Assembly: GCA_965209055.1 (NCBI GenBank)
Contig: OZ242374.1
Coordinates: forward strand, 1,024,001 to 1,088,000
Length of the DNA stretch: 64,000 bases
Reading direction: 5' to 3'
DNA from: Acidobacteriota bacterium
Lineage (GTDB): Bacteria > Acidobacteriota > UBA6911 > RPQK01 > JAJDTT01
The notes under the pieces are model-generated. The model made no database searches. It worked only from the letters and a program-made list of their open reading frames with translations, and was not told the DNA's origin. A program made the translations under genes and the position numbers. Positions within the stretch are counted from its first letter, which is position 1. Each line of letters starts with the position of its first letter. Shown here one piece after another: positions 1 to 64,000 of the stretch.

Positions 1-1
1 C

Positions 2-94
2 GCCGAGGCGGCAGTGGGGCTGGGCATCGTGATCGCCCTGTTCCGCAACCGGGAAACCGTCAACATGGATGAAATCGACCTCATGAGAGGCTGA
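2..94 (+). CDS. nuoK: NADH-quinone oxidoreductase subunit K, C-terminal part (truncated by window edge)
   Basis: Frame 2 reads [30 protein letters not shown], the typical NuoK C-terminus, directly upstream of nuoL. Confidence 0.9.
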
Positions 95-109
95 GCCGGG
101 GTCCATGGC

Positions 110-2173
110 ATGCTGAACTACATTTGGCTCATTCCCCTTTGTCCCCTGGCGGGATTCCTGATCAACGGCCTGTGGGGGCTCTGGTGCGTCCGCCGGACCG
201 GGCGCCGGCCGCAGAAGAATTTCGTGGCCGTGGTCGCCTGCGGCGCGGTGCTGCTGGCGTTCCTGATCTCGCTGGGTTCTTTCGCCGGGCTGCTGGAGCT
301 GGACCCGGAGAACCGGATCCACGAGGTGAATCTCTTCAACTGGATTCCGGGCCTGATGGTCCGGACCGTCTCCGGCGAGCTCGCCCCGTTCCAGATCAAC
401 TGGGGTTTCCAGTTGGATCCGCTCTCGGCCGTCATGATCCTGGTGGTGACGGGAATCGGATTCCTGATCCACCTCTACTCCATCGGGTACATGTACGAAG
501 AAGAGGGCTTCTATCGTTTCTTCGCCTACATGAACCTGTTCATGTTCATGATGCTCACCCTGGTCCTGGCCAACAATTTCCTCCTCATGTTCGTGGGCTG
601 GGAAGGAGTGGGCCTCTGCTCCTATCTGCTCATCGGCTACTACATGGAGAAGAGGAGCGCCGGGGACGCCGCCAAGAAGGCCTTCGTGGTCAACCGAATC
701 GGCGACTACGGCTTCATCCTGGGGATGCTTCTGCTCTTCTCCTGGTTCGGGACCCTGGACTTCACCGATCTCTTCTCCCGGATCGCCACTCTGGTTCCGG
801 AACCCGAGGCCGCATGGGGCCCGTTGAGCTGGGCGGCATTGCTCCTCTTCATCGGCGCCACCGGAAAGAGCGCCCAGATTCCCCTCTACACCTGGCTTCC
901 CGACGCCATGGAGGGTCCGACTCCCGTCAGCGCCCTGATCCACGCCGCCACCATGGTCACCGCAGGCGTCTACATGGTGGCCCGGTCGGCGGCCATCTAC
1001 AGCCGGGCGCCCGATGTCATGCTGATCGTGGCGGTGGTGGGAATCGTAACCGCCGTGTTGGCGGCCTGCATCGCCCTGTTTCAGCGGGACATCAAGCGGG
1101 TTCTGGCCTACTCCACGGTGAGCCAACTGGGCTACATGGTGACCGCCCTGGGCGTGGGCGCCGTCACCGCCGGCATCTTCCACCTGATGACCCACGCCTT
1201 CTTCAAGGCTCTCCTCTTCCTGGGTTCGGGCAGCGTCATCCTGGGCATGCACCACGAACAGGACATGATGAAGATGGGCGGCCTGAAGAAATACATGCCC
1301 ACCACCTGGTGGACCATGGGGGTGGGCACCCTGGCCATCGCCGGCACACCCTTTCTGTCCGGCTTCTTCTCCAAGGACGAGATCCTGTGGCGCGCCTACA
1401 GCCTGCCGGGAGGCAGCCCCATCATCTGGGGCGTCGGCGTCCTGGTGGCGGGCATGACCGCCTTCTACATGTTTCGCATGATGTTCCTGACCTTTTACGG
1501 GGAGGAACGCTATGACCACCATTCGGGCCATGCGCCGCACGAATCGCCCCGGGTGATGACCGTCCCCCTCATGGTGCTGGCCGCCGGGTCGGTCGTGGCG
1601 GGCTACGTGGGGCTTCCGCCCTGGCTGGGCCCCAACGTATTCGAGCACTTCCTGGAGCCGGTCCTGGCCACGGCCTGGCAACCCGAGGCGGGGGCCCACC
1701 ATTCCCACCTGGAGGAGATTCTCCTGGCGGCGGTCTCGGTGGCGGTGGCCGGATGCGGAGTGTTCCTGGCCTATCACTTCTTCCTCGCCCGGCCCGAGAA
1801 GGCGGGGCAGTTGCGGGAGCGGTTCCAAGGCCTCTACCGGGTCGTCTACAACAAGTTCTACGTGGATGAGGCCTACGACGGCCTCTTCGTCAATCGCTGC
1901 AAGGACCTGGGAACCTGGCTCAGCACCTTCGATCTCAAGGTGGTGGACGGCCTGGTGAACGGAAGCGCCGCCGCCACCCGCATCTCCGCCTGGATCTCGG
2001 GTCAGGCGGACATCCACATCGTGGACCGGCTGGTGAATCTGACGGCGGAGATCGTGGAGTTCTTCAGCTCAGTCTTCCGGCGGCTGCAGACCGGCCTGGT
2101 TCAACGCTACATTGCCTTTTTCGTCTTGGGGCTGGTGCTCATCATCGGCTGTTATCTCTACCTCGGAGCATAG
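110..2173 (+). CDS. nuoL: NADH-quinone oxidoreductase subunit L
   Basis: 687 aa polytopic membrane protein with GKSAQIPLYTWLPDAMEGPTPVSALIHAATMVTAG and FHLMTHAFFKALLFL. Confidence 0.97.
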   Translation: MLNYIWLIPLCPLAGFLINGLWGLWCVRRTGRRPQKNFVAVVACGAVLLAFLISLGSFAGLLELDPENRIHEVNLFNWIPGLMVRTVSGELAPFQINWGFQLDPLSAVMILVVTGIGFLIHLYSIGYMYEEEGFYRFFAYMNLFMFMMLTLVLANNFLLMFVGWEGVGLCSYLLIGYYMEKRSAGDAAKKAFVVNRIGDYGFILGMLLLFSWFGTLDFTDLFSRIATLVPEPEAAWGPLSWAALLLFIGATGKSAQIPLYTWLPDAMEGPTPVSALIHAATMVTAGVYMVARSAAIYSRAPDVMLIVAVVGIVTAVLAACIALFQRDIKRVLAYSTVSQLGYMVTALGVGAVTAGIFHLMTHAFFKALLFLGSGSVILGMHHEQDMMKMGGLKKYMPTTWWTMGVGTLAIAGTPFLSGFFSKDEILWRAYSLPGGSPIIWGVGVLVAGMTAFYMFRMMFLTFYGEERYDHHSGHAPHESPRVMTVPLMVLAAGSVVAGYVGLPPWLGPNVFEHFLEPVLATAWQPEAGAHHSHLEEILLAAVSVAVAGCGVFLAYHFFLARPEKAGQLRERFQGLYRVVYNKFYVDEAYDGLFVNRCKDLGTWLSTFDLKVVDGLVNGSAAATRISAWISGQADIHIVDRLVNLTAEIVEFFSSVFRRLQTGLVQRYIAFFVLGLVLIIGCYLYLGA

Positions 2174-2177
2174 TCCT

Positions 2178-3737
2178 ATGGGCTTTTTCATGACCAACAT
2201 CCTGACCATCGTCTGCTTCTTCCCACTCTTGGGCGTGCTGATCATTATGCTCTGGCCCAAGGGGAAGGAGCATGAAACCGAGGTCAAGTGGATCGCCAAC
2301 ATCGTCGCCTTTGCAGGGTTCCTGGTCTCCATCCCCCTGATCACCCATTTCAACCGGCCGGAGTACATCGACGCGAGCGGGATGCGATACGTCTTCAAGG
2401 CCCCGTGGATCGAGTCGCTCGGCGTCCAGTACTACTTCGGAATCGACGGCATCAGCCTGCTGCTGATCCTGCTGACCACCCTGCTCGGATCCATCTCCAT
2501 TCTCTCGTCGTGGAATGCCATCACCACCCGGGTCCGGGAGTACTACTGCTACTTCCTGATCCTGCAGACGGGGATGCTGGGCGTTTTCATGGCCCTGGAC
2601 TTCTTCCTCTTCTACGTCTTCTGGGAAGTCATGCTGGTGCCCATGTACTTCATCATCGGGATCTGGGGCGGCCCCAGGAAGCTATACGCCGCCATCAAGT
2701 TCTTCCTCTACACGCTGCTGGGATCGGTCCTGCTCCTGCTGGGAATCCTGGCCCTCTACTTTCACCAGTACGCCGTCAAGGGCGTCTGGTCCTTCGACGT
2801 CCTGGCCTTTCAGGAACTGGGCATCCCGCCCGATCTCCAGTACTGGATCTTCCTGGCCATGTTCGTCGGGTTCGCCATCAAGGTTCCGCTGTTTCCCTTC
2901 CACACCTGGCTCCCGGACGCCCACGTCGAGGCTCCGACGGCCGGCTCGGTCATCCTGGCCGGGGTGCTCCTCAAGATGGGCACCTATGGTTTCGTCCGCT
3001 TCAGCCTGCCCATCCTGCCTGACGCCACCATGGAGTTCCTCCCCTGGATGATGGCCATTTCCGTGATCGGGATCATCTACGGGGCGCTGGTGGCCATGAT
3101 GCAGAAGGACATCAAGAAACTGGTGGCCTACTCCTCCGTCAGCCACCTGGGATTCTGCATGCTGGGGGTCTTCATCGTGACGCCGGTGGCGCTGGAGGGA
3201 GGCATCCTCCAGATGATCAACCATGGGATCTCCACCGGGGCCCTCTTCCTGATCGTGGGCATCATCTACGAGCGCCGGCACACCCGCATGATCAGCGACT
3301 ACAGCGGCCTGTCCCACGTCATGCCGGTGTACGCCGTCGTCTTTCTGATCATGACCCTCTCCTCCATCGGCATGCCCACGCTCAACGGATTCATCGGAGA
3401 GTTCATGGTGCTGCAGGGGGTCTTCGCCGACCCCGACTACAAGCTCTGGGCCGTATTCGGAGCCGCCGGCATCGTGCTGGGGGCGGCCTACATGCTCTGG
3501 CTCTACCAGCGGGTGATGTTCGGACCCATCAAGCAGGAAGAGAACCGCAAGCTTCCCGACCTGACCCCCCGGGAGCTGGCGACCTTCGTCCCTCTCATCA
3601 TTCTGGCCTTCTGGATCGGCCTCTATCCGAGCCCGTTCCTGTCCTACCTGCACGAGCCCGTCAATCAGATCGTGGAGAAGGTGAGGCCCGGGGAATTCCA
3701 GCCCCGCTCCATGCAGGCCCGGATCGAGGACCGATAG
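2178..3737 (+). CDS. nuoM: NADH-quinone oxidoreductase subunit M
   Basis: FYVFWEVMLVPMY, KVPLFPFHTWLPDAHVEAPT motifs; start at ATG 2178 (or 2190) rather than the ORF-track 2112. Confidence 0.96.
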   Translation: MGFFMTNILTIVCFFPLLGVLIIMLWPKGKEHETEVKWIANIVAFAGFLVSIPLITHFNRPEYIDASGMRYVFKAPWIESLGVQYYFGIDGISLLLILLTTLLGSISILSSWNAITTRVREYYCYFLILQTGMLGVFMALDFFLFYVFWEVMLVPMYFIIGIWGGPRKLYAAIKFFLYTLLGSVLLLLGILALYFHQYAVKGVWSFDVLAFQELGIPPDLQYWIFLAMFVGFAIKVPLFPFHTWLPDAHVEAPTAGSVILAGVLLKMGTYGFVRFSLPILPDATMEFLPWMMAISVIGIIYGALVAMMQKDIKKLVAYSSVSHLGFCMLGVFIVTPVALEGGILQMINHGISTGALFLIVGIIYERRHTRMISDYSGLSHVMPVYAVVFLIMTLSSIGMPTLNGFIGEFMVLQGVFADPDYKLWAVFGAAGIVLGAAYMLWLYQRVMFGPIKQEENRKLPDLTPRELATFVPLIILAFWIGLYPSPFLSYLHEPVNQIVEKVRPGEFQPRSMQARIEDR

Positions 3738-5267
3738 ATGCCCGAAATACCGGCGGCCGGGGAACTATTCGGTTTCCTCAAACTGAACGCCCGGGCCATC
3801 GCGCCTCAATTGCATCTCATCGTCTGGGGGCTGGGACTCCTCTGCATCGACTTCATCCTGCCCGGTCGGGGAACCCGGATCCTGGGATTCCGCGGAAAGT
3901 CCCTGTCGGCGTTGTTCGCCCTGGTCGGGCTGCTGGCGGCCTCGCTTCAGCTCTGGCGCCTGTGGGGCACCGGGAACGGCGACGCCTTCTACAAGATGGT
4001 GACTCAGGATGCCTTCTCCGAGGTCTTCGGAATCCTCTTCCTGGTTTCGGCCATTCTGGCAGTCGCCCTTTCGTACCGGCATCTCGACGTCGAGGACGCC
4101 CAACACAGCGAGTACTACGCCATCCTCCTCTTCGCCACGTCCGGCATGATGTTCATGGCCGGGGCCATCGATCTGGTCACCATCTTCGTGGGTCTGGAGC
4201 TGATGTCCGTTTCGACCTACATCCTGGTCGGCTTTCTGCGCCGTCAGCGCCGTTCCAACGAGGCCTCCATGAAGTATTTCCTCATGGGAGCCTTCTCCAC
4301 CGCCATCATCCTTTACGGGATGTCCCTGCTCTATGGGATCAGCGGCAGCACCAACCTGAACGTCATCGCCCAGGAGGCGGCCAAGCGTGAGGACAACACC
4401 CTGTTGATCCTGGCCCTTTTCCTGATGCTGGCCGGCCTCTGCTTCAAGATCGCGGCCGTCCCCTTCCACATGTGGGCGCCCGATGCCTACGAGGGTGCGC
4501 CCACCGGCATCACCGCCTTCATGTCGGTGGCGGTCAAAGGCGCCGCTTTCGCCGTATTCCTGCGCATCTTCTACGTGACCTTCCATGACTTTCACGACCT
4601 GTACATGGGGGTCCTGGCCGTCATTGCCATGGCGACCATGACCTGGGGCAACGTGGCGGCGGTCACGCAACAGAACGTCAAGCGGCTGCTGGCCTATTCC
4701 AGCATCTCCCACGCCGGGTTCGTTCTGATGGGACTCGTGGTGGGCACCCAGCAGGGGGTTTCGGCGTCGGTGGTCTACCTGTTCGCCTATACCTTCATGA
4801 ACCTCGGCGTCTGGGCCATCGTCATTCTGCTGCGGCGGCGGGACGTGATCGGGGAGTCGATCGAGGATTTCAACGGCCTCTACTTCAAGCATCCCGGTCT
4901 GGCGATACTGAATCTCATTTTCTTCCTCTCGCTGGCCGGCATCCCCCCTCTGGCCGGATTCATCGCCAAGTACGCCGTGTTCGCGGCGGTGATCGAATCG
5001 GCCATGGCGGCCGGGCAGGCTCACGGACAACTGCTGATGTGGCTGGCCGTGGTGGCCGCACTCAATGCCGTCGTCTCCCTCTTCTACTACTTGCGGATCG
5101 TGGTGGCCATGTTCATCGAGAGGGAGTCGCTCCCGGTCCCGTTGAGCTTCTCCGTGGGAGTCTGGTTCGTCCTCCTGGTCACGGGGTTCTTTACCATTGC
5201 CATGGGGATCTACCCGGATCCTTTCTTCAACCTGGCCCGAATCGCCAGTCTCCCACTGGTTTTCTGA
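3738..5267 (+). CDS. nuoN: NADH-quinone oxidoreductase subunit N
   Basis: EASMKYF, FKIAAVPFHMWAPDAYEGAP, KRLLAYSSISHAG motifs; follows nuoM. Confidence 0.96.
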   Translation: MPEIPAAGELFGFLKLNARAIAPQLHLIVWGLGLLCIDFILPGRGTRILGFRGKSLSALFALVGLLAASLQLWRLWGTGNGDAFYKMVTQDAFSEVFGILFLVSAILAVALSYRHLDVEDAQHSEYYAILLFATSGMMFMAGAIDLVTIFVGLELMSVSTYILVGFLRRQRRSNEASMKYFLMGAFSTAIILYGMSLLYGISGSTNLNVIAQEAAKREDNTLLILALFLMLAGLCFKIAAVPFHMWAPDAYEGAPTGITAFMSVAVKGAAFAVFLRIFYVTFHDFHDLYMGVLAVIAMATMTWGNVAAVTQQNVKRLLAYSSISHAGFVLMGLVVGTQQGVSASVVYLFAYTFMNLGVWAIVILLRRRDVIGESIEDFNGLYFKHPGLAILNLIFFLSLAGIPPLAGFIAKYAVFAAVIESAMAAGQAHGQLLMWLAVVAALNAVVSLFYYLRIVVAMFIERESLPVPLSFSVGVWFVLLVTGFFTIAMGIYPDPFFNLARIASLPLVF

Positions 5268-5306
5268 AGATTCCGGACGGCTCCCTTCAACGGCAACGGG
5301 GACGGC

Positions 5307-5567
5307 ATGGTTCGTCCCGCATCCTGGACACGGATCGTGACGCAAAAAGGGTTGCGAAACGGCAAGCGGGAAAAGGGTGGCGTCTATGCCCAGGTGGCTC
5401 GATACAGCTCCATAATTTTTCTGCTCCCCTCGTGTCTTCTGGTCGGCTACCTGATTGGCCGCTTTCTGGACCGGCGCCTGGAGTCCGATCCCTGGATCTC
5501 CCTGGCGGGATTGCTGCTGGGAGGAGTCGCCGGCCTGGTCCGGGTCGTTCGGATGTTCAGCAGGTAA
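5307..5567 (+). CDS. AtpZ/AtpI-family (ATPase gene 1) small membrane protein
   Basis: Two TM segments around GYLIGRFLDRRLESDPW; position upstream of atpI/atpB. Confidence 0.75.
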   Translation: MVRPASWTRIVTQKGLRNGKREKGGVYAQVARYSSIIFLLPSCLLVGYLIGRFLDRRLESDPWISLAGLLLGGVAGLVRVVRMFSR

Positions 5568-5570
5568 GTC

Positions 5571-5909
5571 TTGGAACGGATCTCACGCAACGCCGCCATC
5601 CTCCTGGCCGCCATTTCCCTCATCGGGGGATTGGTTTACGGATTCTGGGCGGCCGTATCCATCCTGGCCGGAGCCGTGGCCGCCCTCATCAACCTCAAGG
5701 TCCTGGACCGGCTGGCAACCCGGCTGCTGGCGCCGGACGGGAAGCCTTCGGCCCTGCGATTTCTGGCCCTGAACGGGGGTCGCATGGTCTTGATGCTGGG
5801 AGGTCTCTTTGCTATGATGCATATTCCCTTTTTGAGTGTGCCGGGGGCGGTCCTGGGGCTTTCCATACCCATCCTTTCAGCAATGTTGGAGGCGTTGTAC
5901 AAATCCTGA
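5571..5909 (+). CDS. atpI: ATP synthase protein I
   Basis: 112 aa, about four hydrophobic segments, immediately upstream of atpB. Confidence 0.7.
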   Translation: MERISRNAAILLAAISLIGGLVYGFWAAVSILAGAVAALINLKVLDRLATRLLAPDGKPSALRFLALNGGRMVLMLGGLFAMMHIPFLSVPGAVLGLSIPILSAMLEALYKS

Positions 5910-5978
5910 CCCGCACAGTTCATGCCTGATCCGGCGTGACACCCTCGGGACGGACGAACTTCTGAAACAGGACCGCAA

Positions 5979-6716
5979 ATGGATCAGCACCACGAGTTCC
6001 TGTCGGCGACTCTCTTCAACCGCTACATCGCGAACCCTCTGGCCGAGGCCCTGGGATTCCACGTGGACCACGACGTCCTTCCGGCCCATCTGGTCATGGT
6101 GATCTTCGTCTGCCTCATCCTCACCACGGTCGCGCTTCTGGTGAGGAGGCGCCTGAGCGTGGAGAATCCGGGCGCGGTCCAACAGATGCTGGAGGTTCTG
6201 GTCGAAGGCCTGCTGGGATTGATGAAGGAGATCATCGGACCCGACGCACGCCGCTTCTTCCCCCTGATCGGGACGCTGTTCCTCTACATCCTGGCGGGCA
6301 ACCTGCTGGGGCTCTTTCCCGGGTTCATGCCGCCCACCAGCAACATCAACATTACGGCGGCGTGCGGGATCCTCGTCTTCCTCTATTACAACTACCATGG
6401 GTTCCGGGTTCACGGCTTCGTCAAGTACATGGCCCACTTCGCGGGTCCGTCACTGGCCATCGCCCCGGTCCTTTTCGTGATCGAGATCATCAGCCACATG
6501 GCGCGGCCCTTCTCCCTCTCCGTCCGGCTCATGGGCAACATCTACGCCGAGGAGCTGATCGTCACCAACTTGAATCAACTGTTCCCCTTTGTGATCTCGA
6601 TGCCGGTGATGGCCCTGGGCCTCTTTGCCGGCACGCTACAGGCCTTCATTTTCTCCGTCTTGACCATCGTCTACATCGCTGGTTCCGTGGAGCACGCACA
6701 CGACGAAGAACACTGA
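5979..6716 (+). CDS. atpB: ATP synthase Fo subunit a
   Basis: RPFSLSVRLMGN and LQAFIF motifs. Confidence 0.96.
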   Translation: MDQHHEFLSATLFNRYIANPLAEALGFHVDHDVLPAHLVMVIFVCLILTTVALLVRRRLSVENPGAVQQMLEVLVEGLLGLMKEIIGPDARRFFPLIGTLFLYILAGNLLGLFPGFMPPTSNINITAACGILVFLYYNYHGFRVHGFVKYMAHFAGPSLAIAPVLFVIEIISHMARPFSLSVRLMGNIYAEELIVTNLNQLFPFVISMPVMALGLFAGTLQAFIFSVLTIVYIAGSVEHAHDEEH

Positions 6717-6770
6717 TTCGGGCGCTCCATGCGACGGGCTCACACCTCAAACCTTGGAAGGAGTCATCTA

Positions 6771-7085
6771 ATGAACCGAAAGTTCGGCCTTCTGGCCATT
6801 GCTCTGGTCGTTGCCATCCTGCTGCCGGTGGCCTCCGTGCAGGCACAGTCGGAGGAAGGCGGCGCCTCCACAAGTCTGGAAATTCATTGGCTCGCCGTCG
6901 CCATGGCCATCGCCGCGGCCGGCTGCGGCTACGGTCAGAGCCGGGTCCTGACCGCCGCCTGCGAAGGCGTCTCCAGAAACCCCGGAGCCTCCGACACGAT
7001 CCGCTTCTTCTTCATCCTGGGACTCGCCTTCATCGAGTTCCTGGCTCTTCTGACCTTCGTCGTCGTTCTCCTGGTGAGTGGGTAA
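6771..7085 (+). CDS. atpE: ATP synthase Fo subunit c with N-terminal signal-like extension
   Basis: AAAGCGYGQ...RNP...FIEFLAL hairpin; AGGAG upstream of ATG 6771. Confidence 0.92.
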   Translation: MNRKFGLLAIALVVAILLPVASVQAQSEEGGASTSLEIHWLAVAMAIAAAGCGYGQSRVLTAACEGVSRNPGASDTIRFFFILGLAFIEFLALLTFVVVLLVSG

Positions 7086-7119
7086 CCACCCTTCGAGACC
7101 GCACGACGGCTCAAGAAAA

Positions 7120-7161
7120 GAGATACGACCCCCGACGCATTTTTCCAGGGGGTCGTGTCTC
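7120..7161. terminator. Hairpin between convergent atpE and brnA, probable terminator
   Basis: GAGATACGACCCCC (7120-7133) pairs with GGGGGTCGTGTCTC (7148-7161), one G-U pair. Confidence 0.55.
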
Positions 7162-7295
7162 CGGCCGTCGGCGCCGAAAACTTCCTCCGCCGGGATACAC
7201 CGGCCGCGCACCGGACATGAAATCCCGTCATGCTCCAGATGGTGAGCAAACCGTCCAACCTCGGGCAAACCCGCCGCGTGATGGCGTCGCTTTTC

Positions 7296-7550
7296 TCAGC
7301 CTGAAGACCGATCGCTTTCCATGAGCGCCCTAAGCATGGCGTTCATGCGAGTCTGGTAACCCTTGCCCCTCGATTTGAGCCAGTCGATTACATCGGCATC
7401 CAAGCGGACATAGATCCCTTTCTTCGACCGCGGCATCTGCAGTTCGGCCCTCTTCCAGAAGCTCTCATCGGCTTCCGGGATGTCCGAGTAATCGATGTCC
7501 GCATCCGCTATGGATTCAATTTTCCGGATCCGCTTTGGTGAGATACTCAT
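7296..7550 (-). CDS. BrnA-family antitoxin
   Basis: DIDYSDIPE...RLDADVIDWLKSRGKGYQTRMNAMLR signature; overlaps the toxin gene. Confidence 0.9.
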   Translation of the reverse strand: MSISPKRIRKIESIADADIDYSDIPEADESFWKRAELQMPRSKKGIYVRLDADVIDWLKSRGKGYQTRMNAMLRALMESDRSSG

Positions 7551-7815
7551 AGTAAGCGCGTCTTTCCTTGCGGTTGGCCTTACGGGCGGAAATCAGCCGG
7601 ATTCTCTCACGCCGAATCGTGTGAACCACCACGATGACGACCGACCTTCCGATCCGCCCATAGCTGATGAATCGTTTCTCGCCGTAGTCACGGCGATCGT
7701 CCTGGGCAGTGACCACGGGGTGGATGAAAATGACCTTGGCTTCCTCAAAACCGATGCCATGTTTTGTCCGGTTGACTTCATCCTTCCCATCATCCCATTC
7801 AAATTGCAACGGCAT
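7516..7815 (-). CDS. BrnT-family ribonuclease toxin
   Basis: FEWDDGK...NRTKHGIGFEEA...DYGEKRF...IRLISARKAN signature. Confidence 0.9.
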   Translation of the reverse strand: MPLQFEWDDGKDEVNRTKHGIGFEEAKVIFIHPVVTAQDDRRDYGEKRFISYGRIGRSVVIVVVHTIRRERIRLISARKANRKERRAYYEYLTKADPEN

Positions 7816-7850
7816 CGTTTCGCTGTCGGCATGTGGCGTCCCTTTCTGAC

Positions 7851-7875
7851 TTGTATATATACAATCTGTATATAC
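7851..7875. promoter_or_regulatory. Probable operator/promoter of the brnTA operon
   Basis: Perfect 14-bp palindrome TTGTATATATACAA (7851-7864) and a second GTATATAC (7868-7875) in an AT-rich patch ~35 bp upstream of brnT. Confidence 0.55.
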
Positions 7876-7998
7876 GTCAATTTACAAGCGGCATTTTCCG
7901 GCTCTCCATCCTCTCCTCCGGATACATCCCTCTCACTCTCCTCTTCGTTTCCTTTCCACTCTCTTCATCGCTTCTCTCGATACCGAGAAGTTGTTACA

Positions 7999-8463
7999 AT
8001 GGCCGGCACCATGTCCGTGTCCAGATTGCCTGCGCCCAAATTCATCGTGGCGGGCCTCTTGATCGTGGGCGCCGTGAGCTACCTGATGGTCAGCGGCTTC
8101 GACGACACCATGGTCTACTACTACACCCTGTCGGAGTTGATGGAAAAGAAGTCGGACCTCGCCGGCGTGGGGTTGCGCATCCATGGACATGTCTCATCCG
8201 ACTCCATCCGGATCGATCGGGAGCGGTCGCAAGTCGACTTCCTGGTGATGGAAAAGGAGACCACCAACACTCTTCCCGTCACCTATCAGGGGGTTATCCC
8301 CGACACCTTCAAGGATGGGGCCGAGGTCGTGGTGGAAGGCACCTACCATGCCGGCCGGCACCATTTCCAAGCCACGTTCCTGATGGCCAAATGCCCCTCC
8401 AAATATGAGGGGGCTCAAACCGCTTCCTCCGGCAAGGCCCAGACCTCCGACAGTCCGTATTGA
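7999..8463 (+). CDS. ccmE: Cytochrome c maturation heme chaperone CcmE (CxxxY variant)
   Basis: N-terminal TM anchor, VYYYT, YQGVIPDTFKDGAEVVVEG, AKCPSKY; start 7999 or 8011. Confidence 0.92.
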   Translation: MAGTMSVSRLPAPKFIVAGLLIVGAVSYLMVSGFDDTMVYYYTLSELMEKKSDLAGVGLRIHGHVSSDSIRIDRERSQVDFLVMEKETTNTLPVTYQGVIPDTFKDGAEVVVEGTYHAGRHHFQATFLMAKCPSKYEGAQTASSGKAQTSDSPY

Positions 8464-8469
8464 CGGAAC

Positions 8470-10473
8470 ATGATTGAACTCGGTCGATATTGTCTGCTTG
8501 GCGGTCTAGCTCTGTCCGGGTACGGCGCCGTCGTGGCGGCCATCGCGGGACGCAGGAAGAACCTGGCACTGGCCCGGAGCGCCGAAAACAGTCTCGTGGC
8601 CGCGTTCGTGGTCGTGGTGGCGGCCTCCGCCTGTCTCATCCGTCTCCTCATGACGGACGATTTCCGCGTGCAATACGTCGCGTCCTACAGCGCCAGCAGC
8701 ATTCCCACGGTCTACAAGTTCAGCGCGTTCTGGGGCGGCCAGTCAGGGAGCCTGCTCATGTGGGCCCTGGTCCTGGCCTTCTTCTGCCTGGTTGCCGTGG
8801 TCCAGAACCGGAACCGCAACCGGAAACTGATGCCCTATGCCGTCGCCGTGATGGCCGGGACCCTGGGCTTCTTCATGCTCCTGTTGTCCTTTGCCACCAA
8901 TCCCTTCGACACCTTTCCCGCCGGAGCGGCACCTTCCGATGGCAACGGTCTCAATCCTCTGCTCCAAAACTCGTACATGGTGATCCATCCGCCGATTCTC
9001 TACCTGGGCTACATCGGCCTGACCATCCCCTTCGCCTTCGCCATGGCCGCTCTCATGTCCCGCACGCTGGACACCTCCTGGATCCGCGTGACCCGGCGCT
9101 GGACCCTGGTGGCCTGGATCTTCCTGACCATGGGCTTCACGCTGGGCGGGGTCTGGGCCTACGAGGAGCTGGGATGGGGAGGATACTGGGCATGGGACCC
9201 GGTGGAGAACTCCTCCTTCATGCCCTGGCTCTTCGCCACCGCCTTCCTGCACTCCATCATGATCACCGAGAAGAAGGGGATGCTGAAGCTGTGGAACTTC
9301 ATCCTGGTCCTGGTCGCCTTCGAGCTCTCCATCTTCGGCACCTTCATCACCCGGAGCGGCGTCATCTCATCGGTCCATTCCTTCGCCGTCTCCAACCTGG
9401 GACCGATGTTGGCGGTGTTCCTGTTGGTATCGACCCTGTTCGGGGTCTTCTGGATCGTCCGTAGATCGGATCAGCTCCGGAGCGAGCAGAAGATGAAGTC
9501 CTTCCTCTCGCGGGAAGCGACCTTCCTGCTGAACAACCTGCTGTTCGTCTCCATCTGCTTCGCCATCTTCTGGGGCACCGTCTTTCCCATCGTCACCGAG
9601 TGGGTCCTGGGGGGCGAGAAGATCACGGTGGCGGCGCCCTTCTTCAACCAGGTCACCTGGCCCCTGGCCCTGACCCTCCTGGCGCTCACCGGTATCTGCC
9701 CGCTGATCGCCTGGAGAAAGGCCTCCCTCAAGAATTTCCAGCGGAACTTCCTGATCCCGCTGGCCGGCGGGCTGCTCTTTGGAGGACTGGCCCTGTTCCT
9801 GGGCGTGCGGAGCATGATCCCTCTGCTCTTCTATTCCGCCTGCGGCTTCGTGGCCTTCTGCGTCTTCTTCGAGTTCTACAAGGGCGCCCGGGCCCGCCAG
9901 GGCATACGCTCCTCATCGTTCCTGGTCGCCCTGAAGGACCTGACCCTCATGAACAAGCGCCGCTACGGCGGCTTCATCATCCACCTGGGGGTCGTCGTGG
10001 CCTTCATCGGCATCATTTCCAGCTCGTTCTTCGACTCTGAGGAACTGGTCACCGTGAATCGGGGCGAGGAGTTCAAGCTGGGGCAGTACACCCTCAAGTT
10101 CCATGAGCTGGTCCAGAGAGCGGACCCGGAAAAGGACGTGGTCTACGCTCGAATCAGCGGATACGAGAACCAGGAGCCCATCGGCAACTTCTTCCCACAG
10201 AAACATTTTCACCACAAGGGCCAGCAACCCCAAAGCGAAGTGTCGATTCGGCGCACCCTCATGGACGATGTTTACGTGGTTCTGTCCGGCTACAACGAAG
10301 ACCTGACCCAGGCGACGTTCCACGTCTTCCTGAATCCCATGGTGCAGTGGGTCTGGATCGGCATCGGCATCATGGTCCTGGCCGGAGTCTTCCTCTTTTT
10401 CCCGGACAAGAAGCCGGTTGCGCGAGCTCGTGTGCGACGCCGGAGGGAGAGAGTTCGGACGGAAGCCGCCTGA
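8470..10473 (+). CDS. ccmF: Heme lyase CcmF
   Basis: HPP, WAYEELGWGGYWAWDPVEN (WWD domain), SVHSF motifs. Confidence 0.96.
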   Translation: MIELGRYCLLGGLALSGYGAVVAAIAGRRKNLALARSAENSLVAAFVVVVAASACLIRLLMTDDFRVQYVASYSASSIPTVYKFSAFWGGQSGSLLMWALVLAFFCLVAVVQNRNRNRKLMPYAVAVMAGTLGFFMLLLSFATNPFDTFPAGAAPSDGNGLNPLLQNSYMVIHPPILYLGYIGLTIPFAFAMAALMSRTLDTSWIRVTRRWTLVAWIFLTMGFTLGGVWAYEELGWGGYWAWDPVENSSFMPWLFATAFLHSIMITEKKGMLKLWNFILVLVAFELSIFGTFITRSGVISSVHSFAVSNLGPMLAVFLLVSTLFGVFWIVRRSDQLRSEQKMKSFLSREATFLLNNLLFVSICFAIFWGTVFPIVTEWVLGGEKITVAAPFFNQVTWPLALTLLALTGICPLIAWRKASLKNFQRNFLIPLAGGLLFGGLALFLGVRSMIPLLFYSACGFVAFCVFFEFYKGARARQGIRSSSFLVALKDLTLMNKRRYGGFIIHLGVVVAFIGIISSSFFDSEELVTVNRGEEFKLGQYTLKFHELVQRADPEKDVVYARISGYENQEPIGNFFPQKHFHHKGQQPQSEVSIRRTLMDDVYVVLSGYNEDLTQATFHVFLNPMVQWVWIGIGIMVLAGVFLFFPDKKPVARARVRRRRERVRTEAA

Positions 10474-10513
10474 TCCCGAAACGGCGGATTTCTACCCCTT
10501 GCGAGGAGTCTTC

Positions 10514-10825
10514 ATGGAGCTGATCATCGCTCCCATTCTTTTCATCGGAATGGTCCTTTACGTAGCCTATCCCCTGCTGTGGGGGGAGACCAAAACGGGA
10601 CCTCCCCCGGAAGCGCCCCGGACCGACCGCCAGGCGGTCCTGCGGGAGAAGGAGGATGTCGTCTCCGACCTGAAGGACATCGAGATGGATTTCCGAATGG
10701 GCAAGCTTTCGTCCCGGGACTACGAGGAATTGAAGTCCGAATACGAGGAGAGAGCCGTGGAGGTCTTCGAGCAGGTCGAGGCGCTTGAGCGGAAGCGGAA
10801 AAAGACCCGGAAGACCAGGGCCTGA
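10514..10825 (+). CDS. Small membrane-anchored protein resembling the CcmI N-terminal region
   Basis: GAGGAG RBS then ATG 10514; one TM then LKDIEMDFRMGKLSSRDYEELK; located in the ccm operon. Confidence 0.6.
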   Translation: MELIIAPILFIGMVLYVAYPLLWGETKTGPPPEAPRTDRQAVLREKEDVVSDLKDIEMDFRMGKLSSRDYEELKSEYEERAVEVFEQVEALERKRKKTRKTRA

Positions 10826-11547
10826 TGGCGCTGCGCATCTCCAACCTCACCAAGCGGTTCGGAGCCTTTCGGGCCGTCTCGGATCTGACCCTCGAGATCG
10901 AAAAGGGCCAATTCGCCGCCCTGTTCGGGCCCAACGGCGCCGGGAAGACGACCCTGCTGAAACTCGTCGCCGGCCTGCTCAGGCCGACGAGCGGAACCAT
11001 CTCCCTCCGGTTCAACGGGTCCGGAGCGGGACGGCGCAATGTCGGCTACGTATCCCACCAGAGCCTGCTCTACCAGGAAATGAACGGGATGGAAAATCTG
11101 TTGTTCTACTCGCGGCTCTACGGCGTCGCCCGGCCACGGGAACGGTCCCGCAGGGTGCTGGAGAGGATGGGACTCGCCGGAGCTGGAGAGCAATTGGTCC
11201 GGGAGTACTCCCGGGGCATGAAGCAGCGGCTGACATTGGGCCGCGCGCTCCTGCACGAGCCCACCCTGCTGCTGCTGGACGAGCCCTACGTGGGTCTGGA
11301 CCAGCAGGGGAACCGGCTCCTGACAAGCATTCTCCGAAGTCTCAGGGATGGAACCCACACCGTACTTCTCGTGACCCATAATTTGGCGGAGGGCCTGGAG
11401 CTTTGCGACCGGGTCCTGATTCAACACCGGGGTTCCCTGGTGTACGACCGTTCCTCCGACGGTCTGGGACGGCGCGAGGTTGAGGCGTTGTACATGGGAG
11501 CCGTGGAGGGGGAGGGAACGGCATCCCGTTCCGGGTCACGGGAGTGA
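10825..11547 (+). CDS. ccmA: Heme exporter ATP-binding protein CcmA
   Basis: Walker A GPNGAGKT, YSRGMKQR, LLLLDEP; ccm context. Confidence 0.88.
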   Translation: MALRISNLTKRFGAFRAVSDLTLEIEKGQFAALFGPNGAGKTTLLKLVAGLLRPTSGTISLRFNGSGAGRRNVGYVSHQSLLYQEMNGMENLLFYSRLYGVARPRERSRRVLERMGLAGAGEQLVREYSRGMKQRLTLGRALLHEPTLLLLDEPYVGLDQQGNRLLTSILRSLRDGTHTVLLVTHNLAEGLELCDRVLIQHRGSLVYDRSSDGLGRREVEALYMGAVEGEGTASRSGSRE

Positions 11548-11590
11548 TGCCGGCGAAGCTGCCCATCTTGTGCCGGCGGGATCTTGAGTC

Positions 11591-12889
11591 ATGAGTTGGT
11601 GGAACCTCTACTCGGCGCTTGGATGCTGCACGCTGGTCTTCCTGGCCTGGCTCAGTTCCACCAATCGGCGCGGCGTCTCGTGGAGAACGTCGGCGGCGGC
11701 CGCCGCCACCGTGGCGGTCATGGGAATCCTGGTCTTCTGGTGGCCCTTTTTCCGGGTCTGCCTGGTGGCCCTCAACGGCGCCGTGACCACTCTGCTCAAC
11801 GCCTCCGGCGCCGGCGCACGATTCCTCTTCGGTCCTCTGGCGGCCGGTCCGGGACAGGAGGAATCCCTGGGCTTCATCCTGGCCTTCCAGGTCTTCCCGG
11901 CCGTGGTCTTCTTCTCGGTGATCGTCTCTCTGCTCTATCACTTCGGAGTCCTTCCCTTCGTGGTGAGAAACATCGCCCGATGGGTTCACCGGGGATTCGG
12001 CATCAGCGGAGCCGAAGCCCTGGCCACCAGCAGCAACCTGTTCGTCGGCGTCGAATCGACGCTGACGGTCCGGCCCTTTCTGGAGCGCATGACCCGATCC
12101 GAATTGACGATGGTCCTGGCGTCGGGCCTCTCCACCATCGCCAGCTCGGTTCTGGCCGTCTACGCCGGTCTCCTGGAGCCCGTCTTTCCCTATATCGCCG
12201 GGCATTTGATCTCCGCGTCGGTGCTCTCCATTCCCGCGGCCGTTCTGATGTCCAAGATCATCGTCCCGGAAGAAGAAGAGCCTCAGACCCGGCGCACGGT
12301 ACCTCCCATGAAGGATTTCGCCGGGTCTCCAAACTGGATGGGAAGCCTCATCCAGGGCGCCAACGACGGCGTCCGCCTGTCGGTGGGAGTCGGCGCCCTC
12401 CTGATCGGAATGCTGGGATTGGTCGAGCTGCTGGACGTAATATTGGGAACGACGGCGGGCTGGGTCTCGAACCTGACGCTCCAGAAGGAACTGGATCTCA
12501 CGCTGCGGACACTCTTGAGCTGGGTCGCCTATCCCCTGGTTCTCTGTCTGGGGCTGACGCCGGACGAGTGGCCCGTCGCCGCCCGGCTCATCGGCGAACG
12601 CTGGATCCTGACCGAGGTGGTGGCCTACCAGGACCTGGCGAGTGTGGTCGCGGCGGGCGAGCTCTCGCCCCGAGGCCTCATGGTCCTGAGCTATGCCCTC
12701 TGCGGTTTCACTCACGTGCCTTCCGTGGCCATCTTCGCCGGGGGGCTGTCGGTGCTGGTCCCGGCTCGAAGAAACGACTTGGCCCGCCTCAGTTGGCCCG
12801 CCCTCTGGGCGGCCACACTTGCCACGCTCATGACCGGAGCGGCGGCGGGAGCCTTTTATCACGGTCAGGAAGGGTTGATGGGGCTTTGA
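11591..12889 (+). CDS. Concentrative nucleoside transporter (NupC/CNT family)
   Basis: GARFLFG, AFQVFP, SGAEAL..SSNLFVG, MTRSEL, YALCGF motifs. Confidence 0.88.
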   Translation: MSWWNLYSALGCCTLVFLAWLSSTNRRGVSWRTSAAAAATVAVMGILVFWWPFFRVCLVALNGAVTTLLNASGAGARFLFGPLAAGPGQEESLGFILAFQVFPAVVFFSVIVSLLYHFGVLPFVVRNIARWVHRGFGISGAEALATSSNLFVGVESTLTVRPFLERMTRSELTMVLASGLSTIASSVLAVYAGLLEPVFPYIAGHLISASVLSIPAAVLMSKIIVPEEEEPQTRRTVPPMKDFAGSPNWMGSLIQGANDGVRLSVGVGALLIGMLGLVELLDVILGTTAGWVSNLTLQKELDLTLRTLLSWVAYPLVLCLGLTPDEWPVAARLIGERWILTEVVAYQDLASVVAAGELSPRGLMVLSYALCGFTHVPSVAIFAGGLSVLVPARRNDLARLSWPALWAATLATLMTGAAAGAFYHGQEGLMGL

Positions 12890-13587
12890 GTCCCATTCGA
12901 AGCGTGCTGGACGGGCTGGGCCTGATCTGGACGCTGGCCGAGAAGGATCTTCGAATCGAATTCAGATCCCGCCAGGCCTTCTTCACCACCCTCTTCTTCT
13001 CTTTCCTGATCCTGATGGTGTTCAGCTTCGCGTTCGACCCGGCGAGCGAGACCACGCGGAAGGCGGCTCCGGGCATTCTCTGGGTGGCCCTGATCTTTCC
13101 CGGCGTGATTCAGCTCAATCGCTCGTTCCAATCGGAAAGAGAGGACGGGACGCTGCTCGGGATTCTCGTTTCGCCCATGGACCGGGGACTCATCTTTTTC
13201 GGCAAGTTCCTGGCCAATTGGATCTTCCTGTTGGCCGTCGACCTGTTGACCCTGGCCATCTTCATGGTCATTTTCAAGTTTTCCCCGACCCCGGCCACGC
13301 TCTGGATGCTGCTTTTGATTCTCCTCTCCAGCCTGGGATTCTCTGCCGTGGGGACATTGTTCGGCGCCATGGTCTCCAGCATCCGGACCCGGGAGGTCCT
13401 GCTTCCCATACTGTTGTTTCCCATCGTCATTCCGGTGATCCTGGCGGCGGTGAACGGCAGCACGGAGGTTCTGCTGGGGGAAAAGTTCCGCTTATTCTTC
13501 CAATGGATTAAGATACTGGTCGCCTTTGACGTGATCTTCCTGGCGGCCTCTTATCTGGTGTTCGAGTATGTGGTCGAAGAATCTTGA
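12886..13587 (+). CDS. ccmB: Heme exporter permease CcmB
   Basis: KDLRIEFRSR, APGILWV, FQSEREDGTL, REVLLPILLFP; start approximate (TTG 12886 or GTG 12905). Confidence 0.9.
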   Translation: MSPIRSVLDGLGLIWTLAEKDLRIEFRSRQAFFTTLFFSFLILMVFSFAFDPASETTRKAAPGILWVALIFPGVIQLNRSFQSEREDGTLLGILVSPMDRGLIFFGKFLANWIFLLAVDLLTLAIFMVIFKFSPTPATLWMLLLILLSSLGFSAVGTLFGAMVSSIRTREVLLPILLFPIVIPVILAAVNGSTEVLLGEKFRLFFQWIKILVAFDVIFLAASYLVFEYVVEES

Positions 13588-14290
13588 TGCGGACCGGCAG
13601 ACGATTCGCCGTTACACGGTTTGGGCCGGACGGCTCATGGCGCCGGCCTACCTTCTGGGAGCGTTGGCCCTCTACGCCGCATTCCTGTACGCCCCCACGG
13701 AGCAGGTCATGGGCGACGTTCAGCGGATCTTCTACTTCCACGTGGGGTCCGCCTGGAACGCCTTTCTGGCCTTTCTGGTCGTCTTCCTGGCCAGTATCGC
13801 GTATCTCAAGACCCGGCGCGTCAAATGGGACCAGTTGGCCGTGGCCTCCACCGAGGTGGGCGTGGTGTTCACGACCATCACCCTGGTCACCGGGTCGATC
13901 TGGGCCAAGCCGATCTGGTACACCTGGTGGCCGGTGGGCGATCCGCGGGTCACGACCACGCTGGTGTTGTGGCTGATGTACGTCTCGTACCTCATCCTCC
14001 GGAGCAGCCTTCCCGAGGGGGATCAGAAATACAAATTCTGCGCCGTGCTGGGCATCGTCGGTTTCATCAACGTCCCCATCGTCTGGATGTCCATCCGCTG
14101 GTGGAGGACCCACCATCCCGTGGTCATCACTTCCAGCGGCATGAATCTGGAGTCGAGGATGGTGGACGCGCTGATGATCTCCGTATTCGCTTTCGCGGCC
14201 CTCTATTCGGTCCTTCTCTGCTTGAGAACATCCATGCGTCTCCAAGAGCGCGTGACTCGGGAAATGGAAGCGGAGGTTCTGGCCAAATGA
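13568..14290 (+). CDS. ccmC: Heme exporter / CcmE-loading protein CcmC
   Basis: RIFYFHV, GSIWAKPIWYTWW..DPR (WWD), WWRTHHP; start uncertain. Confidence 0.93.
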   Translation: MWSKNLDADRQTIRRYTVWAGRLMAPAYLLGALALYAAFLYAPTEQVMGDVQRIFYFHVGSAWNAFLAFLVVFLASIAYLKTRRVKWDQLAVASTEVGVVFTTITLVTGSIWAKPIWYTWWPVGDPRVTTTLVLWLMYVSYLILRSSLPEGDQKYKFCAVLGIVGFINVPIVWMSIRWWRTHHPVVITSSGMNLESRMVDALMISVFAFAALYSVLLCLRTSMRLQERVTREMEAEVLAK

Positions 14291-14303
14291 TGGAGAACGG
14301 ATC

Positions 14304-14465
14304 ATGATCGGCTATCTCTTCGCCGCCTACATGGTCATCTGGACCCTGCTGTTTGCCTACCTTCTCCATATTGCCCGGTCCCAGCGCCGGCTGGGGCGGC
14401 GGCTGGATGCGCTGTCCGCGGAGATCCAGGACCGCGGCGGCACTTCCGGCGGCTCCAAGTCCTGA
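14304..14465 (+). CDS. ccmD: CcmD-family small protein (53 aa; missing from the ORF track)
   Basis: MIGYLFAAYMVIWTLLFAYLLHIARSQRRLGRRLDAL...: one TM plus basic tail, directly after ccmC, GGAG upstream. Confidence 0.8.
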   Translation: MIGYLFAAYMVIWTLLFAYLLHIARSQRRLGRRLDALSAEIQDRGGTSGGSKS

Positions 14466-14487
14466 CTCAAGGGCGGGACATCCGCCC

Positions 14488-14517
14488 TTGACAGCCCCGA
14501 TTTCGAATCTTACTAGT
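14488..14517 (+). promoter_or_regulatory. Putative sigma70-type promoter of dnaK
   Basis: TTGACA at 14488-14493, 17-nt spacer, imperfect -10 TACTAG(T). Confidence 0.4.
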
Positions 14518-14551
14518 CATTAGCGAATAGACACGCAGGAGGAAGACCGAA

Positions 14552-16477
14552 ATGTCGAGAATCATCGGTATCGATCTGGGAACCACGAACTCCGTGGTGG
14601 CGGTGATGGAAGGAAACAAGCCGACCGTCATCGCCAACCAGGAAGGCGGCCGCACGACTGCTTCAGTCGTCGCCATCACCAAGAGCGGCGAGCGCCTGGT
14701 GGGCCAGGTGGCCAAGCGTCAAGCCATCACCAATCCCGAGAACACCGCCTATTCCATCAAGCGTTTCATGGGGCGCAAGTACGGCGAAGTGAACGAAGAG
14801 ATCGGAATGGTCCCCTACCAGGTCTACGCCGCTGGCAACGGTGACGCCCAGGTGGTCCTGGGAGGCAAGAATCTCTCCCCACCCGAAGTGTCGGCCATGA
14901 TCCTGCAAAAGCTCCGGTCCGCCGCCGAGGAGTATCTGGGCGAGAGCGTCGCCCAGGCCGTCATCACCGTTCCGGCCTACTTCAACGACTCGCAGCGGCA
15001 GGCCACCAAGGACGCCGGAAAAATAGCCGGACTGGAGGTCCTGAGGCTCGTCAACGAGCCGACGGCCGCCGCTCTGGCTTATGGCCTGGACCAGAAGGAG
15101 GACCAGACCATCGCCGTTTTCGACTTCGGCGGCGGCACCTTCGACATCTCGATCCTGGAGGTCGGCGAGGGGATCGTCGAGGTCAAGGCCACCAACGGCG
15201 ACACGCACCTGGGCGGCGACAACATCGATCAACGCCTCATCGACTGGGTGGTCGACGAATTCCAGAAAGATCAGGGAATCGATCTCTCCCGGGACAAGAT
15301 GGCCCTGCAGCGATTGAAGGAGGCGGCGGAAAAGGCCAAGACCGAACTCTCCACGACCCAGGAGACCGACATCAACCTTCCGTTCATCACGGCCGACGCC
15401 AGCGGTCCCAAGCACCTGAACCTGAAGCTGACCCGGTCCCGCTTCGAGCGGTTGGTGGAAGACCTGCTGCAAAGGACGGTGAAACCTTGCCGCCAAGCTC
15501 TGGCGGATGCCTCCATGAATCCCCAGGAAGTGAACGAGGTGGTTCTGGTCGGCGGCTCCACGCGGATCCCGAGAGTGCACGAGATCGTCCGCGAGTTCTT
15601 CGGCAAAGAGCCTCACAAGGGTGTCAATCCGGACGAGGTGGTCGGCGTAGGCGCCGCCGTCCAAGCCGGCGTTCTGGGAGGAGAGGTCAAGGATGTCCTG
15701 CTCCTGGACGTCACGCCGCTTTCTCTCGGTATCGAGACTTTGGGCGGCGTCGCCACCGTGCTGATTCCCAGAAATACGACCATTCCCACGCGCAAGAGCG
15801 AAGTCTTCTCCACTGCCGCCGACAGCCAGACTTCGGTTGAGGTGCATGTACAGCAGGGAGAACGGCCCATGGCCAGAGACAACAAGTCTCTGGGACGGTT
15901 TCACCTGACGGGAATTCCACCCGCCCCCCGGGGCATCCCTCAGATCGAGGTGACCTTCGACATCGACGCCAACGGCATCCTCAACGTGAGCGCCAAAGAT
16001 CTGGGGACCGGAACGGAGCAGAAAATCACCATCACCGGCTCCAGCGGACTCAGCGACGACGAGATCCGGAATATGGTGAGGGAGGCCGAGGACCACAGCG
16101 AGGAAGACCGGCGGAAGAAGGAGGAGATCGAGGTCCGGAACCAAGCCGACAACCTGGTTTATTCCACCGAGAAACTGGTCAAGGACAACCGGGACAAGAT
16201 TCCGGAAGCGGACGCCAATGCCGTCGAGGCGGCCATCGCCGAAACCCGCAAAGCCATGGAGGGAGGCGACGTGGAGGCCATCAAGCAGAGCATGGAAACG
16301 CTGCAGCAGGCCTCGCACCAGGTGGCTCAGGCCATGTACCAACAGACTCAGCAGTCAGGACCTGCCGAGCCTCAGCCGTCCGGACCCGGCGGGCCGGAGA
16401 ATCCTGCGGGTGGCGCTCAAGAGGATGATGGCCAGGTGATCGACGCCGAATACGTCGACGTGGACGACAAGAAGTAA
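14552..16477 (+). CDS. dnaK: Chaperone DnaK
   Basis: [32 protein letters not shown]; C-terminal [11 protein letters not shown]. Confidence 0.98.
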
Positions 16478-16525
16478 TCCGGTTTTTTCCAGCTGGGGCG
16501 GGAACGAAACAGATCCGCTTTCAAG

Positions 16526-16975
16526 TCAACAGGAATCGATCCCGGCCACACTCCGCTCCGCCTTCCGGAGACGGTCCCTGAGCTTGGCGAACGCCTGTTC
16601 CGTTCTCCGCTGCGCCGTCTGGGAACCGGAGCTTCCCGACAGCAGTTCCTTGACCCGGCGAAAGGAGTGCTCCAGGTCAGGAAGAATCCTGGCGGTCCGG
16701 GTGGGGTCGTAGGGGATGCAGACCCGGTCCAATCCCAACTCGGTGAAAATCACCAGGTAGCGAGCGCTGGTGATGTCGGGACAGACGACTTTTTTGGATC
16801 CGGCACGGATCTCAAAACCTAGAAGCGTGTCCATGATCCGGGGGCTGCACTTTCTTCCCGGTAGGCTGACGAAGCGAACTCTTCCGTCCAGAACATGTTC
16901 TTTGTAAACGGCCTCGATGCAGCCCGTCTCATGTTCGATGCCTTCCGTATCCATGTCTTGCACCGGCTCGACCAA
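16526..16975 (-). CDS. Hypothetical protein
   Basis: 149 aa ORF with protein-like composition filling the gap after dnaK; no recognisable family. Confidence 0.6.
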   Translation of the reverse strand: MVEPVQDMDTEGIEHETGCIEAVYKEHVLDGRVRFVSLPGRKCSPRIMDTLLGFEIRAGSKKVVCPDITSARYLVIFTELGLDRVCIPYDPTRTARILPDLEHSFRRVKELLSGSSGSQTAQRRTEQAFAKLRDRLRKAERSVAGIDSC

Positions 16976-17081
16976 GGACGAAGTCCTCTATTGAATTCTA
17001 ATAGATTCTAACGCTTCGGAGGTTCCGACGAATGAGTGAGCCGAATCGGAACCCGAAGGCCCATGGATCGGCTTTGGTAAC

Positions 17082-17750
17082 ATGTCTATCGAAATGGCGC
17101 TGTTCACAGTCTGCGGCTTGAGCTTCTGGCAGCAGATCCAGGAGACGCTCAACGGCCTCTACGAGACGATCGTGGAGTATGGAGGGCCCGCCCTGCTGTT
17201 GGTGGCGCTGGCCGATTCCTCCTTCCTTTCCATTCCCGAAGGAAACGACATTCTCATCATTGCCTTGTCCACCGGACAGTCCTGGGACCTCATGGCCTAT
17301 TACGTGGCCATGACCATCACCGGATCGGTGATGGGATGCACGCTCCTGTACAGCGTCGGACGCAGAGGGGGGAACTTCGTCAAGAGGAGGTTGTCCGAGG
17401 AGAGGCGAACCGAGATGCGGCGGCTGTACAACCGCTGGGGGATCTGGACTCTGTTGGTGCCGGCCATCCTCCCCCCACCCACTCCCTTCAAGATCTTCGT
17501 CCTTTCCGCCGGACTCTTCCGGATCCCTCTGGCCCGATTCATTGTCCTGATCTCTCTGGGCAGGAGCATCCGGTACTTCATGTGGGGAATTTTGGCAGTC
17601 CTCTACGGCGAGGCGGCCAAGCAGCTCGTCCAAGAGGAAATGAAGACCGTGGGAGTGGTCCTTTTCGTGTCCCTGGCCGCCGTCTTGACGGGGATCGTCC
17701 TGATCCGGAGAAGAAACCGAAAGAAGGCTTTCTCCGGGGAGGCGACGTGA
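17082..17750 (+). CDS. DedA/VTT-domain membrane protein
   Basis: ALADSSFLSIPEGND, ILPPPTPFKIFVLSAG, GRSIRY. Confidence 0.85.
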   Translation: MSIEMALFTVCGLSFWQQIQETLNGLYETIVEYGGPALLLVALADSSFLSIPEGNDILIIALSTGQSWDLMAYYVAMTITGSVMGCTLLYSVGRRGGNFVKRRLSEERRTEMRRLYNRWGIWTLLVPAILPPPTPFKIFVLSAGLFRIPLARFIVLISLGRSIRYFMWGILAVLYGEAAKQLVQEEMKTVGVVLFVSLAAVLTGIVLIRRRNRKKAFSGEAT

Positions 17751-18625
17751 TTCCACCGGCCTCCGGTTCGGCAGGTCGCGCGCTCCTCGCGATCCTGATG
17801 CTGGCGCTGTTTCCGGCCGGCTGCAGAAAGGTCATCAAGACGAAGGTCCGGGTCGACAAGGCGCCGGTCCACCGCCAGGTTCTGCACTCCACGCTCCCCG
17901 ACCTGGTCCAACTGGTGAACTCATCCTACGCCGGTATGGAAAGCCTGATCGCCAAGATGAGCTTGGAGTTGCAAGGGGAAACGCCGGACGAAAACTACTA
18001 TGAGCGCTATCGGAAAACACCTGCCCAAATCATCGCCCAGAGCCCCGATTCCATCCGCATCAACGTGCAGAATCCGTTGACTCGAACCACCATCATCGCC
18101 ATGGCCAGCAGCCAGGCCAAATTCCAGATCTGGGCTCCTACGAAGAACAAGTTCGTAACCGGCAGCACCGATCTCGAGCGCAACGACGACAATCCCATCT
18201 ACAACGTGCGGCCGGAGCACGTATTCCCGGCCATCCTGATTGAGCCGCTGCCGGTGGGACCGTCGGCGGGGGTCTTCCTGATCGAGGAGACGGACGCAAG
18301 ATCCAAGTACTACGTCATCCATGAACTGGAAAGCGGGAATCTACGTCTGAAGAGGAGACTCTGGATCGAGCGCAGCAGGCTGGAATTGGTGCGTCAGGAT
18401 TACTACGACACCGACGGGGGGGTTGCCAGCTTGATTCGTTACACTGCGCCCGTCGCTGAGGGTCAGGCGGTCGTCAACACCGGGATCGTGCTGGAGCGGC
18501 CCCGGGATCGATACACGCTCCGGCTCCGGTTGGACCCGAAGAGCCTGAAGACCGGGCGCCAATTGGAGGAACGGCACTTCGACCTGCCGATTCCGCCGGG
18601 GGCGGAATTGATCGAGCTGCGATAG
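17747..18625 (+). CDS. Lipoprotein, possibly LolA/LolB-like fold
   Basis: GTG start overlapping the upstream stop (GTGA); lipobox LFPAGC; beta-rich mature region. Fold is inferred. Confidence 0.6.
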   Translation: MIPPASGSAGRALLAILMLALFPAGCRKVIKTKVRVDKAPVHRQVLHSTLPDLVQLVNSSYAGMESLIAKMSLELQGETPDENYYERYRKTPAQIIAQSPDSIRINVQNPLTRTTIIAMASSQAKFQIWAPTKNKFVTGSTDLERNDDNPIYNVRPEHVFPAILIEPLPVGPSAGVFLIEETDARSKYYVIHELESGNLRLKRRLWIERSRLELVRQDYYDTDGGVASLIRYTAPVAEGQAVVNTGIVLERPRDRYTLRLRLDPKSLKTGRQLEERHFDLPIPPGAELIELR

Positions 18626-18824
18626 GCCGGAACAGGACACCGATTCACCTGGATTCTCCCGGTCGGCGGAGACCGCCGATCCCCTGGCTGCCGGCGTCCG
18701 ACGACGTTGAAGCCCGATTCCGAACCGGTATACAATGTCGTTTGCGGTTACCCTGGATCGTCCAGTCAAGGCTCGTGGCCGAGAGGGCTCCCGTCATTTG
18801 ATTTTCGCTCCGGGACTCTCCTGA

Positions 18825-19535
18825 ATGAGGCACACTCTGGAAATGGATCGAGTCAAGAATCTGGTGGTAGCCGAGGACCTCCAGATGGTCTTTCGCATCG
18901 GAAAGATGGAGGTCCCCGCTCTCCGCGGCATCAACCTGAAGGTCCGGACCGGCGAGTTCCTGGCCATCATGGGACCCAGCGGTTGCGGCAAATCCACACT
19001 GCTCCACCTCCTGGGCGGACTCCTGACCCCCTCTTCAGGCCGGATCTGGATCGACGGAGTGGAGATGAGCCTGGTCAGCGATGCGGAAAGGACCGAGATC
19101 CGCAAGATGAAGATCGGATTCGTCTTTCAGCGGTTCAATCTCCTGCCGACCCTGACGGCCCGGCACAACATCGAGCTGGCGTGCCGCATTCATGGCAACG
19201 GCCATCAGAATGAGGCCCGGACCCGAGAAATCTTTAAACTGTTGGGATTGGAGGGCAAGATGGATCACAAGCCCTCCGAGCTCTCAGGGGGCGAACAACA
19301 ACGGATCTCCGTTGCCCGCGCCGTCATCAATCGACCCGCCTTGCTCCTGGCGGATGAGCCCACTGGAAACCTGGATTCCCAGAACTCCGACAACGTGCTC
19401 TCCATCCTGAAAGAGCTGAATCAGCGTTATAACCAGACCATCCTGATGATCACCCACAATCCGGATGCCGCCGCGGCCGCCAGCCGCGTCATCCGGATGA
19501 TGGACGGCCGGCTTGTGAGCTCGGATTCCGAGTAG
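18825..19535 (+). CDS. ABC transporter ATP-binding protein (LolD/MacB-type)
   Basis: [39 protein letters not shown]. Confidence 0.92.
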
Positions 19536-19573
19536 ACTCCGCCGCCGTCGGCTGACCCGGAAGCTCCCCCAAA

Positions 19574-19660
19574 GTAAAGGAGCGGCGATTTCCAATCGCC
19601 GAACTCCATTGTGACAAACCTGGCGACGAAGACTGGGCGATTCGAAATCGCCCCTCCTTT
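19574..19660. repeat. Inverted pair of REP-like palindromes (REPIN-like)
   Basis: AAAGGAGCGGCGATTTCCAATCGCC ... GGCGATTCGAAATCGCCCCTCCTTT between convergent genes. Confidence 0.7.
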
Positions 19661-19663
19661 GTC

Positions 19664-20413
19664 TCAGAACTGAATGACGTTGACGTCGGAAGGCAGCTCC
19701 AGCTCGAACCTGGAAGCCGGCAGATCCAGGTTCAAACGGACGTCTTCGAACCGGATCAGCAGGTAGTCGCGCGTGGGCTCCACCAGCTTCTGCTGAATGG
19801 GGACCCAGAGCCGGCCGTCGACCCAGAGCACGATACGGGAGAAAAAGGCGGAGACCTTGCCGGACCGGGGAGTCAGTTCGAGCGCGTAGGTCTCCCGGCC
19901 GCCGACCATCTCCGGACCCAGCCATCGTATGGAATAGGCATCGCGGAGAGCCTGCTTCTTGGAGGTGAAGCCCAGCAGCAGGAACTCCGCCCGATCCTTT
20001 CTCGCCCCCAGATCGTACCGGTTGGCCTGCTTGAGAAGCGGCTGATAGAAGATCCCTTTCCCGTCATTGATCAAGAGCGTGCTCACGCCCGGCTCCGTGA
20101 TGTCTCTGCGCAGACGGATCGCCTCTTTCTCCCTGAGGAAATGAAATTCGCCCCGCTCTTCCTCGTCGAACTCCTCCAGGATGTCGGTCCATTTCTTCTG
20201 GATGATCCTCGCGCTCATGGATTGGAGATTTCCGCCTCTCCGGTCCATCTTCTCCAGAACCGACTCCAGACCGGGCGCTGCCGGAACCGTCTCCATGGCC
20301 CCCGACGGAAGATCCGTGAAGAATCCCAGAAGCAGAAAGAGGAGGGAGATCCGCGCTGAATCCATTCGTTTCAAGGGGGTGAGATCTCCTGCCTGGAGGA
20401 CGGCAGGACCCAT
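19664..20413 (-). CDS. LolA-like periplasmic lipoprotein carrier protein
   Basis: Signal peptide; LolA-like pattern (SMSARIIQKK, FLLLGF, IVLWVD, FELELPSDV); start may be Met at 20365. Confidence 0.75.
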   Translation of the reverse strand: MGPAVLQAGDLTPLKRMDSARISLLFLLLGFFTDLPSGAMETVPAAPGLESVLEKMDRRGGNLQSMSARIIQKKWTDILEEFDEEERGEFHFLREKEAIRLRRDITEPGVSTLLINDGKGIFYQPLLKQANRYDLGARKDRAEFLLLGFTSKKQALRDAYSIRWLGPEMVGGRETYALELTPRSGKVSAFFSRIVLWVDGRLWVPIQQKLVEPTRDYLLIRFEDVRLNLDLPASRFELELPSDVNVIQF

Positions 20414-21216
20414 TTGTTGAAGGTCTGGACCTGAGATTTCTTCGGATCCGGTACGATCTCCTGCTGATTTTCAGGCTCCTGCCTCTTGGAAAAGAGGGAA
20501 CCGTCGAAGACCGAGCCCGGAGTGAGAAAAATAAAGCCCAGGATCATCACGCAGACCACGTCGTAGCGCCAGGTTCCCCGGACGTACCGCATCGAGCCCG
20601 CAGGCTGCCGGCCCGCGCGCCCCTGACCCGGCTTCGGCTCGGACGGCCTCATCTGGGAGCGGGTGTGGAGAATCCGGTGAATCACCGTCCAGTTTCCGAT
20701 GACGGCGATGGCCCAGAGGACGGGTTCCATGAAATAGAAGGAGCCGATGATGAGCAGAACCAGGCGTTCGGGCCGTTCCAGGAATCCGACCTTGCAACTG
20801 GGGATCAGGCATTCGGCCCGGGCCCTGGTGTAGCTGATCAGTACCGACCCCATCATGGCCACGCTCACCAGGACGACGTAGGTGGACCGGTCCTGCTGGC
20901 CGTAATAAATGATGAGGCCCAGGTAGATGATCAAATCCGAGTAGCGGTCCATCACCGAATCGAAGAAGGCCCCGAATGGAGTCGCGGTGTTGGCGGTCCG
21001 GGCCACCATCCCGTCCACCATGTCGAACAGGCCGGCGAGGATCAGTACCAGGCCGGCGGTAACGAAGTGGCCACTCGCAAAAACGAACGCCGCCCAGATG
21101 CTGGTGATGAACCCCAGAAAGGTGAGGTGATTGGGCTTGACGTGCAATGCCATCAAACACCGCACGATTCCCCTCAGGATGACCTGGGCTCCGTGGCCGA
21201 TGGTTTGCGAAATCAT
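20371..21216 (-). CDS. CDP-alcohol phosphatidyltransferase (PgsA/PI synthase-like)
   Basis: DMVDGMVAR...FGAFFDSVMDRYSD signature; SYTRARAE. Confidence 0.9.
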   Translation of the reverse strand: MISQTIGHGAQVILRGIVRCLMALHVKPNHLTFLGFITSIWAAFVFASGHFVTAGLVLILAGLFDMVDGMVARTANTATPFGAFFDSVMDRYSDLIIYLGLIIYYGQQDRSTYVVLVSVAMMGSVLISYTRARAECLIPSCKVGFLERPERLVLLIIGSFYFMEPVLWAIAVIGNWTVIHRILHTRSQMRPSEPKPGQGRAGRQPAGSMRYVRGTWRYDVVCVMILGFIFLTPGSVFDGSLFSKRQEPENQQEIVPDPKKSQVQTFNKWVLPSSRQEISPP

Positions 21217-21232
21217 GGATTCTCTCCCCGAC

Positions 21233-22537
21233 TCAGAACAGCTTGAATCGGATGGTCAGGAACTTCTTGGGATCCTGCCGGAAGTCATGGATCAACTTCA
21301 CCATTTCCGAAGTCAGATGATTCAGATTCTCGTAAAGCGCCTCGTCCTTCGCCAACCGTCCCAGGGTTCCCTCACCGTCCTGAATGGCCTCCAGGAACAC
21401 CGCCATCTGGTCCATGGTTCGGCGCAGGTCCACATAGAGTTGATCATCCCTTGACAGTTTGCCCAGAGTGCCCTCTCCCGCTTCCATGCGCTGGGTAATG
21501 GATTTGAGACTCGCCGTCGTCTGTTCGATGCTGTCGTAGAGCGAGGGGTCCTTCGAGAGCTTGCCCAGAGTGCCCTCCCCCTGCTCGACTCGCCTGACGA
21601 TTTCATCCATCCGGGCGGAAATGCCCCGGATGCTCTGGTAGATGTCATCCTCACGAATCAGGCTGGGAACGGTTCCCGGCCCTTCGATGAGACGCTCAGT
21701 GAGTATGGCCACCCTTTCGCTGGTCTGCTGGAACAAGGCCATGATCCTGTTGATGTTGTTGAAGAATTCGGGATTGGTCAGAAACTGGCCGACGGTACCC
21801 TCTCCTCTTCCCAATCCCCCCATGATTTCTTCCAACCGTCCTGACAGGGCCTCCACGTTGACCAGCACGTCGTTGGCTCCGAGGATCAGTTCCCTGAAAC
21901 CGGGCTCGGTGGAACCGGTGATCACCACGACCTCGTCGGTCTCCACGCCGAACCAGGTCTCGAATTCCTCTTCGACCACCAGCGGGGGCTCATCGGACCG
22001 CCCCAGCGACACCTCCACGTACTTGTCGCCAAGCAGCCCGATGGACCCCAGCGAGATGTTGCTGTCGCGCTGGACCCAGACCCGGTATTCCTGCTTGATG
22101 TCCAGGTAGACCTCCACGTTCTGGAGCCGCCACCGGACCCTGTCGATCCCGGACTGGAGCTGCTTGAGACGCTCATCGTCGGGAGGCTGCTTGCGCCGCT
22201 CTTCCTCCGCCAGTCTTTCCAGTTCGTCGATCTCCGCCAAGGTGAGCCGGTTCGTCTCGGTCGGGGGCATCTCGCCCGGCTTGGAGATCTTGATCCGCGA
22301 GACGTTGCCCGCTTCGACGCCGCCGATGAGGACGATGTCCGACGGTTTCAGCCCCGCAGTGTCGTTGAGGTAGGTCTTGGCTCGAAACGTCTCCTCCAAA
22401 AGGCCGACCCGGGTGCCGATGTTGAAGACGGCCAGACCCAGAATCGCCATGGTGACGACGGCGAAAAGCCCGACTTTGAGTTCGGCGAGACGGGTCGGTC
22501 TGCCTCTGTCTCTACCTCTACGCATGCTGATCACCAC
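21233..22537 (-). CDS. mlaD: MlaD/MCE-family substrate-binding protein
   Basis: N-terminal TM, GLKPSDIVLIGGVEAGNV, GLLGDKYVEV, repeated GEGTLGKL helical units. Confidence 0.85.
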   Translation of the reverse strand: MVISMRRGRDRGRPTRLAELKVGLFAVVTMAILGLAVFNIGTRVGLLEETFRAKTYLNDTAGLKPSDIVLIGGVEAGNVSRIKISKPGEMPPTETNRLTLAEIDELERLAEEERRKQPPDDERLKQLQSGIDRVRWRLQNVEVYLDIKQEYRVWVQRDSNISLGSIGLLGDKYVEVSLGRSDEPPLVVEEEFETWFGVETDEVVVITGSTEPGFRELILGANDVLVNVEALSGRLEEIMGGLGRGEGTVGQFLTNPEFFNNINRIMALFQQTSERVAILTERLIEGPGTVPSLIREDDIYQSIRGISARMDEIVRRVEQGEGTLGKLSKDPSLYDSIEQTTASLKSITQRMEAGEGTLGKLSRDDQLYVDLRRTMDQMAVFLEAIQDGEGTLGRLAKDEALYENLNHLTSEMVKLIHDFRQDPKKFLTIRFKLF

Positions 22538-22590
22538 GGCTCCTCAAACCCCAACACACCTGGACTTCACGGTGGAAGTCCAGGGGAGCA

Positions 22591-23379
22591 TCAGGCCAGG
22601 AACTCACGGACGTACTCGTCGCCCCCCTCCCGGGAGGGGTCTCCCCCCTCATAGTGGATTCGTCCATCCTTGATCATGACGAATCGAGTGTTCCGCAATG
22701 TCGTCTCCGGGTCCACCGGCTTGAAGTCGACGGTACCATCCGGCGCCTTCGTGGACACTTCCCCCGAAAGGGCGCGAACCGCCTGCAGGTCGTTGGTGAC
22801 CAAAATCCCGGTTACGCCCTCCAGGTCCCGCAATCTCATGATGAGCTCGCAGGTGATTCTGCTGGTGATGGGATCGAGCCCTGCCGTCGGCTCATCGTAG
22901 AGCATGATCCTCGGGCTGCCCATCAAGGCCCGGGCGATGGCCACGCGCCTCTTCATTCCCCCCGACAGCTCGGTGGGCATCTTGTCGATGGCGTTCTGCA
23001 ATCCCACGAATCCCAGGAGCCGGTACACCCAGTCGTCGATCTGATCCATGGTATACCCGTCGGACTCAAGGACCCGGTAGGCCACATTCTCCCAGACCGT
23101 CAGGGAGTCGAAGAGAGCTCCCTCCTGGAATACGATGCCGATTTTCCGGCGAATCGGCATCAAGTCATCCTCGCGAAGCCGCGTGATCTCCTCGCCGTCC
23201 ACGAACACGGACCCGGAATCGGGGCTGACCAGGCCCACCACCATTTTGAGGATGGTCGATTTCCCCGACCCCGATCCTCCCAGCAGGACCATGGTTTCGC
23301 CCCGGCGCACCTCCATGTCGAAATCTTCGAGCACCGTATGATCCTCGTATTTCTTGGTGACGTTCTCGAAGCGGATCAC
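22591..23379 (-). CDS. mlaF: MlaF-family ABC ATPase
   Basis: GGSGSGKST, FQEGALFDSL, LSGGMKRRVAIARA, YDEPTAGLDP; start trimmed to GTG 23379. Confidence 0.9.
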   Translation of the reverse strand: MIRFENVTKKYEDHTVLEDFDMEVRRGETMVLLGGSGSGKSTILKMVVGLVSPDSGSVFVDGEEITRLREDDLMPIRRKIGIVFQEGALFDSLTVWENVAYRVLESDGYTMDQIDDWVYRLLGFVGLQNAIDKMPTELSGGMKRRVAIARALMGSPRIMLYDEPTAGLDPITSRITCELIMRLRDLEGVTGILVTNDLQAVRALSGEVSTKAPDGTVDFKPVDPETTLRNTRFVMIKDGRIHYEGGDPSREGGDEYVREFLA

Positions 23380-23381
23380 AC

Positions 23382-24146
23382 TCAATGCCACAACTCCAGA
23401 ATGAGCTTGCCCAGGAAAAAATCGGCCACGATGACCAGGATGGAGGCCGTCACGACAGCCTGCGTCGTATTGCGTCCGACGCCCCTGGTTCCGCCCCGGG
23501 TTCCCAAGCCGTAGTAGCAACCCACGGAGCCGACGATGAAGCCGAACACGACCGGTTTCATCAGACCCTCCAGCACGACATTGTAGTCGATGGCTCTAAA
23601 GGCCGTATTCCAATAGAGGGCCGTATTCAAGCGGAGATTGTAGAACGACACGATCCACCCGCCGACCAACCCGAATACGTCCGCGATCACGGTCAAGAGG
23701 GGCACCATGGTGGTGCAGGCGATGACACGTGGAGTCACCAGCTTTTTCACAGGATCCGTTCCGAGGGCCCGCATGGCGCTGATCTGCTCCGTCACCACCA
23801 TGGATCCCAATTCCGATGCGATGCCTGAACCGGCCCGGCCGGCCAACATCAATGCCGTCAACACGGGACCCATTTCCCGGATCAACGACAGGGAGATCAG
23901 TTGCCCCATGAGATTCACGGCGCCGAACGCCTTCAGAGATTTCGAAGTCTGCAGGGCCAGGACGCCGCCGGTGAAAAAGCCGACCAGGACCACGATCAGG
24001 ACCGACCGGACCCCGATCGTCTCCATCTGCTGGAACGTATCCTGGATGTAGCGTGGACGGCGGAAGATGTTGGTGACGCTTCGGATCGTAAGGGTGACGT
24101 ACTCCTCAACCTCGTACAGGATCTTGTAGAGGAAATCCATGGTCAT
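23382..24146 (-). CDS. mlaE: MlaE-family ABC permease
   Basis: REMGPVL, GRAGSGIASELGSMVVTEQISAM, GVGRNTTQAVV. Confidence 0.92.
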   Translation of the reverse strand: MTMDFLYKILYEVEEYVTLTIRSVTNIFRRPRYIQDTFQQMETIGVRSVLIVVLVGFFTGGVLALQTSKSLKAFGAVNLMGQLISLSLIREMGPVLTALMLAGRAGSGIASELGSMVVTEQISAMRALGTDPVKKLVTPRVIACTTMVPLLTVIADVFGLVGGWIVSFYNLRLNTALYWNTAFRAIDYNVVLEGLMKPVVFGFIVGSVGCYYGLGTRGGTRGVGRNTTQAVVTASILVIVADFFLGKLILELWH

Positions 24147-24333
24147 CCTCGGCCCCGGCCGCTCCCGCCGGCGGTTTGCGGATAAATGTTAGACTATGAG
24201 GCCTCCGCAGTGCGGAGACCGCTGCCATCAGGGGCAGCCGGAAGCGGGCCGAAAAAGCCCGGAGAGTCTACCAGAGAGGGCGTTCCGCTTCCAAGCAACG
24301 TCTTTAGTAACAGCAGGTTCCGGATAACACATC

Positions 24334-25503
24334 ATGTTGCGATTTCTGACTTCCGGCGAGTCTCACGGCAAGGGTCTCATCTCCAACATAGAGGGTTTTC
24401 CGGCCCAGGTTCCCGTCGACGTGGATTTCATCAACGCCGATCTGCGGCGGCGCATGAGTGGATACGGGCGGGGCCTCCGCATGAAGATAGAGAGCGACCA
24501 GGTGGACATTTTCGCGGGTGTCCGCAACGGCGAGACGCTGGGGTCGCCCATCGCCTTCATCATCCACAACCGGGACTGGGTCAATTGGACCGAGGTCATG
24601 AGCGTGGAACCCAATCCCGAGGGCGTCCGCAAGCGGCAGGTCACGCGGCCGCGTCCGGGACACGCCGATCTCGTGGGGGCCTTGAAATACCAGTTCAGGG
24701 ACATGCGCAACGTCCTGGAACGTTCCAGCGCGCGCGAAACCGCCTCCCGGGTGGCGGTCGGGGCCTTCTGCAAGCTGCTGCTCCGTGAACTGGGCATCCA
24801 GGTTTACAGCCACGTCATTTCGATTCGGAACGTTCGGATCTCGGACGAACTTCTGGACTCGGTGTCCATCGATCTGATCCCCCAGATCGAGTCCTCGGAC
24901 CTGCGCTGCTGCGACCCGGATCTGGACGATGCCATGAAGGCGGCCGTGGACGACGCCATCGACCGGGGAGACACCTTGGGCGGAACCTTCGAAGTCCGCG
25001 CCGCCGGAGTTCCTCCGGGCCTGGGCAGCCATGTCCACTGGGACCGGAAACTGGACGGACGGCTCGCCCAGGCCCTCATGTCCATCAACGCCATCAAGGC
25101 CGTGGAAACCGGCAGCGGCTTGGAAAAGGCTCCCATGGGCAGCGAATTCCACGACGAGATCTTCTACGACGATGAGAAAAGGGAGTTCTACAGGAAGACC
25201 AACCGGGCCGGCGGCATCGAGGGTGGGACTTCCAACGGCCAGGAGATCATCGTTCGGGCCGTGGTCAAACCCATCGCCACCCTGAAGCGGCCGCTGATGT
25301 CGGTGAACCTGGAGACCAAGGAAGCCTTCAAGGCCCAGTACGAGCGGTCGGACACCTGCGTCGTTCCCGCAGCCGGAGTCATCGGCGAAGCCATGGTGGC
25401 CATCGTGCTGGTCCAGGCGATTCAGGAGAAGTTCGGCGGAGACAACCTGTCCGAACTCAAGAACAACCTGGAGAGCTTCCGTGAGCGGGTGCGGGCCATG
25501 TGA
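24334..25503 (+). CDS. aroC: Chorismate synthase
   Basis: TSGESHG, RPGHAD, ERSSARETA, NRAGGIEGG, ERSD. Confidence 0.97.
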   Translation: MLRFLTSGESHGKGLISNIEGFPAQVPVDVDFINADLRRRMSGYGRGLRMKIESDQVDIFAGVRNGETLGSPIAFIIHNRDWVNWTEVMSVEPNPEGVRKRQVTRPRPGHADLVGALKYQFRDMRNVLERSSARETASRVAVGAFCKLLLRELGIQVYSHVISIRNVRISDELLDSVSIDLIPQIESSDLRCCDPDLDDAMKAAVDDAIDRGDTLGGTFEVRAAGVPPGLGSHVHWDRKLDGRLAQALMSINAIKAVETGSGLEKAPMGSEFHDEIFYDDEKREFYRKTNRAGGIEGGTSNGQEIIVRAVVKPIATLKRPLMSVNLETKEAFKAQYERSDTCVVPAAGVIGEAMVAIVLVQAIQEKFGGDNLSELKNNLESFRERVRAM

Positions 25504-25524
25504 CCCGCGTTCCTGGAACTCGGA

Positions 25525-26034
25525 ATGATCAGACCCATCCTCAAGTTCGGGGCTCCCGAACTTCAGCGCGAGAGTGAACCGGTCGAGACCTTCGACGGGA
25601 AACTGCGGGATCTGGCCCGGGACTTGCTGGAGACCATGTACGCCGCCCCCGGAATCGGCTTGGCGGCCCCGCAGGTGGGGGTCAACCTCCGGCTCCTGGT
25701 CGTGGATATCAGCGCCGGGGAAGAGAAAGGGAACCAGATCGTTCTGGTCAATCCGGAGATCCTCGAGACTGAGGGGGAGCAGAAGGGGGAGGAGGGGTGC
25801 CTCAGCATCCCCGGATTCACCGCCATGGTGGACCGGCCGCAGCGGATTCGAATCGCCGGGCAGGACACCCGGGGCCGTCGGGTCGAAGTGGAGGCCCAGG
25901 ATCTTCTGGCCCGGGCCCTATGCCATGAGGTAGACCACCTGGACGGCGTTCTCTATCTGGACCGGATTTCATTCTTCAAACGAGACCTGATCAAGCGCAA
26001 GATCCGGAAGCTGACCCGCTCCGGGGACTGGTGA
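25525..26034 (+). CDS. def: Peptide deformylase
   Basis: GIGLAAPQVG, EGCLS, HEVDHL. Confidence 0.97.
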   Translation: MIRPILKFGAPELQRESEPVETFDGKLRDLARDLLETMYAAPGIGLAAPQVGVNLRLLVVDISAGEEKGNQIVLVNPEILETEGEQKGEEGCLSIPGFTAMVDRPQRIRIAGQDTRGRRVEVEAQDLLARALCHEVDHLDGVLYLDRISFFKRDLIKRKIRKLTRSGDW

Positions 26035-26993
26035 TGCGGGTCCTGTTTCTGGGCACGCCCGATTTCGCACGGACGTTTCTCGAGGCATTGGCTCAGAATC
26101 AAACCCGCCTCGGCCTGCAGTTGGCCGGCGTCGTCACTCAGCCGGACCGAAAAAGCGGCCGGGGACGCAAGCTGTCGCCGCCGCCCGTCAAGGTCGCCGC
26201 CCTTCAGTTCGGCCTGCCGATCTTCCAGTGCGCCAGAATCCGTGGAGACGCCGAGGCCCTGGAATTCCTCCGGCAAGCTCGGCCCGACGTCATGGTGATC
26301 GTCGCCTTCGGACAGATTCTTCCCCGCGAGTTCTTCGCCCGGCCCCGTTTCGGCAGCCTCAATGTCCACACCTCCCTCCTGCCCCGATACCGCGGCGCCG
26401 CCCCCGTCGTCCACGCCATCCTGAACGGAGAGAAGGAGACCGGGGTGACCATCATGAAGTTGGACGAGGGCATGGATACCGGTGACGTGCTGGCTCAATC
26501 CACGACCCCCATCGGACCCGACGTCACATCGGGGGATCTGGAACGGCAACTCTCACGGCAGGGTGTCGAACTCCTGCTCGGGACCCTGCCCTCCTACCTC
26601 TCGGGCGAGCTCCAGGCGCGCCCCCAGGACCATGAGCAAGCGACTCTCGCCCCTCTCATCCGGAAAGACGACGCGCGGATCGACTGGACCCAGCCGGCAT
26701 GCCGGATCCATGACCAGATCCGCGCCTTCAATCCCCGGCCCGGCGCCTTCACCTGTTTTCGCGGGGAGCGCCTGAAGATCTGGCGAAGCCGCAATCCACA
26801 CGCCTCCGCCTTCCCGGTCCCGGTCGGCCGGATTCGCGCCACCGGCAAGGGCTCCATTCTGGTGGGATGCGGACAAGGCACCTCGCTGGAACTCGTGGAA
26901 CTCCAGTTGGCCAACCGCGGGCGCGTGCGGGCCCGGGACTTCGCCAACGGGATGAAACTGAGGTCGGGAGAACGCCTGGGAGTTGGCGGGTGA
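26031..26993 (+). CDS. fmt: Methionyl-tRNA formyltransferase
   Basis: FLGTPDFA, TQPDR, NVHTSLLPRYRGAAP, DEGMDTG. Confidence 0.96.
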   Translation: MMRVLFLGTPDFARTFLEALAQNQTRLGLQLAGVVTQPDRKSGRGRKLSPPPVKVAALQFGLPIFQCARIRGDAEALEFLRQARPDVMVIVAFGQILPREFFARPRFGSLNVHTSLLPRYRGAAPVVHAILNGEKETGVTIMKLDEGMDTGDVLAQSTTPIGPDVTSGDLERQLSRQGVELLLGTLPSYLSGELQARPQDHEQATLAPLIRKDDARIDWTQPACRIHDQIRAFNPRPGAFTCFRGERLKIWRSRNPHASAFPVPVGRIRATGKGSILVGCGQGTSLELVELQLANRGRVRARDFANGMKLRSGERLGVGG

Positions 26994-28300
26994 AGCCCAC
27001 GGCCAGGTCGGTGGCCCTGCGGGTGCTCCTGGGCAGTGGCGGCGGCCGCCGGGTCTCCCTGGAAACCCATTTCGAATCCTCCGATTTCGGTGTTCTGCCG
27101 GACCGCGATCGGCGGCTGGCGACGGAGCTGGTCTACGGCGTCCTGCGAAACCGCTCCCTCCTGGACCATCAACTGGATGGTTTGCTGGAGCGTTCCCGCG
27201 CCGGCCTGGATCCGGAAGTGCTCCAGGTATTGCGTGTGGGACTGTTTCAACTCAACCATCTGAGGATCCCGGAGCGGGCGGCGGTCCATGAGTCGGTCCG
27301 GCTCTGCCGGGAATTCCGCAAGGCCTCCGCCGCGCCTCTGGTCAACGCCGTCCTCCGCCGTTTTCTGCGCGACCGGCCCGCCGCTCCAAATTCCGGCGAC
27401 ACCCGGAGTCTGTCCATCCGCTACAGCCACCCCGAATGGCTTGTCCGCCGATACCTCTCAAGATACGGGTCCGAGGGCGCGCGGACGATTCTGGAGCGAA
27501 ACAACCGCCCGCCGGCGCTGCATCTTTGGGTCAATCCATTCCGGACGACGCGGACGAGCTTCTGCCGGCGGCTGGACCGGGAAGGCGTCCCTTTTCAACC
27601 TCATCCCCGCCTTCCCCATTGCGTCCGGGTGAAATCCAGGTCATTCGTCCGGCATCCCCTCTATCGCCGGGGCCACTGCTTCCTGATGAGTCCGGCCAGT
27701 CAGGAGGTCGCTCAACTCGGCGACCTCAGCGGGTGCCGGACACTGGGCGATTTCTGCGCAGCTCCCGGGGGAAAGTCCTTCATTCTTCAGGCCCGCAAGA
27801 GATCCCGCGCCCGCCTGATCTCCTGCGACCTCAGCTGGTCCCGCCTGCGTCAGATGAAGGCCAAGGCCGGACTCTACCGGATCCCACAGCTTGGGGCCGT
27901 TCAGGCCGATCTGGTCCATCCCCCGTTCCGGAGCCATTTCGACTTCATCCTGCTGGACGTCCCCTGCACCGGGACCGCCACCCTGAGGGCCAATCCGGAC
28001 ATTCGGTGGCGGCTGGCCGAGGAAGACGTCCGACGATTGTCCCGGATTCAGCGCGCCCTCTTGCGGAGCAGTTTTCGAATGCTGCGCCCCGGAGGGCAGT
28101 TGGTCTACGCCACCTGTTCCACCGAGCCGGAGGAGAACCTTGAGGTGGTGGAGACTCTGCTCAACTCGGAACCGGAGGCCAAATTGGTGCGGCAGCCGGA
28201 GGAGGACTTCCTGAAGCGCGAGGCCTTCTTCGCCGCGTGGCTGGTGCGGACAGGAGGGGGGACTGTCAGTCTCCCCGTGACTCGCGGAATCGGGGGTTGA
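26990..28300 (+). CDS. rsmB: 16S rRNA m5C967 methyltransferase RsmB/Sun
   Basis: NusB-like N-terminus (ATELVYGVLR), CAAPGGK, LDVPCTG, YATCS; GTG start overlapping the fmt stop. Confidence 0.9.
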   Translation: MKPTARSVALRVLLGSGGGRRVSLETHFESSDFGVLPDRDRRLATELVYGVLRNRSLLDHQLDGLLERSRAGLDPEVLQVLRVGLFQLNHLRIPERAAVHESVRLCREFRKASAAPLVNAVLRRFLRDRPAAPNSGDTRSLSIRYSHPEWLVRRYLSRYGSEGARTILERNNRPPALHLWVNPFRTTRTSFCRRLDREGVPFQPHPRLPHCVRVKSRSFVRHPLYRRGHCFLMSPASQEVAQLGDLSGCRTLGDFCAAPGGKSFILQARKRSRARLISCDLSWSRLRQMKAKAGLYRIPQLGAVQADLVHPPFRSHFDFILLDVPCTGTATLRANPDIRWRLAEEDVRRLSRIQRALLRSSFRMLRPGGQLVYATCSTEPEENLEVVETLLNSEPEAKLVRQPEEDFLKREAFFAAWLVRTGGGTVSLPVTRGIGG

Positions 28301-28314
28301 AGACCGCCGCTCCC
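28252..28314. repeat. REP-like palindromes overlapping the rsmB 3' end
   Basis: GGAGGGGGGACTGTCAGTCTCCCC and GGGGGTTGAAGACCGCCGCTCCC resemble the other REP-like units in the window. Confidence 0.45.
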
Positions 28315-28348
28315 AACCTCACGCGGTCACACGCTCGTTGGTCTGGAG

Positions 28349-28428
28349 TTCGGCGACAAGGATGTCGCCGCTCCATTCGGCGACAGGAATGTCGCCGCTC
28401 CGTTCGGCGACAGGAATGTCGTCGCTCC
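28349..28428. repeat. Three tandem 27-bp palindromic repeats
   Basis: Unit TTCGGCGACA(A/G)GA(A)TGTCGCCGCTCC(A/G), each with a CGGCGACA/TGTCGCCG stem, no unique spacers. Confidence 0.85.
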
Positions 28429-28490
28429 CAGCGGTTGGAGTCACCCCTGGCGGTGTGGTAGCGTGTTTGCTCCGCAGATAGATACCGCTC

Positions 28491-29249
28491 ATGGTTTCCA
28501 GGAGAAGGAAGAAAAAGCGTTCGGCCAAACGGCGCAATCCGGTCGTGGCTGTTGTCAAGCTGGGCCTGTTGGCCGGCGTCCTGATGGTCGTCTTTCTCTT
28601 CAGCCTGATCATCAGCATGCGAGTGGCGACGCGGGCGACGGAGGTCGTGGTGCCGTCCCTCATCCGGATCGACATGGAGCAGGCCAGAAACAAGCTGGAA
28701 GCGTTGGGCCTGGGATTGACCGTGGAGGGAGAAGTCTACGACGCGTCGATTCCCAACGGCGCCGTCGTCGCTCAGCTTCCCACTCCCGGCGTCCGCCTCA
28801 AAGCCAACGGCCGGGTCAGGGTGATGGTGAGCCTGGGAGTTCAGCACAAACCGGTCCCGGATCTCATCGGGTCCACACAGCGGGTCGCCCGCCTGATGTC
28901 GCAACAGTCAGGCTACGAAATCGGACACACCAGCGAGATCTTCCTCGCCGACGTGGGATCGGACCAGATCATCCGCCAGGTCCCCAACCCGGGGTCCACG
29001 GAAGTCCTCACGGCCCGCGTCGACGTCCTGGTGGGCAAGAAGCGGGTCCAGAGCTACATCATGCCTGATTTCAGGGACTTGGATCTGAACCGGGTGCGGT
29101 CCCTCATTCGGAAGAACGGCTTCGAGTCGCCGAAGGTCAATTACACCAGGGGGAGCAGGAGAGCCCGGGGCAAGGTGGTCCGTCAATATCCCGAGGCGGG
29201 AAACATGTTGAAGGAAAACGATAAGATCATTCTGGAGGTCGCCAGCTGA
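28491..29249 (+). CDS. PASTA-domain membrane protein (three PASTA domains)
   Basis: Basic N-terminus, one TM, repeats starting VPSL / VPDL / MPDF, each with a Q-x-P motif. Confidence 0.85.
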   Translation: MVSRRRKKKRSAKRRNPVVAVVKLGLLAGVLMVVFLFSLIISMRVATRATEVVVPSLIRIDMEQARNKLEALGLGLTVEGEVYDASIPNGAVVAQLPTPGVRLKANGRVRVMVSLGVQHKPVPDLIGSTQRVARLMSQQSGYEIGHTSEIFLADVGSDQIIRQVPNPGSTEVLTARVDVLVGKKRVQSYIMPDFRDLDLNRVRSLIRKNGFESPKVNYTRGSRRARGKVVRQYPEAGNMLKENDKIILEVAS

Positions 29250-29908
29250 TGCCTTGGATCGCCCCGTCTCTACTCTCGGCCGACTTTCTCGATCTGGGAG
29301 GCGCCGTCAGGGAAATGGAGCAGGCCGGATGCCGAATTCTGCATCTGGACGTCATGGATGGACATTTCGTTCCCAACCTGAGCTTCGGCCTGCCGGTGAT
29401 CGAGGCGGTGCGCAAACAGACCGACCTGATCCTGGACGTCCACCTCATGATCTCGAACCCGGAAGACATGGCCGATGCGTTCATCGACGCGGGCGCCGAC
29501 TATCTGAGCGTCCAATATGAAACAGTTCTGCATTTGGACCGTCTAATGGACAGGATCCGGGAGAAGGGGGCGAAGCCGGGCGTGGCGCTGAATCCTCACA
29601 CACCGGTCGGCGTCCTGGAGGAAATCCTCCCCAAGTGCCACCACGTCATGATCATGTCGGTGAATCCGGGATTCTCGGGGCAACGCTTCATTGCCACGAG
29701 CTTCGATAAAATGAGAAAATTGAGGGAGATGGCGGCCCGGGACAATCTCCGGGTCAAGATCGAGATCGACGGCGGCATCAAGCCAGCCAATACGCAGGAT
29801 GCGGTTCGGGCCGGGGCCGAGATCATGGTGGCCGGTTCGGCCATCTTCGGAACGCCCTCTCCGGGTGAGACGTTTCGCCAGATGCAGACTCTCGCCGAGG
29901 AGGCTTGA
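29249..29908 (+). CDS. rpe: Ribulose-phosphate 3-epimerase
   Basis: IAPSLLSADF, HLDVMDGHFVPN, MSVNPGF, IDGGI. Confidence 0.97.
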   Translation: MPWIAPSLLSADFLDLGGAVREMEQAGCRILHLDVMDGHFVPNLSFGLPVIEAVRKQTDLILDVHLMISNPEDMADAFIDAGADYLSVQYETVLHLDRLMDRIREKGAKPGVALNPHTPVGVLEEILPKCHHVMIMSVNPGFSGQRFIATSFDKMRKLREMAARDNLRVKIEIDGGIKPANTQDAVRAGAEIMVAGSAIFGTPSPGETFRQMQTLAEEA

Positions 29909-29919
29909 CCGTAATCTGA

Positions 29920-30909
29920 ATGGGGACAGTGACAATGAGAACTGTTATCAGGCTGACCTTGCTGGCGAGCGCCCTGATCGTTCTGGCTTCCTGCGGCGGC
30001 CGCAAGGGCGCGGATCTGCAGGAGGGGGCGGTGGCGCCCGACAAGACCCTTTTCGAAAACGGGATGAAGTTCCTGGGCAAGAAGCACTTCATCAAGTCGC
30101 GCCTTTCCTTCCAGACGCTCATCAGCACTTATCCCGAGAGCGAATACACACCGACCTCGTTCCTCTCCATCGCCGATTCGTACTACGAGGAAGGAGGCAA
30201 GGAGAACCTGCTCCAGGCCGAAGCCCAGTACAAGGACTTCATCATTTTCTACCCCACCCACGAGAGCGCCGACAACGCCCAGATGAGGATCGCCGCCATC
30301 AACTACCGGCTTATGAAGCCTCATGACCGGGACCCCACCTATACCCGCAAGGCGGAGATCGAACTGAAGAAGTTCCTGGATGACTTCCCGGACAGCGAAC
30401 TGGCGCCGACGGCGGAAGAGTTTCTCAGGCAGGTGCGCGAGGAATTGGCCAAGGGTGTCCACACGGTCGGCGCCTTCTATTTCGACCGGAAGAGGTATTC
30501 CGCCGCGGCCAACCGATTCGAGGAGGTGGTGGACGAATACAACGAGTTCAGCCGGCTCGACGAGAGCCTGTTTTACCTCGCTGATTCACTGGAGAATCTG
30601 GGACGGGTCGAGGAAGCGACGGTCTACTACTCCCGTGTGGCGCGAGAGTACGAATTCAGCCCCTACTTCGACAACGCCAGGGAGAAGCTGATCCTTCTGG
30701 AAAGGCCGGTTCCTCAACTGGACAAGGCCAAGGCCGCGCGGAACCTGGCACGCATGAAGCGGTACGAGAAGGAAGGATTCTCCATCCTCTCTCCCGTCCG
30801 AGGCGTCCTGGGGATCTTCACCGGGCGCGAGGACCCCTACGAAGTGGCGCGCCGCCGCGCCGAGCAACGCCAGATGGAGGAGTCCGGGGGCGACGAATCG
30901 CTCCGTTGA
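29920..30909 (+). CDS. bamD: Outer membrane protein assembly lipoprotein BamD
   Basis: Lipobox LASC, TPR pattern (YPESEY, DRDPTYT, FPDS, FYFDRKRYSAAANRF). Confidence 0.88.
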   Translation: MGTVTMRTVIRLTLLASALIVLASCGGRKGADLQEGAVAPDKTLFENGMKFLGKKHFIKSRLSFQTLISTYPESEYTPTSFLSIADSYYEEGGKENLLQAEAQYKDFIIFYPTHESADNAQMRIAAINYRLMKPHDRDPTYTRKAEIELKKFLDDFPDSELAPTAEEFLRQVREELAKGVHTVGAFYFDRKRYSAAANRFEEVVDEYNEFSRLDESLFYLADSLENLGRVEEATVYYSRVAREYEFSPYFDNAREKLILLERPVPQLDKAKAARNLARMKRYEKEGFSILSPVRGVLGIFTGREDPYEVARRRAEQRQMEESGGDESLR

Positions 30910-31002
30910 CCGGATCCCGATCAGGCTCCGGACATCCCGGCATCAGCAATTCATCCGGGATTGAAATCCCGGTCCCGCCGCAGAGGAGCCCCTCTGCGAG
31001 TC

Positions 31003-31011
31003 TGCTATAAT
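31003..31011 (+). promoter_or_regulatory. Extended -10 promoter element upstream of valS
   Basis: TGCTATAAT about 48 bp upstream of the start codon. Confidence 0.55.
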
Positions 31012-31058
31012 CCCTGCTTCTCCAAACCCGATCCAGCGATACAACCGGGGCATTCGGA

Positions 31059-33704
31059 TTGATCAACCTCCCCAAGACCTACGAGCCGAAGCGAGTCGAA
31101 CGGAAGTGGTACACCCTCTGGGAAGAGAGAGGCTACTTCAAGGGACGCACCGATTCCGGAAAGCCGGCCTACAGCATCGTGATCCCTCCTCCCAACGTCA
31201 CCGGCTCCCTGCACATGGGACACGCCCTCAACTGCACTCTCCAGGACGTCTTGACCCGGTGGAAGCGAATGAAGGGCTTCAACACCCTGTGGCTGCCGGG
31301 CACGGACCATGCGGGAATCGCCACCCAGAACGTGGTGGAACGCCAGTTGGCGGAGGAGGGAAAGACCCGTTCGGACCTGGGCCGGACCGCCTTCGAAGAA
31401 CGGGTCTGGGAGTGGAAGAAGATTGCGGAAGACAACATTCTCTCCCAGATCCGCAAGCTGGGATGCTCCTGCGACTGGAGCCGCCAGAGGTTCACCTTGG
31501 ACGAAGGCCTGTCCCGGGCCGTGAGAGAGGTCTTCGTGCGCCTCTACGAAGAGGGCCTCATCTACAAGGGGGAGTACCTGGTCAACTGGTGTCCCCGCTG
31601 CCGGACCGCCATCTCGGACCTTGAGGTGGAGTTCGCTCCCACGCGGGGCCACCTGTGGCATATCCGTTATCCGGTCAAGGGTTCGGACGAGTGTCTGGTG
31701 GTGGCCACCACTCGCCCCGAGACCATGTTGGGAGACACCGCCGTCGCGGTTCATCCCGATGACGGACGCTACCACCATGTTCGCGGCCGAACCGTCGTTC
31801 TGCCCTTGATGGACCGGGAAATCCCCATCATCGAGGACACCTTCGTGGACCGCGAATTCGGAACCGGAGCCGTGAAGGTCACCCCGGGGCATGACCCCAA
31901 CGATTTCGAAGCGGGCCGGCGCCACCAACTGCCCATCGTGAAGGTGATCGACGAGGACGGCCGGATGACGGCCGACGCGGGAGCATTCGCCGGACTGGAC
32001 CGCTACCAGGCCCGGCGGCAGGTTGCCGCCGAGTTGGAACGCCTGGGCTTGCTGGAGATGGTCGAGAAACACGATCACAACGTGGGACGGTGCCAGAGAT
32101 GCCCGTCGGTGGTGGAGCCTCTGGTTTCGACGCAGTGGTTCGTCAGGGTAAAGCCGCTGGCCCAGACCGCTCTCCAGGCAGTGGAGGAGGGTTCGACCGT
32201 CTTCGTCCCCGGCAACTACACGAAGATCTTTTCCGATTGGATGACCAACATCCACGACTGGTGCATCAGCCGGCAGTTGTGGTGGGGACACCGCATCCCC
32301 GCCTGGACCTGCGAGGATTGCGACCACTCGACCGTGGCTCGAACCGAGCCCGAGGCCTGCTCCCGCTGCGGCAGTGCCCGCCAGGTCCAGGAATCGGATG
32401 TCCTGGACACCTGGTTCAGTTCCGGCCTCTGGCCCTTCTCCACTCTGGGATGGCCGGACCGGACGCGGGACCTGGAGACCTTCTATCCCACCAGCACTCT
32501 GGTCACGGGATTCGACATCATCTTCTTCTGGGTCGCCCGCATGATGATGCTGGGCCTCCGCTTCCGCGGCGACGTGCCGTTTCGGAGAGTGCTCATCACC
32601 GGACTGGTCCGCGACCAGCATGGACAGAAGATGTCCAAGTCCAAGGGAAACATCATCGACCCTCTTGAGGTCATCGAAGAGTACGGATGTGACGCCGTCC
32701 GCTTCACATTGGCGGTTTCAGCCGCACCCGGAGCCGACATCCCCTTCTCCATCCGCCGGATGGCCGGCTACCGGGCCTTCTGCAACAAGATCTGGAACGG
32801 CGCCCGCTATCTGCTTTTGAACCTGGATCAGGGACTGACCGCCGATGAGGAGGAGATCGGCAGGCTTTGGGAGCAGGGTTCCCTGCGGCTGGAGGACCGC
32901 TGGATTCTGGGCCGGCTCCAGCAGATCAACCAGGACACGGAAAGGAACCTGGAGCGGTTCTTCATTCACAGCGCCAGCAATGATCTCTACCATTTCTTCT
33001 GGCATGAGTTCTGCGACTGGTACGTCGAACTGATCAAAGGGCGAATCAGCGGCGGCGACACCGTTGCCGCCCAGGTCGCCGCCCATGTTCTGGAACGCTC
33101 CCTCCGCCTGCTTCATCCCTTCGTGCCCTTCCTGACGGAGGAGCTTTGGCAGCGGCTTCCGCATGCGGGCGAAACCATCATGCTGGCCCCGTTTCCCGAG
33201 CCCCGGCCGGGATGGATCGACCAGGACCACATCGACCGCATGACCCAACTCCAGGAGTTGATCACGGCGCTGCGAACGGCCCGCGCCGAGAACAACATCG
33301 ACCCCAGGAGGCGCCTTCCCGCCGAGTTCACCTGTTCGTTTCCGGTCCGCGATTTCCTGGAGTCGCAGAGCCACCACCTGAAGAATCTGGCCCGACTGAG
33401 CGAGATCGAGTTCCGGGACGGGCTGAGCCGGGAGGGACTGCGCATCACCGGCGTGGCCAACACGACCCAGTTCGCCCTGCGGCTGGACGAGGCCATCGAT
33501 CTGGCCGCGGAGAAAGACCGGCTGCAACGGCAGATCGGACGGCTGGAGGAAGACCGGAGCCGGCTCGACCGCAAACTGGACAACGAAAATTTCGTTCGAA
33601 AGGCTCCGGCCCACATCGTGGACGGCGCGCGCCGGCGCCGCCAGGAGGTCGGGACGAAGCTGAAACGGCTTCAGGACATGCTCCATGGACTTCCTGAGCC
33701 TTGA
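31059..33704 (+). CDS. valS: Valine--tRNA ligase
   Basis: [31 protein letters not shown]-terminal coiled coil. Confidence 0.98.
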
Positions 33705-34533
33705 TCCCCTGCTTCGCCAAGCCCTCCAAGAGGACCTGGGACGAGGAGACATTACGACCGAGGCCATACTGCAGGCCAACCCCCGTGCCGATGGGGTCGG
33801 GACGGCCCGGGTTCTGGCTCGGCAGCGAATGATTCTGGCGGGATGGCCGGTCTTTCTCCGGGTTTTTCGCCTGCTGGGCCCGGTCACCGGCCAGGCCCGG
33901 TACGACGAAGGGGATTGGGTCGAGCCGGGCTGCCTGGGAACCCTGGAGGGGCCCGTTTCGACCCTCCTGCAGGCCGAGAGAGTCGCCTTGAATTTCCTCC
34001 AGCGGCTCTGCGGGATCGCCACCCGGACCCGCGGCTGCGTGGACCGGGTCGGTTCCAGCCGTGTCCGCGTCCTGGACACTCGGAAGACGACGCCACTCTG
34101 GCGCAACCTGGAGAAATATGCGGTCAGAATGGGGGGCGGTCAGAACCACCGGATGGGTTTGGATGACGGCGTACTCATCAAGGAGAACCACATCGCCGCC
34201 GCCGGGGGCGTCCGGGCGGCCGTCGAGGCGTGCCGGGAGCGCTCCGGACATCTGCAGCAGATCCGGGTGGAGGTCACCAACCAGCAAGAACTGGCCGCGG
34301 CTCTGGACGCGGGAGCGGACGCCGTCCTGCTGGACAACATGACGGTGGAGCAGGTCCGGCGGTCCGTCGCCGCCTGCGCCGGCCGGTGCCTGGTGGAGGC
34401 CTCGGGGGGCATCACCCGCCGGAACCTTCAAGCTTACGCCGAGACCGGCGTCGACTTCATTTCCATGGGCTCCCTGACCCACTCCGTCGCCTCCAGCGAC
34501 ATCAGCCTGATGCTGGATGTTGGCGGACCCTGA
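33685..34533 (+). CDS. nadC: Nicotinate-nucleotide pyrophosphorylase (carboxylating)
   Basis: [34 protein letters not shown]. Confidence 0.96.
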
Positions 34534-34541
34534 GTTCGAAG

Positions 34542-35150
34542 ATGCGTTTCAGGCAGTTGGACTACATGGCCAGAGTCGACTCGACCAGCGACTACCTGAA
34601 GCCGTTCATCGAATCGGGGAAGGCCCGAATGGCCGTCGCCGAAGAGCAGACCGGAGGACGCGGACGCTTTGGACGATCCTGGCATTCCCCCGCAGGCATG
34701 GGACTCTACGCGTCCTATCTCTGCTTTCCCGCCTCCGAGATTCGCCAGGCGGAGGACCTGACCCGGGCCGCGGCTCTGGGTGTGGTTCGAGCCATTGGCG
34801 CCTGGAGCGGAACGGGGGCGCCGCTGCGCATCAAGCTGCCCAACGACGTCCTGTTGAAAGGCAGGAAATGCGCCGGCATTCTCATCGAGATGGGGACCCA
34901 GACGGATCGAATCCAGTGGGCCATCATCGGCATCGGAGTCAACCTCTTTCATCGGTCGTTCCCCGACGAATTGGCCTCCACGGCCACCTCCCTGTCTCTG
35001 GAGGGAATACGCGTCCCGAATCTGATGACTTTCTTTCGGGAGCTGACGCGCCAACTGGAGCGGACCCTGTCGAGCCTGGAACAGGGTCACCGGCGTCAAC
35101 TCACGGTGGCTTTCCAGGAATACATCCTGGCCGGCGGGGGCAACGAATGA
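34542..35150 (+). CDS. birA: Biotin--protein ligase (no HTH domain)
   Basis: VDST, AEEQTGGRGRFGRSW, KLPND, KCAGILIE, GIGVN; ATG 34542. Confidence 0.88.
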   Translation: MRFRQLDYMARVDSTSDYLKPFIESGKARMAVAEEQTGGRGRFGRSWHSPAGMGLYASYLCFPASEIRQAEDLTRAAALGVVRAIGAWSGTGAPLRIKLPNDVLLKGRKCAGILIEMGTQTDRIQWAIIGIGVNLFHRSFPDELASTATSLSLEGIRVPNLMTFFRELTRQLERTLSSLEQGHRRQLTVAFQEYILAGGGNE

Positions 35151-36088
35151 TGAACCCCTCAACGCCGAAAGAACGGCCCGGTTATTTCGAACGCCTGAAA
35201 AGTGCGCTTCAGGCGACCCGCCGGGAACTGAGCCGCAGGATCGACGAATTGCTGGGACCCCGGGAGAGCCCCATCTCCCCGGATCAACTGGAGGAGCTGG
35301 AGTATCTTCTCATCGGGGCCGACCTGGGTGTCGAGACCAGCGAAAGCCTGGTGGCGAAGATCCGTCAAAGCAGCCGGGGAAAACGGCCCATCAGTTCCGG
35401 GCAGGCGCGCAAACTCCTGGCTTCCGAGCTCCTCGAACTGTTCGAGGTTCCCGGTTGGCAGGAAGAATGGGCCGCCAGACCGCATGTGGTCCTGGTGGTG
35501 GGAGTCAACGGTGTGGGCAAGACCACGACCATCGGCAAACTGGCCCACCGTTACGCCCGGGCCGGCAGGAGCGCCATCGTCGCGGCGTCGGACACGTTTC
35601 GCGCCGCCGCCGTGGAACAGTTGAGCGTCTGGTGCCGCCGCAGCGGGGCCGATCTTGTCATGCAGCGGGGCGGGACCGATCCCGCGGCGGTCTTGCATGA
35701 CGCCTTGCAGGCGGCGAAGGCCCGCAACAAGGACGTCCTCCTCGCCGACACGGCCGGCCGGCTGCACACCAAGCGGAATCTGATGGAAGAGGTCAAGAAA
35801 ATGGCCCGGGTCGCAGGCCGGCTGGTCCCCGGCGCGCCCCATGACGTCTACCTGGTTCTGGACGCGACGACGGGACAGAACGGTCTCATCCAGGCTCGGG
35901 AGTTCTTGACCGCCCTCGGCGTCACCGGAATCGTCGTCACCAAGCTGGACGGCACCGCAAAAGGGGGGATCGTCGCGGCGATCGCCAGTCAACTGAAGAT
36001 CCCCATCCGTTTCGTCGGCACGGGAGAAGGGCTGGAGGACCTGGCGCCCTTCGATCGTCAGACCTTCGTGGACTCCATCCTCACCTGA
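35147..36088 (+). CDS. ftsY: Signal recognition particle receptor FtsY
   Basis: GVNGVGKTTTIGKLA, DTFRAAA, DTAGR, TKLDGTAKGG; ATG 35147 overlaps the birA stop. Confidence 0.96.
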   Translation: MMNPSTPKERPGYFERLKSALQATRRELSRRIDELLGPRESPISPDQLEELEYLLIGADLGVETSESLVAKIRQSSRGKRPISSGQARKLLASELLELFEVPGWQEEWAARPHVVLVVGVNGVGKTTTIGKLAHRYARAGRSAIVAASDTFRAAAVEQLSVWCRRSGADLVMQRGGTDPAAVLHDALQAAKARNKDVLLADTAGRLHTKRNLMEEVKKMARVAGRLVPGAPHDVYLVLDATTGQNGLIQAREFLTALGVTGIVVTKLDGTAKGGIVAAIASQLKIPIRFVGTGEGLEDLAPFDRQTFVDSILT

Positions 36089-37241
36089 ACACCGGCGCCA
36101 CGGCCGCCTGCATGGCCGCCGTGATGCCGGTCCCCAGTTTGACGGGAGCGCCCAGTTCCAGAAGACAGATCTCGATGGCCGAAATCACCGCGAAGACATC
36201 CACCAGATCGAAATAGCCCAAGTGTCCGATACGGATGATCTTCCCCTTCAGCACGCCCTGCCCGCCCGCCACGACGATCCCGAAGCGCTCCTGAAGATTC
36301 TGGATCAGCCTGGCCGCGTCGATCCCGGGAGGCGGAAAGCATGCCGTCAAGGCGTTGGCCGGCGCGGAGGAGAGTTGCCTGAAACCGAGGGCTTCCAATC
36401 CTCTCCGCGTGCAACGCGCCCGGACCTCGACCTGCTCCAGAATCCGGTCCAGGCCCTGATCGACCATTTCCCGGCTCGTCCGGTTCAAGGCCTGCACCAG
36501 GGCCACGGCGGGGGTCAGTCCCGTCTGTCCCCGGCGCTGCCCGTTCACTTCCTTGAGGAGATCGAAATAGAACCGGGGTCCGGGACAAGCCCGGATGGTT
36601 TCCAAAGCCCTGGGGCTCAGAGACAAAAAGGACAGGCCGGGCGGAATCGCAAACGCCTTCTGGGCGCCGCCGATGACCACGTCCAGACCCCAGGCGTCCG
36701 TCTCCACCGGCTGACTCCCCAGAGCCGTAATCGCGTCCACCACCACCAGAACCCCGGGACAACGGCTGCGGACCGTCCGAGCGATGGATTCCAGGTCGTG
36801 GATGGTGGCCGTGGAACTCTCGCAGCCCTGGATCAACAGGGCACGGATATCCGGGTTGGCCTCCAGAGCCCGTTGGATCTCCAAGGCCGAGGCTGCTTCA
36901 CCGTACGGTTTCTCCAGAACGTCGCACGGAACGTTGAAGGCCCGGCAGATTTGGACCCAGCGATCACCGAACTTTCCGGCCGAGACGGCCAGGGCACGGG
37001 ACTCGGAGGAGAGGAGGTTGTTCACCGCGGCTTCCATGGCTCCGGTTCCGGATGCGGTGAGGATGACGACGTCGTTCCTGGTCTTAAAAAGAGCCTGAAG
37101 GTGGGTTCGGGTCTCGAGCAGCAATTCCCGGAACTCGTCCTTGCGATGGTGGACCAGGGGACTGGCCATGGCCAATTGCGCAGACGGCGCGACCGGAGTC
37201 GGTCCTGGGGTGAATATCCGGGTTCGCCTCATGCGGCGCAT
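36081..37241 (-). CDS. Class V PLP aminotransferase (serine-pyruvate/alanine-glyoxylate type)
   Basis: TPGPT, SGTGAME, VDAI, GAQKAF, RIGHLG. Confidence 0.92.
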   Translation of the reverse strand: MRRMRRTRIFTPGPTPVAPSAQLAMASPLVHHRKDEFRELLLETRTHLQALFKTRNDVVILTASGTGAMEAAVNNLLSSESRALAVSAGKFGDRWVQICRAFNVPCDVLEKPYGEAASALEIQRALEANPDIRALLIQGCESSTATIHDLESIARTVRSRCPGVLVVVDAITALGSQPVETDAWGLDVVIGGAQKAFAIPPGLSFLSLSPRALETIRACPGPRFYFDLLKEVNGQRRGQTGLTPAVALVQALNRTSREMVDQGLDRILEQVEVRARCTRRGLEALGFRQLSSAPANALTACFPPPGIDAARLIQNLQERFGIVVAGGQGVLKGKIIRIGHLGYFDLVDVFAVISAIEICLLELGAPVKLGTGITAAMQAAVAPVFR

Positions 37242-37306
37242 AATATCACGGCGCCAAACCCGGACTCCGGGAAAGAGAGTGGGTCAAATCAGTCGATTAC
37301 CCGCCT

Positions 37307-38269
37307 TCAGGCTGAAATGGCGACCGAGCCGGATCGCAACAGCGAGAGCCGGGGAGCGGCGTCGCATCCCGCCCGGATCCCCACCCAACCGGGCAGAATC
37401 CCGGCGAAGACGTTGCGAAAGTCCACCGTGTGAACCAGGTCTCCGGACGGCGTCAACTCATGGGGAGACAGGCCCGGGTGGCGCCCGTGAAGCCCCGCGA
37501 AGACCCTCTTTCCCACGATGAATACGGGATTGGCGGTTCCGTGGTCGGTGCCGAAAGTCTCATTCTCCGCCAGACGCCGTCCGAACTCGCTGAAGATCAC
37601 GACGACCACATGCTCGTCCCGGCCTCGGCGGGTCAGGTCGTCCAGGAAGCCGGTGACGGCCGCGGAGAGCATGGAGAGGAGCCGGGCATGGATCCCCCGG
37701 GTCGGATTCCCCGGGACAACCTGAAAGGCATGGGTGTCGAAGCCGCCCATGGACGTGTAGAACACCCGCACTCCCGTCCCGGCTGCGATGCACCGGGCGA
37801 TGACCGCCAGATTGGCCCCAAGAGCTCCGTCCGTCACCCGCATTCCAAGTTCCGGCAGGCATCGGCGGTCCGGACTGTCCCCTTCCGCCGCCGTTCCCAC
37901 CCGCGCCGTATGCCAGATCTTTCTGGACCGAAAATGGGATCGATTCGGATCGGGATAGCCCACTCCCTGAACCAGAGCCACATTTCCCCCGTCGAACAGC
38001 CTTTTGAACCCGTCCAGGGAGGGATGGAATCCGACGGTGTCGTCCAGCTTCAGGACGTCCGCGGGAGAAATGGCCAGATGCGGACGCTGCCGGTAGTAAT
38101 CCTCCAGGCCATGCGGGACCACCGTGTTGAGGCCATCGCAGCCTCCAGCCAATTCGATGAACACCGACACCGGCCGCGGGTCGATACTCCCCGCCGGCGA
38201 ACGCATGCCGGCGGCCAGAGAGACGCCGGAAACCAGGCACGACTTCCGGAGAAACTCTCGCCGTTTCAC
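37307..38269 (-). CDS. DUF1501-family protein with twin-arginine signal
   Basis: MKRREFL; LAGGCDGLN, NRSHFRS, GGFDTH, SEFGRR, GTDHG, VDFR. Confidence 0.82.
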   Translation of the reverse strand: MKRREFLRKSCLVSGVSLAAGMRSPAGSIDPRPVSVFIELAGGCDGLNTVVPHGLEDYYRQRPHLAISPADVLKLDDTVGFHPSLDGFKRLFDGGNVALVQGVGYPDPNRSHFRSRKIWHTARVGTAAEGDSPDRRCLPELGMRVTDGALGANLAVIARCIAAGTGVRVFYTSMGGFDTHAFQVVPGNPTRGIHARLLSMLSAAVTGFLDDLTRRGRDEHVVVVIFSEFGRRLAENETFGTDHGTANPVFIVGKRVFAGLHGRHPGLSPHELTPSGDLVHTVDFRNVFAGILPGWVGIRAGCDAAPRLSLLRSGSVAISA

Positions 38270-38393
38270 CTGATCCTCCGGTGTTTTCCAGCCTTGGGAG
38301 TTCGCCGCATCCCGTGGAGACTTTCGACGCAGCTTCCTATACTACAGCACGAACAGTCGGCGATTCGGCCGAAGTGGCGACGGGGGTGGCATC

Positions 38394-39236
38394 TTGCGAC
38401 TGAGACACGCGATCTGCAGTGAGATCTTTGGGGGACAGGACCTGGCCCAAACCTGCCGGACGGTCCACGCACTCGGCTATCGGGGCCTGGAGGTGGCTCC
38501 GTTCACGCTGGCCGACTCGGTGGATGAGATCCCGCCCCGGCAGCGGCGGCAGATTCGGGAGACCATCGAAGGAGAGGGAATGGTCTGCTCGGGGATCCAC
38601 TGGCTCCTGGTCAAGCCCAAGGGGCTGCATCTGACGACTCGGGACCGGACCCTGAGGGACAAGAGTTGGTCCTATCTCTCGCGCCTCATCGACTTCTGCG
38701 GTGACCTGGGCGGACATCTCATGATCCTCGGCTCGCCCCATCAGCGGAGCACTCGGGACGGAATGACGGCCCGGGAAGCACTGGGCCGGCTCGCCGAGGG
38801 TCTGGCCGAGCTGGCCCCCTCGGCGCGCGATCGGGAGGTGACGCTCCTGATGGAGGCCGTTTCGAGCGAGGAGACGGATGTGGTCTCCACTCTGGCGGAG
38901 GCGGTCGAAGTGGTGGACCGGGTCGCCCACAGTCACGTCCAGACCATGTTCGATTGCCACAACGCCGCCGACGAGGGGGGCGACTTCCTCCACCTGGCCG
39001 AGCGTTACTGGTCCCGAATACGCCACGTTCACGTCAACGAGATCGACGGCCGCCATCCCGGCACCGGAGACGTGGACTTCGAACGCCTCCTGCGATTCCT
39101 ACGGGATCGGGACTATGGAGGCTGGGTCTCCTTGGAGGTCTTCGATTTCCGGGCCGGCGGCGAGCGGATCGCCCGGGAAAGCATCTCCTACCTCCGGGAG
39201 ATTGAATCGAGGCTGGAATCGGCCTCGGACCGTTGA
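38394..39236 (+). CDS. Sugar phosphate isomerase/epimerase (xylose isomerase-like TIM barrel)
   Basis: GLEVAPF, GSPHQR, LMEA, MFDCHN, HVHVNE, SLEVF metal-ligand pattern. Confidence 0.85.
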   Translation: MRLRHAICSEIFGGQDLAQTCRTVHALGYRGLEVAPFTLADSVDEIPPRQRRQIRETIEGEGMVCSGIHWLLVKPKGLHLTTRDRTLRDKSWSYLSRLIDFCGDLGGHLMILGSPHQRSTRDGMTAREALGRLAEGLAELAPSARDREVTLLMEAVSSEETDVVSTLAEAVEVVDRVAHSHVQTMFDCHNAADEGGDFLHLAERYWSRIRHVHVNEIDGRHPGTGDVDFERLLRFLRDRDYGGWVSLEVFDFRAGGERIARESISYLREIESRLESASDR

Positions 39237-39243
39237 CACCACC

Positions 39244-40566
39244 ATGTTGCCATGCCGAGCGGACGGCCTGGACCGTCGTGACTTCCTGATCGCCACGGCG
39301 GGCCTCGGATCGTCGGCCGGCTCCCTGTTTGCGACCGCACCGAGGCCGCAGGGGCCTCCCGGGCGGAGAAGGACCGGACCCATGAAAATCACCGGATTGA
39401 AGACCTACATGTTCAACGTGCCGACCGGAAGTCCTCCCCCCAGGAAGGGAGTCCGACGGAGCATCGCCAGCACCTTCAAGACCTGGCTGTTCCTGAAGAT
39501 CGAGACCGATACGGAACTCTCAGGCTGGGGCGAGGGGAGCATCGAATGGCTCTCGCCGGTGGTCAGGACGACGCTGGAGGGCTGGCGGGAACTCCTGGTG
39601 GGACAGGATCCGCTCAACGTGGTCGCCCTCTGCGACGACATCTCGGACCGCCTCCCCTGGAAGGGCGGACCGGTCCTGGGTACGGCCCTGGCGGCGGTGA
39701 ACATGGCCCTCTACGACATCGCCGGAAAAGCCTGGGGGGTCCCGGTCTACCAGATCCTGGGCGGCCGGAAGCGGGACCGCATCCGCGTCTACCATGGCGG
39801 CATCAGCTTCGAATCCGTCCAGGAAGCCGTGGCCAAGGCGCGGGCCGCCGTCGCCTCGGGCGTTCGAGGTCTCAAGGGGAACCCTCTGGAGATGCGGACG
39901 TGGCCCATGGACCGGGCTGCCTTGGACGAGTGCGTCCGAATCGTGGCGGCGGTCCGGGAGGAGGTGGGACCGGAGATCGACCTGATGCTGGACACCCACG
40001 GCAGTCCCAATCCGGCCCTGGCCATCGCATTCGCCGAAGCCGTGGCGCCCTACAAGCCGCTCTTCCTGGAGGAGCCTTGCAAGGTCGGGTCCATCGCGGC
40101 GCTCAAGGAGATCTCGGCGCGCAGTCCGGTTCCCATCGCCACCGGGGAAAAATTCTTCTCCTACCGGGAGTTCAAGGAAGTCATCGATGCCCGCGCCTGC
40201 GCGTTCCTCCAGCCCGACCTGAGCCATGCCTTCGGAATCACCCAGTTCCTGGCCGTCTCGCGCCTGGCCGAGGAGGCGCAGATCCTGATGGCGCCCCACA
40301 ACGCGTCGGGACCTGTCCATTTGGCAGCCCTGTTTCAGGCGGACGCCGTCATCTCCAATTTCCTGGTCCAGGAAGCCTGGGGATTGGAGCGGATGGACCG
40401 GTACGTGGAGCACGACCTCACCCTGACAGACGGCCACGTCCGGCTCAGCGACCGGCCCGGGCTGGGGATCCGGGTCAAGGAAGCGGACATCGCCAAGCTC
40501 CGCTATGACGCCGACATGTCCTACCGCCAGTACCGCCATGCCGACGGCAGTTGGAAGGGTTGGTAG
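39244..40566 (+). CDS. Mandelate racemase/enolase-superfamily dehydratase (galactonate dehydratase-like) with Tat-like leader
   Basis: DRRDFL leader; GWGE, ALYDIAGK, MLDTHG, FLEEP, ATGEK, QPDL, APHN. Confidence 0.85.
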   Translation: MLPCRADGLDRRDFLIATAGLGSSAGSLFATAPRPQGPPGRRRTGPMKITGLKTYMFNVPTGSPPPRKGVRRSIASTFKTWLFLKIETDTELSGWGEGSIEWLSPVVRTTLEGWRELLVGQDPLNVVALCDDISDRLPWKGGPVLGTALAAVNMALYDIAGKAWGVPVYQILGGRKRDRIRVYHGGISFESVQEAVAKARAAVASGVRGLKGNPLEMRTWPMDRAALDECVRIVAAVREEVGPEIDLMLDTHGSPNPALAIAFAEAVAPYKPLFLEEPCKVGSIAALKEISARSPVPIATGEKFFSYREFKEVIDARACAFLQPDLSHAFGITQFLAVSRLAEEAQILMAPHNASGPVHLAALFQADAVISNFLVQEAWGLERMDRYVEHDLTLTDGHVRLSDRPGLGIRVKEADIAKLRYDADMSYRQYRHADGSWKGW

Positions 40567-40762
40567 GAGGAGCCGCGGTTTTCCTACCGCCGACCAGGGG
40601 GGGTGGGGACGGCAACACACCCATTGAATCCAGAGATATCCCAAGAGATCCCGGAATATATTTTAAGTGGTTGTTTTTCTTTAGTTTAGACCTGTTCTCA
40701 CCCCGTTTCTTCCTCCCCTGACGTCCCTTGATATCCATCTCCATCCCGTTTATTATGGTGTA

Positions 40763-41998
40763 ATGGGTGATGTAATCAGTGCTCCCCTTTTGCCCCGGAA
40801 GACCAAGCCGAAGGGCCGCCACCCCCACAAGGCGCTCTCCGCCGCTTTCGTGCGCTCCGCCCCACCGGGCAAACACTGCGACGGCAACGGACTCTACCTC
40901 TTCGTCAAGCCTAACGGAGCACGAAGCTGGATCCAACGCCTCGTCATCCGCGGCCGCCGCCGCGACTTCGGACTCGGCGGTGTGGCACTGGTGTCCCTGG
41001 CCGAGGCCCGCGAGAAGGCGCGGGCCAACCGCAAGCTGGCCCGCGAAGGTGGGGATCCCCTGACCGAGAGACGCCGCACGCACAACATGCCCACCTTCGC
41101 CGAAGCCGCCGAGCGGGTGGTGGAGCAGAAGCGGTCCGGCTGGCGCAATCAAAGGCAGGCCCACGACTGGATGGCGAGCTTTCGACGCTACGCCTTTCCT
41201 CACATCGGCCGGATGCCGGTCTCGGAGGTGACCAGCGGCGACGTCCTGGAGATCCTCGTGCCCATCTGGCACGTGAAGTCGCGCACGGCCCGGACCGTGC
41301 GTCAGCGCCTCCGCACGGTCCTGGAGTGGGCCGTGGCGATGGAATACCGGACCGACAACCCCTGCGACCGGGTCGTGTCGGTGCTCGGAGCACAGGACGA
41401 CGTGGTGCGGCACATGCCGGCCTTGCCGCATCGCGAGGTGGGGGCGGCCCTCCGGAAGGTGCGGGCCTCCAACGCGATGCCCGTGTCCCTGCTGGCCTTC
41501 GAGTTCCTGGTGCTCACGGCGGCGAGGTGGGGCGAGGTGCGGTGGGCCGAGTGGCTGGAGATCGATCCGGCGCAAGGGATGTGGACGGTTCCCGCAATCC
41601 GCATGAAGACCAAACGGGCGCACCGGGTGCCTTTGTGCCGCCGGGCGAATGAGATCCTGGAGAAGGCACGCACGCTGGATCATGGAGCCACCCGGTTGAT
41701 CTTCGCCCGAAGGGGCGGAAAGCCGCTCGGCTCCGGCCGGTTGCGCAAGCTGCTGCGCCGGAACGGGATCGCCGCCGTGCCGCACGGGTTCCGGTCGAGT
41801 TTCCGGGACTGGGCGGCCGAGGAGACGGATCATCCACGCGAGGTGGTCGAGGCGGCGCTGGCACATGTGGTGAAGAACAAGGTCGAGGCGGCGTACCGGC
41901 GCACGGACCTGTTCGAGCGTCGGCGTCGGCTCATGGAGGACTGGGCGAACTATCTGGCTGGCGAGAGTCCGGAACGGGTGGCCGGCCGGCTCCGTTGA
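40763..41998 (+). CDS. P4-like tyrosine recombinase/integrase with N-terminal arm-binding domain
   Basis: DGNGLYL...SW...GLG..VSLAEAR..DP arm domain; catalytic pattern LTAARWGE, MKTKRAHRVPL, HGFRSSFR, LAH, EAAYRR intact. Confidence 0.95.
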   Translation: MGDVISAPLLPRKTKPKGRHPHKALSAAFVRSAPPGKHCDGNGLYLFVKPNGARSWIQRLVIRGRRRDFGLGGVALVSLAEAREKARANRKLAREGGDPLTERRRTHNMPTFAEAAERVVEQKRSGWRNQRQAHDWMASFRRYAFPHIGRMPVSEVTSGDVLEILVPIWHVKSRTARTVRQRLRTVLEWAVAMEYRTDNPCDRVVSVLGAQDDVVRHMPALPHREVGAALRKVRASNAMPVSLLAFEFLVLTAARWGEVRWAEWLEIDPAQGMWTVPAIRMKTKRAHRVPLCRRANEILEKARTLDHGATRLIFARRGGKPLGSGRLRKLLRRNGIAAVPHGFRSSFRDWAAEETDHPREVVEAALAHVVKNKVEAAYRRTDLFERRRRLMEDWANYLAGESPERVAGRLR

Positions 41999-42192
41999 TC
42001 CGCCGTGGTGGTTCTCCCGGCAGGCTTCGTGATCTGGGGTTCGAGCCGGATTCCGGGAGGTCGATCTTGACCGCTGAAAAGTGGGGTTCCGTGCCGCTCG
42101 GGGAGTGCACCTGAGACAATGGGCGGCATGTGCACCATGAGGGCTCTTCGATGTGCACGGCACCGTTCCTCTAACTTGCTGTCCCCATTCGG

Positions 42193-42362
42193 GTTACGGC
42201 TCGCCTCGCGGCTCGGCGGCACCGCTCGGGGAAAGCGGAGGTGGACGGGAGCGACCCCCCTTTTTTGCCTCCCGGATCGGCAAAGCGGGGCAGGCTGATG
42301 CGCACTGACCGTGCCATCGCCTCGGGGGGTCGCTCCCGTCCCAATGATCCCTGCCGGGAAGG
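42193..42362. repeat. Structured repeat, copy 1
   Basis: CGGGGAAAGCGGAGGTGG, then 18-bp inverted repeat GGACGGGAGCGACCCCCC (42243-42260) / GGGGGGTCGCTCCCGTCC (42324-42341), then ATCCCTGCCGGGAAG. Confidence 0.8.
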
Positions 42363-42817
42363 CCTCTGGATCGCCTGAGCGCGTGGCGGTGCACCACGGA
42401 ACGGCGCGGTGGGCAGGCCGCCGCGTGCCAGTGCTCGTACCAGCGTCTGTGGACGGCCCCGATGGCTGGACGGAGTGATCTGGCGGATCGAACAGGCAAT
42501 CTTCTTCCAGAAATGCGGAGTGTGCTGAAAGGGACGCGGGCCGATTCGACGGCTATGGCAGCGTCAGGGCCTCGCTGAGACCGGCCATCGAGTGGCGACC
42601 AGGGGCGGAAGATCGCGCCGCCGGCGTGGAGATCGACGACGACGTTCGCGACGCTCTCGTGGCGGGCGACACGCTTGCCGGGGAGCTCATTTTGACGGGT
42701 ACAGAGCGCCCCACCGTGTCGATCCGGGAGTGTAAGGGAGACAACGGGGGCAACTTACATCATGGGAGTCTGCCAACTTACACACGCGATTTCCCCGATC
42801 TCTTTGTCGCTCATGCT

Positions 42818-42990
42818 GTTACGGCCATGTTTTCGGCTCCGCCGTGCCCGCACGGGGAAAGCGGAGGTGGAAGGGAGCGACCCCCCCTTTTTCCTGCCCG
42901 GTGCGGGCGCGGGGGTGTGGCGCAACTTACATCTGCGCCACACCCCCTGGGGGGGTCGCTCCCTTCCAAAATATCCCTGCGGGAAGCCCC
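42818..42990. repeat. Structured repeat, copy 2
   Basis: Same flanks; 20-bp inverted repeat 42868-42887 / 42949-42968 enclosing a perfect 14-bp hairpin (42911-42947) with loop ACTTACATC. Confidence 0.8.
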
Positions 42991-43763
42991 CGGAGAAGAA
43001 TCCGGAAGACCTGTTAGGGCTCTGCCAAGCCTCCATCCTCGACACGCGGTGCAGGATCCAGGCATGACCACAGGCGACACGTGCCACTGGGGTCCGCAGG
43101 TGCAGGTGGATCTTCGGCGTCCTCTTGGACGAGGAGTTGGACCGAACCCCGGAAGGTCTGAACTCGGAACGGCAGGCGGAGGTTCGCGTCGGGGTCCGCT
43201 CCAGGCCCAGCCCCCGATCCAGGGCCTGGCCGACGAGGCGGCCGGTGCGGGTGGTGGTGGTCCGGCCGTCGAGAGCCAGCTCCACGCCGTGGTGGCACCG
43301 GAGCAAGCGGCGGTCGAAGCGCAGGGCGCGGTTTCTCCGGCAACCCGGAACGGATGACGGACCGGGGGAACCGATCCCCCCAGACCCCTCAGTGGCGCCA
43401 GAACCCCTGGCGGCTCACCTTGCCGCCAGTGAACCTGGCGCTTCTGTTCGTCGCGCGTCCCATGAGAATGGGACCCTCACGCGGTCTCCTCGGCCTTCCA
43501 GCCGGGAGTGAGACGTTCGCCCGTTTCCGGCAGTCCTGGCCAATCGGACCCGGTCAGCTCCGAATGTCCGCCCCCAATTCCCGGAGCGCGCAGGCGCTTG
43601 AAACCTGGGAGTCGAGGCGAGAAACTCGTCCATGGAGTCCACGGACCTCCAATAGGGTCGAATGGAATCCCGTTCAGAAGGTGGGATGTAATGATGTAAC
43701 CTGCTCGGGAGAATAGATCATAACTCTATTATTATCAGATACTTAAGAGATCTTTTCCGTAGA

Positions 43764-43849
43764 GGGGACGGCAGTCCCCCCTTTACGCTTTCCAACCGCC
43801 GAATTGCCCAACAACACGCAAAGATGGGCGATTAGGAAATCGCCCCTCC
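43764..43849. repeat. Right-hand part of the interrupted REP-like element
   Basis: GGGGACGGCAGTCCCCCC...TTCCAACCGCCG...GGGCGATTAGGAAATCGCCCCTCC; the left part is GTAGGAGGAGCCGCGGTTTTCCTACCGCCG at 40563-40592. Confidence 0.65.
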
Positions 43850-43888
43850 ATCCCATGGAATTATTCGCCGCGTCGTTATCAGATAGAC

Positions 43889-44992
43889 ATGAACCAGGAA
43901 TCCCGTCTCTGGCTCGCCCTGTCCCGCGTCCCCGGGATGCCCGCCCGCATCACCCGGTCCCTGATCAAGGGGGAGCGGCCGTTGTCATCTTTCTTCGGCT
44001 TGTCCAGAAAATCCCTCCAGAGCCTCCGGCTGCCTGAGAAATCCATCGGCGCCATCGTCGGCGGGTCCGCGCTCCGGACGGCCGACCGGGAAATCCGCCG
44101 GCTTCCGCGGCTGGGGCTGCAGTTGGTGACCCTGGACAGCCCCCGCTACCCTCGACTCCTCCGCCAGATTCACGATCCGCCTCCCGTCCTTTACTGTGCC
44201 GGGCGGATCGAGACCCTGTCCGGACCCTCGGTGGCTTTGGTGGGATCCCGCCGGCCCACCGTCTACGGAAAGGAGGTCAGCCGCAAGCTGGCCCGGGAAC
44301 TCTCCGCGCTGGGACTCTGCGTGGTGAGCGGACTGGCCCGCGGCGTCGATTCCCAGGCCCATTGGGGAGCCCTGCAGGCGGAAGGCGGGACCGTCGGGGT
44401 CCTGGGTTGCGGCATCGACGTGGTCTACCCCCCGGAAAACGGGGAGTTGTTTCGCCGGGTGCGGAAACAGGGTTGCCTGGTCAGCGAGTTTCCCCGCGGC
44501 AGCCCCCCGGCGCGCCACCGCTTTCCGGCCCGCAACCGGATCATCAGTGGACTGGCTCACGGGACCATCGTCACCCAGGCGGCCAAGGGGTCCGGTTCAA
44601 TCATCACCGCGAACCTCGCCCTGGAACAGGGACGGGACGTCTGGGCGGTGCCGGGAGCCATCACCCTGTCCCTGAGCTGGGGTCCCAACTGGTTGATCCA
44701 ACAGGGGGCCAAGGCGGTCCTTTCGGTCCAGGACGTGTTGGAGGAGCTTCCCCCCTCCGTACTGGGACGGCTCGAGGAAAAGAACGCCCAAGCCTCGCCG
44801 GCGCCCCGGCCCACCGCTCGGGAAGAGGCGGTGCTCGACTTGCTGGCCGTCGATTCGACGCTCCATATCGACGCCATCCTGACCCAATCGGGTCTGGACC
44901 TTTCCGGGCTCAGCGACATCCTTCTGAGTCTGGAAATCAAGGGCCTGATCCGCCAGAGTCCGGGCCGCCAGTACAGCCGGCGCCTGTCTTGA
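43889..44992 (+). CDS. dprA: DNA processing protein DprA
   Basis: YPRLLRQIHDPP, VGSR, VSGLARGVD, FPARNRIISGL, SGSIITA; C-terminal winged helix. Confidence 0.95.
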   Translation: MNQESRLWLALSRVPGMPARITRSLIKGERPLSSFFGLSRKSLQSLRLPEKSIGAIVGGSALRTADREIRRLPRLGLQLVTLDSPRYPRLLRQIHDPPPVLYCAGRIETLSGPSVALVGSRRPTVYGKEVSRKLARELSALGLCVVSGLARGVDSQAHWGALQAEGGTVGVLGCGIDVVYPPENGELFRRVRKQGCLVSEFPRGSPPARHRFPARNRIISGLAHGTIVTQAAKGSGSIITANLALEQGRDVWAVPGAITLSLSWGPNWLIQQGAKAVLSVQDVLEELPPSVLGRLEEKNAQASPAPRPTAREEAVLDLLAVDSTLHIDAILTQSGLDLSGLSDILLSLEIKGLIRQSPGRQYSRRLS

Positions 44993-45102
44993 AGCTATTT
45001 TTGTTGCTCCCGGCGGAGGCGCTTGTGCTATAGAAAGGGCGGCTCGGCGGACGCCGTGGCGCCGCGGGACGCAGACTTGACGAGGAAAAGAGACTTTCGA
45101 CC

Positions 45103-47679
45103 ATGACTGATCTGGTGATTGTGGAGTCGCCCGCCAAGGCGAGAACGTTGGGGAGATACCTGGACAAGGGAACCAAGGTCGAGGCCTCGGTGGGCCACGT
45201 GCGCGACCTGCCCAAGAAGGGTCTGGGAGTGGACGTGGAGGCCGGCTTCGAGCCTGAGTACGTGACCATCGAGGGCAAGGGGTCCGTGCTCCGGAAGCTG
45301 CGGGCGGCCGCCAAACGAGCCGACCGGATTCTTCTGGCCACCGATCCGGATCGCGAGGGGGAGGCCATCGCCTACCATATCGCCCAGGAGCTGGGGGCCG
45401 GGAAGCGGGAGCACGCCGGACGCTTCCGGCGCGTGTCCTTCAACGAGATTACGCCCGGCGCCGTGAGGGCGGCCATGGAGCACCCCGGCGAAATCGACAC
45501 GGACCGGGTCGACGCCCAGCAGGCCCGCCGCGTGCTGGACCGCCTCGTCGGATACAAGCTCTCGCCGCTGCTCTGGAAAAAGATCCGGCCCGGCCTTTCC
45601 GCGGGCCGCGTCCAGTCCGTGGCCGTCCGCCTCCTGGTGGAGCGTGAAAGGGCCCGGCGGGCGTTCCACTCGGCAATCTACTGGGACCTCAAGGCGCACT
45701 TGGCGGCGCACCGCAAGCCGTTCATCGCCGGTCTGGTGGAAGTGGACGGCCGGCGGACGGCCACGGGCCGCGACTTCGACGAGGCGACGGGCAAATTGAA
45801 GGCCGGGCGCAAGGTCCTCCTGGTCGACAAGACAATGGCGGACAGCCTCAAAAAGCGACTGACCGAAGAGACGTTCCGGGTCCAGTCGGTACAGAAAAAG
45901 CAATTCCGGACCAATCCGGCCCCCCCTTTCACCACAGCCACCCTGCAACAGGAGGCCAACCGCAAGCTGAATCTGGGCTCGCGGGAGACCATGCGGCTGG
46001 CGCAACGGCTCTACGAACGAGGTTTGATCACCTACATGCGGACCGACTCGGTCAACCTCGCGGGCGATGCCATCTCCCAGATCCGTTCCACCGTCAAGGC
46101 GCGCTACGGGTCCGAGTACCTGAGTCCCCAGCCGCGGCGTTACCGGACCCGCTCCAGTTCGGCCCAGGAAGCCCACGAAGCGATTCGTCCGGCCGGGGCC
46201 GACATGAATACGGCGGCCGAGCTCCGTCTCTTGGGAAAAGAGCGGTCGCTGTATGAACTCGTGTGGCGGAGGGCCGTGGCGACGCAGATGGCGTCGTCGC
46301 TCCAACGCCGGGTGACCGCCATCATCGGAGCGGCCGAGGCCAGATTTCGCGCCCGGGGCAAGACCATCGAGTTCCCGGGTTTTCTCCGAGCCTACGTGGA
46401 AGGGTCCGACGACCCGGAGGCGGTGTTGGAAGACCAGGAGATCCTCCTGCCGGACCTGGTGGAAGGGCAGGAATTGGATCTCAACAAGCTGGAGAGCTTC
46501 GAGCGGCGCACCAGGCCGCCCGCCCGCTACACGGAAGCTTCGCTGGTGAAGGCCTTGGAGGAGAAGGGGATCGGCCGTCCCTCCACCTACGCGGCGATCA
46601 TTTCAACCATCCAGAATCGCGGCTATGCCGAGCTCAAGAAGAAGAATTTGCATCCGACCTTCACCGCTTTTGCCGTGACTCTCCTGATGGAGAATCATTT
46701 CCCCGATCTGGTGGACACCGGCTTCACGTCCAGAATGGAGGAGTCCCTGGACCATATCGCCCGCGGCGACATCGACTGGCGGGAGTATCTGAAGGGCTTC
46801 TACAAGGGAGAGAACGGATTCGAGGCGCGCCTGAACCAGCAGCAGGACAACATCGACCCGCGCGCCGCTTCCACCGTCGAGCTCGCCGGCCTCACGCCGC
46901 GCGTCAGGATCGGCCGGTACGGTCCCTACCTGGAAGAAGACGGCCGGGAAAAACGGCGGACGGCCCCTCTCCCGGACGGGATGCTCCCCGCCGACCTCAC
47001 CGCCGAGCAGGCGGACGAGATCCTGCGCCGCCGCGACCAGGGGCCGGTCGATCTCGGGAAGGATCCGGAGACAGGAGATTCCATCTACCTGCTGGATGGC
47101 CGTTTCGGCCATTACGTGCAACGGGGCGATACGCAGCAGGGAAAAAAGCCGCCCCGCCAAGGGCTTCCGCCGGGCACTACTCCCGAGGAAGTGACCCTGG
47201 ATCTGGCCCTGCGTCTGCTGGCGCTGCCCCGTCAGGTGGGGGAGCATCCGGATTCGGGAGAGCCGGTCAGAGCCGGCTTGGGCCGCTACGGTCCTTACGT
47301 GGTGCACAAGCGGGACTTTCGCAGCCTTGCCCCCGGGGACAACCTGTTCACCATCGGATTGGACCGGGCGCTGGAGTTGCTCTCGACCCCCAAGCGGGGC
47401 GCCAGGACCCCCATCCGGGAGATCGGAGAGCACCCGGATGACGGGGCCCCCATCGAATTGTTCAAGGGGCGCTACGGGCCGTACGTCAAGCACGGCAAGG
47501 TCAACGCCTCCATCGGGAAGGACGTCGACCCGGCCGACGTGGACCTCCCCGCCGCCCTGGAGCTCCTCAAACGGCGTCTGCAACGCGACCAGGCCCGGCG
47601 AGGCGGCCGCAGGACCCGCCGCACATCCGCCAGAGGACGCCGGACCAGCCGTCGCCGGGCATCCCGCCCGCGGCGTTGA
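45103..47679 (+). CDS. topA: DNA topoisomerase I with C-terminal repeats and Arg-rich tail
   Basis: IVESPAKA, ATDPDREGE, SAGRVQS, ITYMRTDS, GIGRPSTY; repeated GRYGPY units. Confidence 0.97.
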   Translation: MTDLVIVESPAKARTLGRYLDKGTKVEASVGHVRDLPKKGLGVDVEAGFEPEYVTIEGKGSVLRKLRAAAKRADRILLATDPDREGEAIAYHIAQELGAGKREHAGRFRRVSFNEITPGAVRAAMEHPGEIDTDRVDAQQARRVLDRLVGYKLSPLLWKKIRPGLSAGRVQSVAVRLLVERERARRAFHSAIYWDLKAHLAAHRKPFIAGLVEVDGRRTATGRDFDEATGKLKAGRKVLLVDKTMADSLKKRLTEETFRVQSVQKKQFRTNPAPPFTTATLQQEANRKLNLGSRETMRLAQRLYERGLITYMRTDSVNLAGDAISQIRSTVKARYGSEYLSPQPRRYRTRSSSAQEAHEAIRPAGADMNTAAELRLLGKERSLYELVWRRAVATQMASSLQRRVTAIIGAAEARFRARGKTIEFPGFLRAYVEGSDDPEAVLEDQEILLPDLVEGQELDLNKLESFERRTRPPARYTEASLVKALEEKGIGRPSTYAAIISTIQNRGYAELKKKNLHPTFTAFAVTLLMENHFPDLVDTGFTSRMEESLDHIARGDIDWREYLKGFYKGENGFEARLNQQQDNIDPRAASTVELAGLTPRVRIGRYGPYLEEDGREKRRTAPLPDGMLPADLTAEQADEILRRRDQGPVDLGKDPETGDSIYLLDGRFGHYVQRGDTQQGKKPPRQGLPPGTTPEEVTLDLALRLLALPRQVGEHPDSGEPVRAGLGRYGPYVVHKRDFRSLAPGDNLFTIGLDRALELLSTPKRGARTPIREIGEHPDDGAPIELFKGRYGPYVKHGKVNASIGKDVDPADVDLPAALELLKRRLQRDQARRGGRRTRRTSARGRRTSRRRASRPRR

Positions 47680-47710
47680 CCCGCTGAGGAATCAGGGCTG
47701 GAGGTTGTCG

Positions 47711-48730
47711 CTACTTGCCGTAGAGCAGGTAGCAGCTCCGGCAGGCCTGCGGGTAGTCTCCGCTGACGAAGCCGCCGCGAAAACTCCGGAACGAGGGGTC
47801 GTTCCAGACCTCCATGAAAGTCTGCTTGCGAATGTCGCCGTAGAAGAGGGAGGAGGGAGGTTCGAGCCGTCCCTCGAAATACCGGCTCACGTGGTGCCCG
47901 AAATGGCAACAGGGGGCCATTCTGCCCTCGTAGGAGAAATAGACCGACTCGAGAGGCGTGGCCAGGCAGTGGCGCGGAGTCATCCGGGAAGTCATGGGGA
48001 ACTCGGAATGGAGCGCGACCTCGATGCCCGACCCCCGAGCCCGCTCCAGGAGCCGGGAGATGCGGCTTTCCAGGTCTTCCAGAGAGCCGGAGCCGGCGGA
48101 ACCCGGTTCCAGGCGATACTTCAGGAAGCTCTGTTCCCAGTCCCAGGAATTGGAGACCACGTTCAACTGCTTCAAATGGAGCACGCGGGCCCCGCACGAC
48201 TCCATCCAGGGAAGCACCAGGTCCAGTTCGCGGGCATTCTGCTCCTGAACGGTGAAGGCGATCCCCAGCAGCAGGGAACTGCCCGTCTCTCTCACCAGCC
48301 GGGCGAACTCCGTCACCTTCTTCGTGACCGTCTCGAAGGAGGCCCCCAGGCGGATGCTGTCGTAGGTCGCTTCCGTCATGCCGTCCACCGAGACGGTGAG
48401 CCGGTCCATCCCCGCCTCGATCAGGGCCGACGAATTCCGCCGGTTCAGGATGGTCCCGTTGGTGGTCATGCTGGTGACGCATCCCTGCTCCTTGGCCATG
48501 CGCACCATCCGGTAGATCTCCCGGTGCAGCATGGGTTCTCCCCAGCCGGTGAAATCCACCGTATGGGCGTAGACCATGTCCCGGCGAATTCTGAGATAGG
48601 TGTCCATGGACATGTCCAGATGGGGATCCTCACTGGAGAAACGGGGACACATCTCGCATTCCAGGTTGCAGCGGAAGGTCGGCTCCAGGTTGAAGGAGAC
48701 GAATCGGCTGGATGGGTTGGGACCGTTCAT
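47711..48730 (-). CDS. Radical SAM protein with SPASM/twitch-type C-terminal Cys motif
   Basis: CNLECEMC, GWGEP, TTNG, SVDG; C...PCC...YGDI...VWN...CRSC. Confidence 0.9.
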   Translation of the reverse strand: MNGPNPSSRFVSFNLEPTFRCNLECEMCPRFSSEDPHLDMSMDTYLRIRRDMVYAHTVDFTGWGEPMLHREIYRMVRMAKEQGCVTSMTTNGTILNRRNSSALIEAGMDRLTVSVDGMTEATYDSIRLGASFETVTKKVTEFARLVRETGSSLLLGIAFTVQEQNARELDLVLPWMESCGARVLHLKQLNVVSNSWDWEQSFLKYRLEPGSAGSGSLEDLESRISRLLERARGSGIEVALHSEFPMTSRMTPRHCLATPLESVYFSYEGRMAPCCHFGHHVSRYFEGRLEPPSSLFYGDIRKQTFMEVWNDPSFRSFRGGFVSGDYPQACRSCYLLYGK

Positions 48731-48769
48731 GACTCGGCGCCCCCTGACCGATGGGGAGCGAATTCCGTC

Positions 48770-49132
48770 TTAAAATAACAGAGAGACGGTGTTGGACGTC
48801 TTGCCCTTGCCGTTCTGGTTGAATCCCCGAACCCGGTACGAGAAGGCTCCGGTGACGTACTTGCCGATCTCGTCCCTGTACCGGGACGAGTTGGCGCCCA
48901 CGATCCCGACGACCCGAAACTCGGACCCGCTGTCGGAGCGGAGAATTTCGAACCCCAATTCATTGTCGGAACGGTCTTTCCAGGTCAGCTCGGTGGTGGC
49001 CATGGCGCCCTTGAAGCGCTTGACGCCCTTGAGATCGGTCGGCGCTTCGGGGGGCTCGCCCGGCGCTGCCAGGGCCGCACCCGGAGCGATCCAGAACAGA
49101 AGCCACGAGACCAATACCGCTCTACGCCTCAT
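48770..49132 (-). CDS. Small secreted fibronectin type III-like protein
   Basis: Signal peptide; PEAPTDL...LTWKDRSDNELGFEILRS...YRD...YRVRGFN...SNTV. Confidence 0.8.
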   Translation of the reverse strand: MRRRAVLVSWLLFWIAPGAALAAPGEPPEAPTDLKGVKRFKGAMATTELTWKDRSDNELGFEILRSDSGSEFRVVGIVGANSSRYRDEIGKYVTGAFSYRVRGFNQNGKGKTSNTVSLLF

Positions 49133-49247
49133 CGTTACGTCTCCCTTGTTCTCAGGTGTGATTCCAGTCTACTACGGAAGAGAAGTCTTGGCTTTACAGG
49201 CAGGCTTCCGCTCGGCTATTTTGCACTGAGCCGATCGGAATTGATCG

Positions 49248-49823
49248 ATGCAGACCCCTCCCGTCTACTACCCCGTATTCCTGGATCTTCGAGGCCGTTC
49301 CTGCCTGGTGATCGGAGACGGGGAGTTGGCCGAAGAGAAGGCGAGGAGCCTGGAGGAAGCTGGAGCCCGGGTTCTGCGTTCCCGCACCTTCGATCCGGAG
49401 GTCAGCGACGTTTTCCTGATCGTGGCCGCCACCTCCGATACCGGTCTCGGCCGCCGGATCAAGGAGTTCGCCGACCGGAAGGGAATCCTGGTCAACGTGG
49501 TCGACCAGACACCCAACTGCGGTTTCATCGTCCCGGCCATCGCCCGGCGCGGAGACCTGGTTCTGGCCATTTCGACATCCGGCAGGAGCCCGGCCCTGGC
49601 GCGCAAGATCCGGAAACAGCTCGAGGCGCAGTTCGGACCCGAGTACGCGGACCTGGTCCAGGCGCTGGGAGAGGTTCGGCCGCTGGTCAAAAAGCGCCTG
49701 AATTCCTTTCGGGAGCGGAGTGAGTACTATAATCGGATGGTGAGAGATCCGGACCTTCTGGAAATCGCCCGGCGCCGCGGTGTGGCGGCGGTCCGGTCCC
49801 GGCTGGAGGAAAACCTGCAATGA
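49248..49823 (+). CDS. Precorrin-2 dehydrogenase / sirohydrochlorin ferrochelatase (CysG N-terminal type)
   Basis: YPVFLDL, VIGDG, VNVVD, FIVPA, ISTSGRSPALA. Confidence 0.88.
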   Translation: MQTPPVYYPVFLDLRGRSCLVIGDGELAEEKARSLEEAGARVLRSRTFDPEVSDVFLIVAATSDTGLGRRIKEFADRKGILVNVVDQTPNCGFIVPAIARRGDLVLAISTSGRSPALARKIRKQLEAQFGPEYADLVQALGEVRPLVKKRLNSFRERSEYYNRMVRDPDLLEIARRRGVAAVRSRLEENLQ

Positions 49824-50626
49824 AGATTCTCCGGCCACGAACCGGACGCGTCGTCCTGGTGGGCGCCGGTCCCGGCGATCCGGAACTGCTGACGGTCAAG
49901 GCGGTTCGTTGCCTGAGCCGGGCCGACGTGGTCATCTACGACCGGCTCGTCGATTCCCAGGTCCTGGAACTGATTCCCGAATCCGCCGAGGCCATTCCGG
50001 TGGGAAAGAAGGGGGGGCACTACGGCTTTCCCCAGGAGAAGATCCATGAGCTGATGGTGTCCCGGGCACGCGCCGGCAAGGAGGTGGTCCGCCTCCAGGG
50101 AGGAGACCCTCTCATCTTCGGGCGGGGCGGGGAAGAGATGGACTACCTGTCGGCTCACGGCGTCCCCTTCGAGATCGTCCCCGGGGTCAGCGCCGCTTTC
50201 GGAGTCCCCACGGCCGCCGGAATTCCCCTGACTCACCGGGAGCTCTCCTCCTCCGTGCTGGTCCTGAGCGGTCATCGCGCTTCGGGGTCGGACCTGGACC
50301 GGTCCTGGACCCTCGCCGCCCGGGCCGACACCGTCGTTTTCCTCATGCCCCTAGGCAACCTCAAGCAGATCATCTCCCAGTTGGTGCTTCATGGACGGCC
50401 GCTGGACACGCCGGCCGCCGTCATCGGATCGGGCACCCTGGAGCGGCAGCAGGAGGCCAACGGGACCCTGAGAAACATCGTCGGGCGGACCCGGACCGCG
50501 GACATTCGCTCGCCCGCTCTTCTGGTGGTCGGAGAGGTGGTTCGTTTCCAGGCCTTGAAGCGAAGTTCGGCGGAGAGCCCGCCCCGGGTCGAGACCGAAC
50601 TGGCGGCCACCGGCAAGAAGCCCTGA
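49820..50626 (+). CDS. cobA: Uroporphyrinogen-III C-methyltransferase
   Basis: VGAGPGDPELLT, YDRLV, RLQGGDP.IFGRGGEE, PLTHR. Confidence 0.93.
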   Translation: MKILRPRTGRVVLVGAGPGDPELLTVKAVRCLSRADVVIYDRLVDSQVLELIPESAEAIPVGKKGGHYGFPQEKIHELMVSRARAGKEVVRLQGGDPLIFGRGGEEMDYLSAHGVPFEIVPGVSAAFGVPTAAGIPLTHRELSSSVLVLSGHRASGSDLDRSWTLAARADTVVFLMPLGNLKQIISQLVLHGRPLDTPAAVIGSGTLERQQEANGTLRNIVGRTRTADIRSPALLVVGEVVRFQALKRSSAESPPRVETELAATGKKP

Positions 50627-50784
50627 CAGCCCGTGGCAAAAGTCGTCACGGCATTCGACCGTCCCTGCATCCCGGCGGACTGCGTTGCGATTCGGGCACA
50701 TACTCCTGGTATGCACCCGAATCGCGCCTTGTCCGGCGGGCGCAGGAACGGTCTCGGTGCTCGCGAGACTTTCGCCACGGACTG
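50627..50784. mobile_element. MITE-like element, copy 1
   Basis: TIRs CAGCCCGTGGCAAAAGTC / GACTTTCGCCACGGACTG, flanked by CTGA/TTGA, starting at the cobA stop; near-identical to 56535-56693. Confidence 0.8.
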
Positions 50785-50808
50785 TTGACGCAGACGCCGG
50801 CCGCCCGG

Positions 50809-51105
50809 CTACTGGACCCGGTCCGTCACCGGGTCCATGTCCTCCATGATGATCGATTCCCGGGCGGCGAAATCCTGCAACTGGGTCCTGAGCTTCTCGT
50901 TGAGCAGAACCATGGATCGGATGCTCTGGTAGTTCAAGGGCTCCTTCTTCCCGTCATCGTTCACGACGAACGGGGGATTCGCCTGCACCAGAAAGGCGAT
51001 GAGCTGAATCAGGAAGTTGCACTCTCCGGCCGACAGGCGCCAACTGTAGTCGCGATTCAGAAACTCTTGAATCCGGCGTTGCTGTTCGATTTTGGTCTGG
51101 TCCAT
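50809..51105 (-). CDS. Hypothetical protein
   Basis: 98 aa ORF with protein-like composition, directly downstream of 51127-51744. Confidence 0.6.
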   Translation of the reverse strand: MDQTKIEQQRRIQEFLNRDYSWRLSAGECNFLIQLIAFLVQANPPFVVNDDGKKEPLNYQSIRSMVLLNEKLRTQLQDFAARESIIMEDMDPVTDRVQ

Positions 51106-51126
51106 AGGGGGCTCTTTCCGCCGCTT

Positions 51127-51744
51127 CTACCGCTCTCGGTAGGACTCGGCGTAGATGCGTCTCAAAGGGGCGAGACAGTAAGTTTCCAGCAGGTCCTTCA
51201 GGAGTTCTTCACGGCCCATGAGCCGATCCTCATGGCGTGAATTGAGGACGAATGTCAGGCGAATGATGTCGGCCTTGTCCTTGCGGATGTCCAGCGATAC
51301 CGAGTGGGACATTCTGGGATCGAAGTGGAGCAGATCGCTGAAGCTGAAGTGATCGAACTCCGGGTCGGTCCACGGCTTCTCATGGCGGCATTCCCAGTAG
51401 TAGTCCCGGAGCCGTCCGGTAAATTGATCATAGTCGAACCCGGCGGACTTGTTGTTGACGCTGGCCTCCACGCAGAGCCGCGTATCCTTCCTCAGCGCAC
51501 CCAGGCCGTAGGTGACTTCCAGTTCCCGCCTGCGGGAGAACTTGATGCGATGGTTGCCGCGGCGGTGGAATCGCTTGACTTCGGGCTCGACTCCCACTTC
51601 CCGGCTGTCCTCCTGGGTGACGTAGCTTCCCTTGGCCCGCTCGTACCATTCGTCCACGATCCCGCGCGCGATCCGGTCGAGCAGACGAAGCTGAAGATCC
51701 CTGGAACTCATGGCAGGCGGTATTCTCACAAAATTGTCGGCCAA
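51127..51744 (-). CDS. Hypothetical protein
   Basis: About 200 aa charged ORF; start may be Met at 51711. Confidence 0.65.
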   Translation of the reverse strand: MADNFVRIPPAMSSRDLQLRLLDRIARGIVDEWYERAKGSYVTQEDSREVGVEPEVKRFHRRGNHRIKFSRRRELEVTYGLGALRKDTRLCVEASVNNKSAGFDYDQFTGRLRDYYWECRHEKPWTDPEFDHFSFSDLLHFDPRMSHSVSLDIRKDKADIIRLTFVLNSRHEDRLMGREELLKDLLETYCLAPLRRIYAESYRER

Positions 51745-51770
51745 TTGTAAATTGTTGTAAATTGGAGCGG

Positions 51771-52655
51771 ATGCGTCCTATCCGTGCCCTTCTCTGGATC
51801 GGCCTCTGGATGCTGTGCGCCTTTCAGCAGACCCCGATTCGAGTCGAGGTCGAAGCCGTCAACGTCCTGGTCACCGTGACCGACCGGAAGAACCGGTTCG
51901 TCACCAATCTCCAGAAGGACCGGTTCCACATTTATGAAGACGGCCGGCGCCAGTTCATCACCAATTTCAGGCATGAGACCTCCCTGCCGTTGAGAATCGG
52001 ACTGCTCGTCGACACCAGTTCCAGCGTCCGCTTGAAGTTGGAGTTCGAGAAGCGGGCCGCGACCCGGTTCGTCCATTCCATCCTGCGGCCTCAGGACCAG
52101 GTTCTCCTGGTGGAGTTCGACTCGGGTGTCTCTCTGCTGCACGACTTCACCTCGAACCCCAGGTCCATCGCCAAGGCCATCCGGGGCCTGAAGGCGGGAG
52201 GAGGAACGGCCCTGATGGACGCCTTGTTGAGCGTCTCCGCCGAGAAGATGACGGACTACGAAACGCGGCAGGCCATCGTGATCCTCTCCGACGGCGTCGA
52301 TCGCGACAGTGAGAATACGCTGGAGGACGTCATGCGGGGTATCCATCGCTCCGGTGTCACCGTCTACAGCATCGGCACCAGCCGTTTCGGGGCGGATCAG
52401 CAGAAAAAGGGGGAAAAGGTCCTCCGGTTGCTTTCCCGCGAAACGGGCGGACGAGCCTTCTTTCCCTACACCGCCGACGGACTGCAGCAGACCTTCGACC
52501 TCATCGACGAAGAGCTCAGATCCCAGTACAGCCTGACCTACGTCCCCAGAAACCGGGCTCGAGACGGCAAGTTCAGGGAGATCGAGGTCAAGCTGATGCG
52601 GAACAAGGGTCTGAACATCAGGCACCGCAACGGCTACTACGCCCCCGCCACGTAG
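51771..52655 (+). CDS. Secreted VWA-domain protein (Acidobacterial VWFA type)
   Basis: Signal peptide, IRVEVEAVNVLVTVTD, MIDAS DTSSS, TALMDA, ILSDG, ETGG, LRSQY. Confidence 0.88.
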   Translation: MRPIRALLWIGLWMLCAFQQTPIRVEVEAVNVLVTVTDRKNRFVTNLQKDRFHIYEDGRRQFITNFRHETSLPLRIGLLVDTSSSVRLKLEFEKRAATRFVHSILRPQDQVLLVEFDSGVSLLHDFTSNPRSIAKAIRGLKAGGGTALMDALLSVSAEKMTDYETRQAIVILSDGVDRDSENTLEDVMRGIHRSGVTVYSIGTSRFGADQQKKGEKVLRLLSRETGGRAFFPYTADGLQQTFDLIDEELRSQYSLTYVPRNRARDGKFREIEVKLMRNKGLNIRHRNGYYAPAT

Positions 52656-52738
52656 GAGGAGCGGCGGTTTCCCAACCGCCGATTCCTGAGTCGCCGGGAA
52701 ACGCGAGCAGTAGCGGGTGATCAGGAAATCGCCGTTCC
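52652..52738. repeat. GTAG-headed REP-like doublet
   Basis: GTAGGAGGAGCGGCGGTTTCCCAACCGCCG plus degenerate inverted partner GGGTGATCAGGAAATCGCC between convergent genes. Confidence 0.65.
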
Positions 52739-52930
52739 AAACCGCCGGAACTCCAGCCTGATCTGTTTCTTCAGGAGTTCGACGGCTTCGTCCCGGTCGG
52801 TGCCCAAGGCGGAGAATGGGCGTATCCGCACGTAGGGACCCAAATCCGCGACCCGGGCCGACGCCAGAACCAGCGGGCCCAGTTCCTGGGTCGAGACGGC
52901 GAAACGCATTCCCTTGTGCTCCCATTCCAT
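52721..52930 (-). CDS. Small hypothetical protein (69 aa)
   Basis: MEWEHKGMRFAVST...; GGAGG upstream; follows the thioesterase gene. Confidence 0.5.
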   Translation of the reverse strand: MEWEHKGMRFAVSTQELGPLVLASARVADLGPYVRIRPFSALGTDRDEAVELLKKQIRLEFRRFGTAIS

Positions 52931-52940
52931 GGTGGACACG

Positions 52941-53417
52941 TCAGCCTCCGGGGCGGTTGCCGGCACACAGTCTCCGGACCCGGTCCGGAACCCGCATCTT
53001 GGACTCGGCAACGTAGTCCCACGACACGCAAACGGTTTTCCCCCGGGCGACCTTCCGCCCGGTTTCGCGTTCGGTCATTTCGTATTGGAAGTCGAAGCTG
53101 GTATTGCCGACTCGGGGAATCCAGACCTGGACCAGAAGAATCTCTCCCCAGTGAGCCGGCGAGAGAAACCGGCAGGAGGCTTCCACCGCGATCATCTGCA
53201 GGTCATGAATCTGCCGGGCGTCCAGAAAGTGGCGGAAAAAGGCCACGCGAGCCGCTTCCATGAAGGTGAAATAGCGAACGTTGTTGACGTGCCCCATGGC
53301 GTCCAGGTCGTGAAACTCCACTTCCATGGGGATCACCAGAGCCTTGCTGCCGCCGATGGAGGTTTCGGTCGGGTCGGACGCGGAGCCGGCTCTGACCGCG
53401 TGAGTCATCACTGTCAT
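52941..53417 (-). CDS. Acyl-CoA thioesterase (YbgC/FadM hotdog family)
   Basis: DLDAMGHVNNVRYFTFMEAAR. Confidence 0.88.
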   Translation of the reverse strand: MTVMTHAVRAGSASDPTETSIGGSKALVIPMEVEFHDLDAMGHVNNVRYFTFMEAARVAFFRHFLDARQIHDLQMIAVEASCRFLSPAHWGEILLVQVWIPRVGNTSFDFQYEMTERETGRKVARGKTVCVSWDYVAESKMRVPDRVRRLCAGNRPGG

Positions 53418-53434
53418 TTTAGCGGGAATTCCGC

Positions 53435-53992
53435 TCAGGAGGCGCCCACGCCGGCGGCCGCGGGCTCCGGGTCCGCCGCCACTTCCAGCACCAGGGCCAG
53501 GCGGTTGATCATGTTGAAGAACCCGATCAGGGTGATCATCTCTACCACCTGGTCCGAGGTGTAGTGGTTGTCCAACTGCATCCAGAACTCCTCCTGGACG
53601 TCGTCCGGACTCAGGCTGGTCAGTTCAGCCAGACGGATGGCTTCTTTTTCGTAGTAAACGAACAGTTCGCTTTCGGCCGCCTGGTCGATGGCGTCCACCT
53701 GCTCGCCGGTCCAACCCGCCTCCCGCGCCCGTTTCAGGGCGGGACCCGCCGTATAGGCGCATCTGTTCACCTGGCAGGTCCTGAGGATGACCAGCGAACG
53801 GATCTTCTCACTCAGGCCGGTCTCACCCATGACGGTGCCGTACAGGGCCGCCACCGACTCCACGAAGTTGTCGCTGTGGGCCCAAGTCTTGATGAAGTTG
53901 GGCACGAAACCCTGTTCATTCTCCAGCGCCGAGTAGAGATTCCGAACCTTGTCATTTGCCGCATCCGGCTGCACCGGCAAATACCTGGGCAT
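53435..53992 (-). CDS. AhpD/carboxymuconolactone decarboxylase-family protein
   Basis: VPNF, NRCAY, QVVEMITLIGFFNMINR. Confidence 0.82.
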   Translation of the reverse strand: MPRYLPVQPDAANDKVRNLYSALENEQGFVPNFIKTWAHSDNFVESVAALYGTVMGETGLSEKIRSLVILRTCQVNRCAYTAGPALKRAREAGWTGEQVDAIDQAAESELFVYYEKEAIRLAELTSLSPDDVQEEFWMQLDNHYTSDQVVEMITLIGFFNMINRLALVLEVAADPEPAAAGVGAS

Positions 53993-54031
53993 TTTGCCTG
54001 ACTCCTTTCTGACTGATTCTTACGGTCCGAC

Positions 54032-54940
54032 TCAATTGTACGCCTGTCGGGCTTTTTCGGTGTTCGTCCGGAGTTGGGCGAACTGGCGGTCGGCCAGATA
54101 GCTGGACCGGACCAGGGGGCCGCTCTCCACGTGGTCGAACCCCAGGCGCATTCCCGTCTCCCCCCAATGGCGGAACTCATCCGGGTGGTAGTATCGATCC
54201 ACCGGAAGGTGCCAGTTCGTGGGTCTCAGATACTGCCCCAGCGTCAGGATGCTGACCCGCCGCTCCACCAGGTCCTCCATGACCTGCAAAACCTCGGCCT
54301 CCCGCTCTCCCAAGCCCAGCATCATGCCCGTCTTGGTCACCGTGTCCGGCGAGATCCGCCGGGAGTTGCTCAGGAGATCCAGGGATCGTTGGTAGTCGCC
54401 GCCGCCCCGGGCGACGGGAAACAGCCGGGGCACCGTCTCGATGTTGTGGTTCAGGATGTCGGGACCCGCGTCCAGCACCGTCCTCAGCGCCGCGTCGTCG
54501 CCCTGGAAATCGGGGATCAGAACCTCGACCACACACCGGCGGTGCAGCTCTCGAATGGCCTGGATCGTCTCGGCGAAGATGAAGGCGCCGCCGTCCGCCA
54601 GGTCGTCCCGGTCCACGGAGGTGACCACGACATGCTTCAGTCCCATCTGCCGCACTGCCTCGGCCACCCGCCGGGGCTCCTCCCGGTCCAACACCGGGGG
54701 ACGGCCCTTGCTGACGGCGCAGTAGCGGCAACCTCGAGTGCAGACCCGCCCCAGGATCATGAACGTGGCCACGCCATGGGCCCAGCATTCACCCAGATTG
54801 GGGCACATGGCCTCCTGGCAGACGGTGTTGAGACCCAGGCCTCCCAGAAGCCCTTTCAGTTCGTGGACGCCTTCGCCGAACGGAGCGCGGACCTTGATCC
54901 AGGGTGGATGGCGCCGCCGCTTTCCCTTTCCCGCCGCCAT
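54032..54940 (-). CDS. lipA: Lipoyl synthase
   Basis: CQEAMCPNLGEC, CTRGCRYC, TSVDRDDL, HNIETV, VRSSY. Confidence 0.97.
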   Translation of the reverse strand: MAAGKGKRRRHPPWIKVRAPFGEGVHELKGLLGGLGLNTVCQEAMCPNLGECWAHGVATFMILGRVCTRGCRYCAVSKGRPPVLDREEPRRVAEAVRQMGLKHVVVTSVDRDDLADGGAFIFAETIQAIRELHRRCVVEVLIPDFQGDDAALRTVLDAGPDILNHNIETVPRLFPVARGGGDYQRSLDLLSNSRRISPDTVTKTGMMLGLGEREAEVLQVMEDLVERRVSILTLGQYLRPTNWHLPVDRYYHPDEFRHWGETGMRLGFDHVESGPLVRSSYLADRQFAQLRTNTEKARQAYN

Positions 54941-55087
54941 GGCGCATTACCTTAACAGTCCGTGGTGAAAGTCGCCAAGACAATGCGCGTGTCGTGGGCG
55001 GAGGTTTTTCCCTTTTCTCTTTTCTCCCTTCTCAACGTATACTGTGGCGGTTTGGCGGACGGGACCGGAAACCGGATCGAGTGACTC

Positions 55088-55450
55088 ATGACTGGCACGG
55101 AGGGCTACCTCGGCTTTCTTCTGCTCCTCGTTTTTGCCGGCGCCACGGCCGGTGGGATGGTTCTCATCACCCAGTGGTTGGGACCGAAGGGCGGAGGCCC
55201 GGTCCACGAGATGCCGTTCGAGTGCGGCAATGAACCTGCCGAAATTCGCCGGGGCCGGATTTCCGTGAAATTCTTCCTGGCGGCGCTGCTTTTCGTCCTC
55301 TTCGACGTGGAGCTGATTTTTCTGTTCCCGTGGGCCGTCGTCTACCGGGAGCTCGGTTGGTTCGGGTTCTTCGAGATGCTGATTTTTCTGCTGGTCGTCC
55401 TGTCCGGGCTCTATTACTCGGTCAAGAGGGGAGCGCTGGATTGGAAGTAG
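55088..55450 (+). CDS. nuoA: NADH-quinone oxidoreductase subunit A
   Basis: PFECG, FVLFDVE, LFPWA, GALDW. Confidence 0.95.
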   Translation: MTGTEGYLGFLLLLVFAGATAGGMVLITQWLGPKGGGPVHEMPFECGNEPAEIRRGRISVKFFLAALLFVLFDVELIFLFPWAVVYRELGWFGFFEMLIFLLVVLSGLYYSVKRGALDWK

Positions 55451-55920
55451 ACTTCAAGGGCACCCCCGAGCTGGGTTTCTTCACCAGCCGCCTCGACGAC
55501 GTCGTGGGGTGGGCGAGGCAGTACTCGATTTTTCAATACCCCTTCGTGACCGCCTGTTGCGGCATGGAGTACATGGCCACCGCCTGCGCCCACTACGACG
55601 TGGACCGCTTCGGCGCCGGACTCCCCCGTTTTTCCCCGCGCCAGGCCGACGTCCTCTTCGTCGTCGGGACCATCAGCCAGAAGATCGCTCCGGTGCTGGT
55701 CAACGTCTACCAGCAGATGTGCGCCCCCAAGTGGGTCGTGGCCTTCGGGGTCTGCACCTGCACGGGTGGTTTCTACGACAACTACGCTACGGTTCGCGGA
55801 ATCGATCACGTGATTCCGGTGGACGTCTACATCCCCGGATGTCCTCCCCGGCCGGAGACCGTGCTGCAGGGGTTGATGATGCTGCAGGAGAAGATCCGGA
55901 AGCAGAGACAGGAGGTCTAA
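55441..55920 (+). CDS. nuoB: NADH-quinone oxidoreductase subunit B
   Basis: TACCGME, SPRQAD, GVCTCTGG, VDVYIPGCPPRPE; start approximate (TTG 55441). Confidence 0.95.
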   Translation: MEVDFKGTPELGFFTSRLDDVVGWARQYSIFQYPFVTACCGMEYMATACAHYDVDRFGAGLPRFSPRQADVLFVVGTISQKIAPVLVNVYQQMCAPKWVVAFGVCTCTGGFYDNYATVRGIDHVIPVDVYIPGCPPRPETVLQGLMMLQEKIRKQRQEV

Positions 55921-56054
55921 GGGAGGGAAGAGAAAGCCGGGGCGCCCCGCAGGCGCGCCCCCGTTTCGCGGTTTTTCCGGGCTGATCATTTGCGGCGTAT
56001 CCGCGCGCCACGGGCGCCTCGATCCCATTTAGCCGAAGGACGTTCGTCATTCCG

Positions 56055-56534
56055 ATGCAGAGCACATCCCTGACCCGCCTCCAGGAAAACTTTCCGGACG
56101 AGATCGTGGGGACCCACTCCAGGCTGGGAGAGGATACGGCGATTCTGAAACCGGAGGCGCTGCTTCGGGCCGCGCGTTTCCTGAAGGAGGAACCCGGGCT
56201 CCGGTTCGACTTCCTGATGGACCTCACGGCCGTCGACTACTGGAAGCGGAAGCCCCGCTTCGAGTTGGTCTACCACCTTTATTCCCGGTCGACGAACGCC
56301 CGGCTGCGGTTGAAGGCGCCGCTGGGCGGCGCTTCGCCCGAGGCTCCCTCTTTGGCGGCCGTCTGGCCGGCCGCCGACTGGTACGAGAGGGAGGTGTTCG
56401 ACATGTTCGGGATCCGGTTCCGGGGACACCCGGACTTGCGCCGCATCCTGATGTACAAGGAATTCCGGGGGCATCCCCTGCGGAAAGACTATCCCATCGA
56501 CAAGCGGCAGCCCCTGGTGGGCCCCCAGGATTGA
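56055..56534 (+). CDS. nuoC: NADH-quinone oxidoreductase subunit C
   Basis: DLTAVDY, RFELVYHL, WYEREVFDMFG, GHPLRKDYP. Confidence 0.95.
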   Translation: MQSTSLTRLQENFPDEIVGTHSRLGEDTAILKPEALLRAARFLKEEPGLRFDFLMDLTAVDYWKRKPRFELVYHLYSRSTNARLRLKAPLGGASPEAPSLAAVWPAADWYEREVFDMFGIRFRGHPDLRRILMYKEFRGHPLRKDYPIDKRQPLVGPQD

Positions 56535-56693
56535 CAGCCCGTGGTAAAAGTCGTCACGGCATTCGACCGTCCCTGCACAGGCGCTGACTGTGTTGCGCCT
56601 CGGTCACATCTGGTCGAATATGCTCCCTCGTCGCGCCCTGTCCGGCGGGCGCAGGAACGGTCTCGGTGCTCGCGGGACTTTCACCACGGACTG
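56535..56693. mobile_element. MITE-like element, copy 2, between nuoC and nuoD
   Basis: TIRs CAGCCCGTGGTAAAAGTC / GACTTTCACCACGGACTG with TTGA on both sides (4-bp duplication containing the nuoC stop). Confidence 0.82.
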
Positions 56694-56707
56694 TTGAAAC
56701 CGGCGCC

Positions 56708-58033
56708 ATGACTGAGACCTCCCGGACCATGCTGCTGAACGCGGGACCGGCCCATCCGGCCATGCACGGCGTCATCCGCATCGAATTGGGCCTGGACGGA
56801 GAAGTGGTCCGCCAGGCCGACGTGGAGATCGGGTTCCTCCACCGGGGTTTCGAAAAGCATTGCGAGGCGTCCAGCTACACCCAGTGTTTTCCCTACACCG
56901 ACCGGCTCAACTACGTCTCCCCGCTCATCAACAACTTCGCGTTCGCCGCGGGCGTCGAGAAGCTGATGGGCCTGGAGGTCCCGGAGCGCTGCCAGTACAT
57001 CCGGGTGCTCATGAGCGAGATCTCCCGGATCTGCGACCACCTGACCTGTATCGGAGCCTCGGCCATGGAGTTGGGGGTGTTCTCCGTGTTCCTGTACATG
57101 ATCAAGGCCCGGGAGTGGCTGTGGGAACTGGTGGAGGAGGTCACGGGCGCCCGGCTCACCGTCTCCTACGGGCGGATCGGCGGCGTCAAGGCGGACCTCA
57201 CCGCCGATTTCGCCGAGCGCTGCCGGGAGGTGACGGCAAAGGTGTCCGAGGTTCTGGTCGAGGTGGATGAGCTCCTCACCCGCAATCGCATCTTCTACGA
57301 CCGGATGCGGGGAGTGGGCGTCATCTCCGCCGAGTCCGCCGCCGGATACGGCATCACGGGACCCTTTCTGAGGTCCACCGGCATCGACTACGACGTTCGC
57401 AAGGCTTCTCCCTACTTTGTCTACGACCGCATGGATTTCGATGTGCCGGTGGGCGGGCAAGGCGATAACATGGACCGCTACCTGGTTCGGATGGAGGAGA
57501 TGCGGCAGTCGTTGCGGATCGTCGAGCAATGCCTGGAACAGATGCCCGAGGGGCCGACCAACGTGGATCCGGACGGAAAACTGATCTCCCCCGACCTGAT
57601 GGCGGATCTGGGGAAGTTCGGCAAGACCCAGGGCCTGTTGAGCAACGAGGTTCTGATCGAGCCGACCCTCCAGGGATCGGAGAAGCGCTTCCACGACCGG
57701 GTCTACTCCGCCGACAAGGCGAGCCGGCTCCCGGCCAAGGAGCAGGTCTACTCCAACATCGAGGCCCTGATGAATCACTTCAAGATCGTGATGATGGGCC
57801 ACGGGATCCGCCCTCCCCGCGGAGAAGTCTATTTCCCGGTGGAGGGCGCCAACGGCGAGTTGGGATTCTATATCGTCAGCGACGGGAGCGACCGGCCCTG
57901 GCGTGTCCGGTGCCACCCGCCCTGCTTCCCCATCATGGCCGCCCTCTCCAGCATCCTGGAAGGGGACCAGATAGCGGACATCATTCCCACCTTCGGATCG
58001 GTCAACATGATCGCGGGAGAACTGGACCGTTGA
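56708..58033 (+). CDS. nuoD: NADH-quinone oxidoreductase subunit D
   Basis: GPAHPAMHG, GFLHRGFEK, DRLNY, EGANGELG, GELDR; ATG 56708 downstream of the MITE. Confidence 0.96.
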   Translation: MTETSRTMLLNAGPAHPAMHGVIRIELGLDGEVVRQADVEIGFLHRGFEKHCEASSYTQCFPYTDRLNYVSPLINNFAFAAGVEKLMGLEVPERCQYIRVLMSEISRICDHLTCIGASAMELGVFSVFLYMIKAREWLWELVEEVTGARLTVSYGRIGGVKADLTADFAERCREVTAKVSEVLVEVDELLTRNRIFYDRMRGVGVISAESAAGYGITGPFLRSTGIDYDVRKASPYFVYDRMDFDVPVGGQGDNMDRYLVRMEEMRQSLRIVEQCLEQMPEGPTNVDPDGKLISPDLMADLGKFGKTQGLLSNEVLIEPTLQGSEKRFHDRVYSADKASRLPAKEQVYSNIEALMNHFKIVMMGHGIRPPRGEVYFPVEGANGELGFYIVSDGSDRPWRVRCHPPCFPIMAALSSILEGDQIADIIPTFGSVNMIAGELDR

Positions 58034-58587
58034 GCTTCGAGTTCACCCGCGAGCGGCGGGAGCGCCTGGATTCCCTCCTCGAGATCTACCCGACCCGGCG
58101 AGCCGCCCTGCTCCCCGCTCTCCACCTGGTGCAGGAACAGTTGGGATACATCTCCCCCGAGGGGGAGGAGCACGTGGCCCGGATTCTGGATCTGCCGGTC
58201 ATCGACGTCCACGAGGTCCTGACCTTCTACACCCTTTACCGGACCCGTCCCATGGGACGCCGGCACATTCGCGTCTGCACCAGCATCTCCTGCTGGGTCC
58301 GGGGCTGCCGCGGCGTCCAGAGACACCTGGAGGAGAAACTGGGCGTCGCCAGCGGAGGAACCACCGCCGACGGCGAGTTCAGTTGGGAGGCGGTCCAGCA
58401 GTGCATGGGGGCCTGCGAACTGGCTCCCATGATGCAGGTGGGGGACGACTACCATGGCCCTCTGGATGGGGCTGAAGTGGATCGGATCCTCGATGGAGAG
58501 CGAGAGCAAGGTCGGAACGGGCGATTGGAAATCGCCCCCCCGGTGGACCGGATCCGGGACGGCGAGACCTCGCGGGGAGAGGCGTGA
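58030..58587 (+). CDS. nuoE: NADH-quinone oxidoreductase subunit E
   Basis: TFYTLY, CTSISC, CMGAC 2Fe-2S ligands; TTG start overlapping the nuoD stop. Confidence 0.92.
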   Translation: MSFEFTRERRERLDSLLEIYPTRRAALLPALHLVQEQLGYISPEGEEHVARILDLPVIDVHEVLTFYTLYRTRPMGRRHIRVCTSISCWVRGCRGVQRHLEEKLGVASGGTTADGEFSWEAVQQCMGACELAPMMQVGDDYHGPLDGAEVDRILDGEREQGRNGRLEIAPPVDRIRDGETSRGEA

Positions 58588-59909
58588 TGGGCCGGCTCCG
58601 ACTCATCTCGCGCGACTTCGGCAATCCCCAGGCTCGAAAGCTCGAGTACTACCGCGCGCACGGCGGCTACGAGGCGGCGCTCAAGGCCCTGGACCAGATG
58701 GCCCCGAAACGGATCACCGAGGAGGTGATCAAGTCGAATCTCCGCGGCCTGGGAGGCGCCGGCTTCCCGGTGGGGCGGAAGTGGAGTTTCGTTCCTTCCG
58801 GCACGGGCAAACCCATCTACCTGGTGGTCAACGCCGACGAGGGGGAGCCGGGGACCTTCAAGGACCGCTACATCATGGAGTGGGACCCCCACCGGCTCCT
58901 GGAAGGGATGATCATCTGCGCCCGCGCGGTGGGAATCCATACCGCCTATATCTACATCCGCGGCGAGTACGTCCATCCCGAACGGATCCTCCGGGAGGCC
59001 ATCGAAGAGGCCTATCGGGCCGGTATTCTCGGGAATCGGGTTCTGGGCCGTGATTTCTCGCTCGACGTCCACATGCACGTGGGAGCGGGGGCCTACATCT
59101 GCGGCGAGGAGACCGGCCTCCTGGAGTCGCTGGAGGGCAAGAAGGGATGGCCCCGGCTCAAACCGCCCTTCCCGGCGGTGGTGGGCGCCTTCGGGTGCCC
59201 CACGGTCATCAACAACGTGGAGTCCCTGACCTATCTTCCCCACATCGTGACTCACGGCGGGGAGTGGTTTGCGAACCTGGGCTCGGAGCGCAACGGAGGC
59301 CTGCGCCTGTTTTCCCTCTCTGGCGACGTCAAGCGGCCCGGGGTCTACGAGCTCCCCATGGGGACCCCCCTGAGAGAGCTGATCTACGACTGCGGCGGGG
59401 GGATGGCCGACGGCAAGAAATTGAAGGCGGTGATCCCCGGAGGAAGCTCGGCCGCCGTCCTCACCGCCGACGAGATCGACGTTCCTCTGGATTTCGACCA
59501 CCTGGCCGGGATCGGTTCCATGCTGGGTTCCGCCGGGATCGTGGTCATGGCCGAGGATGTCTGCATGGTGAAGGCCATACGCGTGATCAGCCATTTCTAC
59601 GCTCACGAGTCGTGCGGCCAGTGCACTCCCTGCCGGGAGGGCACCGGTTGGGTGGCCCGGACGTTGGACGCCATCCTCTCGGGCCGGGCGCGGCGGCGTT
59701 CGGTGGAAGATCTGCTGCAGATCGCGGACGACATGTCGGGAACCTCCATCTGCGCCCTCTGTGACGGCGCCGCCATGCCCTTGAGAAGTTTCCTGGTCAA
59801 GTTCAGAGACGAGTTCGACCAATACCTGAAGCACGGAAGCGGCAAACAGGAGCGGCCGGTCCCGGCCGGAGCCAAAAACGTGACGGCGCTCCGGCAGAGC
59901 GCCGGCTGA
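58584..59909 (+). CDS. nuoF: NADH-quinone oxidoreductase subunit F
   Basis: RGLGGAGFP, NADEGEPGTFKD, GAYICGEET, SCGQCTPCREG. Confidence 0.97.
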   Translation: MMGRLRLISRDFGNPQARKLEYYRAHGGYEAALKALDQMAPKRITEEVIKSNLRGLGGAGFPVGRKWSFVPSGTGKPIYLVVNADEGEPGTFKDRYIMEWDPHRLLEGMIICARAVGIHTAYIYIRGEYVHPERILREAIEEAYRAGILGNRVLGRDFSLDVHMHVGAGAYICGEETGLLESLEGKKGWPRLKPPFPAVVGAFGCPTVINNVESLTYLPHIVTHGGEWFANLGSERNGGLRLFSLSGDVKRPGVYELPMGTPLRELIYDCGGGMADGKKLKAVIPGGSSAAVLTADEIDVPLDFDHLAGIGSMLGSAGIVVMAEDVCMVKAIRVISHFYAHESCGQCTPCREGTGWVARTLDAILSGRARRRSVEDLLQIADDMSGTSICALCDGAAMPLRSFLVKFRDEFDQYLKHGSGKQERPVPAGAKNVTALRQSAG

Positions 59910-59913
59910 TCGG

Positions 59914-61497
59914 GTGAACCTCATGGTCACGGTCAATATCGACGGACAGGACATCCAGGTCGAACCGGGCACCAACGTCCTGGAGGCGGCGGAGCGGTTG
60001 GGGGTGATGGTCCCCCGTTACTGCTACCACCCGGGGCTCAGCGTCGCCGGCAGTTGCCGCATGTGCGCCGTCGAGATCGAGGGCATGCCCAAGCTCCAGA
60101 TCTCCTGCCACACGCAGGTCCGGGCCGGCATGAAGGTCTCCACCGATTCGGCGCCGGTCGTCCGGATGCGCCAGGCCATGCTGGAGTTCCTGCTGGTCAA
60201 CCATCCACTCGACTGTCCCGTGTGCGACCAGTCGGGAGAGTGCGACCTCCAGAACTTCTACATGGAGCACGGCCTGCACGAGAGCCGGGTCTTCGAGGAC
60301 AAGATCAAGCGGAAGAAGGCGTTTCCCATCGGCCCCCACGTCATGCTGGACCAGGAGCGGTGCATCCTCTGCACCCGTTGCGTCCGCTTCTGCGAGGAGG
60401 TCTCGGAGAGCCACGAGCTGGGGGTCCTGGACCGGGGCGACCGGTCGGTCATCGACCTGTTTCCCGGCCGGGAGCTGGACAACAACTACTCGGGCAACGT
60501 CATCGACATCTGTCCGGTGGGGGCGTTGACCGAGCGGGAGTTCCGTTTCCAGTGCCGGGTCTGGTACCTGTCGCAGGAAGCGTCCATCTGCAACGGGTGT
60601 TCCCGAGGCTGCAACATCGCGGTCCACTTCAATACTCAGCGCAGCTACAAGGCCGACGGCCGGAGGGTGCAGAGGCTCAAGCCCAGGTTCAACCCGCTGG
60701 TGAACCGTTGGTGGATGTGCGACCAGGGCCGCTTCGGCTACGGGTTCGTCGACCGGGACCGCATCGAGAACCCCTGCCTGCGCGTTGGAGGGGAACTCCA
60801 GCCTCGCGCCTGGGACGAGGTTCTGGAGGAGGTGGCCACCGCTTTGCGGGCCGCCGTCGAGAAGTTCGGCGGGGAGGGACTGGGCGTCATCGCTTCTCCC
60901 CAGCAATCCAACGAGGAGCTCTACCTGGTCCGGAAGTTGTTCCGGGAGTTGCTGGGCGTCGCCCGAATCCCGTTCCGGAATCCCTGGGAGGAAGAGTCGG
61001 CGGCGGACGGAATCCTGCTGCTGGAAGACCGGAACCCCAACGGCCGCGGCGCCGCCGATCTGGGACTGCGGGGAGATGCCCAGCGGACCCTGGAGGACGC
61101 GGCGGCGGGTGCGGTGAAAATCCTCTACGTCTTCGGGCATGACTTCGATTCGGACCAGGCCCGGGAGTTGATCCGCCGGGCCGAATACGTGGTGTTTCAG
61201 GGGGCCAATTGGAACTCCACCGCCCGAATGGCCCACGCCGTCCTGCCCGGCGCCACCCACATGGAGAAGGAAGGGACGTTCACCAATTTCGAGGGACGGG
61301 TTCAGCACTTTGCCGAGGCGCTGCCGCCGCTGGGAGAGTCCAGGCCGGACCTGGAGATCCTGTGCGATCTGGCCCAGCGGTTGGGCCATGGCCTGTTGCA
61401 CCCCGAACCCGAGGATCTCTTCTCCGAGTGGCGGGGCAAGAGCTACCAGGACCTGGGAGAGTTCGGGGAGGTCCTCGGCCCGGGCGGCGCCGGCTGA
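59914..61497 (+). CDS. nuoG: NADH-quinone oxidoreductase subunit G (short form)
   Basis: CYHP..GSCRMC, HPLDCPVCDQSGEC, RCILCTRCVRFC, C..CSRGC..CD. Confidence 0.93.
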   Translation: MNLMVTVNIDGQDIQVEPGTNVLEAAERLGVMVPRYCYHPGLSVAGSCRMCAVEIEGMPKLQISCHTQVRAGMKVSTDSAPVVRMRQAMLEFLLVNHPLDCPVCDQSGECDLQNFYMEHGLHESRVFEDKIKRKKAFPIGPHVMLDQERCILCTRCVRFCEEVSESHELGVLDRGDRSVIDLFPGRELDNNYSGNVIDICPVGALTEREFRFQCRVWYLSQEASICNGCSRGCNIAVHFNTQRSYKADGRRVQRLKPRFNPLVNRWWMCDQGRFGYGFVDRDRIENPCLRVGGELQPRAWDEVLEEVATALRAAVEKFGGEGLGVIASPQQSNEELYLVRKLFRELLGVARIPFRNPWEEESAADGILLLEDRNPNGRGAADLGLRGDAQRTLEDAAAGAVKILYVFGHDFDSDQARELIRRAEYVVFQGANWNSTARMAHAVLPGATHMEKEGTFTNFEGRVQHFAEALPPLGESRPDLEILCDLAQRLGHGLLHPEPEDLFSEWRGKSYQDLGEFGEVLGPGGAG

Positions 61498-61520
61498 CGG
61501 GGGGCCCGCACGCGAACAAG

Positions 61521-62606
61521 ATGAGCACCCTGATCGTTCTGGCCAAGGTCTTCTTCCTTTTCAACGTGGTCATGGGCTTCGTCTATCTGCTCACCTGGCT
61601 GGAGCGGAAGCAGAGCGCCGTGATGCAGGATCGAATCGGCGCCAACCGAGCCAGCATCTTCGGGCTGCGCGCGCTGGGACTCTTTCACCCCATTGCCGAC
61701 GCCCTCAAGATGCTGACCAAGGAAGATTTCATCCCCAAGCAGGGGAACCGCCTGGTCCATACGCTGGCTCCCATCATCGCCCTTTTTTTCGCCCTGGTGA
61801 GCTTCGCCGTCATACCCTTCGGCGGCATCTACGAATGGGGGGGGCACACGGTGTCGCTCCAGATCCTGGATCTGAACGTGGGCCTGCTCTACGTGTTGGC
61901 CACCATGAGCATGGGGATCTACGGCTTCGTTCTCGCCGGCTGGTCTTCCGCCAACAATTTCGCCCTGCTGGGAGGCCTGAGAGCCGCCAGCCAGATGATC
62001 GCCTACGAAATCACCCTGGGCGCCACCCTCATCGGCCTGCTCATGGTCTTCGGGACGCTCCATCTCCAGGAAATGGTGCTCCAGCAGGGTGAGCTGTTGC
62101 TCGGCTGGCTCCCCCGCTGGGGAATCGTCCTGCAGCCGCTGGGCTTCATCCTGTTCACCACCGCCGCGCTGGCCGAGACCAAGCGCGTCCCCTTCGACAT
62201 TCCGGAAGGGGAATCGGAGATCATCGGGTATTTCGTCGAATACAGCGGAATGAAGTTCGGCATGTTCTTCACCGCCGACTTCGTGGAGACGGTGCTGGCG
62301 GCTTCGCTGGTCACCACCCTGTTTCTGGGGGGCTGGCAGGTGCCGTACCTTGCGGCGGGCGGATTCGAGTTTCCGTGGGGCGCCGCCTGGCCTCTGCCCC
62401 AGGCCGTGGTGCTGCTGCTCCAGGTCGGCGCGTTTCTTTTCAAGGTCTCGGTCTTCTGCTTCATCTTCATGCTCATCCGCTGGACCCTCCCCCGTTTCCG
62501 GTGGGACCAGCTCCTGAGACTGGGTTGGACCATGGTGCTGCCCCTCTCCATCCTCAACATCCTGGTGACGGGAGTGGTCCTCCTGTGGCAGGAGGCGAGC
62601 TTGTGA
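61521..62606 (+). CDS. nuoH: NADH-quinone oxidoreductase subunit H
   Basis: ERK...QDRIG, ADALKMLTKED, SQMIAYE, AETKRVPFD, RWTLPRFR. Confidence 0.96.
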   Translation: MSTLIVLAKVFFLFNVVMGFVYLLTWLERKQSAVMQDRIGANRASIFGLRALGLFHPIADALKMLTKEDFIPKQGNRLVHTLAPIIALFFALVSFAVIPFGGIYEWGGHTVSLQILDLNVGLLYVLATMSMGIYGFVLAGWSSANNFALLGGLRAASQMIAYEITLGATLIGLLMVFGTLHLQEMVLQQGELLLGWLPRWGIVLQPLGFILFTTAALAETKRVPFDIPEGESEIIGYFVEYSGMKFGMFFTADFVETVLAASLVTTLFLGGWQVPYLAAGGFEFPWGAAWPLPQAVVLLLQVGAFLFKVSVFCFIFMLIRWTLPRFRWDQLLRLGWTMVLPLSILNILVTGVVLLWQEASL

Positions 62607-62690
62607 CGAAGCGCCTGTCTTGCAGACGGAGAGGCAGTCGGCGTAGTCTCACGGAGTGCGGACCGCCAGGGAAATGAACGGGAACTGATC

Positions 62691-63218
62691 ATGGCCATCA
62701 AGAAGGTCGAGGCCAGGCTGAGTTTCTGGGAATCCACCTATCTTCCGGAGATCCTGAAGGGACTCCGGCTCACCGCGCGCCATTTCTTCCGCAACCTCCT
62801 GGTCCACATGGCCCACCGGGTGGGTTTGGCGCGGCATCTCCGCGGCGCCGAGACCTATCAGTATCCGGAAGAGCGGCGGCCGCTGGCGTCCCGGCTGCGG
62901 ACCCTGCATCGGCTGACCCGGAGGGACGATGGATCGCCCCGGTGCGTGGCCTGCATGATGTGCGAGACGGCCTGCCCCGCCCGCTGCATCTACATCGTGG
63001 CCGGCGAGCACCCCAATCCCCAGATCGAAAAGTACCCGGTGCGTTTCGACATCGACCTGGGCCTGTGCGTCTTCTGCGGTTACTGCGTGGAGGCGTGTCC
63101 CGAGGACGCGATCCGGATGGACACGGGAATTCTGGAGTTCTCCTCCTACTCGCGGGAAGGGATGATCTACGACATGGAGAAGCTCCTGGAGCATTCACCC
63201 GCGCCGCAAAAGGATTGA
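62691..63218 (+). CDS. nuoI: NADH-quinone oxidoreductase subunit I
   Basis: YPEE, CVACMMCETACP and CVFCGYCVEACP. Confidence 0.95.
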   Translation: MAIKKVEARLSFWESTYLPEILKGLRLTARHFFRNLLVHMAHRVGLARHLRGAETYQYPEERRPLASRLRTLHRLTRRDDGSPRCVACMMCETACPARCIYIVAGEHPNPQIEKYPVRFDIDLGLCVFCGYCVEACPEDAIRMDTGILEFSSYSREGMIYDMEKLLEHSPAPQKD

Positions 63219-63231
63219 TTCCTGCCGCCTT

Positions 63232-63852
63232 TCAGCCGAACACTCGCTGGAAGGAGCGCCAGTAGACCTCCTTGACCTCCTCCATGGCCGGCGCGGCTCC
63301 CGCCTCGGCCGCCAGGGAAGTCACCGGGCAGCCCGCCATGCCGCAGGGGTTGATCAACTGGAAGTACCTCATGTCGGGGTTCAGGTTCAGGGCGAAACCG
63401 TGCATCGTCACCCAGCGGCGCACGCCCACGCCGATGGACCCCAACTTGCCGCGCCGGGTCCAGATGCCGGTCAGGCCCTCCCGGCGGAACGCCTGAACCC
63501 CGAAATGGGCGGCCGTGTCCAGCAGGCTCTGCTCCAGGGTCCGCAGGAACAACCCCACGTCGCGTCCCCGTCCCCGCAGGTCCAGATGCGGGTACCCTAC
63601 CAGTTGCCCCGGCCCGTGATAAGTCACGTCGCCGCCGCGATTGATTCGAACCAGGTCGATGGCATGCCCGTCGGGATCCAAGGAAGCCAACAGGTTCCGG
63701 GCGTTCCCCCCGCTCCCCACCGTAAACACATGGGGATGCACGACCAGGTGGAGCGTCTCCTCCTGGCGGCCGGCCGCAACCCGGCGGACCGACTCGTCCT
63801 GAAGCGCATAGGCCTCCGCAAATGGCAGCACCCCCAGGTCATGCAGAATCAC
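63232..63852 (-). CDS. lipB: Octanoyltransferase LipB
   Basis: HPHVFT, RGGDVTYHGPGQLVGYP, KLGSIG, HGFALN, INPCG. Confidence 0.95.
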   Translation of the reverse strand: MILHDLGVLPFAEAYALQDESVRRVAAGRQEETLHLVVHPHVFTVGSGGNARNLLASLDPDGHAIDLVRINRGGDVTYHGPGQLVGYPHLDLRGRGRDVGLFLRTLEQSLLDTAAHFGVQAFRREGLTGIWTRRGKLGSIGVGVRRWVTMHGFALNLNPDMRYFQLINPCGMAGCPVTSLAAEAGAAPAMEEVKEVYWRSFQRVFG

Positions 63853-63875
63853 GTGAGAATCTTAGCATCGGGGAA

Positions 63876-63985
63876 CGGCGACATGGAGCGGCGACATGGA
63901 GCGGCGACATCCCTGTCGCCGAGGGGGGGTTAGGGGGGACGCAGTCCCCCCTGTACACTTCCTCTCCCCCCTCCCAAACCGCCGT
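63876..63985. repeat. REP-like composite element (uninterrupted analogue of the integrase target)
   Basis: (CGGCGACATGGAG)x2, CGGCGACATCCCTGTCGCCG, G-run, GGGGGGAC-GCA-GTCCCCCC (63933-63951), CCCAAACCGCCG. Confidence 0.7.
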
Positions 63986-64000
63986 CCCGCCAATTTTTGT

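Follow-up and report, generated by a model that had tools for sequence, protein, structure and literature searches.

The 3,159-bp (3.16-kb) integrase element at positions 40615-43773 of the 64-kb stretch of DNA analysed here (the window), from the genome of a sponge-associated acidobacterium, very probably uses, by means of its P4-like integrase, hairpin 2 of a dispersed REP-like unit as its chromosomal attachment site. The attB would be the second hairpin of a composite intergenic unit present about 60 times in this genome, and a many-copy repeat as landing site, instead of a tRNA gene, would provide many possible places per chromosome. A dispersed target means that one genome can accommodate more than one copy: this genome has the element at no fewer than four loci, sister species have it at others, and the orientation is always the same. 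The proposal of the initial annotation, that this integrase recombines at the hairpin of a multi-copy repeat with many available sites, is supported by the recurrence of the junctions, by free units and by the lack of tRNA adjacency.

The flanks of the element represent the two halves of one composite unit, broken in the loop of hairpin 2, GGGGGGAC-GGCA-GTCCCCCC. The left half (40569-40604) starts directly after the stop codon of an enolase-superfamily gene (40564-40566), comprises hairpin 1 (40569-40592) and a G-run (40593-40604), and is matched by the unit profile at genome positions 1064569-1064622 (nhmmer). It is followed on the forward strand by core copy 1 (attL, 40605-40614), the 10-mer GGGGACGGCA, which forms the 5' arm and loop of hairpin 2. 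Core copy 2 (attR, 43764-43773, forward strand), with a start-to-start distance of 3159, precedes the right half (43774-43795; nhmmer match at genome positions 1067759-1067795), in which the 3' arm of hairpin 2 is continued by TTTACGCTTTCC. Unitigs of three short-read runs start or branch exactly at 40605, and those of two runs start exactly at 43764. The initial annotation had placed this direct repeat around the integrase and cargo and had likened the flanks to the halves of a unit near the window end; both statements were confirmed, the latter by an uninterrupted unit of the same family and layout at 63896-63963 (forward strand, nhmmer), a 3-nt loop variant and unoccupied relative of the target. 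As the 3.6 kb around the element contain 38 direct-repeat families of at least 10 nt, one 10-nt repeat alone is within chance, and the GGGGACGGCA repeat is significant because the same hairpin split recurs in all five close copies and in four elements of sister genomes. A search of 40000-44500 against Rfam gave no match.

Search of the genome with the unit profile revealed 73 nhmmer hits: 63 units apart from the elements and 10 half-sites, two for each of the five copies. The genome contains 12 exact instances of the 16-nt hairpin (five occupied, seven free) and 262 of a hairpin-1-like motif, with tandem hairpin-1 arrays and placement right after stop codons. As in REP/BIME sequences, the target is a short GC-rich extragenic palindrome with at least 100 copies and composite arrays. 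The search for RAYT (Y1 transposase) yielded two PF01797 matches, both weak (30.8 and 23.6 bits).

Five copies of the element, E1 (the one in the window) to E5, carry 91-100% identical integrases, and in each of them hairpin 2 is split in the same place and orientation. One junction reads unit-left ... GGGGACGGCA / ACAC..CCATTGAATCC and the other ..CGT(A/G)(G/T)(A/T) / GGGGACGGCA / GTCCCCCC-T.TACGCTT; the element ends are conserved and the flanking hairpin-1 variants differ by locus. The copies appear to be recent, because E2 (98.4% identity over 3,239 nt) and E3 (98.0% over 2,426 nt) have unrelated flanks and the integrase frame is open, with no stops, in six of six close copies; the element may be active at present. 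E4 and E5 lie within a segmental duplication, their flanks being 96-98% identical over 1.7 and at least 8 kb, so that the five copies stand for four distinct loci and one of these two may have arisen by duplication. Larger copies carry up to 14 kb of cargo, including a defence cluster. Neither an excised circle nor an empty allele was seen in contigs of public runs, in which the joined forms had sides of only 25 nt and are attributable to further copies of the unit.

Related elements in three sister species (G008, G001 and G006, with integrases 86-92% identical, and one more at the G008 site orthologous to E3) split the same hairpin in the same orientation, and their cores follow the local loop variants GGCA, GTCA and GACA. 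The expectation that homologues would join at GGGGAC-N4-GTCCCC was thus upheld for all five copies here and for four canonical sister elements, and failed for three of the seven sister elements with integrases at least 86% identical and for a subgroup of 81-83% identity, which uses another site. Two of these three are decayed and adjoin an inverted unit immediately beyond the hairpin; the third occupies a look-alike sequence, GGGACG, at the base of the stem in a hairpin module. Other subgroups have targets of their own: four paralogues of about 64% identity break a second dispersed repeat of 175 nt at AGTCCGCCGGG, with both junctions found, and the 81%-identical copy E6 is flanked by CCCTGCGG, of which an uninterrupted paralogous site exists.

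Uninterrupted units were found at orthologous positions in sister genomes. An uninterrupted unit follows the enolase-superfamily gene in four of eight sister genomes; the exact hairpin stands uninterrupted upstream of dprA in G008, and from the core onward its right half and flank are 92% identical to those of E1; and the E3 site holds an uninterrupted unit in G004 and the two flanks in direct contact in G001 and G002. The initial annotation had proposed a search for an empty site between the enolase gene and dprA in sister strains, and this point needs correction. E1 lies in a hybrid unit whose two parental repeats are separated by about 500 kb in sister genomes. Enolase and dprA became neighbours secondarily, so an empty site between them cannot be expected in any sister genome. 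At the E2 site the hairpin-2 unit is absent from four of four sister genomes, so the target there cannot be shown to be older than the element.

The integrase (40763-41998, forward strand, 411 aa) is intact and has the P4-like three-domain organization, with matches above cut-offs to Arm-DNA-bind_3 (PF13356, 6.9e-18), Phage_int_M (PF22022, 4.6e-25) and Phage_integrase (PF00589, 1.6e-12). Inspection of the translation reveals TAARWGE, HGFRSSFRDW and AAYRR as candidates for the catalytic R..H-x-x-R..Y residues. This tyrosine recombinase is the sole protein of the element with a Pfam family match; no DDE/DEDD transposase was detected by Pfam among the element proteins, and no excisionase candidate was found, the four cargo ORFs having no Pfam match. 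The gene is preceded by an AT-richer integrase-proximal arm (P' arm, 40615-40762, forward strand), conserved in E1-E5 and in the sister elements, to the left of which the sequence varies by locus. The distal arm (P arm, 43640-43763, forward strand) ends in TTCCGTAGA; E1-E6 and a decayed solo end all retain it. Both arms contain copies of AGAGATC-like and GATGTAA-like motifs, which are candidate arm-type sites. In the proposed mechanism, strand exchange would take place inside the 10 bp common to element and target (GGGGACGGCA), the two core-type binding sites would be provided by the palindrome, one by its G-run arm and one by its C-run arm, and the two AT-richer arms would be bound by the N-terminal arm-binding domain.

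The suggestion of the initial annotation that the locus might be a secondary site resembling the 3' end of tRNA-Glu, used by an ordinary tRNA-targeting P4-type enzyme, is scarcely credible. The stem of hairpin 2 (GGGGAC/GTCCCC) does equal the acceptor stem of tRNA-Glu(TTC) of this genome, whose 3' end is CCCGTTGGGGACGTC, and given this common stem a historical link between the two is possible. Against the 19-nt right junction, however, the tRNA that fits best agrees at 12/19 positions, and 57 of 690 random segments do as well or better, so that no tRNA of this genome matches the junction better than random segments. ARAGORN found no tRNA or tmRNA gene in the window, in accordance with the earlier statement that none is present at the junctions. 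Among the 69 tRNA/tmRNA genes of the genome, none lies near any of the 16 clade paralogues (distance to the nearest 1.3-145 kb), and none of 80 relatives in other genomes (68-92% identical) has a tRNA within 1.3 kb upstream, whereas four P4-like integrases of about 30% identity in the same genome, which served as positive control, lie 160-169 nt from tRNA-Ala, tRNA-Phe, tRNA-Ile and tmRNA. A tRNA target was rejected on this contrast.

It is very unlikely that the element itself brings or creates hairpin 2, perhaps as a self-spreading miniature of its ends, which would make the targeting argument circular. The missing unit at the E2 site in sister genomes would suit such an origin, as would the resemblance of the left end of the element (CAACAC.CCC) to the reverse complement of the G-run region of the unit, where two decayed sister copies are joined. 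Against it stand 63 unit hits outside elements versus five elements, the uninterrupted units in sister genomes that lack the element at the sites orthologous to enolase, dprA and E3, and unit halves that vary by locus while the element ends are constant; conservative tyrosine recombination leaves no footprint, which also counts against this origin. Spread by segmental duplication and repeat-mediated homologous recombination, with the integrase as an inactive passenger, would account for the flanks common to E4 and E5, and the hybrid nature of the E1-occupied unit indicates that recombination at such repeats happens. It is nevertheless highly improbable, since E1, E2 and E3 have unrelated flanks at an identity of at least 98%, all integrase frames are open and the junctions are base-precise in every copy and in three other species. 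Another possibility, which retains the target and was judged unlikely, is that the integrase reads an extruded or single-stranded hairpin in attC-like fashion. The perfect 8+4+8 palindrome, the location of all three target classes (hairpin 2, the 175-nt repeat and the CCCTGCGG site) in or beside inverted repeats, and the single strands that conjugative arrival would present are in its favor, but the element side of the site is not palindromic, and an arm-binding domain with two AT-rich arms is typical of duplex, lambda-like synapses.

Recombination of duplex DNA at hairpin 2, the reading preferred here, has parallels in several known systems. Like P4 and CP4-57-type integrases, the element has Arm-DNA-bind_3, central and catalytic domains, an integrase gene some 150 nt in from one end, a short block of identity at both junctions, AT-richer arms and, in its larger copies, a defence cluster. 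Unlike them, it targets a dispersed repeat and not the 3' end of a single-copy tRNA/tmRNA gene, is present in several copies in one genome, and is not a member of NCBIfam PRK09692 (139.4 bits against a cut-off of 434). The integron integrase is likewise a tyrosine recombinase that acts at many imperfectly conserved palindromes (attC) in one genome, as proposed here; the element, in contrast, has no sign of integron architecture, and its arm-binding domain and long att arms are lambda-like. REP-targeting insertion sequences are known in the IS3, IS110, IS4, IS256 and IS5 families, and the available portion of that source names no tyrosine integrase among such elements (PMC1525189). IS1397, ISKpn1, IS621, ISPpu9, ISPpu10 and ISPsy8 resemble the element in using many-copy, presumably neutral REP palindromes at a fixed position and orientation, but they employ DDE/DEDD transposases, in IS110 members with a guide RNA, whereas the element relies on a lambda-like tyrosine recombinase with att arms and is able to hold 14 kb of cargo.

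The cargo is not neutral filler. Although Pfam gave no match for its ORFs, it contains two copies of a conserved hairpin module of about 280 nt, the only conserved content apart from the integrase, which is shared with a conjugative cluster. The type 1 module (42084-42364, forward strand, identified by its inverted repeat) has three GTGCAC motifs (about 42100-42160) and an 18-bp perfect stem (42243-42260 / 42324-42341) followed by ATCCCTGCC; it shares 78% identity with the segment (genome positions 1832114-1832393) that immediately precedes the coupling-protein gene in a T4SS cluster, which also encodes ArdC, VirB8, VirB6, VirB10, VirB9 and VirB4-like proteins. The type 2 module (42716-42995, forward strand, inverted repeat; z = -5.55) has CAACTTACA motifs and a 20-bp perfect stem (42868-42887 / 42949-42968) with a 14-bp inner hairpin, followed by ATCCCTGCG; it is present in 61 genome copies, and the stem is kept in 53 distinct copies with a few compensatory changes. 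The tRNA call nearest to a clade paralogue falls inside a copy of the module. The adjacency of module and coupling protein was found also in G003 and beside three coupling-protein remnants, and module DNA is 84-91% identical between integrase subgroups whose own DNA identity is only 72-74%. Because of its position directly 5' of the coupling-protein gene, the module is a candidate oriT; judged from sequence, the chances that it was borrowed as such from resident conjugative elements are about even, and a leader or regulatory role fits its position equally well.

As an oriT carrier, the element would be a minimal integrase-plus-oriT hitcher, and transfer back into copy-carrying cells would lead to multiplication. 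Elements of this kind, iOriT, have been described from six nosocomial species (bioRxiv 10.64898/2026.01.13.699239). To judge from the accessible part of that source, iOriT elements and relaxase-less IMEs resemble the element studied here in having an integrase and att sites and in lacking genes for a relaxase or mating pore; the candidate oriT would be a further likeness, its module being shared only with a resident conjugative cluster. The setting differs in that neither MOBP (PF03432) nor MOBQ (PF03389) relaxases were found in the genome.

The integrase clade is multi-copy in sponge-associated Acidobacteriota and has members of 68-77% identity in Gemmatimonadota and other symbiont genomes. 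A broader reading, offered tentatively and with less than even confidence, is that this P4-like clade left tRNA genes, that each subgroup adopted its own dispersed structured repeat as a many-copy attB and, with a borrowed transfer origin, gave rise to transposon-like islands, and that the ~500-kb exchange was an attR x attB event catalysed by the element's integrase. If so, such islands would increase in number on a chromosome, accumulate defence cargo at repeats, enter each other's hairpin modules and catalyse large rearrangements, and the exchange between units about 500 kb apart would have its breakpoints inside the 20-bp hairpin now occupied by the element.

The remaining cargo (43173-43604, forward strand) consists of decayed fragments of other mobile elements, as revealed by blastn, neighbour clustering and translation. 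The segment 43173-43344 matches DNA beside three tRNA-type integrase islands (blastn), and 43337-43524 together with 43532-43604 correspond to the leader and the first codons of another tyrosine recombinase gene, which is Xer-like (NCBIfam matches below cut-off) and occurs about 11 times in the genome.

The element in the window (E1, 40615-43773) belongs to a genome of 6.08 Mb, a single contig with 62.8% G+C, whose nearest public relatives are Acidobacteriota assembled from sponge and reef metagenomes. As described in the initial annotation, it is bounded by a direct repeat of the core GGGGACGGCA (40605-40614 and 43764-43773). Between the first core copy and the integrase gene (40763-41998) lies an AT-richer integrase-proximal arm of 148 nt; the gene encodes a protein of 411 aa with the three domains of P4-like integrases (Pfam) and is followed by 1.76 kb of cargo, in which the four tested ORFs had no Pfam match, and by a distal arm ending in TTCCGTAGA. 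The left flank, a GGAGC-hairpin with a G-run, is situated directly 3' of the stop codon of an enolase-superfamily gene, and the right flank consists of GTCCCCCC, then TTTACGCTTTCC. The earlier proposal that the rejoined flanks mirror an intact element downstream was confirmed, their combined layout being that of the uninterrupted unit at 63896-63963, a composite REP-like intergenic repeat composed of hairpin 1, a G-run and hairpin 2, the last of which is the proposed attB. The Rfam search of window positions 40000-44500 (E <= 1) gave only a chance microRNA match.

The unit is a genuine repeat family. Its hairpin-1-like motif is represented by 262 copies in the genome, and the profile of the composite unit recovered 73 places, comprising 10 half-sites of five elements and 63 other units. 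There are 12 exact copies of the 16-nt hairpin GGGGACGGCAGTCCCC, of which five stand at the right ends of elements and seven are uninterrupted. Together with E1, the four copies whose integrases are 91-100% identical (E2-E5) are all split at the hairpin, in agreement with the suggestion that the attachment site is the hairpin of a multi-copy intergenic repeat. In all five, the integrase-proximal end borders on the unit's left half with the core, and the distal end on the core with the unit's right half; the hairpin-1 variants and the flanking genes vary by locus. One hairpin is thus split precisely, in fixed orientation and repeatedly, with a 10-bp block of identity at both junctions, conserved arms and an intact arm-binding integrase. 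Another palindrome family, GGGGACATTCCTGTCCCC and its variants, is present genome-wide in 68 copies with a 6-nt loop (e.g., at 37268, 352340 and 1645365), very often preceded by TAGGAGG, i.e., starting at a stop codon.

Comparison of the copies revealed 98.4% identity of E2 to E1 over 3,239 nt and 98.0% identity of E3, which carries a split trypsin-like gene, over 2,426 nt. The cargo of E4 (16.4 kb; genome 801700-818300) is a defence cluster encoding a Dcm-type cytosine methylase, Vsr, HATPase_c_3, Z1, DUF4420 and a split AIPR gene, and its left junction has a run of about 26 G. The flanks of E4 and E5 are alike on both sides (96% over 1.7 kb and 98% over at least 8 kb), which places both in a segmental duplication, so that the five copies represent four loci. 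In this duplication of at least 10 kb (genome 173000-190000 and 791300-822300), E5 and E4 occupy the same site and differ in content; given a contamination estimate of 7.4% for the genome, the duplication may be collapsed strain variation. The left flank of E5 is also that of one element in the closest sister genome, G008. In contigs of three public DNA runs, joined forms were present only with 25-nt sides and no excision was detected at the E1 locus; the short-sided joints, considered as E1 excision, proved to be other copies of the unit, and no return joint of E1's length was among the joints listed.

Ten elements of sister species were examined, seven with an integrase at least 86% identical and three at 81-83%; none of the conclusions draws on the unpublished genome G016. 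The prediction that junctions of homologues fall on the hairpin held for four of the seven (two in G008, one each in G001 and G006), whose cores match the local loop variant and one of which, in G008, occupies the site orthologous to that of E3. It failed for the other three: two decayed elements, the first interrupted by a stop codon and the second truncated, adjoin an inverted unit at a point immediately beyond the hairpin, and one lies in a GGGACG look-alike at the base of the stem of the hairpin module, a conserved structured segment of about 280 nt also found in the E1 cargo. The 81% identical copy in this genome (E6, 2675500-2679750) is flanked by CCCTGCGG, and the three sister elements at 81-83% identity use this same site, one in reversed orientation. 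Two uninterrupted paralogues of the E6 site are found in this genome (4990561 and 3750250), one of them just 3' of a Y1-transposase-like (PF01797) gene.

The empty site expected between the enolase-superfamily gene and dprA does not exist as one locus in sister genomes, since these genes are not ancestral neighbours. An uninterrupted composite unit directly follows the enolase-superfamily gene in four of eight sister genomes, and another precedes dprA in G008, but in five sisters the two genes are on one strand with about 500-590 kb between them. The enolase-side unit is followed there not by dprA but by the gene found at 1,729,466-1,730,969 of this genome, and in all five sisters examined dprA is preceded by the DNA that here occupies 1,730,870-1,732,275. 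The uninterrupted unit at 1,730,868-1,730,940 of this genome combines the dprA-side left half with the enolase-side right half, and E1 has the enolase-side left half on one side and the dprA-side right half on the other; these reciprocal hybrids confine the exchange point to hairpin 2. The unit occupied by E1 is a hybrid of two ancestral units, with both breakpoints inside hairpin 2. Both ancestral units are uninterrupted in G008, where the hairpin of the dprA-side unit is exact and the right half of that unit is 92% identical to the right flank of E1 from the core onward. The integrase itself may have carried out the reciprocal exchange, by recombining attR with a distant attB, or the repeats may have recombined first and the element inserted afterwards. 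In G001 and G002 the two flanks of the E3 site adjoin each other directly, and G004 has kept an uninterrupted unit there. The E2 site lacks a hairpin-2 unit in all four sisters compared, which is the chief observation unhelpful to the repeat-target reading.

The initial annotation had also considered E1 to be at a secondary site of a tRNA-targeting integrase. In its favour, the stem of hairpin 2 has the same sequence as the acceptor stem of tRNA-Glu(TTC), which may point to a historical link without making the E1 site a tRNA site. ARAGORN detected no tRNA in the 64-kb window, as had been noted for the junctions, and none of the genome's tRNAs matches the right junction of E1 better than random DNA. 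The genome has 69 tRNA/tmRNA genes and, according to tblastn, 16 full-length integrase paralogues (six 81-100% identical, ten 63-65%), all 1.3-145 kb from the nearest tRNA/tmRNA call, the closest of these calls being within a copy of the hairpin module. Likewise, 0 of 80 relatives in other genomes (68-92% identical) had a tRNA within 1.3 kb upstream. Four further integrases at about 30% identity (tblastn) each lie 160-169 nt from tRNA-Ala, tRNA-Phe, tRNA-Ile or tmRNA, which demonstrates that the classical arrangement exists and is detectable in this genome. These data argue against the tRNA alternative. An 85-nt tRNA-Val reported by ARAGORN inside a hairpin module (genome 3841235-3841319) is probably a false call, as it is seen in only one of 61 module copies.

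E1 contains two hairpin modules, each consisting of three short iterated motifs, a perfect stem of 18-20 bp with inner hairpins, and then ATCCCTGC. The module has 61 copies in this genome; all 8 genomes of the genus carry it, and a search of 6 other genera found it in none. Across 53 distinct copies the stem is near-invariant, and a few compensatory pairs occur. In each of the three local subgroups the module lies 3' of the integrase gene, and it is more conserved than the integrase genes. One copy is located directly 5' of the coupling-protein gene in a type IV secretion cluster (ArdC, VirB8, VirB6, VirB10, VirB9, VirB4-like ATPase, primase), an arrangement that recurs in G003 and next to three coupling-protein remnants. 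The motif that follows the stem resembles the ATCCTG nick region of RP4-type origins; no match to the relaxases PF03432 and PF03389 was found in the genome. The chances that the module is a borrowed oriT are about even. The remaining cargo of E1 represents decayed pieces of other elements, including the decayed start of an Xer-like recombinase gene (window 43532-43604) with about 11 copies in the genome. A second mobile family (genome 2973900-2976500 and about 10 other loci) combines the hairpin module, a small ORF with a RAYRCPxCG motif and an Xer-like tyrosine recombinase about 360 aa long. A gap of 110 nt separates one member of this family from the right end of E2.

By analogy with lambda-like integrases, strand exchange would take place inside GGGGACGGCA with a 6-8-bp overlap, the G and C arms of the hairpin would serve as core sites, and the arm-type sites would be among the AGAGATC-like and GATGTAA-like repeats. 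Multiplication would require more than conservative recombination, and copies may be gained by transfer, via the hairpin module, into cells already carrying one. Integrases of the lambda and P4 type are regarded as one-site enzymes, which limits an island to one copy per genome and ties it to conserved genes. For an integrase reading a repeat with dozens of copies this limit would be gone, and repeat targeting would explain how integrase islands can multiply within one chromosome. The repeats would serve defence islands as places to land, and an enzyme able to join distant repeats could reshuffle the genome, which may help to explain why sponge symbionts are so heavily loaded with mobile elements. 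In GC-rich bacteria, such an enzyme may also be of practical use as a natural tool for integration at multiple sites. Five families of insertion sequences are documented to target REPs (PMC1525189), and the concept of an integrase-plus-oriT hitcher already exists (bioRxiv 10.64898/2026.01.13.699239). Among the titles listed in our literature search, none described a tyrosine integrase that uses a REP as attB, and one retrieved paper deals with guide RNAs rather than integrases; supplementary files might still contain cases.

Other subgroups of the integrase are associated with different sequences. On the left of five paralogues of about 64% identity lie 120 nt of a structured repeat of 175 nt, which is strongly self-complementary and present in about 25-30 copies in the genome, two of them in the window (50665-50784 and 56583-56693, both on the minus strand). 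For four of these paralogues a matching right junction lies 8.7-16 kb further downstream; both ends carry AGTCCGCCGGG, where these islands split the 175-nt repeat. The fifth is joined to the repeat in reverse orientation. In a Candidatus Versatilivorator genome, a 15-nt GC-rich sequence was found at the left junction of 7 of 11 copies. Integrases of 68-77% identity are present in many copies per genome (two genomes have at least 11 loci each) in Gemmatimonadota, Versatilivorator and further metagenome-assembled genomes, of which many come from sponge or coral by record title; this suggests exchange across phyla within this habitat. In an automated search for flanking direct repeats at 80 related loci, the noise was too high for cores of 8-10 nt. 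Five paralogues with the left junction CCTTCCCGCA.GG were considered as inserted in the 3' motif of the hairpin module; this was rejected since the supposed right junctions are uninterrupted modules with their usual downstream sequence. Two elements of this subgroup face each other 9 kb apart (genome 1599043-1610650), each with its own hairpin module, and may be nested.
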